Below, piece after piece: positions 1 to 32,000 of a stretch of 32,000 nt of DNA (positions are counted from its first letter, which is position 1; each line of letters starts with the position of its first letter). The DNA comes from Sinorhizobium meliloti (GTDB lineage: Bacteria; Pseudomonadota; Alphaproteobacteria; Rhizobiales; Rhizobiaceae), in the NCBI RefSeq assembly GCF_017876815.1, contig NZ_JAGIOS010000002.1, positions 690,001 through 722,000 of the forward strand, written 5' to 3'. The notes below the pieces were generated by a model that was given only the letters and a program-made list of their open reading frames with translations, ran no database searches and had not been told where the DNA came from. The position numbers and the translations under genes were made by a program.

Positions 1-35
1 AGAGCCGCGAGCGCGGCCAGAATGATCCTTCTCAT
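1..35 (-). CDS. 5' end (about 11 codons, MRRIILAALAA..) of a secreted/periplasmic protein gene running off the left edge. Possibly the solute-binding protein of an aromatic-acid ABC transporter.
   Basis: ATG at 33-35 (minus strand), preceded by GGGGGGAGGAAAT (reverse complement of 36-48) as a Shine-Dalgarno. Basic then hydrophobic, signal-peptide-like start. Too short for family assignment. Confidence 0.35.
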   Translation of the reverse strand, partial: MRRIILAALAA

Positions 36-159
36 ATTTCCTCCCCCCGCGACGTCCGCTACTCCCGGCCGGCATCGCTTCCTTTTACATCAATCGCGAT
101 CGACAGCGGGCAGTCTGCCATGCCAAACGGTGATGCAAAAATGAAATATGGGCGGAAAT

Positions 160-198
160 CCATAATCCCCCGGTTATTGTTTTGTGCGGGGATTATGG
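160..198 (-). promoter_or_regulatory. 11-bp perfect inverted repeat (CCATAATCCCC / GGGGATTATGG) carrying LysR/PcaQ-type half sites ATAATC-N4-GGTTAT and GATTAT. Either an operator for the leftward gene or a terminator hairpin of the ABC operon.
   Basis: Arms 160-170 and 188-198 are exact reverse complements. Read on the minus strand, 162-177 gives ATAACC-GGGG-GATTAT, close to the pcaD-pcaQ box at 11585-11600. Confidence 0.4.
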
Positions 199-214
199 AG
201 GAAGCGCGCGGGCC

Positions 215-985
215 TTAGTGCAGTCCGAATTCCCGAAGCAGCTCCTGCCTGTAGCGCACGAAGCGTGCGCCGCTGCGATCGCGCGGCCGGGGCAAGTCGA
301 TGTCGATCGCTCTCGGCGCTCCGTCCTTTTGCTTCGGCAGTATCAGGACACGATCCGCCAGATAGATGGCCTCCTCGAGATCGTGCGTGACCAGAACCAT
401 CGTCACGTTCTCCTCCCGCCAGATGCGCTCGAGCTCCTGCTGCATCGTCAGTTTCGTCATCGCATCGAGAGCGCCCAGCGGCTCGTCGAGCAGCAGGATC
501 TCGGGCTTTACCGTCAGCGCTCGCGCAAGCCCGACGCGCTGCGCCATTCCACCCGATAGCTGTTTCGGATAGGCATCCTGGAAATCGGCAAGGCCGACAA
601 GCGAGATGTAGTGACGTGCACGCTGCTCGGCGCGTCCGGAATCCTCACCTCGGACCTTCAGGCCGAAGGCCACATTGCCGAGGACCGTCAGCCATGGAAG
701 CAGCCGCGGCTCCTGGAAGATGACCGCGCGCTCTCTGCCCACACCGGCAACCGGCCGGCCGTCGATCAATACCCGGCCCGCATCGGCCGTCTCGAGACCC
801 GCAAGAACCCGCAGCAATGTCGTCTTGCCCGATCCGCTTGCTCCCACGATGGCAAGGCATTCCCCGGACCGGATGTCCAGATTGAGGTTCCTTAGGACGC
901 TGAGCGGCCGTCCGTTGATCTGGAAGGATTTCGAGAGATCGCGCAGCGCCACCTCCCCTCTGCGCAGGCTTCTGACTTCAGCCAT
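215..985 (-). CDS. ABC transporter ATP-binding protein (nitrate/sulfonate/taurine NitT/SsuB-type)
   Basis: Walker A GASGSGKTT, ABC signature LSGGMAQR, Walker B LLLDEP. ATG at 985 has GAGGTG upstream; an alternative GTG start lies at 994. Confidence 0.93.
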   Translation of the reverse strand: MAEVRSLRRGEVALRDLSKSFQINGRPLSVLRNLNLDIRSGECLAIVGASGSGKTTLLRVLAGLETADAGRVLIDGRPVAGVGRERAVIFQEPRLLPWLTVLGNVAFGLKVRGEDSGRAEQRARHYISLVGLADFQDAYPKQLSGGMAQRVGLARALTVKPEILLLDEPLGALDAMTKLTMQQELERIWREENVTMVLVTHDLEEAIYLADRVLILPKQKDGAPRAIDIDLPRPRDRSGARFVRYRQELLREFGLH

Positions 986-995
986 TTTCACCACC

Positions 996-1988
996 TCAAT
1001 TCGCCGCGGCGGACGTCGCGTCCGGCCGGAACAGAAGATCGGAAGCCTTGTATTTGCCCTGCGGCAGGCTGCCCTCGCGCTCGAGAACGCCGATCCAGAA
1101 ATCCAGATCGCGCTCGGTCGCTTGCGCGCCCTTCCGCAGGCCGAACCCCGTCCAATGCCTGGCGAGATCGCCGTTTTCGCCGCGCTCGGTCAGAATACGG
1201 GCCAGCACGGCCCGCGCTTCTTCCGGATGCTCGCGTGACCAGTCGGCGGCGCGCGCGGACTGTTCTACGAAGTTTCTGGCGGCCACCGGATTCTTCTCCA
1301 CGAAATCCCGCCTGAGAACCGCAAAACCGCCTGCAATTTCGCCGAGCACATCCGTGTCGTCGAAGACCGCGCGCACCCCGCCGTGATCGACGATCTGGCC
1401 GTTGAAGGTCGCCTGCCAGTATCCCACGGCGGCGATGTCGACCTGGTTCGACCGGAGCGTCTGTTCGAGCTGCGGCCCGGGTACGACGACGAGGTTCGCT
1501 GCGTTTTCGGGCAAGCCCTTGCCGTGCAGCGCCTCGCGTACCGCATAGTCGAGATGCGCCCCGAGCGTATTCACCGCGATCGTCTTACCTGCGATATCCT
1601 CGATGGTCCTGATCGGGCTGTCGTCGAGCACGTAGAAGATGCTCTTGACCTGCTCGTTGATTCCGTTGGTCGGAAAGGCCGCGACGAAATCGTTTCCGCC
1701 GGCGATCGAGTTGATGACGGCTGCGGTCGCCGCCGAGCCGATGTCGACGCTGCCGGAGGCAAGCGCAAACAGCGATGCGGGCCCGCCTCCCGCATAACCG
1801 ACATTCTCGAGCTTGATGCCGAGGTCGTCGAAATAGCCGAGCTCATAGGCGAGTTCGTGCGGCGATAGGCTGCCCTGGCTCGCAAGGAACCGGAGCGTCA
1901 CCGGTTCCGGAGCTTCTGCTGCCGCAAGGCTGGAAAGACCGATCGAGAACAGGCTGCCGAATGCGAGGGCGCGAATGGAAATCGTCAT
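996..1988 (-). CDS. ABC transporter periplasmic substrate-binding protein (NMT1/THI5, SsuA-like)
   Basis: 330-aa ORF with an N-terminal signal peptide (..SSLAAAEAPEP). Sits between the permease and ATPase genes. Family-typical sequence. Confidence 0.88.
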   Translation of the reverse strand: MTISIRALAFGSLFSIGLSSLAAAEAPEPVTLRFLASQGSLSPHELAYELGYFDDLGIKLENVGYAGGGPASLFALASGSVDIGSAATAAVINSIAGGNDFVAAFPTNGINEQVKSIFYVLDDSPIRTIEDIAGKTIAVNTLGAHLDYAVREALHGKGLPENAANLVVVPGPQLEQTLRSNQVDIAAVGYWQATFNGQIVDHGGVRAVFDDTDVLGEIAGGFAVLRRDFVEKNPVAARNFVEQSARAADWSREHPEEARAVLARILTERGENGDLARHWTGFGLRKGAQATERDLDFWIGVLEREGSLPQGKYKASDLLFRPDATSAAAN

Positions 1989-2084
1989 GTGTCACCTTTT
2001 CCGTGATCTGGAAGTTTCGAATGTCGAGGCCGTTTTGCCGCAACTCCGGATGGAAAGCCGCTGCACACTTTTCCTGGAATTGCT

Positions 2085-2930
2085 CTAGGTCGAGGCGTCG
2101 CTCCAGCGGCAGAGGCGGCGCTGCGCAAAGACCAGCGCGTAGTTGGAGACGAGCCCGAGCCCGGCCAGAATGAAGATCGCCGCGAACATCAGGGGAATCT
2201 GGAAATTGTACTGGGCGTTCATGACCTGGAAGCCGATGCCCTTGTTGGCCCCGATCATCTCGGATGCGATGAGCAGCAGCAGGGCAGTCGTTGCACTCAA
2301 GCGCAGGCCGACGAAAATCGAAGGAACGGCGCCCGGGAGAACCACGCGACGGAACACAGTGAAACGCGACGCGCCATAGACCCGCGCCATCTCGATCAGC
2401 TTCGAATCCACTTCCTTGACCCCGCTGATGGTGCTCAGGAGCAGCGGAAAGAGCGTCGCCCAGAAGATGACGAAGACTTTCGAGGCCTCGCCGAGTCCGA
2501 GAAGCAGGATGAAAACCGGATAGAGAGCGAGCGCGGACGTCTGGCGGAAAAGCTGGAGGACGGGATCGAGTGCGTTCTCGATCGCACGCACCTGCCCCAT
2601 CAAGAGGCCGAGCGGTATAGCCAGAACTACCGCGCCTACGAAGGCGGTGCCGGAGCGCTGAAGACTGATCGCGATATCGTCGAGCAATGCTCCACCGGAA
2701 ATTCCCGTCCACAGGGCGGAAAGGATGGCACCGACGGACGGAAACACGGCCGGGTTGATCCAGCCGGCGGTGCTGGCCGCCTGCCAGAGCGCAAGAAAGG
2801 CGATCAGCAGTCCGTAGCGCGACAGCCAGCTGCCGGCGGCGGCGCCTGACCGGCGGAGATACTCGTCCGTTTTTGCGCTGACGCTGCCGCCTTCGTGGAT
2901 GATCGACCTGTCGAGTTCCTGCAAGCTCAT
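2085..2930 (-). CDS. ABC transporter permease (SsuC/TauC-like, BPD_transp_1)
   Basis: Multi-pass hydrophobic 281-aa protein. GAGGGAG Shine-Dalgarno upstream of ATG 2930. Operon context. Confidence 0.9.
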   Translation of the reverse strand: MSLQELDRSIIHEGGSVSAKTDEYLRRSGAAAGSWLSRYGLLIAFLALWQAASTAGWINPAVFPSVGAILSALWTGISGGALLDDIAISLQRSGTAFVGAVVLAIPLGLLMGQVRAIENALDPVLQLFRQTSALALYPVFILLLGLGEASKVFVIFWATLFPLLLSTISGVKEVDSKLIEMARVYGASRFTVFRRVVLPGAVPSIFVGLRLSATTALLLLIASEMIGANKGIGFQVMNAQYNFQIPLMFAAIFILAGLGLVSNYALVFAQRRLCRWSDAST

Positions 2931-2945
2931 TTTCGTGTCTCCCTC

Positions 2946-4295
2946 TTACTCGGCCGCCTGAACGGTGGCGCGCGCCAAAGTCCACGGGTTCGCCGGTCGG
3001 GGAAGACCGAGATTTTCCCGCAGCGTCCGCCCCTCATAGGCGGTGCGGAACAGGCCGCGTCTCTGCAGTATTGGGATGACCAGATCGACGAAATCGTCGA
3101 GCGCGCCCGGAAGCCATGGCGGCAGGATGTTGAACCCGTCGGCGGCTTCGCTGAGGAACCACTCCTCGAGCTGATCGGCGACCTGCTCGGCGCTGCCGAC
3201 GACGGTGTAGTGACCGCGTGCGGTCGCGATCCACTGATAGAGCTGGCGGATGGTGAAGCCATGCTCATCCGCGATCTTCCGGATCAGCGCCTGCCGGCTT
3301 TTCATCCCCTCTGTCTCATTGCTGACGGGTAAGGGCCCATCGAGCGGATATCCCGTCAGGTCGAGCGTGCCGCCGGTCAGGCCATTCAACAGCGCCACGC
3401 CGTCCTCCGGCACGATCAGCGCATTCAGCTCTTCATATTTGGAGCGCGCCTCCTCTTCGGTCCGGCCGACAAAGGGGGCCACTCCCGGCATGATCAGAAC
3501 ATGTTCGGGGTTGCGCCCGGCGCGCTTCACCCGTGCCTTGATGTCACGGTAGAATTCCTGCGCCGAAGCGAGGTTCTGATGGGCGGTGAAGATCACCTCG
3601 GCGCTGACCGCCGCAAGCCTGCGTCCGTCCTCGGATTGCCCCGCCTGCACCACGACCGGGTGCCCCTGTACGGGACGCGGCGCGTTCAGCGGTCCTTTGA
3701 CGCTGAAATGCTTGCCCTTGTGGTCGATGTCGTGAACCCGGCCGGCGTCGAAGAAGCGGCCGGTCGCCTTGTCACGGATGAAGGCGTCATCTTCCCAGCT
3801 GTCCCATAGAGCCTTGACGGTCTCGACGTGCTCGTGCGCGCGCTCGTATCGGTCGGCGTGGCTCGGCTGCGTTTCTCTGTTGAAGTTGCGTGCCGTCTCG
3901 TCGCCGGCGGAGGTGACCACGTTCCAGCCTGCCCGCCCGTTGGAAAGAAGGTCGAGCGAGGCGAACTTGCGGGCGAGCGTGTAGGGCTCCTCATAGGTCG
4001 TCGACGCCGTGGCGATGAAGCCCAGATGGGTCGTCAGCGGCGCGAGTGCTGCAAAGAGGGTGACAGGCTCGAAACCGGCGATCTTCGCATTGCCGCCTTC
4101 GCGGCCGCCAAGCCCGACGGAGAGGTTGTCGGCGAGAAAATAGGCGTCGAACAGGCCGCGCTCCGCGGTCTCGGCGAGCCTTCTGTGGAATTCGAAATTC
4201 GTGGCACCGTCTGCCGGAGCGTCCGGATGCCTCCAGGCGGCAATATGCTGGCCCCCGCCGGGGAGAAAGGCTCCAAGCTTGATCTGTCTGGTCAT
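2946..4295 (-). CDS. LLM-class FMNH2-dependent monooxygenase, NtaA/SnaA/DszA family
   Basis: MTRQIKLGAFLPGGGQHIAAWRHP.. start is typical of the family. GGAGG Shine-Dalgarno (reverse complement of 4301-4306) favours ATG 4295 over the track start 4334. Confidence 0.92.
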   Translation of the reverse strand: MTRQIKLGAFLPGGGQHIAAWRHPDAPADGATNFEFHRRLAETAERGLFDAYFLADNLSVGLGGREGGNAKIAGFEPVTLFAALAPLTTHLGFIATASTTYEEPYTLARKFASLDLLSNGRAGWNVVTSAGDETARNFNRETQPSHADRYERAHEHVETVKALWDSWEDDAFIRDKATGRFFDAGRVHDIDHKGKHFSVKGPLNAPRPVQGHPVVVQAGQSEDGRRLAAVSAEVIFTAHQNLASAQEFYRDIKARVKRAGRNPEHVLIMPGVAPFVGRTEEEARSKYEELNALIVPEDGVALLNGLTGGTLDLTGYPLDGPLPVSNETEGMKSRQALIRKIADEHGFTIRQLYQWIATARGHYTVVGSAEQVADQLEEWFLSEAADGFNILPPWLPGALDDFVDLVIPILQRRGLFRTAYEGRTLRENLGLPRPANPWTLARATVQAAE

Positions 4296-4382
4296 TGCTG
4301 CCTCCGTTGGATTTGCTTCACCGGCCGGCGTCACTACGCTTCGATTCCCGACGCAAACCGGTTGGTGTGATTGAATTTGCGG

Positions 4383-4940
4383 CTAGGCCGCCAAGCTTGC
4401 CCTGGCGGCGCGCGCGAGCGCCTGCGTTGCCTCACCGACCGCCCTTCCGACGCGGGCATGGATCGCCTCCGAGGCGAGAGCGCCGTCGGCAAAGTCCTTG
4501 TCGGAGGCGTAGATCGCAGTCGGCATCGCCAATGCCTCGAAGAAGCCGAACAGTGGCCGCAACTGATGCTCCACCATCAGCGAGTGGCGTTCCCCGCCCC
4601 CGGTCGCGGCGAGGATGACGGGCTTGCCGCGGAGCGAGGAGGGATCGAGCAGGTCGAAGACGTGCTTGAAGAGGCCGGTATAGCTTCCCTTGAAGGTCGG
4701 CGACGCGACCACCAGGATGTCGGCTGCAAGGATCTGGCCGACGACATAACGCGCCTCCGGCGCGAGTTCGTCGAGCCTTCTCGCAGGGAGCAGGGACGCC
4801 CCGAAATCCTCGATATCGAAGGTCTGCGCCGACGCGCCGGCATCGACCGCCAGGCGGTGGACGATATGGTCCACGAATGCGCGTGTCCTGGACGGACGCG
4901 TGATATTGCCTGAAATACCCACCACTCGTGTCTGCGGCAT
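4383..4940 (-). CDS. NAD(P)H-dependent FMN reductase (SsuE/MsuE-like), partner of the monooxygenase
   Basis: MPQTRVVGISGNITRPSRT.. flavodoxin-like reductase N-terminus. GGGGAG Shine-Dalgarno before ATG 4940; the track start 4985 adds 15 non-conserved residues. Confidence 0.88.
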   Translation of the reverse strand: MPQTRVVGISGNITRPSRTRAFVDHIVHRLAVDAGASAQTFDIEDFGASLLPARRLDELAPEARYVVGQILAADILVVASPTFKGSYTGLFKHVFDLLDPSSLRGKPVILAATGGGERHSLMVEHQLRPLFGFFEALAMPTAIYASDKDFADGALASEAIHARVGRAVGEATQALARAARASLAA

Positions 4941-5120
4941 CGCTTTAGCTCCCCGTGAGATCCATGCTTCTCTATTATTCATCAAAATCTATAATCTTAG
5001 TAGACTAAAGGAACGCCATTCTATTCCAGGTACGCGAACAAGAAGACTTTGCTTTGGGGGCGTCCCTCGGGGAACAAAGCACCGGCCGCGGTGTTACCGC
5101 CAGACAAGTGCAAGACCGCC

Positions 5121-7748
5121 ATGCATCTGCCCGACGCAACCTACCGTCTCCAGTTCCGCAACGGGATGGACTTCGCAAAAGCCGTGGAGTTGATCCCGCA
5201 CTTCGTCGGGCTCGGCATCTCCCACCTCTACGCCTCGCCCCTTTTCACCGCGGTCCGCGGGTCGACCCATGGCTACGACATCGTCGATTACAACGAGATC
5301 GACCCGGCCCTGGGCGGCTACGATGGATTTGTGCGGCTCGCTCATGCGCTGAAAGCCGAAGGACTCGGTCTCGTTCTGGACATCGTCCCGAACCACATGG
5401 CCGCGCATCTCGAGAATGACTGGTGGCACAGCGTGATCGAATGGGGCCGCCTTAGCGAATTTGCCGATTGTTTCGACATCGACTGGCGGGAGCCGCTCAC
5501 GCTCCCCTTCCTCGGAAAGTCGTTTGAGGAAGAGGTCGCAGCCGGCAATCTGCGCCTTGCATACGACCACGAGCACCGCTGCCTAGCGCTTCGATATTAC
5601 GAGGCTCTCTATCCGCTCAATCCCACCAGCTATGCGGCGATCCCGGGCAACGGTAATGCCGCGCTCGAAAGGATCGCGGCTGTCGCCGGCACGGCCGAAC
5701 GGAAAACCGCCGCACAGTTCCACGCGGAAATCGCCTCTGTCGTCGCGACGCCGTCGATCGCGGCCGAGCTCGACCAATGTCTCGCGCGGTTTTCCGCAGA
5801 CACACTGCAGTTCGACCGGCTGCATCGAATGCAATCCTGGCGGCTGATGAGCTGGCAGACGGCCCGGGACAAGCTCAGCTACCGACGGTTTTTCGAGGTC
5901 GCCGGCCTCATCGGCATGCGCGTCGAAGATGAAGCGGTCTTCACGGAGACCCACCGACTTGCGCTCGCCCTCGTCCGGGAAGGCCTGATCGATGGGCTCA
6001 GGATCGACCACATCGACGGCCTGGCCGATCCGAAGGGCTATCTCGATCGGCTCCGCCGGGAGGCCGGCGACGGCACCTATATTATTGTCGAGAAAATACT
6101 CGGCGAGAACGAAACGCTGCCGGAGGACTGGGCAGTCGCGGGGGCAACCGGCTACGAGTTCATATCGGCCCTCGCGGATCTTCTTTCCGACGACACTACG
6201 TCTTCGTGGCTTTCAAGCGAGGAAAGGCGATCCGCGGCCGAAGAGGCGGTCACGGGATGCAAACTTCAGGTCCTGAGCCGCAATTTCAATACGGAAGTCC
6301 GACGGCTGACCGGACTGGCCGCTCGCTTCACAGGCGACGGGGCTCCGGATCAGAACGTGCGGACCGGTGAGGCCATTCGCCAGCTGGTGGCGGCACTGCC
6401 CGTCTATCGGACCTATGTCGGCGACCAGGGGGCCGGAGCGCGCGACAGCCGCATCCTCGACGGGATAGCAGCGAAGGCGGCGGCGCGCGCGCCCGCCGCC
6501 GGCGCCGAAATCGCAGCGATCGTTTCCGCACTCAGGGCGCCGGTCGACTCGGCGGACGGCAAGCTGCGGTCCGAATTCCGCACGCGGTTTCAGCAGTTGA
6601 GCGGCGCGGTCATGGCCAAGGCGGTCGAGGACACCTTCTTCTATCGGAGAGGCGATTATCTCGCGGCGAACGAGGTGGGTTCCTCCCCCTTCTGGATGCC
6701 CGGCGGCGTCGGCCGCTTTCATGCGATGATGCAGGATCGCGCAAGCGAGATGCCGCACGGCCTGTCGGCTACGTCCACGCACGACACCAAGCGGGGGGAG
6801 GATGCGCGCGCCCGGCTCCACGTCGTCAGCGAGGCACTGGACGTCTGGGCAGCAGCGGTGGACCGCTGGCACGGGATGAATGCGGAAAGCATGGGCCGAC
6901 TCCCGGCCGGCGAGAAACCGGACGCTCCGGTCGAGCAATTCCTCTATCAGAGCCTGCTCGGCGTCTGGCCGATCGCGCCCCTTGGTGACGAAGACGACCT
7001 GATTTCCCTGCACGAGCGGATGGTCGATTTCGCCGTGAAGGCGCTGCGGGAGGCAAAGCTCAGGACGAGCTGGGACGATCCGAACGAGCGCTATGAAGCA
7101 GCGATCAAGGCCTTTCTCGGCGATCTCCTGGATTGGCATAACCGGTCTTTCCTCGGCGATTTCGAGAAAACGGCCGGACCGTTCATCCATGCCGGCCTGA
7201 TCAACAGCCTCTCGCAAACGCTGGTGAAGCTCACCGCGCCCGGCATTCCCGATATCTATCAGGGCAGCGAACGCATCGACCTTTCCCTCGTCGATCCCGA
7301 CAACCGCCGCGGCTTTTCACCGCGCCGCTCGCTTTCCCAGCTACCGCAAGCGCCGACGATCGGCGATTTCGAGGACTGCAAGCAGAGGCTGATCTCGATA
7401 GGCCTGAACTATCGCCAGGGGCGCGGCGCGGATTGTCTTGCGAGAGGCGAATATCGCGTAGTGCGCGTCGAAGGTCCGGGCGCCCGCCACGCAGCCGCTT
7501 TCATGCGTCGCAGCAGGGATGGCTTTGCGCTAACGGTCGTCCCGCGGCTTGTCTTCGGCCAAACGGCAGACGGTCGCCTGTCCATCCGTCCGGAACTGTG
7601 GCGAAACACCTTCCTCGCCTGGCCCGAGGGCTGCCAATTCAAGCCCATGTGCAATCTCCTGACCGGCGGCGTCGCCGAGCCTCGGCCTCTTCTTGCCGTG
7701 GCGGACATTCTACGGGACTTCCCCGTCGCCTTGCTGGTCGAGGCGTGA
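5121..7748 (+). CDS. treY: Malto-oligosyltrehalose synthase
   Basis: ATYRLQFRNGMDF..GISHLYASPLF..GSTHGYD..DIVPNHMA are GH13 TreY hallmarks. ATG 5121 begins the conserved region. Confidence 0.93.
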   Translation: MHLPDATYRLQFRNGMDFAKAVELIPHFVGLGISHLYASPLFTAVRGSTHGYDIVDYNEIDPALGGYDGFVRLAHALKAEGLGLVLDIVPNHMAAHLENDWWHSVIEWGRLSEFADCFDIDWREPLTLPFLGKSFEEEVAAGNLRLAYDHEHRCLALRYYEALYPLNPTSYAAIPGNGNAALERIAAVAGTAERKTAAQFHAEIASVVATPSIAAELDQCLARFSADTLQFDRLHRMQSWRLMSWQTARDKLSYRRFFEVAGLIGMRVEDEAVFTETHRLALALVREGLIDGLRIDHIDGLADPKGYLDRLRREAGDGTYIIVEKILGENETLPEDWAVAGATGYEFISALADLLSDDTTSSWLSSEERRSAAEEAVTGCKLQVLSRNFNTEVRRLTGLAARFTGDGAPDQNVRTGEAIRQLVAALPVYRTYVGDQGAGARDSRILDGIAAKAAARAPAAGAEIAAIVSALRAPVDSADGKLRSEFRTRFQQLSGAVMAKAVEDTFFYRRGDYLAANEVGSSPFWMPGGVGRFHAMMQDRASEMPHGLSATSTHDTKRGEDARARLHVVSEALDVWAAAVDRWHGMNAESMGRLPAGEKPDAPVEQFLYQSLLGVWPIAPLGDEDDLISLHERMVDFAVKALREAKLRTSWDDPNERYEAAIKAFLGDLLDWHNRSFLGDFEKTAGPFIHAGLINSLSQTLVKLTAPGIPDIYQGSERIDLSLVDPDNRRGFSPRRSLSQLPQAPTIGDFEDCKQRLISIGLNYRQGRGADCLARGEYRVVRVEGPGARHAAAFMRRSRDGFALTVVPRLVFGQTADGRLSIRPELWRNTFLAWPEGCQFKPMCNLLTGGVAEPRPLLAVADILRDFPVALLVEA

Positions 7749-7761
7749 GCACGGATCAACC

Positions 7762-8817
7762 TCACACCCGCCCTAGCCGCCGGACGTTGCCGGCGAGCTC
7801 GGCGGCGAGCCTCAATGCGGCCGCCGTCGCGCCGACCATCTGCGGCAGGATCAGCCATTCGAGCGTCCAGGCGGAGCCCGAGCGCTCCTGCTCGTGCACC
7901 AGCGACTGGTGGATGGCGGAAACCTGCGTCGCGTTGAAGCGGGCGAGTGTCACCAGCACCTCCGCGGCGACCGGATTCTGCTTGTGCGGCATGGCCGAGG
8001 AGCCTCCGCCGCCGGCAAGCACGATCTCGTCTCCCGCCTGCGCCATCAGCGCCACGTCCTGACCGAACTTGCCGAGGCTGCCGGTGACGAGCGACAGGAG
8101 GTGGGCGAAATCGGCGATCGGCAGGCGCTGGCTGTGCCATTGCGGGCAGTCGACCAGCGCGAGTTCCTCCGCCAGCGTCGCGCGGACGATGTCGGCCTTG
8201 CCCTTGAGCTTTTCGAGCGTGCCGGCGGCTCCTCCGAACTGCACCGCGAAAATGTCCGTGCCCGTGGCATCCAGCCTGTCCTGATGGTCGAGCAGCGGCT
8301 CGATCCAGCTCCGCAGTCGGTCGGCGACCGTAATCGGGATCGCCGGCTGCATCCGCGTATGGGCGGTCAGCGCACGCTCGCCCCAGTGCCGCCCGCAAGC
8401 TTCGAGCGCCGTCACGACGTCGCCGACCCGGCCGGAGAAAAGTTCCGCGATCGCCTTCAGCCTCAGCATGAGGCTGGTATCGACCACGTCCTGGCTGGTG
8501 GCTCCGAAATGGACATGTTCCGCCGCCTCTTCGCCGACCGCCCGGCGCAATTGCCGCACGAGCTCGGGAACGACGACACCGTCGATGGCAGTTGCCCGGC
8601 GCATGGCGCCGACGTCCGGAGAGAAGCCACGGCATGCCTCGGCAATGCGATTGGCGGCCGCTTCGGGGATGACGCCGTGGCGCGCCTCGGCACGCGCAAG
8701 CGCCGCCTCGAAGGCCAGCATGGCGCGAACATCGGCGACGACGGAGAATTCCGCCGCCACCGCCTCGTCTCCGAGAAGGCCGGAAAGATAGGGGTGATCG
8801 AAGGCCGAATAGGTCAT
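7762..8817 (-). CDS. pcaB: 3-carboxy-cis,cis-muconate cycloisomerase (short, Agrobacterium-type)
   Basis: Fumarase/aspartase superfamily signature GSSAMPHKQNP. Last gene of the pcaDCHGB cluster. Confidence 0.92.
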   Translation of the reverse strand: MTYSAFDHPYLSGLLGDEAVAAEFSVVADVRAMLAFEAALARAEARHGVIPEAAANRIAEACRGFSPDVGAMRRATAIDGVVVPELVRQLRRAVGEEAAEHVHFGATSQDVVDTSLMLRLKAIAELFSGRVGDVVTALEACGRHWGERALTAHTRMQPAIPITVADRLRSWIEPLLDHQDRLDATGTDIFAVQFGGAAGTLEKLKGKADIVRATLAEELALVDCPQWHSQRLPIADFAHLLSLVTGSLGKFGQDVALMAQAGDEIVLAGGGGSSAMPHKQNPVAAEVLVTLARFNATQVSAIHQSLVHEQERSGSAWTLEWLILPQMVGATAAALRLAAELAGNVRRLGRV

Positions 8818-8835
8818 GCCGCATCTCCAGCTCTC

Positions 8836-8858
8836 GCTCCCTTCGGTTCGAAGGGAGC
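8836..8858. repeat. Perfect palindromic hairpin GCTCCCTTCG-GTT-CGAAGGGAGC in the pcaG-pcaB spacer
   Basis: The 10-nt arms are exact reverse complements when read directly. Confidence 0.6.
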
Positions 8859-8899
8859 CTCACACGCATGCGGCAACGCGGGGGCGGGCTGCCGAACGA

Positions 8900-9514
8900 T
8901 CAAATATCCAGGAAGACCGTTTCCTTCTCGCCCTGGAGATGAATGTCGAAGACATAATTAGGCGCCTGACCCGCCGCGACAAGCGTCTCGGCCCGGTGGC
9001 GGTGCTCGATGCGGGCAAGCAGCGGATCTTCGGCGTTCGCCGCCGCCTCGTCTGGGAAATACATGCGCGTGTGGAGGCCGATATTGATGCCGCGCGCGAC
9101 GATCCAGATGCTGATATGCGGGGCCATCAGCCGGCCGTCGCGGAATGGAACGCGGCCCGGCTTCACCGTCTCGAAAGTGAAGACGCCGCCCTCGTCGCTC
9201 GTCGGCGAGCGTCCCCAGCCGGTAAAGTTCGGGTCCGCCGTACCGCGCAGCTCCGACGGGGAATTGTAGAGCCCGGCTGCGTCCGCCTGCCAGATTTCGA
9301 GAAGTGCGTCCCTGAGGGGCATTCCGGCGCCGTCGATGACGCGACCGGTCACGGTGATGCGCTGACCGAGCGTCTTGTCGTTGACCATCGAAGCGCCGAG
9401 GTCGCCCTCATATACGCCGCCGATGCCGCAGAAATTCGGCGTCAAGCCGATATGGACATAGGGTCCGGCCGTCTGCGACGCGGTTTCCTTGAGGGTGCTG
9501 AGATCCTGAACCAT
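8900..9514 (-). CDS. pcaG: Protocatechuate 3,4-dioxygenase alpha subunit
   Basis: MVQDLSTLKETASQTAGPYVHIG.. is a typical PcaG N-terminus. ATG at 9512-9514. Lies next to pcaH. Confidence 0.93.
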   Translation of the reverse strand: MVQDLSTLKETASQTAGPYVHIGLTPNFCGIGGVYEGDLGASMVNDKTLGQRITVTGRVIDGAGMPLRDALLEIWQADAAGLYNSPSELRGTADPNFTGWGRSPTSDEGGVFTFETVKPGRVPFRDGRLMAPHISIWIVARGINIGLHTRMYFPDEAAANAEDPLLARIEHRHRAETLVAAGQAPNYVFDIHLQGEKETVFLDI

Positions 9515-9524
9515 CGGTGCGTCC

Positions 9525-10286
9525 TCAATTCCCTTCCGGCCGGTTTTCGAAGAAGGTCGAGCGGCGGCCACGCAGCACGATGTCGAACCTGTAGGCGCGC
9601 GCATCCATCGGCACGGTGTTGCCCCAGTCGAGAGCCGCGATCAGCTGCTCGATCGCCCGGCGGTCAGGGACCGTGCCGACGATCGGACATTTCCAGATCA
9701 TCGGATCGCCTTCGAAATACATCTGCGTGATCAGGCGCTGGGCGAAACCGTGGCCGAAGACCGAGAAATGGATATGGGCGGGCCGCCAGTCGTTGACCCC
9801 GTTCGGCCATGGATAGGCGCCGGGCCTGACCGTACGGAACCAGTAACGGCCTTCCTCGTCGGTGATCGTTCTGCCGCAACCGCCGAAGTTGGGATCCAGC
9901 GGCGCGAGATAGCTTTCCTTCTTGTGACGGTAGCGTCCGCCGGCATTCGCCTGCCAGAACTCGACGAGCACGCCATGAACCGGATGGCCGCGTTCGTCGA
10001 GGACGCGGCCATGGACGATGATGCGTTCGCCGATCGCACTTTCACCGGGACTGGCAAAGTTATGGATCAGGTCGTTGTCGAGCTCGCCCAACATCGAATG
10101 GCCGAAGACCGGTCCGGTGATCTCCGATATCGTGCCGTCGAGCGACAGCAGCGCCTTCTGCGGCGAACGCAGCACGGAGGTCTTGTAGCCGGGCGCGAAG
10201 GCCGGCGGGTGCCAGGCGCGGTCGCGGGCAAAAAAGGCGCCCGTTTCGGGCTTGCCGTTCCGTCTGCCATTTTGATTGTCGGGCAT
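9525..10286 (-). CDS. pcaH: Protocatechuate 3,4-dioxygenase beta subunit
   Basis: Intradiol dioxygenase motifs (..RYRHKKE..YPWPN..RPAHIHF..). ATG 10286 with GAGGGAGAAGG Shine-Dalgarno. The upstream part of the track ORF is Arg/Ser-rich junk. Confidence 0.93.
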
Positions 10287-10302
10287 CGTCCTTCTCCCTC
10301 GC

Positions 10303-10710
10303 CTATCGAGCAACCGTGCCGGCATCCATTTCCGCGAACACCTGCTTGACGATCTTGATCGCGTGATTGGCCGCCGGAACGCCTGCATAGATGGCGACAT
10401 GCAGCAGTGCCTCGCAAATATCCTCGCGCGTCGCCCCGGTATTGGCCGTGGCGCGGACATGCATGGCCACCTCCTCGTCCTGTCCGAGAGCGGCAAGCAG
10501 GGCGATGGTGACGATCGACCGCTCCCGCTTCGTCCAGCCGGGACGCGACCAGACATGCCCCCATGCCGCCTCGGTGATCAGCTCCTGGAAAGGACGGTCG
10601 AAATCGGTCGATGCCGACGCCGCCCGGTCGACGTGATTGTCGCCTAGAACGGCGCGGCGCGTCGCCATTCCCTGTCGGTAGCGCCCGGAAGGCGCAAGGG
10701 TATCGCTCAT
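10303..10710 (-). CDS. pcaC: 4-carboxymuconolactone decarboxylase
   Basis: 135-aa CMD/AhpD-like protein (..[15 protein letters not shown]..). Its ATG overlaps the pcaD stop (ATGA). Confidence 0.9.
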
Positions 10711-11513
10711 GGTTTGCCTCCAGACAACACGGATCGGAAGAAGCGTCTCAGCACCGACGACAAGGCTTCCGGCTGCTCGACGCAGGGTATATGTCCCGCC
10801 CCGCGGATCACTTCGAAGCGCGCGCCCGGTATGAGATCGGCCGTCGAGCGGACCAGATCGGGCGGCGTCGAACCGTCCTGGTCGCCGACGACGCAGAGCA
10901 CCGGAACCGCGATCCTGCCTGCGGCTTCCGTGAAATCGGCGTCGCGGATGGCGGCGCAGGTGCCGACGTAGCCCGGCACCGGCTGGCGGACCAGCATGTT
11001 GCGGTAGCCGGTGAAGGCGAGGTTTTCGGGCCGCCGAAAGGCCGGGGTGAACCAGCGTTCGAGCACGCCATCGGCGACCGCCTCGATGCCGTGCGCCTCG
11101 ATCGCCGTGATCCGGGCGTCCCAGAACTCGACGGTGCCGATCTTGTGGGCGGTGCCGGAAAGCACGAGCGCGCGCACGAGGTCGGGGCGGCGGCCGTAGA
11201 GCGATTGCGCGATGAGACCGCCCACCGAAAGTCCGCAAACAATCGCCTGTTTCACGGCGAGGCGATCGAGGAGTCCGGCGAGATCGGTCGCATGGTCCTC
11301 GATGGAATAGGGAACCTGGCCGATATCGGACAGCCCATGGCCACGCTTGTCATAGAGCACGATGGCAAAATCGCCGGCCAGCCGGAGGACGACATCGCGC
11401 CAGATACGGAAATCCGTGCCGAGCGAGTTGATGAAGACGAGCGCGGGCTTTTCCATGACCGCGCCAACCACGCGATAGTGAATCGTGACGTCGTTGATGC
11501 GGGTGAATTGCAC
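10707..11513 (-). CDS. pcaD: 3-oxoadipate enol-lactonase (alpha/beta hydrolase)
   Basis: GLSVGG nucleophile elbow and C-terminal GAGHIP. GTG start with GGAGGAG Shine-Dalgarno. First gene of the operon, divergent from pcaQ. Confidence 0.9.
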   Translation of the reverse strand: MQFTRINDVTIHYRVVGAVMEKPALVFINSLGTDFRIWRDVVLRLAGDFAIVLYDKRGHGLSDIGQVPYSIEDHATDLAGLLDRLAVKQAIVCGLSVGGLIAQSLYGRRPDLVRALVLSGTAHKIGTVEFWDARITAIEAHGIEAVADGVLERWFTPAFRRPENLAFTGYRNMLVRQPVPGYVGTCAAIRDADFTEAAGRIAVPVLCVVGDQDGSTPPDLVRSTADLIPGARFEVIRGAGHIPCVEQPEALSSVLRRFFRSVLSGGKP

Positions 11514-11584
11514 GGCAGTTCTCCTCCGTCGTCAGAATTGGATGTTTCATCCGGTTAGGTAAAATGATATTTCGTGGCTTTCCC

Positions 11585-11600
11585 TTAACCAGGGGGTTAT
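11585..11600 (-). promoter_or_regulatory. PcaQ (LysR) binding box; reads ATAACC-CCCT-GGTTAA toward pcaD
   Basis: The dyad is read directly. It matches my recollection of the ATAACC-N4-GGTTAA PcaQ site described for S. meliloti. Lies in the pcaD-pcaQ divergent spacer, 8 nt before the pcaQ start. Confidence 0.65.
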
Positions 11601-11607
11601 ACGATCC

Positions 11608-12549
11608 GTGATCGACGCTCGCGTTAAGTTTCGCCATCTGCAGACATTTGTCGAGGTCGCACGCCAGAAGAGCGTGGTGAAGGCGGCCGAACTCCTGCAT
11701 GTCACGCAACCGGCGGTCACCAAGACGATCCGGGAACTCGAAGAGGTTCTGGGCGTCGCGGTTTTCGAGCGCGAGGGGCGTGGCATCAAGATCACGCGCT
11801 ACGGCGAGGTCTTTCTGCGCCATGCTGGCGCCGCGCTGACGGCGCTGCGCCAAGGCCTCGATTCCGTCTCGCAGGAGCGGTCCGGCGAAGGCCCGCCGAT
11901 CCGCGTCGGTGCGCTTCCGACCGTTTCGACCCGCATCATGCCGCGCGCCATCGCGCTCTTCCTGAAAGAGAAGACCGGCGCACGCATCAAGATCGTCACC
12001 GGTGAAAACGCAGTGCTTCTCGAACAATTGCGCATCGGCGATCTCGACCTCGTCGTCGGCAGGCTCGCCGCTCCGGACAAGATGACCGGATTTTCGTTCG
12101 AGCATCTCTACTCGGAACAGGTGGTCTTCGCGGTGCGGGCCCGGCATCCGCTCATCTCCGGCAGGCAGTCTTTATTCGCGCATCTGAGCGACTATCCGGT
12201 GCTGATGCCTACCCGCGCCTCGATCATCCGCCCCTTCGTCGAGCATTTCCTGATCGCCAACGGCATTGCCGGCCTGCCGAACCAGATCGAGACCGTTTCC
12301 GACTCCTTCGGCCGGGCCTTCGTACGCTCCAGCGACGCCATCTGGATCATATCGGCGGGCGTCGTCGCCACGGATATCGCGGATGGCGTATTGGCGGCGC
12401 TGCCGGTCGACACGAGCGAGACGAGGGGACCCGTCGGGCTTACCATGCGCACCGACGCGATCCCGTCGCTGCCGCTCTCGATCCTGATGCAGACGCTGCG
12501 TGAAGCGGCGGGGACGGCGATGGCTGCGGAAGCAAAGAGGACGGCCTAG
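11608..12549 (+). CDS. pcaQ: LysR-family activator of pcaDCHGB
   Basis: N-terminal HTH (FRHLQTFVEVARQKSVVKAAELLHVTQPAVTKTIRELE). Divergent from pcaD. GTG start. Confidence 0.9.
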   Translation: MIDARVKFRHLQTFVEVARQKSVVKAAELLHVTQPAVTKTIRELEEVLGVAVFEREGRGIKITRYGEVFLRHAGAALTALRQGLDSVSQERSGEGPPIRVGALPTVSTRIMPRAIALFLKEKTGARIKIVTGENAVLLEQLRIGDLDLVVGRLAAPDKMTGFSFEHLYSEQVVFAVRARHPLISGRQSLFAHLSDYPVLMPTRASIIRPFVEHFLIANGIAGLPNQIETVSDSFGRAFVRSSDAIWIISAGVVATDIADGVLAALPVDTSETRGPVGLTMRTDAIPSLPLSILMQTLREAAGTAMAAEAKRTA

Positions 12550-12586
12550 CACTGGGGTTATCGAACCCCCTCTGGCCTGCCGGGCA

Positions 12587-12605
12587 TCTCCCCCACAAGG
12601 GGAGA
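12587..12605. terminator. Hairpin TCTCCCC-CACAA-GGGGAGA between convergent pcaQ and the dehydratase gene. Belongs to the same CCCC-ACAA-GGGG repeat theme as the 23517-23668 element.
   Basis: 7-bp perfect stem read directly. No U-tract on either strand. Confidence 0.3.
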
Positions 12606-12622
12606 CGACTCGCGGGAAGAAC

Positions 12623-14512
12623 CTAAAGGGCCGGCATCCCGGCGGGCCTAAGCGAGCGTTTCTGGGCGGCGATGCGGAAGGGCGCGTTGGCTGCGCCGTA
12701 GCCGCGATAACCGGCGCGCCGCTCGACAATTTCGAAGAAGAAGCCTTCTCCATAGGTCGGGCCGTAGATCTGGAAATACTCGCCATCCTCATCGCGGTCA
12801 TAGAGGATGCTCTCATCCCTGAGCCGGTCGACGAAGTCAGGTTCGAGCCCGAACCGCACCTCGATGTCGTCGTAATAGTTGCGCGAGATTGCCAATGGGC
12901 GAAAGCCGCTGCGGAGCATATGGTCGGCGGCTGCAAAGATATCGTCGGTGCGGAAGGCCACATGCTGGACACCCGAGCCAAAGCTCTCTGCGATGAAGTG
13001 GCCTGCCAGCGTGCGGTGGTTGTCCGCTCCGTTCAACGTCAGCCGAAGCGTCCCGCTCGCATTCTCAACGACCTGGCTGCGGATCAGACCGGCGGGATCG
13101 ACGATATCGACCTCTGCCAATTTGTCGGCATCGAGGATAGACGTGTAGAAGAGCAGCCAGCTCGGGAGCTCCTCCGCCTGCATGGATTGCGCCACATGGT
13201 CGATGGCGAGGAGCGGCGATGCGCCTTGGGGCGTCGCCCCCGACCAGACGAACTCGCGCGACCAGACGTCGTCGGCCTCGTCCAGGAAATAGATCAACCC
13301 GCCGCCAATGCCGCGGATTGCGGCCATCGCCCCCTCGCCTTCGTTCGCCTCGGGCAGAAATATTTCGGCGCCGAGCGCGCGAGAGCGTTCGATGGCGGCG
13401 GAGGCATCGGGTACTTTCAGGCCGACCGCATAGGCCGATGCCCCGTGCACCAGGTAGCTCGAATGAGCGAAGCCCTGCTGCTCGGTGTTGATGACAATGT
13501 TTACGCCTCCATGATCGCGACCCTGGCGCCATAGCGTCACCGATTTCTCGCGATGAGAGGCGACGGCGTGAAAACCCATGGTTCCCAGAAGCGAGCCGAG
13601 CGTCTCCGCCTCCGCCCGATCGGCGGTGAATTCCACGAATTCGACGCCCAGCACCTCCACCCGGTCGGGCATCGCCAGCGCGCCCTTCGCCACCGGCTCG
13701 CGCCGCCTGACCCGATCCATCAGATAGACCAGCGAACGATGCCCGTCCTCGGCGATCGCCCTGGGTGATCCGCCCCGGAACTGGTCGTTGAAGATTTCGA
13801 GCGACAGGGCGCCGTCATAGCCGGTCGCGGCGACAGCCTGCATGAAATCGACGACGGGAAGATCGCCTTCGCCGGGCATGTTGCGGAAATGGCGGCTGAG
13901 ATAAAGCAGATCCATCTCGATCCGCGGCGCGTCCGCGAGCTGAACGATGAAGATGCGGTCCCCCGGAATGGAGCGGATCGACCGCAGGTCGATATTGCGC
14001 GACAGGGTGTGGAAACTGTCGAGGATCAGCCCGATATTCGGGTGGTCCGCCCGCCGCACGATTTCCCAAGCATCCCGATGATCGTTGACATGTCGGCCCC
14101 AGGCAAGCGCCTCGTAGCCGACGCGCAAGCCGCGCCTGGCCGCCCTCTCGCCCAGCTCCCGCAGATCGTCGGCAGCGCGGTCGATGCCGCCCAATGCGAG
14201 CGGGGAAACGCTGGAACAGACGAGCATCAGTTCCGTTCCAAGCTCCTGCATCACGTCGAACTTGCGCTCCGCCCGGTCGAAAGCACGCGACCGGTGCGGT
14301 TCCGGCAGACCTTCGAAATCGCGGAACGGCTGAAAAAGCGTCACCTCCAGCCCGTGATCGCGGACCATGCGGCCGACCTCCGCCGGCGAACCGTCGAAGG
14401 TCAGGAAATCGTTCTCGAATATCTCCACGCCATCGAAGCCTGACGCAGCGACGGCGGCGAGCTTCTCCGAAAGAGTGCCGCTGATCGAAACGGTCGCGAT
14501 CGAGGTCTTCAT
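12623..14512 (-). CDS. quiC: 3-dehydroshikimate dehydratase, QuiC1-type fusion (N-terminal xylose-isomerase-like TIM barrel plus C-terminal HPPD/VOC-like domain)
   Basis: 629-aa two-domain architecture. N-terminus MKTSIATVSISGTL..GFDGVEIFENDF is typical of dehydroshikimate dehydratases; the C-terminal half is 4-hydroxyphenylpyruvate-dioxygenase-like. GAGGAG Shine-Dalgarno. Confidence 0.82.
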   Translation of the reverse strand: MKTSIATVSISGTLSEKLAAVAASGFDGVEIFENDFLTFDGSPAEVGRMVRDHGLEVTLFQPFRDFEGLPEPHRSRAFDRAERKFDVMQELGTELMLVCSSVSPLALGGIDRAADDLRELGERAARRGLRVGYEALAWGRHVNDHRDAWEIVRRADHPNIGLILDSFHTLSRNIDLRSIRSIPGDRIFIVQLADAPRIEMDLLYLSRHFRNMPGEGDLPVVDFMQAVAATGYDGALSLEIFNDQFRGGSPRAIAEDGHRSLVYLMDRVRRREPVAKGALAMPDRVEVLGVEFVEFTADRAEAETLGSLLGTMGFHAVASHREKSVTLWRQGRDHGGVNIVINTEQQGFAHSSYLVHGASAYAVGLKVPDASAAIERSRALGAEIFLPEANEGEGAMAAIRGIGGGLIYFLDEADDVWSREFVWSGATPQGASPLLAIDHVAQSMQAEELPSWLLFYTSILDADKLAEVDIVDPAGLIRSQVVENASGTLRLTLNGADNHRTLAGHFIAESFGSGVQHVAFRTDDIFAAADHMLRSGFRPLAISRNYYDDIEVRFGLEPDFVDRLRDESILYDRDEDGEYFQIYGPTYGEGFFFEIVERRAGYRGYGAANAPFRIAAQKRSLRPAGMPAL

Positions 14513-14615
14513 GCCGATCTCCTCTCGCTGGCCTCGTCCTTTGCCGGGTGTCAGGGCCGGCTTGCTTCCGGAAAAGGCGTAGCGTCGAAGGCTCGATGAT
14601 CGTCACTTCTTACCT

Positions 14616-14660
14616 ATACCGCAAATACCGTTTTTTCCGTCCTCCATACCGTTTTGTTAT
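14616..14660 (-). promoter_or_regulatory. Three ATACCG direct repeats (two extended to ATACCGTTTT) and a T-N11-A dyad (minus strand ATAACAAAACGGTAT) upstream of the dehydratase gene, overlapping the LysR stop codon
   Basis: Repeats at 14616-21, 14625-30 and 14646-51 read directly. Located in the 144-nt spacer before ATG 14512. Confidence 0.35.
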
Positions 14661-15577
14661 GCATCTCGGCCGCCACGCGAACGGCCGGTCGAGTCGTCCA
14701 TGACGCGGCGCAGCGTCGTCACCAACCGCTCGGCATAGCTGGACAGCGCGGCGTCGGCGCGATAGGCGACATAGGTCTGGAACTCCGTGTCCTCGCTGAT
14801 CGGAATGACGGCCAGTCCCTGGTCGGCCATACCGCCCACGGTGAAGGCGTCGATGACCGCGATGCCCAGATTCCGCTTGACCAGCGCACAAACCGTCGTG
14901 CCGAAACGCGCCCTGATCGGGGTACGATATTCGAGCTTCTCCCTCTCGAATATGCCCGCCATTATCGCCCCGTAGGGATCGCGCGGGTCGATACCGATGA
15001 GCGGATGCTCGGCGATCTCGCGGGCGGAAATCCTGGACCGCCCGGCAATCGGATGCTCCCTGGCGGCGATGCAGACGAGGTGCCCTTTGGACAGGGGCTC
15101 GAAAGTGATCGAAGGATGGGTGAGATGATAGCTCATCGCGACCAGCTCTCCCTTGCCGAGCAACAGGTAATCGATCGCCTCCTCTATCCTCAGAATATCG
15201 AAATTGATGCGGATGTCCGGATAACGCCGCATGAGCCCGGCGATGGCTTGCGGCATCATCGCATTCGCAATGCTCGGCACCGAGCCGAGCGCGAGTTCCA
15301 CACCTCGTCCGCGCTCCAGTTGGCCGATGGAGAATTGCAGGTCGTCGACCTTGCGATGAACTTCCTGGAGCTGGGCGAAGATGTCGCGCGCTTCGTCGGT
15401 CGGCACGTACCGGCCGGCCTTCTTGACGAAGAGCTTTATCCCCAGCGCGCTTTCGATATGCTTCATAGTCCGGCTGACGCCCGGCTGGGCGACATTCATC
15501 AGACGCGCCGCGCCGGCGATGGTGCCGGCGATCATCACCGCCCGGATCACTTCGATCTGGCGTAGCGTAAGCCCCAT
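14657..15577 (-). CDS. LysR-family transcriptional regulator (candidate regulator of quiC-like and/or pobA)
   Basis: HTH LRQIEVIRAVMIAGTIAGAARLMNVAQPGVSRTMKHIE plus a LysR substrate-binding domain. GGGAGGG Shine-Dalgarno. Confidence 0.9.
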   Translation of the reverse strand: MGLTLRQIEVIRAVMIAGTIAGAARLMNVAQPGVSRTMKHIESALGIKLFVKKAGRYVPTDEARDIFAQLQEVHRKVDDLQFSIGQLERGRGVELALGSVPSIANAMMPQAIAGLMRRYPDIRINFDILRIEEAIDYLLLGKGELVAMSYHLTHPSITFEPLSKGHLVCIAAREHPIAGRSRISAREIAEHPLIGIDPRDPYGAIMAGIFEREKLEYRTPIRARFGTTVCALVKRNLGIAVIDAFTVGGMADQGLAVIPISEDTEFQTYVAYRADAALSSYAERLVTTLRRVMDDSTGRSRGGRDA

Positions 15578-15668
15578 CGCACCCTCCCTGGCAGCTGCCT
15601 CACCGGCGGCAGTCGAGCAGAGCCGGTATCCCCGCGCAAGTAGCGTCCAGGAAGGTTTGCGCGCGGCC

Positions 15669-16904
<1,236 letters not shown>

Positions 16905-16996
16905 TTACAGATATCGTACATCGCCGGCGGCTCGGCTGTAGCGCTTTGATCTGCTGCATGCTTTTTTCCGTCAATCGCGATACGATCAAAGAAAAC

Positions 16997-17677
16997 ATGC
17001 AGGAGAGAGCAGTCGTGGCCGACGAAACACAGGCGCCGGAAACCAAGCTGACTTCCACGAAGCGCCGCTGGGCGGCCGACGGCAAGTTTCTCACCGGCCG
17101 CATTGCCCGTCCTGAGACGGACCGCCTGCCGCCCGGTCAGCATCTCGTCAGGGACTGGCCGGTTCTCGATCTCGGGCAGCAGCCGCACCTGACCCACGAG
17201 ACGTGGCGGCTCGACGTCACCGGCCTCGTCGAGAACCCGCTCTCGCTCGACTGGAACGCCTTCCAGGCGCTGCCTCAGAGCGACAGCCTGTCGGACATCC
17301 ACTGCGTGACGACCTGGTCGCGCTACGACAACAATTGGCACGGTGTATCCACGCGCGACCTCCTCGATCGCGTCATGCCGAAGCCCGAGGCCGCCTATGT
17401 CATGCTGACGAGCTTTGACGGCTACACCACCAACCTGCCGCTCGCCGATTTTGCCGCCGAGGACGCGATCCTCGCGACTGCCTGGGAAGGCGCGCCGATC
17501 ACGCGGGCCCATGGTGGGCCGATGCGCCTGGTGGTCCCGCATCTCTATTTCTGGAAAAGCGCCAAATGGCTGCAGCGCATCGATTTCCGCGCGGCCGATT
17601 CGGCAGGCTTCTGGGAGCGGAACGGCTACCACATGCGGGGCGACCCGTGGCTGGAGGAGCGCTATTCCGGCGATTGA
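16997..17677 (+). CDS. Sulfite-oxidase-family molybdopterin oxidoreductase, catalytic domain only (YuiH-like)
   Basis: ..DIHCVTTWSR.. (Mo-ligand Cys context), ..GGPMRLVVPHLYFWKSAKW... ATG 16997 is chosen as the first ATG before the conserved region; the start is uncertain. Confidence 0.8.
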   Translation: MQERAVVADETQAPETKLTSTKRRWAADGKFLTGRIARPETDRLPPGQHLVRDWPVLDLGQQPHLTHETWRLDVTGLVENPLSLDWNAFQALPQSDSLSDIHCVTTWSRYDNNWHGVSTRDLLDRVMPKPEAAYVMLTSFDGYTTNLPLADFAAEDAILATAWEGAPITRAHGGPMRLVVPHLYFWKSAKWLQRIDFRAADSAGFWERNGYHMRGDPWLEERYSGD

Positions 17678-17685
17678 CGCTGGAC

Positions 17686-17718
17686 CGGGATGAGGAAATG
17701 TGTGCGGTTTTCCGCCCG
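17686..17718. repeat. Dispersed intergenic repeat core, copy A (CGGGATGAGGAAA..TGCGGTTTTCCGCCCG)
   Basis: 13 + 16 nt identical to 19650-19684, with a 4/6-nt variable centre. Confidence 0.7.
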
Positions 17719-17887
17719 GAATTTCGGAAAAAGAGAGTTTCCGCGATTCGGAGAAAAAGCGGAAATGCTCTAACGCTCCGTCTTCGACTGTAACTCGTAA
17801 TTTTTGATGCTACAGTCCCCGGTTGAGGGAGCGGTAACGCATCCCCGCGCCGAACTTGAAGCCAACATTCCTGTCCGGGAGGAAAGC

Positions 17888-19633
<1,746 letters not shown>

Positions 19634-19649
19634 GGGGCGATGGCTAGAG

Positions 19650-19754
19650 CGGGATGAGGAAAAGTGCGTGCGGTTTTCCGCCCGCATCCCGCGCTAACCT
19701 ATTGAATCCATCACGTTCATGATTCTAGGCCGACTCGAGCCAGAATCATCGTGA
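19650..19754. repeat. Dispersed intergenic repeat, copy B. Has the GCGGGATG..CATCCCGC stem and a second GATTCTAGGC..GCCAGAATC stem, and fills the spacer between convergent ggt and pcaR.
   Basis: Core shared with 17686-17718. Inverted repeats 19649-56/19685-92 and about 19721-30/19739-47 read directly. Confidence 0.65.
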
Positions 19755-19755
19755 T

Positions 19756-20511
19756 CTAGCGAAACACAAGCCGCAACGCGGCTTGTGTTTCCCTGAGCAG
19801 CGGCAGAAAGCGCTCGGCCATCTCGCGGGCCGGCACGTGGGCGGCAGATGCGCCGATGTTCAGGGCCGCGAGCACCTGCCCGCGATCATTGGCGACCGGT
19901 ACCGCGATCGAGCAGAGGCCGAGCTCCAGTTCCTGGTCGATGATCGCATAGCCCTCGTCGCGAACCCGCCGCAATTCCGTCAAAAGCTCTTCCGGATCGG
20001 TTCGCGTCAGCGGTGTGTTCGCCTTCAATTCAGAACGTCCGAGAATGTCGCGTGCCTCGGCCTCGGGCAGTGCGGCAAGCAACACCCGCCCCATCGAGGC
20101 GCAGTAGGCGGGAAGACGCGAGCCGGGCGTCAGGTTGATCGACATCACCCGCCGCTGCGACGCGCGTGCCACATAGACGATCTCGGTGCCGTCGAGCACC
20201 GAGGCGGAGGCGCTCTGCCCGGCCTTTTCCGCGAGCTGGTCCAGGTAAGGCTGGACGATAGTCGGCAGCGGCGTCGCCGAAAGATAGGCATGGCCGAGCC
20301 TCAGGGTCTTCGGTGTGAGCGTGAAGAACTTGCCGTCGTAATCGGCGTAACCAAGCTGCGAAAGCGTCAGCAGAGATCGCCTGACGGTCGCCCGGTCGAG
20401 CCCGGTGATCTTCGCGGCATCGGCAATCGAAAGCCGCGGCTGCGCCTCGCCGAAGGCTTCGATCACCTTCAAACCGCGTGCAAAACCGCTGACGAAATCC
20501 GTTTCACGCAT
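19756..20511 (-). CDS. pcaR: IclR-family regulator of pcaIJF
   Basis: IclR HTH (..LSIADAAKITGLDRATVRRSLLTL..) and effector domain. Divergent from pcaI. ATG 20511 with GGAGGCAC Shine-Dalgarno. Confidence 0.88.
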   Translation of the reverse strand: MRETDFVSGFARGLKVIEAFGEAQPRLSIADAAKITGLDRATVRRSLLTLSQLGYADYDGKFFTLTPKTLRLGHAYLSATPLPTIVQPYLDQLAEKAGQSASASVLDGTEIVYVARASQRRVMSINLTPGSRLPAYCASMGRVLLAALPEAEARDILGRSELKANTPLTRTDPEELLTELRRVRDEGYAIIDQELELGLCSIAVPVANDRGQVLAALNIGASAAHVPAREMAERFLPLLRETQAALRLVFR

Positions 20512-20544
20512 TGTGCCTCCTGCCGATCTCTGGCCATCGTTTTT

Positions 20545-20577
20545 GTGCGTTATACGAACAAATGTCAAATACCGCAC
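20545..20577. promoter_or_regulatory. Candidate PcaR operator: GTGCGTTATACGAAC plus an inverted partial copy TGTCAAATACCGCAC (33-bp imperfect palindrome)
   Basis: Reverse complement of the first box is GTTCGTATAACGCAC. It resembles the 15-bp GTTCGATAATCGCAC PcaR box I recall from Pseudomonas putida. Lies just upstream of a sigma70-like promoter. Confidence 0.5.
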
Positions 20578-20585
20578 GAAGTAAA

Positions 20586-20614
20586 TTGACGCTTGCGAAG
20601 AACAGGCGCTTATT
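20586..20614 (+). promoter_or_regulatory. Putative sigma70-type pcaIJF promoter TTGACG-N17-CTTATT
   Basis: Resembles the rhizobial CTTGAC-N17-CTATAT consensus. Lies 28 nt upstream of ATG 20642. Confidence 0.4.
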
Positions 20615-20641
20615 CGGCTCGAACATCACCGGAGGAAAACG

Positions 20642-21502
20642 ATGGCGCGGATAATGTCTCTCGCCGAGGCGGTAGAGGAGAATGTCAGAGACGGCGATAC
20701 GGTTGCGATGGAAGGCTTCACGCACCTGATCCCCTACGCCGCGGGGCACGAGGTGATTCGCCAAGGCCGGAAGGACCTGTTCCTTGTGCGCATGACGCCC
20801 GACATCCTCTACGACCAGCTGATCGGAGTCGGTGCGGCACGGGGCATGAAGTTCTCCTGGGGCGGCAATCCCGGCGTCGGCTCGCTGCACCGCTTTCGCG
20901 ATGCGGTCGAGAACCAATGGCCGCGACCGCTCGAGATCGAGGAGCATTCGCATGCCGCCATGGCCAATGCCTATGAGGCGGGTGCCGCGAACCTGCCTTT
21001 TGCGGCCTTCCGCGGCTATATCGGCGCCGACCTGCCTAAGGTGAACGTCAATATCAGAAGCGTGACCTGTCCCTTCACCGGCGAGGTGCTCGCCGCGGTG
21101 CCTGCAATCCGCCCGGACGTGACGATCATCCATGCCCAGCGTGCCGACCGCAACGGCAACGTCCTGATCGAGGGGATCGTCGGCGTACAGAAGGAAGCGG
21201 TGCTCGCCGCCAGGCGCTCGATCGTGACGGTCGAGGAGATCGTCGACGAACTCTCACCGCCCTCGCCCAATTCGGTGGTGCTGCCGGGTTGGGCGGTGAC
21301 TGCCGTCGCGCATGTGCCGGGCGGCGCCTTCCCGTCCTATGCGCATGGTTACTATCCCCGCTCCAACGCCTTCTACATCCGTTGGGACGAGATTGCCCGC
21401 GACCGGGAGACGTTCACCGCATGGATCAGGGAGAACGTCCTTGCCGCAAAGCCCGAGGACTTCGCCCGCCACGCTGCGAAGACCGCGGCCAAGGTTGCTT
21501 GA
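20642..21502 (+). CDS. pcaI: 3-oxoadipate CoA-transferase subunit A
   Basis: CoA-transferase family I alpha subunit (glutaconate-CoA-transferase-like). GGAGGAAAA Shine-Dalgarno. Operon with pcaJ and pcaF. Confidence 0.88.
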   Translation: MARIMSLAEAVEENVRDGDTVAMEGFTHLIPYAAGHEVIRQGRKDLFLVRMTPDILYDQLIGVGAARGMKFSWGGNPGVGSLHRFRDAVENQWPRPLEIEEHSHAAMANAYEAGAANLPFAAFRGYIGADLPKVNVNIRSVTCPFTGEVLAAVPAIRPDVTIIHAQRADRNGNVLIEGIVGVQKEAVLAARRSIVTVEEIVDELSPPSPNSVVLPGWAVTAVAHVPGGAFPSYAHGYYPRSNAFYIRWDEIARDRETFTAWIRENVLAAKPEDFARHAAKTAAKVA

Positions 21503-21514
21503 GGGGAAGAAAAA

Positions 21515-22300
21515 ATGACTGATTTCACCCCCACCGAGATGATGACGATCGCCGCGGCGCGCGCGCTTTCCAACGACGACGTCTGCTTCGTCGGCATCGG
21601 CGCGCCGTCAGCCGCCTGCAATGTGGCGCGGCTGACGCATGCGCCGGATATCACGCTGATCTATGAGAGCGGCACCGTCGGCACCAAGCCCGACGTGCTG
21701 CCGCTCTCGATCGGCGACGGAGAGCTATGCGATACCGCGCTCTTCACCGTCTCGGTGCCGGAAATGTTCCGCTACTGGCTCCAGGGAGGCCGGATAACCA
21801 CGGGCTTCCTCGGCGGCGCGCAGATCGATCGTTTCGCCAATCTCAATACGACCGTCGTTGGCCCCTATGACCATCCCAAGGTGCGCCTGCCGGGAGGCGG
21901 CGGTGCGCCGGAAATCGCCTCCAATTGCGGCCGCATCTTCATCACCATGGCGCTGACGAAGCGCGGCTTCGTGGAGAGGCTGCCCTTCGTCACCTCCATG
22001 GGACACGGCGAAGGCGGCAATCATCGGGAGCGGCTCGGACTGACGACCAGCGGCCCGACCCGGGTCATCACGGATCTCTGCATTCTGGAGCCGGATCCGG
22101 AGACGAAGGAACTGACCGTCGTTTCCATGCACCCCGGCGTCGCTCGGGATCAGATCGCCGGAAATTGCGGCTGGCCGATCAAATTCGCGGAGACCGTCAT
22201 CGAAACACCGGCACCGACCGAGACCGAGCTGGTCGTTCTGCGCGACATCAACGCCCGCACCAAAAAGGCCCATAAGGCCGCGGGAAAGGAGGCAGCGTGA
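21515..22300 (+). CDS. pcaJ: 3-oxoadipate CoA-transferase subunit B
   Basis: CoA-transferase beta subunit, 12 nt after pcaI. Its stop overlaps the pcaF start. Confidence 0.88.
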   Translation: MTDFTPTEMMTIAAARALSNDDVCFVGIGAPSAACNVARLTHAPDITLIYESGTVGTKPDVLPLSIGDGELCDTALFTVSVPEMFRYWLQGGRITTGFLGGAQIDRFANLNTTVVGPYDHPKVRLPGGGGAPEIASNCGRIFITMALTKRGFVERLPFVTSMGHGEGGNHRERLGLTTSGPTRVITDLCILEPDPETKELTVVSMHPGVARDQIAGNCGWPIKFAETVIETPAPTETELVVLRDINARTKKAHKAAGKEAA

Positions 22301-23502
22301 TGCGCGAAGCCTATATCTGCGACTATATCCGCACCCCGATCGGCCGCTTCGGCGGCTCGCTCGCTTCGGTGCGCGCCGACGACCTCGGCGCCATACCGCT
22401 GAAGGCGCTGATGGACCGCAACAGGTCGGTCGACTGGGAAGCGGTCGATGACGTGATCTTCGGCTGCGCCAACCAGGCGGGCGAGGACAACCGCAACGTC
22501 GCACGCATGTCGCTGCTGCTTGCGGGGCTGCCCGTCGCCGTTCCCGGCACGACGATCAACCGGCTCTGCGGATCCGGAATGGACGCGGTGATTGCGGCCG
22601 CGCGGGCGATCAAATGCGGCGAGGCCGAGCTGATGATAGCCGGCGGCGTCGAATCCATGTCGCGGGCGCCTTTCGTGCTGCCGAAGGCCGAGAGCGCGTT
22701 TTCGCGCAACGCCGAAATTTACGACACGACGATCGGCTGGCGCTTCGTCAATCCGCTGATGAAGGCGCAATATGGCGTCGACTCGATGCCGGAGACCGGC
22801 GAGAACGTCGCCGAAGACTACAAGGTCTCGCGCGAGGACCAGGACGCCTTCGCCCTGCGCAGCCAGGCAAAGGCCGCGGCCGCCCAGGCGAACGGCCGCC
22901 TTGCGAGCGAGATCGTCGCCGTCACCATCCCCCAAAGGAAGGGTGGCCCGGTCGTCATCGACCGCGACGAGCATCCGCGCGCCACGACGATCGAGGCGCT
23001 CGCCGGGCTCAAGACACCCTTCCGGGAGGGCGGCACCGTCACCGCCGGCAACGCTTCGGGCGTCAACGACGGCGCTGCGGCGCTCATCATCGCCTCCGAG
23101 GAGGCTGCCAGAAAGCATGGGCTGCGACCCATGGCCCGCATCCTCGGGGGCGCTTCGGCCGGCGTGCCGCCGCGCATCATGGGCATGGGACCGGTGCCCG
23201 CCTCGCAGAGGCTCATGACGCGGATCGGCGCGACGCAAGATCGGTTCGACGTCATCGAGCTCAACGAGGCTTTTGCCAGCCAGGGGCTTGCGGTCCTGCG
23301 CGCGCTGGGAATCGCCGACGACGATCCCCGCGTCAACCGGAACGGCGGCGCCATCGCGCTCGGCCATCCGCTCGGCATGTCGGGTGCGCGCATCACCGGA
23401 ACGGCAGCGCTGGAGCTTGCCGAAACGGGTGGCCGCACCTCGCTCTCCACCATGTGCATCGGCGTCGGCCAGGGCATCGCGGTGGCGCTGGAGCGGGTGT
23501 AA
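22300..23502 (+). CDS. pcaF: Beta-ketoadipyl-CoA thiolase
   Basis: Thiolase motifs (..NRLCGSGMDA.., ..NGGAIALGHPLGMSGAR.., ..CIGVGQG..). ATG 22300 overlaps the pcaJ TGA; an alternative GTG start is at 22297. Confidence 0.93.
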   Translation: MREAYICDYIRTPIGRFGGSLASVRADDLGAIPLKALMDRNRSVDWEAVDDVIFGCANQAGEDNRNVARMSLLLAGLPVAVPGTTINRLCGSGMDAVIAAARAIKCGEAELMIAGGVESMSRAPFVLPKAESAFSRNAEIYDTTIGWRFVNPLMKAQYGVDSMPETGENVAEDYKVSREDQDAFALRSQAKAAAAQANGRLASEIVAVTIPQRKGGPVVIDRDEHPRATTIEALAGLKTPFREGGTVTAGNASGVNDGAAALIIASEEAARKHGLRPMARILGGASAGVPPRIMGMGPVPASQRLMTRIGATQDRFDVIELNEAFASQGLAVLRALGIADDDPRVNRNGGAIALGHPLGMSGARITGTAALELAETGGRTSLSTMCIGVGQGIAVALERV

Positions 23503-23516
23503 GGCGGCGATGCTTT

Positions 23517-23668
23517 CCCCTCCCCAACCCCTCGCCACAACGGGGAGGGGCTTACGTGCGGCACCGTTTCCGGCTCTGCGTCGAGGTCTCCCGAGGCGAA
23601 ACGTCGAAACTGGCAGGCCATTGCCGCGGGCACCGAGCCCCTCGCCCTTGTGGGAGGGGTTGGGGAGG
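23517..23668. repeat. RIME-like palindromic mosaic element. Two roughly 32-35-nt arms (23517-23551 and 23637-23668) are inverted copies, and each arm can also fold on itself.
   Basis: Left arm CCTCCCCAACCCCTCGCCACAACGGGGAGGGGC versus reverse complement of right arm CCTCCCCAACCCCTCCCACAAGGGCGAGGGGC. Lies between convergent pcaF and acyP. Confidence 0.6.
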
Positions 23669-23694
23669 AGTTCTGCAGTGCCCGAGATCATCCG

Positions 23695-23979
23695 CTACCG
23701 TGTAATGCGAAATCCCGCCGGCGCTTCGACGGAAGAAGCCTCCTCGCTCGCGACATCGGCGACGAAAGCGCCGGGCGGTCCTTTCCAGAAATGGTCAAGC
23801 ATTCTGCTGACGGCCCCGTCCGGCCCGGCGATGAGGGCGGTCACCGAGCCGTCGCTCTCGTTGCGAACCCAGCCGTCAAGGCCGAGCCTTTCGGCCTCCT
23901 CGCGTGTCCAGTCGCGAAAGCACACGCCCTGTACCCGTCCGGTAATCCTGACCAGAGCGGCCCTGCGGTCCTTCGTCAT
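23695..23979 (-). CDS. acyP: Acylphosphatase
   Basis: 94 aa with the signature ..VRITGRVQGVCFR... AAGGAGGG Shine-Dalgarno before ATG 23979. The track ORF start 24096 is an upstream extension. Confidence 0.88.
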   Translation of the reverse strand: MTKDRRAALVRITGRVQGVCFRDWTREEAERLGLDGWVRNESDGSVTALIAGPDGAVSRMLDHFWKGPPGAFVADVASEEASSVEAPAGFRITR

Positions 23980-24051
23980 GACGTTGCCCTCCTTTCCCTT
24001 TCGAATCTGGCGCATATGGCGGCTAAGGCAAGCGTCTTCCTGACGCTGCCG

Positions 24052-24077
24052 ATGCCCGACCTCGGGCATTTCTTTAT
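24052..24077 (+). terminator. Intrinsic-terminator-like hairpin ATGCCCGA-CC-TCGGGCAT followed by TTCTTTAT. Preceded by a second hairpin at 24027-24050.
   Basis: Stem and U-rich tail read directly on the plus strand. No plus-strand gene is evident upstream. Confidence 0.35.
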
Positions 24078-24103
24078 CAGCCGGAAAAAATTTCATTTTC
24101 GGT

Positions 24104-24133
24104 CTTGAAGATGCTGCACTGCAGCATTATTAT
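24104..24133 (+). promoter_or_regulatory. sigma70-like promoter of the sRNA (CTTGAA / TTGAAG-N17-TATTAT). Its spacer is a perfect 17-bp palindrome ATGCTGCAcTGCAGCAT (24111-24127).
   Basis: Hexamers and palindrome read directly. AT-rich UP-like tract upstream (24076-24100). Confidence 0.5.
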
Positions 24134-24139
24134 ATAACT

Positions 24140-24256
24140 GTCGATGGAACACTCCTCCTCCCAGTTCCATCGCGGGATCGGCAACCCTCCTCCTCCCAGT
24201 TGCCGGTCAGGATCGAAAGCCCGGCGCACCTCCTCCCGCGCCGGGTTTTCTCTTTC
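24140..24256 (+). ncRNA. Trans-acting small RNA of the CCUCCUCCC anti-Shine-Dalgarno class (alpha-r14/alpha-r35 NfeR1-like, also called 'cuckoo' / CcsR-like). Three hairpins each present CCUCCUCCC in the loop, and the third is the terminator.
   Basis: Hairpin 1: stem 24142-50/24164-72, motif in loop at 24154-62. Hairpin 2: stem 24176-85/24199-208, motif at 24189-97. Hairpin 3: CCCGGCGC/GCGCCGGG at 24220-27/24238-45, motif at 24229-37, followed by TTTTCTCTTTC. The 5' end is approximate, inferred from the promoter. Confidence 0.75.
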
Positions 24257-24348
24257 AGCCGAGGCATTGAGCCGGCGGCGATCCCGAATTCCGTTATCCT
24301 TACAAGACAACACCGCGGTAAGATCCGAAACTTGGCCGGCACATAGCT

Positions 24349-24377
24349 GGGAACATTTCCGGAGCTAGGGCATCCAA
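24349..24377 (+). promoter_or_regulatory. ECF-type promoter P1 (GGGAAC-N15-GCATCCAA) upstream of the ECF sigma gene; putative autoregulation
   Basis: Same 6-mer, same 15-nt spacing and same 8-mer as 25084-25112. TTTC follows GGGAACr in both copies. Confidence 0.55.
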
Positions 24378-24398
24378 TATCCGAGAAGGAGCCCGACC

Positions 24399-25082
24399 AT
24401 GCCTACCGCTGAAACCGACCTTTGCCTGAATGCGCCGCCACCTGCGCAGGACCTCGCCCGTTTCCGCGCGATCATGCAGGCGCACAACCGCAAGCTCTAC
24501 CGGATCGCCCGCAGCATCCTGCGCAACGACAGCGATGCGGAAGACGTGCTGCAGGAGGCATATGTCCGGGCCTTCACGCGCTTTGAGGATTTTCGCGGCG
24601 ATGCGGCGATCACGACCTGGCTCGCCCGCATCGTCATCAACGAGGCGCTCGGCCGCCTGCGGAAAAGACGGCGACAGATGAGACTGGCCAAGTACATGCG
24701 GCAGTCGCAAGAGGCGGAGATCATCGCCTTTCCCCTCAATTCAGGCATCAGCGATCCGGAAAAGACGATGGCACAGCGACAAATCCTCGATCTCGTCGAA
24801 AGGCTGACGGACGATCTCCCGGACACCTACCGCACCGTATTCGTGCTGCGCGTCATCGAAGGGCTCGACAACGAAGAGGCGGCCGCCCTGCTTGGCCTCA
24901 AACCGGAAACGGCACGCACAAGGCTGCACCGGGCGCGCCGCATCCTGAAAGAGCAGCTGGAGCGGCAGATCGGCCCGGTTCTGCTCGATGCCTTTCCTTT
25001 CGCGGGAAAGCGTTGCGAGCGTCTGACCGAGGCGGTTCTTGCCCGCATCTCGCCTCGGCCCCCGGAACCGGACGGAAAATAG
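24399..25082 (+). CDS. ECF-subfamily RNA polymerase sigma-70 factor
   Basis: Sigma2 region (..DAEDVLQEAYVRAF..TWLARIVINEALGRLRKRRR) and sigma4 region (..YRTVFVLRVIEGLDNEEAAALLGLKPETARTRLHRARRILKE). GAAGGAG Shine-Dalgarno. Confidence 0.92.
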   Translation: MPTAETDLCLNAPPPAQDLARFRAIMQAHNRKLYRIARSILRNDSDAEDVLQEAYVRAFTRFEDFRGDAAITTWLARIVINEALGRLRKRRRQMRLAKYMRQSQEAEIIAFPLNSGISDPEKTMAQRQILDLVERLTDDLPDTYRTVFVLRVIEGLDNEEAAALLGLKPETARTRLHRARRILKEQLERQIGPVLLDAFPFAGKRCERLTEAVLARISPRPPEPDGK

Positions 25083-25083
25083 C

Positions 25084-25112
25084 GGGAACGTTTCGAGCCG
25101 CGAAGCATCCAA
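25084..25112 (+). promoter_or_regulatory. ECF-type promoter P2 (GGGAAC-N15-GCATCCAA) upstream of the DUF4142-cupredoxin genes
   Basis: Starts 2 nt after the sigma gene stop codon. Identical motif and spacing to P1. Confidence 0.55.
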
Positions 25113-25160
25113 AGCATGTCGTTCAAACCAGGCTTTGATCTTCGAGGAAAGGAACATCCC

Positions 25161-25685
25161 ATGACTATCAAACTGACGACCGCAGCGGCCGCAATCGCCC
25201 TCCTCTTCAGCACCGGCGGGGCACTCGGCAACGACAAGCCGACCGACCCCCAAATCGCCCACATCGCCTACACTGCCGGCGTGCTCGACGTCGAAGCCGC
25301 CAAACAGGCAATCGCGACGTCGAAGAACAAGACCGTCGTCGAATTCGCCGAGAGCATGCTGCGCGACCACGAGTCGGTGAACAAGCAAGCCCTCGATCTC
25401 GTCAAGAAGCTCAACGTCACGCCCGAAGACAACGACACGAGCAAATCCCTCTCGCAAGCGGCCGAGGCGAAACGCCAGGAGCTGGCGAAGCTTAAGGGCG
25501 GGGAATTCGACAAGGCCTATATCGAACACGAGGTCGCCTACCACAAGCAGGTCAACGGCGCGCTGGAAACGCTGCTGATCCCGTCGGCTCAGAATGCCGA
25601 ACTCAAATCGCTGCTCGAGACCGGACTGAAGCTGTTCCAAGGACATCAGCAGCATGCCGAACACGTCGCGGCCGCATTGAAGTGA
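25161..25685 (+). CDS. DUF4142 domain-containing secreted protein
   Basis: Signal peptide MTIKLTTAAAAIALLFSTGGALG. Helical repeats with ..DHE..NKQA.. and ..YIEHEVAYHKQV.. are typical of DUF4142. ATG 25161 with GAGGAAAGGAA Shine-Dalgarno. Confidence 0.8.
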   Translation: MTIKLTTAAAAIALLFSTGGALGNDKPTDPQIAHIAYTAGVLDVEAAKQAIATSKNKTVVEFAESMLRDHESVNKQALDLVKKLNVTPEDNDTSKSLSQAAEAKRQELAKLKGGEFDKAYIEHEVAYHKQVNGALETLLIPSAQNAELKSLLETGLKLFQGHQQHAEHVAAALK

Positions 25686-26011
25686 GCGCGGCGATGTTCA
25701 TAACGCGAGCGGCAATTGTCTTATTGTCGATGGGAGCGGCCGCCGCCGCCGCTCCTTCGCAGGCGGAAACCATCCAGGTGTCGATCGATCGCCTCGTCTA
25801 CCTGCCCGCGGAGATCGAGGCGAAGGTGGGCGACGAGGTCGAGTGGATCAACAGGGATGCGCTCGTCCACACGGCGACCGTCGAAGGCGGCGCGGACGTG
25901 CTTCTGCCGGCGAACAAAACCGGCCGGCTGGTGCTTCAGGAAGCGGGCAGCTTCGATTATATCTGCCGCTACCATCCCAACATGAAGGGCCGCATCACCG
26001 TGCGGCCGTGA
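25682..26011 (+). CDS. Cupredoxin (type-1 copper, amicyanin-like ligand loop) with signal peptide
   Basis: ..VGDEVEWINRDALVHTA..FDYICRYHPNMKGRITV gives His plus a C-x2-H-x2-M ligand set. GTG 25682 overlaps the upstream stop (GTGA); an alternative ATG is at 25694. Confidence 0.82.
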   Translation: MSAAMFITRAAIVLLSMGAAAAAAPSQAETIQVSIDRLVYLPAEIEAKVGDEVEWINRDALVHTATVEGGADVLLPANKTGRLVLQEAGSFDYICRYHPNMKGRITVRP

Positions 26012-26017
26012 TCCGCA

Positions 26018-26047
26018 GCTCCCTCTCGCCCGCAGGCCGGAGGGAGC
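26018..26047. terminator. Hairpin GCTCCCTC-N14-GAGGGAGC between the convergent cupredoxin and ftsK-like genes
   Basis: 8-bp perfect stem read directly. No U-tract. Confidence 0.3.
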
Positions 26048-26063
26048 AGAAGCGACCGATAAC

Positions 26064-28904
26064 TCAGTCCAGATCGTCGCTTTCCGGCTTCGGCGCATTG
26101 TCGCGGTTGCCGTAGATGATCTCGCGCTTGCCGACATGGTTCGCCGGACCGACGAGACCGTCCTTCTCCATCCGTTCGACCAGCGAGGCGGCGCGGTTGT
26201 AGCCGATGCCGAGGCGGCGCTGGATGTAGGAGGTCGAGCACTTCTTGTCCCGCAGCACCACTTTCACCGCCTGATCGTAGAGCTCGTTGCCGTCTTCGGC
26301 GGCGATCGCGCTCTTGTCGAACACTGCGCCCTGATCCTCCTCGACCTCTTCCTCCTCTTCGTCCGCGGTCACCGTCTCGAGATATTCCGGACGCCCCTGC
26401 GTCTTCAGATGTGCGACCACATGTTCGACTTCCTGATCGGAAACAAACGGACCGTGGACGCGGGCGATGCGGCCGCCGCCGGCCATGTGCAGCATGTCGC
26501 CCTGGCCGAGGAGCTGTTCGGCCCCCTGCTCGCCGAGGATGGTGCGGCTGTCGATCTTGGAGGTCACCTGGAAGGAGATGCGGGTCGGGAAGTTCGCCTT
26601 GATCGTGCCGGTGATGACGTCGACCGAGGGACGCTGGGTCGCCATGATCAGGTGGATGCCTGCCGCACGCGCCATTTGCGCAAGCCGCTGGATCGCCCCT
26701 TCGATCTCCTTGCCGGCGACCATCATCAGGTCGGCCATCTCGTCGACGATGACGACGATATAGGGCATCGGCGAAAGGTCCATTTCCTGCTGCTCGAAGA
26801 GCGGCTCGCCGGTGCCCTTCTCGAAGCCGGTCTGCACCGTCGCGAGGATCGGCGCGCCCTTCTCGCGCGCGGCCGCCGCGCGCTGGTTGTAGCCGTCGAT
26901 GTTGCGCACACCGAGCCGCGACATCTTGCGATAGCGGTCCTCCATCTCGCGCACCGCCCATTTGAGGGCCATCACCGCCTTCTTCGGATCGGTGACGACG
27001 GGCGTCAGCAGATGCGGGATGCCGTCATAGACGGAGAGTTCGAGCATCTTCGGATCGACCATGATGAGCCGGCATTCTTCCGGCTTCAGCCGGTAGAGCA
27101 GCGACAGGATCATGGTGTTGATTGCAACCGACTTGCCCGAACCGGTGGTGCCGGCGACGAGCAGATGCGGCATCTTTGCGAGTTCGGCGATCACCGGCTC
27201 GCCGCCGATCGTCTTGCCGAGGCAGAGCGCCAGCTTGCAGCCGGTCTTCTGGAAATCGCCGGATTCGATCAGCTCGCGGAAATAGACGGTTTCGCGCGTC
27301 GCGTTCGGCAGCTCGATGCCGATGACGTTGCGGCCGGGCACGACAGCGACGCGGGCAGAGAGCGCCGACATCGAGCGGGCGATATCGTCGGCTAAGCCGA
27401 TGACGCGGGAGGATTTGACGCCCGGCGCGGGCTCGAATTCGTAAAGCGTGACGACAGGGCCGGGGCGGACATGGATGATCTCGCCCTTGACGCCGAAATC
27501 CTCGAGTACGCTTTCGAGCAATCCGGCATTCTGCTCGAGTTGCTCCTGGGTCATGAAGAAACCCTGGCCTTGCGGCGGTTCCTGCAGGAGCTCCTTCGAC
27601 GGAAACTCGTAGGCGTCGCCGCCCTGCAGCGGCTCGATGGCGCCGATCGGCGGCAGAGACGGCGACGAACGCTGTATCACGGCCGGCATGGTGATCGCCG
27701 CCCTGGTCACCGGCGCTTCGGGAGCCGGTTCGCTTGCGGGTACGATGGCAGGCTCGGCGAGCGCCGGGGCCGGTGTTTCGACGAACTGGTGGGCCGGAAG
27801 GGCGGCAGCCTCCGCGGCGGCCGGCTCAGCGGCGATATCCTGCGGCGCGGCCGTAACCGGTTCGGCAGTGGCGGGCTCGGGCCGCCGGCATTCCACCACC
27901 CGGAACAGCGAGCTTATCGCCGTGGGCGGCTGCGGCCGGATCTCGACAGGCATTGCAGCAACGATCTTCGGTGGCGAGACCTTCGGCGCGGCTGCGATCG
28001 GCGCGGGAATGCGCGCGGCTTCCTTCACAGGTTCCGTGACAGTCGGCGGAACAGCCGCGACTTCGAGCGGCATGAACTCGAAAAACGCAAAATCGGAAAG
28101 ATAGGCCAGGCGCGCGTCTGCCTGATGGGGCACGTCCTCCTCCACTGCGGCACTCTCGGGCGCAAGATTCGCGACGGGCAGTGCATGCGGAACCACAGGC
28201 ACTTCGTCCGTTACCGGCAGGGCTGTCGTTTCAGAAGTGGCGGGCCCTTCCTCCGCCACGGCCACGCTTTCGGTGATTGCCGGCTTGGTGACGCTCGCTT
28301 CCGGCGCCTGCGAGCGTGCAGCGCTCCAGGAGGGCAGTTGCTGCGTCAGCACACGGAGGAGCTCGGACGGACTGTAGGACGGCAGTTCCGTTTCGACCAC
28401 GGACGGAGCGGGCTCGGCCGGCACCACGTCCATCACCGTTTCGGCATCGGACGCTTCCGCCGCGGCTTCGTCGGCCTCAATCCGGCTTTCTTCGGGCGCC
28501 GGCGGGTGACGCTTCATGAGTTCGCGCTCGGGCGTACGCGTGAAGCGCACATTCGGCGACAGGAAGAAGTGGCTCTCCCAGCCCGGCTCGCCGGATAGGC
28601 CGGTGATCTCGGCAAGCGTGGGAAGCGGATCGCGCGTAGAGACGGTAACCTCGGCAGGAGCATAGGCGGAGCCGTGACCGTAGAGGCGCGCGGCGCGGCC
28701 TGCATATCCTGTCTCCTCGTCACGATGGCCGGGCGCGCGCCGCGGCGCTTCCGGTGCCTCGAACAGATGGTCGTGAGCGGCCGCCTCAGGCGCCGCCGGA
28801 ACATGCGCGGCACCTTGCGCAGCCGGATGCGGGTCCTCGTAATCATCCGCGTGATTTGCGTCGTACAAAGCTGCAGGCGAGAAATTTGTCCGGGGAATGC
28901 GCAT
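26064..28904 (-). CDS. ftsK: FtsK/SpoIIIE-family DNA translocase paralog. It has motor and gamma domains but no recognisable N-terminal transmembrane domain.
   Basis: Walker A GTTGSGKS, Walker [14 protein letters not shown]-terminal winged-helix gamma domain (..[25 protein letters not shown]..). The N-terminal 430 aa or so are Pro/Ala/Glu-rich with no hydrophobic helices. No Shine-Dalgarno before ATG 28904, so the start is uncertain. Confidence 0.88.
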
Positions 28905-29231
28905 GGCCTGAAAACTCGAAATTCATCATCGAAGGGGCTGCCCTAGGGAATAGGAAATGAAGGTTAACAACTTACTTCCGGGAGCTCGCCGGAAGGGCGC
29001 CGGGCCGCTTCGAAAACCCTCCCAAGTACCGTCCCATGCTCGCGGCGCAAGGCTTTCCCGCGCTTTGGCGATGCAATTCCCTTCCGTTCAATTTCTGTTT
29101 CAGTTGTGGAAAATTTCCGATCCGCGGGCTGTGCATTTACAATCATGGAGCAGCGAGCGCTTGCCGCCGTTCCGAAGGCTCGGAGCGGGTATGCGTTCGC
29201 GATCAGGCCACAGTGAAGAAAGGCACGTCAC

Positions 29232-29651
29232 ATGAGCGACAATCCCGCACTTCAAAGCTCCTTGGCCCTCATCGGCCGCCTGCTTCTCGCCGCCATGTTT
29301 ATTCTTTCCGGTTTCGGAAAACTGGGCGATCCATCCGGCACGATCGGCTACATCGCGTCGGCGGGGCTGCCCCTGCCTCCGGTCGCCTATGCGGTTGCTC
29401 TTGCCGTGGAGATCGGCGCAGGCATTCTCCTCGTCCTCGGCTACCGGGCACGGTGGGTGGCGCTGATCCTTGCAGCCTTCACCCTGGCCTCGGCGATCGG
29501 CTTTCACACCGACTTCGCCGACCAGAACCAGATGATCCACTTCATGAAGAATCTGGCGATCACCGGCGGCTTCCTTCAGATCGCCGCCTTCGGCGCGGGT
29601 GCCTTCAGCCTTGACGGTTGGACCGTCCGCGCCAACCGAGAAATGAGTTGA
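29232..29651 (+). CDS. DoxX-family inner-membrane protein
   Basis: 139 aa, four hydrophobic helices. ..LIGRLLLAAMFILSGFGKL.. is a typical DoxX N-terminus. Confidence 0.85.
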   Translation: MSDNPALQSSLALIGRLLLAAMFILSGFGKLGDPSGTIGYIASAGLPLPPVAYAVALAVEIGAGILLVLGYRARWVALILAAFTLASAIGFHTDFADQNQMIHFMKNLAITGGFLQIAAFGAGAFSLDGWTVRANREMS

Positions 29652-29700
29652 CGCGAATCAGAGGATGAATCATTCCTCTAACGGAATAGACCGCATATTC

Positions 29701-29743
29701 CGCATTTCGGCGTAGCTAAACGATTGTTCTGTCAGGAAATGCG
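29701..29743. promoter_or_regulatory. 8-bp inverted repeat CGCATTTC-N27-GAAATGCG in the repA upstream region (candidate RepA/RepB operator)
   Basis: Arms 29701-08 and 29736-43 are exact reverse complements. Lies 55-97 nt before the repA ATG at 29798. Confidence 0.3.
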
Positions 29744-29797
29744 TCAGGCGCATCCGCACGGCGGCGGGGCGCCATGCGGGCACGAGGAGATTTGACC

Positions 29798-31063
29798 ATG
29801 GATATGATGACGGCAGCGGCGGCGACGACGGCAGGCGCGACCGGCGGGGCATCGCGCAGACCGGCAGACGAGGCGATCGCCGCCGACGCGCGGGCGCTTT
29901 CCGAACAGCTGAAAGCGATGCGAGACCGGCTCTTTGCACCGACAGCGATGAAGACGCTCCGGAGCTTCACCTCCGGCGAGGCCGCCAAGCTCATCGGCGT
30001 TTCCGACGGATACTTGCGACAGCTTTCGCTCGCTGGCGAGGGGCCGCAGCCCGACACCGGCGCCGGCGGACGACGCTCCTATTCGCTTTCCGATATCAAC
30101 GCGCTGCGCCGGCATCTGGCCGAACAGGCGATCGCCAAAGGCAATGGCGCCAAGGCGCGCGGTTATCTCAAATGGCGCGATGCCGCGAGAAGCGAGCATC
30201 TCCAGGTGATCTCGGTCACCAACTTCAAGGGCGGCTCCGGCAAGACGACCTCATCGGTCCATCTCGCCCAATATCTCGCTCTGACCGGGCACCGGGTGCT
30301 TGCGGTCGACCTCGACCCGCAGGCGTCGCTTTCGGCGCTGTTCGGCTACCAGCCGGAACTGGACCTGACCGGCAACGACACGCTTTATGGCGCAATCCGT
30401 TACGACGCCGAGGCGCGCCCGCTGAAGGACATCATCCGCAAGACCTATTTCGACGGGCTCGACCTGGTGCCGGGCAACCTCGAACTGCAGGAGTTCGAAC
30501 ACACGACGCCGCAGGCGCTCAGTGCGCGGCAGAGCGGCGCCGATGCCGGGCCGCTCTTCTTCGCCCGGGTGCAGGCGGCGCTCGCAAGCGTCGCCGACGA
30601 CTACGACGTCGTCGTCATCGACTGCCCGCCGCAGCTCGGCTACCTGACGCTTTCGGCGCTCTGCGCTTCGACGTCGGTCATCGTCACCGTGCATCCGCAA
30701 ATGCTCGACGTCGCATCGATGAACCAGTTCCTCTACATGACCTCGGACCTGCTCAGCGTCGTGCGCGACGCCGGCGGCGAGCTCAATTTCGATTTCCTGC
30801 GCTATCTCGTCACCCGCTTCGAGCCGAATGACGGACCGCAGGCGCAGATCGTCGGCTTCATGCGCTCGCTCTTCGGCGACCGGGTGCTGACCTCCGCCAT
30901 GGTAAAGTCGACCGCGATCTCGGATGCGGGTCTCACCAAGCAGACGCTCTACGAGGTGGGCCGGGAGAATTTCACCCGCGCGACCTATGACCGGGCGATC
31001 GAGTCGCTGAACGCCGTCAACGGCGAGATCGAGGCTCTCATTCACGCGGCATGGGGGCGCTGA
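29798..31063 (+). CDS. repA: Plasmid/chromid partitioning ATPase RepA (ParA family)
   Basis: N-terminal HTH (..FTSGEAAKLIGVSDGYLRQL..) and deviant Walker A NFKGGSGKTT. GAGGAG Shine-Dalgarno favours ATG 29798 over ATG 29774. Followed by repB. Confidence 0.93.
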   Translation: MDMMTAAAATTAGATGGASRRPADEAIAADARALSEQLKAMRDRLFAPTAMKTLRSFTSGEAAKLIGVSDGYLRQLSLAGEGPQPDTGAGGRRSYSLSDINALRRHLAEQAIAKGNGAKARGYLKWRDAARSEHLQVISVTNFKGGSGKTTSSVHLAQYLALTGHRVLAVDLDPQASLSALFGYQPELDLTGNDTLYGAIRYDAEARPLKDIIRKTYFDGLDLVPGNLELQEFEHTTPQALSARQSGADAGPLFFARVQAALASVADDYDVVVIDCPPQLGYLTLSALCASTSVIVTVHPQMLDVASMNQFLYMTSDLLSVVRDAGGELNFDFLRYLVTRFEPNDGPQAQIVGFMRSLFGDRVLTSAMVKSTAISDAGLTKQTLYEVGRENFTRATYDRAIESLNAVNGEIEALIHAAWGR

Positions 31064-31066
31064 GTC

Positions 31067-32000
31067 ATGGCTGGCAATAACCGGAAAAACGAATTGCGGG
31101 CACTGTTTTCCGCGGGTGCGCCTGCCGCCGATCCGCAAACCCCCGCCGAAACGGCGTCGGGCGAGTTGACACCTGTCAACGCCAGGCCGGCCGCCCCGCT
31201 CGATGCGCCCCGTGCGGCCTCCGGCGCAGTGAAGGCCATGGGGCTCTCTCTCGGCAGCATCACACGCGAGGCCGAGGAAGCGCGGGTGCTCAGGGAAGCG
31301 TTGACCCAGGGTGAACGCGTCGTTTCGCTCGATCCGGCGCTGGTCGAAAGCTCCTTCGTCGAGGATCGGCTGACCGACGGCGAGATGGACGATGCGGATT
31401 TCCTCGCGCTCGTCGAGAGCATTCGCGAGAACGGCCAGCAATCGCCGATCCTCGTTCGCCCGCACCCGGAAAAGCAGGGCCATTACCAGACCGCCTACGG
31501 CCACCGGCGCCTGAAGGCGGTGCGCCGGCTCGAGCTCCAGGTAAAGGCGATCGTCCGGACGCTGACAGATGACGAGGTCGTGCTTGCGCAAGGCAAGGAA
31601 AACGCCGAGCGGCGCAACCTTTCCTTCATCGAACGTGCGCTTTTCGCCGCTGCGCTCGTAGCGCGCGGCTTCGACCGCAAGGTGATCGGCGATGCGCTTG
31701 CGGTGCAGAAGAGCGAACTTTCGCGCCTCCTGCAGGTGGCGGACGGTGTGCCGCACGAAGTCGCCCGCGCCATCGGCCCGGCGCCGAAGGCCGGGCGCGA
31801 GCGCTGGATGGCGATCGGGACGCTGCTTGAAAGGCAAGAAGCGCGCGCCCGAGCCCAAGACGAGATCGCTTCGCCACGCTTCCGCGCCGTCGATTCAGAC
31901 CAACGCTTTCAGCTCGTCTTCAATCGCCTGTCGCAAAGCGACAAGCCGGAACCGGAAAGGCCGGAGGAACTGAAGGACGCCGCAGGGCGGGTCTTCGCTC
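31067..32000 (+). CDS. repB: Partitioning protein RepB (ParB family), 3'-truncated by the window edge
   Basis: I translated this frame myself; it is open to the window end and absent from the track. ..QSPILVRPHPEKQGHYQTAYGHRRLKA.. is a ParB box. ATG lies 4 nt after the repA stop. Confidence 0.9.
   Translation, partial: MAGNNRKNELRALFSAGAPAADPQTPAETASGELTPVNARPAAPLDAPRAASGAVKAMGLSLGSITREAEEARVLREALTQGERVVSLDPALVESSFVEDRLTDGEMDDADFLALVESIRENGQQSPILVRPHPEKQGHYQTAYGHRRLKAVRRLELQVKAIVRTLTDDEVVLAQGKENAERRNLSFIERALFAAALVARGFDRKVIGDALAVQKSELSRLLQVADGVPHEVARAIGPAPKAGRERWMAIGTLLERQEARARAQDEIASPRFRAVDSDQRFQLVFNRLSQSDKPEPERPEELKDAAGRVFA
31165..31180. promoter_or_regulatory. parS-like 16-bp palindrome GTTGACA-CC-TGTCAAC inside the 5' part of repB
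   Basis: 7-bp perfect arms. Fits my recollection of the repABC parS consensus GTTNNCNGCNGNNAAC at every specified position except one of the two central bases. Confidence 0.4.

Follow-up and report, generated by a model that had tools for sequence, protein, structure and literature searches.

Organization of the locus

The window, i.e., the whole 32-kb stretch (32,000 nt) of Sinorhizobium meliloti DNA that was analyzed, contains a short RNA gene flanked on one side by the divergently oriented acyP and on the other by a co-oriented gene for an ECF sigma factor. Beyond acyP lie pcaR and pcaIJF, and the sigma gene is followed by genes encoding a DUF4142 protein and a cupredoxin in the same orientation, then by an FtsK gene on the minus strand. 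The three co-oriented genes carry the names rpoE8 (SMb20592, ECF29), SMb20593 and amcY in the work of Lang 2018 (PMC6180224), where a 5'-RACE end of acyP that maps near window position 23995 was also determined. The features to which we refer below are the following:

23695-23982, minus strand: acyP (SMb20590), acylphosphatase, divergent from the sRNA (Pfam PF00708; annotation in CP140955.1)
24083-24099, plus strand: A/T-rich block GGAAAAAATTTCATTTT, directly 5' of the -35 element, with the form GAAAAAnTTTC in the 12-ortholog consensus
24104-24110, plus strand: -35 element (CTTGAA/TTGAAG), from the promoter scan and the Schlüter 2013 listing for SmelB161
24111-24127, unstranded: perfect 17-bp palindrome ATGCTGCA-C-TGCAGCAT, filling the entire -35/-10 spacer, read from the sequence
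24127-24133, plus strand: -10 element (TTATTA/TATTAT), from the promoter scan and Schlüter 2013
24139-24254, plus strand: sRNA Smr14B (SmelB161), 116 nt, three-hairpin ar14/cuckoo RNA, from the Rfam match and the published ends transferred through the identical 1021 sequence
24142-24172, plus strand: hairpin 1, 9-bp stem CGATGGAAC/GTTCCATCG, anti-Shine-Dalgarno (aSD) loop motif at 24154-24162, from the fold
24176-24208, plus strand: hairpin 2, 10-bp stem GATCGGCAAC/GTTGCCGGTC, aSD loop motif at 24189-24197, from the fold
24217-24255, plus strand: hairpin 3, Rho-independent terminator, stem (AAG)CCCGGCGC/GCGCCGGG(TTT), aSD motif at 24229-24237, from the fold
24349-24377, plus strand: ECF29-type rpoE8 promoter (GGGAAC-N15-GCATCCAA), the Lang 2018 motif, between the sRNA terminator and rpoE8
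24399-25082, plus strand: rpoE8 (SMb20592), ECF sigma factor of group ECF29 (Pfam Sigma70_r2, r4_2 and Sigma70_ECF; name from Lang 2018)

The original prediction, which was made from the sequence, had placed a co-oriented ECF sigma gene about 140 nt downstream of the sRNA, and the start of rpoE8 at 24399 indeed lies 144 nt past the sRNA end. The window and all 13 Sinorhizobium-clade loci have the ECF29 promoter motif in front of rpoE8, and the second copy described for the rpoE8-SMb20593 spacer (Lang 2018, PMC6180224) was found in the window at 25084-25112. Since rpoE8 thus possesses a promoter of its own, the sRNA and rpoE8 are most likely separate transcription units. Lang 2018 (PMC6180224) makes no mention of an sRNA beside rpoE8. 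In that study, 126-fold overexpression of RpoE8 revealed no target, and no candidate anti-sigma factor was assigned to it. Annotation pipelines still assign no RNA feature to the locus: the one annotated PLSDB record examined, CP140955.1, shows only the flanking protein genes, although PLSDB tables hold no RNA genes anyway.

Hairpins, loop motif and terminator

The minimum free energy fold of 24133-24256 consists of three hairpins with the same 9-mer exposed in each loop (-57.1 kcal/mol). It is considerably more stable than shuffled sequences, which reach -32.8 kcal/mol on average (z = -7.1; none of 200 shuffles was equally stable). Both strands of the 32 kb together contain exactly three copies of the 9-mer CCTCCTCCC, located at 24154-62, 24189-97 and 24229-37 and all on the plus strand; in shuffled sequence the mean is 0.57 copies, and the single shuffle in 100 with three copies did not have them clustered. 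Both of these features, i.e., three hairpins with an identical loop 9-mer and the absence of this 9-mer from the rest of the 32 kb, had been put forward in the original prediction and were borne out.

The third hairpin, whose core stem CCCGGCGC/GCGCCGGG pairs 24220-27 with 24238-45, is followed by the interrupted T-tract TTTTCTCTTTC. It was not called by our terminator scan because its 10-nt loop exceeds the 3-8 nt that the scan permits. We nevertheless retained it as a terminator because the published RNA-seq 3' end of strain 2011 corresponds to window position 24254, within the T-tract. Thus, from the 'textbook' intrinsic terminator claimed earlier, the hairpin and the T-tract hold and coincide with the published 3' end, but the term does not apply strictly, given the 10-nt loop and the failure of the scan to flag it. 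Judging by the interruption of the T-tract, some read-through toward rpoE8 may occur.

Identity of the sRNA and its family

We are highly confident that the element encodes Smr14B (SmelB161), which belongs to the alphaproteobacterial ar14/'cuckoo' sRNAs and is the S. meliloti paralog carried on pSymB. When the window was searched against all 4227 Rfam families, the sole above-threshold match was ar14 (RF02344) at 24136-24253 on the plus strand, with 108.5 bits versus a gathering score of 58.8 (E = 2e-19) and covering the full length of the model (positions 1-123 of 123). The properties of the family are found at this locus as well. The ar14 host range comprises Rhizobiales (Rhizobiaceae, Phyllobacteriaceae and Brucellaceae), and the present copy resides on pSymB of S. 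meliloti; there are three successive hairpins with CCUCCUCCC in every loop, the third being the Rho-independent terminator; and the gene constitutes its own unit, with a promoter-like site detected in our scan and a 116-nt transcript published for an identical sequence, within the range of about 115-125 nt expected in this family. In a permissive search, hairpins 1-2 alone matched CcsR1 (RF02791) with 30.1 bits versus a gathering score of 65.3, so membership in that family was rejected, as was membership in ar35 (the Smr35B family), for which the whole window yielded no match at E <= 1. A match to the sR44 snoRNA at 1677-1738 (22.7 bits, E = 0.13) was judged to be noise.

The segment 24100-24260 includes promoter and sRNA, and its 161 nt match positions 1605790-1605950 of pSymB of strain 1021 with 100% identity. 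This allows direct use of the published data. SmelB161 was listed by Schlüter 2010 (PMC2873474, supplementary files 1 and 10) at 1605829-1605944 on the plus strand as a 116-nt RNA supported by 469 and 91 reads; three hairpins were predicted for it, and its 3' end was placed at 1605944. Schlüter 2013 (PMC3616915, supplementary file 4) gave the transcription start site (TSS) 1605829 and the promoter CTTGAA-GATGCTGCACTGCAGCA-TTATTA; through the identical match, the published ends convert to window positions 24139 and 24254. The name Smr14B was introduced by del Val 2012 (PMC3346310), who described the gene as 'encoded antisense to SMb20591' and counted it among the six ar14 copies of S. meliloti. 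The locus therefore agrees with Smr14B of strains 1021/2011 (PMC3346310, PMC2873474, PMC3616915) in position, in its neighbors acyP and rpoE8, in TSS, in 3' end and in hairpins, and differs from it in strain alone, as the window matches SM11 pSymB: region 23600-25200 is 100% identical to pSymB of S. meliloti SM11 (NC_017326.1), whereas SM11 and 2011 share 98.1% identity across the same interval.

In turn, SmelB161 was assigned to the cuckoo family as its pSymB copy by Reinkensmeier & Giegerich 2015 (PMC4615179), who also describe CIN4, a conserved neighborhood on Sinorhizobium plasmids. From this description we infer that the rpoE8-linked locus, flanked here by acyP and rpoE8, corresponds to CIN4. 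We observed the RNA upstream of rpoE8 in 13 of 13 Sinorhizobium-clade loci, as well as on pSymB-like replicons in PLSDB, in agreement with a cuckoo RNA of three hairpins kept at one plasmid or chromid position in Sinorhizobium species.

The proposal that the RNA belongs to the ar14/'cuckoo' anti-Shine-Dalgarno class is thus supported by a full-length match to RF02344 (108.5 versus 58.8 bits). However, the original prediction had listed further relatives, and these did not hold: ar35 gave no match at E <= 1, CcsR remained at 30.1 versus 65.3 bits, and NfeR1 is a chromosomal paralog. It had also treated the sRNA as a discovery, yet the locus has been in the literature as SmelB161/Smr14B since 2010-2012. 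Smr14B is already known; the RNA, its ends, promoter and family and the mis-annotated opposite ORF were published between 2010 and 2018. Our analysis adds that the synteny with rpoE8 is limited to Sinorhizobium, that pairs of hairpins 1 and 3 have changed in a compensatory manner, that the promoter lacks the regulatory boxes of NfeR1 and has a palindromic spacer, and that the loops pair with the rpoE8 start at background level.

Conservation of the RNA structure

Structure conservation was scored on an alignment of 12 species, in which the three stems amount to 30 pairs. Pairing is kept in 99.7% of the cells of this alignment, and in six pairs both partners have changed, of which four belong to hairpin 1 and two to hairpin 3. 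None of 500 shuffles matches the observed covariation score, and sliding the partner columns by 1-3 positions lowers pairing to 25-43%. The hairpins differ in how they vary among the 12 species. In hairpin 1, 4 of the 9 pairs are changed on both sides, with 99.1% of cells still paired; in hairpin 2, 9 of the 10 pairs are invariant and the remaining one alternates between U-A and U-G. The 9-mers are retained with few exceptions. Retention of the stems and 9-mers in syntenic relatives had been named at the outset as a test of the RNA, and the degree of pairing together with the six compensatory pairs speaks in its favor.

Promoter and palindromic spacer

The promoter scan returned a single promoter-like site in 23500-25000, TTGAAG-17-TATTAT at 24105-24133, which is the promoter TTGAAG-N17-TATTAT recognized from the sequence beforehand and the same as that listed by Schlüter 2013. 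The -35 element is conserved genus-wide, its CTTG-A being invariant in 12 orthologs, and in the -10 region some positions are invariant, with TATTAT replaced by TATTGT or CATTGT in other species. Upstream of about -60 the orthologs diverge fast. The A/T-rich block at 24083-24099 may serve as an UP element.

The spacer between the two promoter elements is occupied by the 17-bp palindrome. Its half-sites (y)GCTGC ... GCA(A/G)CA are kept in 12 of 12 orthologs while the center is variable, and the perfect form is confined to S. meliloti and close relatives. No further copy with <=3 mismatches, sought as a hint of a regulon, was found in the 32-kb window. The palindrome is a possible operator for a DNA-binding protein; a repressor bound to a dyad in the -35/-10 spacer would be in a position to block RNA polymerase.

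Association of the sRNA with rpoE8

RpoE8 was aligned with 15 homologs and one genome per species was scanned, which provided a sample of 80 loci among the matches listed. In all 11 Sinorhizobium-clade loci among these 80, whose sigma identities are 72-97%, the sigma gene is preceded on its own strand by a cluster of 2-3 exact 9-mers. Three 9-mers each were also found upstream of rpoE8 on S. fredii pSF45436b and on S. meliloti 2011 pSymB. Besides the window, the sRNA lies upstream of rpoE8 in 13 of the 13 Sinorhizobium-clade loci examined. The 69 more distant rpoE8 loci among the matches listed, which include Mesorhizobium, Bradyrhizobium, Xanthobacteraceae, Rhizobium and Ensifer adhaerens, contain no exact 9-mer cluster (0 of 69). 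Diverged motifs were addressed by a rerun with a covariance model built from 13 orthologs: among the loci listed, full-length matches of 129-150 bits were obtained only at Sinorhizobium-clade rpoE8 loci, and the best match in the 69 distant ones reached 15.5 bits (E = 0.38). At several loci the model also produced weak minus-strand matches (14-25 bits) over the terminator hairpins, overlapping the plus-strand sRNA matches; we attribute them to the terminator stem, which is palindromic and hence also scores in the opposite orientation.

In the Sinorhizobium-clade loci, the first 9-mer and the ECF29 promoter are 146 to 250 nt apart. Ensifer sp. USDA 6670 carries a 51-nt inverted-repeat insertion between the sRNA and this promoter. 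The adjacency is therefore stable in one genus but not inherent to the sigma module, and its spacing is unconstrained. This is consistent with a single acquisition in the Sinorhizobium lineage, a 'cuckoo' copy landing once, and argues against an obligatory functional unit of the sRNA and rpoE8.

Possible coupling to rpoE8 and neighboring genes

The synteny conserved at the genus level invites the idea that Smr14B acts in trans specifically on rpoE8, SMb20593, amcY or acyP, and hence represents the missing regulator of the ECF29 module. We made a crude estimate of such pairing with RNAduplex, using the three loop sequences versus start regions from -40 to +20 and, as background, all 60-nt tiles of the window, and obtained the following loop duplex energies:

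rpoE8 start region: -11.9 kcal/mol
SMb20593 start region: -10.4 kcal/mol
amcY start region: -10.7 kcal/mol
acyP start region: -20.3 kcal/mol
pcaF start region: -22.9 kcal/mol
mean of all 60-nt window tiles: -12.2 kcal/mol

The values for rpoE8, SMb20593 and amcY are at background level and give no computational indication of a specific interaction with the sigma operon. The translation-initiation region of acyP (GGGAAAGGAGGG), in contrast, pairs with the loops within the top 5% of the window tiles. Yet, this value is unspecific, as an aSD loop is complementary to strong Shine-Dalgarno sequences in general, and pcaF pairs even better; the energies of acyP and pcaF simply reflect their strong Shine-Dalgarno sequences, and the duplex calculation disregards target accessibility. 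We therefore discarded the calculation as evidence either way. Specific action on the neighbors thus seems unlikely to us. We would call similarly improbable the broader scenario in which Smr14B, captured in the Sinorhizobium ancestor and silenced by a repressor at the palindromic spacer, supplies upon induction the missing input of the orphan RpoE8, either in cis through partial read-through or in trans on the acyP and rpoE8-SMb20593-amcY mRNAs; it is solely the conserved adjacency that suggests this role.

Alternatively, the element might act in cis on rpoE8, as its leader or as a conditional terminator; read-through would then give a sigma-independent input, and the sRNA would be mainly a by-product or a riboregulatory 5' module. 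The sRNA is co-oriented with rpoE8 at a distance of 144 nt, the adjacency is kept in 13 of 13 Sinorhizobium-clade loci, the T-tract is interrupted, and RpoE8 has no known anti-sigma factor or signal (Lang 2018). Moreover, a second rpoE8 5' end at about 24332 is devoid of a recognizable promoter motif (Lang 2018) and might be a processing site; however, a conserved TAAGAT block precedes this end and could be its own -10 element. The leader model is rather improbable for further reasons. The discrete 116-nt RNA was sequenced with its 3' end at the terminator (PMC2873474), the 69 distant rpoE8 loci among the matches listed do without the element, and the distance between sRNA and ECF29 promoter varies over 146-250 nt, with the 51-nt insertion tolerated in one strain. 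Family members elsewhere are stand-alone genes (PMC4615179).

Comparison with NfeR1 and other known systems

NfeR1, which corresponds to the chromosomal Smr14C2/SmelC397, is a gene distinct from Smr14B. The two RNAs share the three hairpins, the presence of CCUCCUCCC in each loop, the use of the terminal hairpin as the terminator and the Rfam family, along with a sigma-70 promoter and a length of about 120 nt, and the chemistry of ribosome-binding site (RBS) pairing is likely common to both. They differ in location, as NfeR1 is chromosomal and in tandem with Smr14C3, whereas Smr14B is located on pSymB and is a lone copy in the 32 kb. NfeR1 is detected on Northern blots where Smr14B gives no signal (PMC3346310), and it has a described targetome and a symbiotic phenotype. 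Its transcription is activated through an LsrB box (TGCA-N6-GCAT) at -72 to -57 and repressed in symbionts through an NtrC box (TGC-N11-GCA) at -116 to -100 (PMC10746234). A regex search recovered neither pattern at -220 to +5 of the Smr14B promoter, and among the orthologs there was one off-position match per pattern, LsrB-type at -88 (L015) and NtrC-type at -47 (L010).

Because the two RNAs belong to one family with identical 9-mer seeds, and the dyad in the spacer includes TGCA-N5-GCAT, which lacks a single base relative to the LsrB box, Smr14B might be regarded as a functional equivalent of NfeR1, with LsrB activation, NtrC repression and a role in nitrogen stress or symbiosis. We find this very unlikely, as neither box is present in the promoter region, the dyad is positioned at -28 to -12 rather than -72 to -57, the RNA was undetected in conditions that show the chromosomal Smr14C2, and deletion of nfeR1 by itself has phenotypes, so that the paralogs are no full substitute. 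That the locus is protein-coding, through SMb20591 (minus strand; annotated in Sm1021 at 1605767-1606063) or the PPPPS ORF (plus strand), the overlapping frames being open for 74-78 aa, has hardly any chance of being correct, since both ORFs lack a Pfam match, open frames are explained by base composition, the substitutions compensate RNA stems, the minus-strand ORF spans only 24077-24313 in SM11 versus about 24077-24373 in the Sm1021 annotation, and Lang 2018 (PMC6180224) treats SMb20591 as a pseudogene. In the window, the PPPPS ORF occupies 24144-24368. Across the sRNA, 1-3 stop-free frames per strand and 3-5 of 6 in total are found in every species, so that base composition accounts for the overlapping ORFs. 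ORF annotation at this place had already been suspected to be spurious, in agreement with the pseudogene verdict.

With the cuckoo family, Smr14B shares the modular hairpins with the CCUCCUCCC loop motif, of which it is a three-hairpin variant (PMC4615179). According to the same paper, most cuckoo members are placed in CIN1 beside OG1, a small uncharacterized gene, whereas Smr14B is flanked by acyP and rpoE8. CcsR1-4 of Rhodobacter sphaeroides (RSs0680a-d, RF02791) likewise expose the same loop motif, with anti-SD seeds in the loops. Yet, they comprise two hairpins per unit in four tandem units, as opposed to the three hairpins of Smr14B, and they are co-transcribed with the upstream RSP_6037 (DUF1127, PMC8034643) from an RpoHI/HII promoter and then processed, whereas Smr14B has its own sigma-70-like promoter and its upstream gene is the divergent acylphosphatase.

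Expression and proposed mode of action

A Smr14B-specific Northern probe gave no signal in TY medium, either in log phase or in stationary phase, and only Smr14C2 was seen (del Val 2012, PMC3346310). This silence indicates that expression of Smr14B is conditional or low. The 469 reads of SmelB161 derive from pooled stress RNA. Repression at the candidate operator would fit the silence of Smr14B in standard media.

NfeR1 uses three redundant aSD motifs, which pair with RBSs and silence the mRNAs (PMC10746234; bioRxiv 10.1101/2025.11.14.688489). We propose that Smr14B would operate along similar lines. Transcription from the sigma-70-type promoter CTTGAA-N17-TTATTA yields the discrete 116-nt transcript 24139-24254, in which the three hairpins expose CCUCCUCCC in their loops, the third serving also as the intrinsic terminator. 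By analogy with NfeR1, the three loops would be redundant anti-Shine-Dalgarno seeds, predicted to pair in trans with purine-rich RBSs and with some coding-region sites of many mRNAs, and such pairing would block translation and lead to mRNA decay. A dedicated repressor bound at the palindrome probably keeps Smr14B silent, and the signal that induces this RNA probably differs from that of NfeR1.

S. meliloti possesses six ar14 copies with identical seeds, and function is known for NfeR1 alone. The genus-restricted synteny with rpoE8 and the palindromic spacer provide concrete handles on the role of a silent paralog.

Promoter and hairpins of the sRNA

In the promoter of the sRNA Smr14B, a perfect palindrome, ATGCTGCA-C-TGCAGCAT, takes up the entire 17 bp that separate the -35 from the -10 element (24111-24127); its half-sites are partially conserved among 12 Sinorhizobium species. 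The palindrome includes TGCA-N5-GCAT, a motif one base shorter than the published LsrB box (TGCA-N6-GCAT) found in the promoter of NfeR1, the chromosomal paralog of Smr14B; the palindrome may be an operator for a regulator. About 35 nt upstream of this promoter, the acyP-sRNA spacer holds a hairpin that resembles a terminator (GATGCCCGACCTCGGGCATT, T-rich tail; 24051-24070, plus strand). This hairpin is only partially conserved in S. medicae.

Within the sRNA, the stem of hairpin 2 (24176-24208) is essentially invariant in sequence in 13 species, unlike hairpin 1 (24142-24172), in which compensatory substitutions let the sequence change freely. An additional constraint, e.g., a protein-binding or processing site, may act on hairpin 2.

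Promoter motifs and 5' ends of rpoE8

The promoter motifs around the sigma factor gene rpoE8 and the RNA candidates further downstream are as follows.

Promoter motifs and candidate RNAs downstream of the sRNA
24349-24377, ECF29 promoter motif GGGAAC-N15-GCATCCAA, 5' of rpoE8
25084-25112, ECF29 promoter motif GGGAAC-N15-GCATCCAA, rpoE8-SMb20593 spacer
about 25971-26117, SmelB162 (plus strand) and SmelB163 (minus strand), amcY/ftsK junction (Schlüter 2010, table)

The two ECF29 motifs are near-identical to each other, and both were already recorded for strain 1021 (Lang 2018, PMC6180224). What the present analysis contributes is their cross-species conservation count: the motif 5' of rpoE8 is kept in all 13 Sinorhizobium-clade loci, and the spacer copy in 11 of the 13. 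In the locus of Ensifer sp. USDA 6670 (L008, around 2400-2450), the ECF29 promoter is separated from the sRNA terminator by an additional 51 nt. This insertion makes up a long inverted repeat, AAAGCCCTTCAGGGTTAAA...TTTAACCCTGAAGGGCT, and resembles a small hairpin element of a mobile or repetitive kind.

For the second rpoE8 5' end mapped by 5'-RACE, its authors found no promoter motif (Lang 2018, PMC6180224). Directly 5' of this end we found a block, GGTAAGATCCGAA (24317-24333), common to S. meliloti, S. medicae and Ensifer sp. USDA 6670, within which TAAGAT could serve as a weak -10 element. Alternatively, this end could arise by processing of a transcript that reads through from the sRNA.

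Neighboring start regions, other RNAs and plasmid distribution

Against a window mean of -12.2 kcal/mol, the start regions of acyP (23983-24010, minus strand) and pcaF (22257-22316) reach -20.3 and -22.9 kcal/mol, respectively, with the anti-SD loops. This above-background complementarity probably reflects merely strong Shine-Dalgarno sequences.

SmelB162 and SmelB163 were reported as overlapping candidate RNAs at 1607661-1607807 of Sm1021 (Schlüter 2010, table, PMC2873474); our Rfam search of the window gave no family match for either. Sequences resembling the sRNA occur in about 500 plasmid records (PLSDB), including Rhizobium (324), Sinorhizobium (151) and Shinella (13). Among the matches listed, nearly all have no annotated feature beneath the sRNA-like sequence, because the PLSDB tables hold no RNA genes. 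The sRNA family is very widespread on the plasmids and chromids of rhizobia.

Follow-up and report, generated by a model that had tools for sequence, protein, structure and literature searches.

A conserved ECF29-type promoter motif precedes both rpoE8 and the DUF4142-cupredoxin genes of Sinorhizobium meliloti

Two copies of the motif GGGAAC-N15-GCATCCAA lie in the 32-kb window of Sinorhizobium meliloti DNA analysed here (the window being the whole stretch of 32,000 nucleotides), one before rpoE8, which encodes an ECF sigma factor of the ECF29 group, and the other before the genes for an exported DUF4142 protein and a cupredoxin. Judged by its conservation across related loci, the second copy (P2) is a selected cis-element of the DUF4142-cupredoxin operon with the geometry of a promoter, and it is very probably a genuine ECF29 promoter. 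The motif pair, the ECF29 assignment and the hypothesis of autoregulation were already published in 2018, in a study that covered the eleven ECF sigma factors of this species (Lang et al., 2018; mSphere 3:e00454-18, PMC6180224), and the finding is a rediscovery. What is added here, as leads throughout, is a quantitative footprint that argues for a functional P2, the wide spread of the sigma-DUF4142-cupredoxin cluster beyond nodulating bacteria, and a candidate extended ECF29 regulon. ECF29 is a widespread sigma group without an anti-sigma factor, and the mode of its activation is where the remaining interest lies.

The 2.5 kb around the motif pair are 100% identical to the megaplasmid pSymB of S. 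meliloti SM11 (NC_017326.1), and the genes of the module, all on the forward strand, are the orthologues of rpoE8 (SMb20592), SMb20593 and amcY (SMb20594). The identities first proposed for them, namely an ECF sigma factor, a DUF4142 protein and a cupredoxin, are borne out by their Pfam domains. The rpoE8 gene (24399-25082) encodes an ECF29 sigma factor of 227 aa with the domains Sigma70_r2, Sigma70_r4_2 and Sigma70_ECF, and an S. meliloti protein cluster matches this protein at 99% identity. The SMb20593 orthologue (25161-25685) encodes an exported, ferritin-like DUF4142 protein of 174 aa (Pfam DUF4142, E = 2e-37). The third gene, amcY (25682-26011), encodes an exported cupredoxin, an amicyanin-like blue copper protein (Pfam Cupredoxin_1 and Copper-bind) in which the copper-ligand motif C-x2-H-x2-M takes the form CRYHPNM; its start is either GTG 25682 or ATG 25694, of which the latter is more likely. 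The module has just two intergenic spacers, as had been seen before, the DUF4142 and cupredoxin genes abutting or overlapping.

A divergent acylphosphatase gene lies upstream of rpoE8 and a convergent ftsK downstream of the module; the neighbours of rpoE8 are acylphosphatase, the ar14 sRNA, the exported DUF4142 protein, the cupredoxin and FtsK. The same locus in strain Rm1021, with the gene order acyP / rpoE8 / SMb20593 / amcY, was given the same interpretation (Lang et al., 2018), and the SM11 locus shows no substantive difference from it. A literature search on DUF4142 found no functional study of the domain, and one remark in the literature describes DUF4142 as ferritin-like and periplasmic, in a lanthanide-chelator gene cluster.

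The first copy of the motif (P1, 24349-24377, forward strand) is the ECF29-type promoter of rpoE8, with GGGAAC at 24349-24354, a 15-nt spacer and GCATCCAA at 24370-24377. The second copy (P2, 25084-25112, forward strand), which presumably serves the DUF4142-cupredoxin genes as promoter, has GGGAAC at 25084-25089, again a 15-nt spacer, and GCATCCAA at 25105-25112, and it begins 1 nt past the rpoE8 stop codon. The preliminary description of the window had placed both copies correctly before the ECF sigma gene and the DUF4142-cupredoxin genes and had rightly pointed out their identical spacing and the TTTC that follows GGGAAC[A/G] in each; its count of 18 identical positions out of 29 needs correction to 19, as one more G of the spacer matches. 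These are the two exact copies in the 32-kb window, which contains no others at up to two mismatches. At up to three mismatches a single further site appears, at 8246, which is background level, and no extra local targets of the motif were found in the window.

Lang et al. (2018) print both sites in their Table 1, as GGGAACATTTCCGGAGATAGGGCATCCAATATCCGAGAA for rpoE8 and as GGGAACGTTTCGAGCCGCGAAGCATCCAAAGCATGTCGT for SMb20593. P2 of the window agrees base for base with the published 39-mer of SMb20593, and P1 departs from the published rpoE8 39-mer at a single position of the spacer, where the window has C in place of A. The -35 box GGGAAC and the -10 box GCATCCAA are identical to the cross-species ECF29 consensus, for which Lang et al. 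(2018) cite Staron 2009 and Rhodius 2013, and in their analysis ECFfinder assigns RpoE8 to ECF29. In the same study P2 was found by visual inspection, as a perfect match to the RpoE8 -35 and -10 boxes within the 77-nt intergenic region between rpoE8 and SMb20593, and its significance was left 'to be determined'.

The conservation of P2 was assessed on 80 loci (575,774 nt), taken from one-genome-per-species contigs that were retrieved via an alignment of 20 sigma homologues. The sigma family is very large, over 7,000 database proteins belonging to it at E <= 1e-10, and the sampled loci span Sinorhizobium/Ensifer, Mesorhizobium, Rhizobium, Phyllobacterium, Pseudaminobacter, Bradyrhizobium, Afipia and Pseudolabrys as well as Xanthobacteraceae, Methylocella/Beijerinckiaceae and one Acetobacteraceae genome. 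Nearly all loci have one site before the sigma gene and one right past its stop codon, and the spacer is always 15 nt long. At this spacing and with up to two mismatches allowed, the 575,774 nt hold 157 sites, compared with 3-8 in shuffled sequence. Spacers of 11-13 and 16-19 nt gave 1-5 sites each over the same sequence, and the 28 matches with a 14-nt spacer are register-shifted reads of spacer-15 sites. When the window is included with the 80 loci the sites number 159, of which 69 stand before the sigma gene and 64 before the DUF4142 gene as first called; four more were assigned to DUF4142 once mis-called or truncated ORFs had been corrected.

The association does not depend on finding the motif beforehand. 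In a motif-independent test the genes were anchored by protein homology and the best site was then sought in the 200 nt upstream of each. All 70 scorable DUF4142 genes have a site with at most three mismatches (40 of them an exact one), and so do 79 of the 80 sigma genes, while random windows typically reach 5-6 mismatches at best. In 61 of 65 loci the DUF4142 gene starts 45-63 nt past the -10 box, the value for the window being 48 nt, and amcY lies 3' of the DUF4142 gene in 69 of the 80 loci. The logo of the de-replicated sites reads C-GGGAAC-(C/G)TTT, 11 variable bases and (G)CATCCAA(T), and beyond the two boxes and the CTTT extension the information content of the intergenic DNA is near zero, which amounts to a phylogenetic footprint. 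The motif is non-palindromic and orientation-specific, and it faces the downstream gene.

The site also accompanies the DUF4142 gene where the gene order is altered. For example, eight loci have folE and a Rieske-FAD reductase gene between the sigma and DUF4142 genes, and there the site precedes DUF4142, 2.4 kb away from the sigma gene. Likewise, the Aminobacter plasmid pAM01, which has no adjacent sigma gene, carries separate sites before folE, before DUF4142 and before a divergent reductase gene. Mesorhizobium, like Aminobacter, has systems in which folE and the reductase gene each possess a site. Within Sinorhizobium/Ensifer, P2 is exact or has one mismatch in all the species sampled, although their spacers differ. 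The sites upstream of DUF4142 have in addition a CGTCAAC block, 5-11 nt past the -10 box. The CGTC of this block was considered as the true -10 element of P2 and was rejected, as the spacing from the -35 box would then be about 28 nt.

The position of P2 bears on the start codon of the DUF4142 gene as well. A transcript from P2 would start at or past 25116, the first of two candidate ATG codons, and the choice of the second, ATG 25161, in the preliminary description is well backed. A strong ribosome-binding site (AGGAAAGGA, 25144-25152) lies 8 nt before ATG 25161, and the signal-peptide-like N-terminus MTIKLTTAAAAIALLFSTGGALG opens directly at this codon. The extension from ATG 25116 is lost in related species, the codon being ACG in S. 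medicae and the reading frame running GTG-TGA, with a stop, in S. americanum. This start is not new, because the 77-nt intergenic region given by Lang et al. (2018) from the Rm1021 annotation implies the same one.

The preliminary description had read the two sites as the signature of an autoregulated ECF sigma factor and its target operon, and this reading is upheld in part. On the positive side stand the identity with the ECF29 consensus, the conservation of both sites and a mapped start at P1: 5'-RACE placed two transcription starts ahead of rpoE8, and the P1 motif precedes one of them (Lang et al., 2018). On the assumption that the printed 39-mer runs up to this start, it would fall at about 24387 in the window. 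The second rpoE8 start site has no motif and lies upstream of P1. The expected start at P2 was not recovered, as neither 5'-RACE nor RNA-seq found one for SMb20593 (Lang et al., 2018).

The induction that had been predicted for 25161-26011 on overexpression of the sigma factor is contradicted, taken literally, by the published experiment. A 126-fold overexpression of rpoE8 in S. meliloti CL150 changed only rpoE8 itself and revealed zero targets, SMb20593 and amcY both being listed as 'NC' (no change). The construct, as judged from the primers, carried full-length RpoE8 with its tail included, in a wild-type host (Lang et al., 2018). This negative result weakens the case for RpoE8-dependence without excluding it, because an inactive sigma factor would look identical. 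Nor can autoregulation from P1 be read from these data, because the array signal does not tell chromosomal rpoE8 apart from the plasmid-borne copy. Expression of rpoE8 is reported to be higher in nodules. There, amcY was 2.6- to 3.2-fold up in two strains, one with the delta-rpoE8-SMb20593 deletion and one devoid of all ECF sigma factors (PMC6180224); part of the transcription of the region is therefore independent of RpoE8 and of any ECF sigma factor. A Bacillus subtilis switch paper reported the sigma-promoter pair ECF29_SMb20592 as inactive, and this is uninformative because all eight S. meliloti ECF factors tested there failed.

These data lend themselves to a reading in which P2 is silent or vestigial in S. 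meliloti and SMb20593-amcY depend solely on transcripts that run on from P1 or from the second rpoE8 promoter, which lies further upstream and lacks the motif. Such a reading accounts for the missing start and the missing induction at P2; no terminator-like structure separates rpoE8 from SMb20593, and the rise of amcY occurs when the deletion places amcY beside the P1 region, even in the absence of ECF sigma factors. It is at odds with the exact or one-mismatch site kept in every sampled Sinorhizobium/Ensifer species despite differing spacers, and with the retention of the site by every scorable DUF4142 gene, even those 2.4 kb from a sigma gene or without one. A relic is unlikely to last in this way, and the negative experiments used conditions in which the operon is essentially unexpressed. 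A silent P2 is hence considered rather improbable. The site is conserved before each DUF4142-cupredoxin operon examined, and elsewhere before folE and the Rieske-FAD reductase gene, and the negative overexpression therefore points to an inactive sigma factor rather than to a meaningless motif.

It might also be that the motif is read by another sigma factor through cross-talk, or by a DNA-binding regulator, and that its link with ECF29 is merely genomic. The dependence of P1 and P2 on RpoE8 is after all deduced, and the region is transcribed in nodules of the strain that lacks every ECF sigma factor. Against this, a GGAAC-type -35 element with a rigid spacer is a hallmark of ECF promoters, and the motif is non-palindromic, strictly oriented to the downstream gene and at promoter distance from the start codons. 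In 79 of 80 loci it is found together with an ECF29 gene, transcription at P1 was mapped to a start past the -10 box, and cross-talk was limited in the map of 43 ECF sigma groups, as that work is cited by Lang et al. (2018; their ref. 31). A reader other than RpoE8 is accordingly unlikely, and only a small probability is given to it. Chance, or a recent local duplication without function, has next to no probability and is excluded as the source of the likeness between P1 and P2, for nothing favours it except that the motif is short, with 14 specified bases. With up to two mismatches allowed, 0.21 matches are expected by chance in the window, and of 100 shuffles that preserved dinucleotides 0 gave two. 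Moreover, conservation of the boxes extends across families, and the pair is not a duplication because the spacers of P1 and P2 differ.

RpoE8 itself has the features of an ECF29 sigma factor. It consists of regions 2 and 4 only (Sigma70_r2 at residues 26-92 and Sigma70_r4_2 at residues 132-181), with no region 3 or 1. Members of group ECF29 are described as lacking an anti-sigma factor and as ending in an extension of about 30 aa that bears an RCE/D motif (Casas-Pastor 2021; PMC7826278), and a 2022 review places it under 'others', among the factors that are regulated via C-terminal extensions. RpoE8 shares with the group the sigma-2 and sigma-4 regions only, the RCE/D tail, the lack of a neighbouring anti-sigma gene and, upstream, the promoter consensus GGGAAC / GCATCCAA as quoted for ECF29 by Lang et al. 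(2018), and no difference from it was found. An ORF with an anti-sigma domain and a transmembrane segment was not seen among the neighbours of rpoE8, and Lang et al. (2018) likewise report no anti-sigma gene near it. In the literature up to 2021-2022, the negative overexpression in S. meliloti was the only experimental work on an ECF29 factor. Literature matches to 'ECF29' in Cupriavidus refer to ECF291 and were set aside as irrelevant.

The C-terminal extension of RpoE8 spans residues 190-227 (about 38 residues; 24966-25079, forward strand) and contains the block QIGPVLLDAFPFAG[K/R]RCERLT, the core of which can also be written FPFAG-x-RCE. The block is invariant in alignments of 20 and of 62 homologues, with Cys206 as the sole invariant cysteine. 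Over the 62 homologues no variation occurs at R205, C206 or R208, while conservation of E207 is at least 90%. An AlphaFold model built on the 62-sequence alignment (mean pLDDT 66) was used to see if the tail docks on sigma-2 or on sigma-4; in it the tail residues 194-227 stay below about 52 and have no confident placement.

The reading that is favoured here, and that is considered likely, takes both motif copies as ECF29 promoters, P1 autoregulatory and P2 the target, with RpoE8 made in an inactive form. RNA polymerase loaded with RpoE8 would transcribe rpoE8 itself from P1, in a positive autoregulation, and P2 would drive the exported DUF4142 protein and AmcY from a start a few bases past its -10 box, giving a leader of about 40 nt before ATG 25161. 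RpoE8 would be produced inactive and would need an activating signal, possibly redox or metal, sensed via the tail. The motif, its match to the ECF29 consensus, a start at P1 and the deep conservation of both sites are established, and we infer the RpoE8-dependence of P1 and P2, the position of the P2 start and the control by the tail. RpoE8 is probably inactive under laboratory conditions, and an inactive RpoE8 would in turn explain why overexpression of the full-length protein fails to fire P2 in spite of the deep conservation of this site.

A tentative extension of this model, possible although held with clearly less confidence, is that ECF29 factors are one-component sensors. The single-cysteine tail would silence the factor until a redox or metal signal, possibly copper, arrives, and the active factor would then run a conserved alphaproteobacterial regulon. 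If true, this would provide a first mechanism and a first function for ECF29 and would explain the silence of full-length RpoE8.

A functional parallel to such a sensor is offered by CorE and CorE2 of Myxococcus xanthus (ECF44, now ECF238), which like RpoE8 have no anti-sigma factor and carry a short cysteine-containing C-terminal extension that in CorE types controls activity. Copper proteins belong to the CorE regulon. The likeness is a functional analogy only: the ECF29 tail has one invariant cysteine whereas CorE has a CxC-rich cluster, and the promoter motif and the phylogenetic group differ. An M. xanthus ECF238 member is activated by metal (Cd2+/Zn2+) via its extension (Casas-Pastor 2021; PMC7826278). 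The canonical pairs of ECF and anti-sigma genes, such as sigma-E/RseA, sigma-W/RsiW and the S. meliloti ECF26 factors RpoE1/3/4/6 with EcfR, share with RpoE8 a GGAAC-type promoter of their own and a small local regulon marked by the same motif. In contrast to these, rpoE8 has no co-transcribed anti-sigma gene, and the next gene encodes the exported DUF4142 protein, which has no transmembrane anti-sigma features. The targets of the ECF26 paralogues were induced by overexpression in the study of Lang et al. (2018), whereas those of RpoE8 were not.

The comparison of loci suggests an ECF29 regulon that would comprise the exported ferritin-like DUF4142 protein, the cupredoxin, to which many lineages would add a second GTP cyclohydrolase I (FolE) together with a Rieske-FAD oxidoreductase. 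The folE paralogue and the Rieske-FAD oxidoreductase gene are found in 24 of the 80 loci, and they are put forward as a candidate extended ECF29 regulon, a lead and not a demonstration. Plasmid-borne Sinorhizobium paralogues of the Rieske-FAD reductase (in S. meliloti LMB1, S. fredii and S. terangae, three loci) have no site at up to three mismatches, and the visible regulon in Sinorhizobium is therefore the local one with its two promoters. The three-gene cluster had been described as uncommon outside plant-nodulating bacteria (Lang et al., 2018); in the present sample the sigma-DUF4142-cupredoxin cluster occurs in lineages that do not nodulate, among them Afipia, Xanthobacteraceae and Methylocella.

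Of the 80 related loci compared with the window, 24 show linkage of the ECF29 sigma gene with a gene for a second FolE, with one for a Rieske-FAD oxidoreductase, or with both. The FolE concerned is a second GTP cyclohydrolase I (PF01227), and the oxidoreductase, of ~510 aa, combines a Rieske [2Fe-2S] domain with an FAD-dependent part of the pyridine-nucleotide-disulfide type. The linked genes lie at about 4190-6450 of the locus in L013, L014, L016, L019, L023, L026, L028, L037, L038, L040, L045, L049, L053, L056, L060 and L067, at about 2676-3390 in L027, L029, L033, L046 and L047, and on the minus strand at about 3330-1710 in L012, L015 and L018; L081 is listed with these loci. In many of the 24 loci the linked folE or reductase gene is preceded by a GGGAAC-N15-GCATCCAA site of its own, and the linkage and these sites therefore suggest a conserved ECF29 regulon with four effector genes. 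At its rpoE8 locus, S. meliloti carries only the DUF4142-cupredoxin part of this set. Separately, a site of the GGGAAC-N15-GCATCCAA type with two mismatches (L065, minus strand, 3141) lies ahead of a gene for a 450-aa exported protein, which carries a pair of CxxCH haem-binding motifs and matches no Pfam family; being one case alone, this site could be due to chance.

Upstream of the module, apparent beta-ketoadipate pathway genes occupy 20642-23502 (plus strand); these are two ORFs resembling CoA-transferase subunits and a thiolase-like ORF (22297-23502), all from translations read by eye only. The presence of pcaB (SMb20575) nearby on pSymB in the data set of Lang 2018 (PMC6180224) agrees with this reading. 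These genes are without relation to the GGGAAC-N15 promoter pair.

Between acyP and the rpoE8 promoter lies an sRNA of the ar14 family (24136-24253, plus strand; Rfam RF02344, 108.5 bits, E = 2e-19), with three hairpins presenting the anti-Shine-Dalgarno-like CCUCCUCCC in their loops and a T-run at its terminal end. SMb20591, the ORF annotated in the acyP-rpoE8 interval, is treated as a pseudogene by Lang 2018 (PMC6180224). The perfect palindrome AGATGCTGCACTGCAGCATTA (24109-24129, plus strand; element 24105-24133) is a PhaR/AniA binding site assigned to 'rpoE8 / acyP' in a 2025 mSystems paper (PMC12542648). Its real target may be the ar14 sRNA and not rpoE8, because the palindrome is enclosed by a sigma-70-like promoter (TTGAAG-17-TATTAT) ending 3 nt 5' of the sRNA, whereas rpoE8 is 290 nt away, on the far side of the sRNA terminator.

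Judged from its sequence, the leader of the DUF4142 gene may be an RNA element. Outside Sinorhizobium (L017-L080), its stretch ~20-55 nt after the -10 box of the P2-type promoter preceding this gene carries a conserved CGTCAAC[T/C]GAAAAC block and, after it, a GC-rich hairpin (e.g. GCCCGG...CCGGGC) directly 5' of the ribosome-binding site. In Sinorhizobium (window 25113-25160), CGCTTTGATCTTCGAGGAAAGGAAC is conserved instead.
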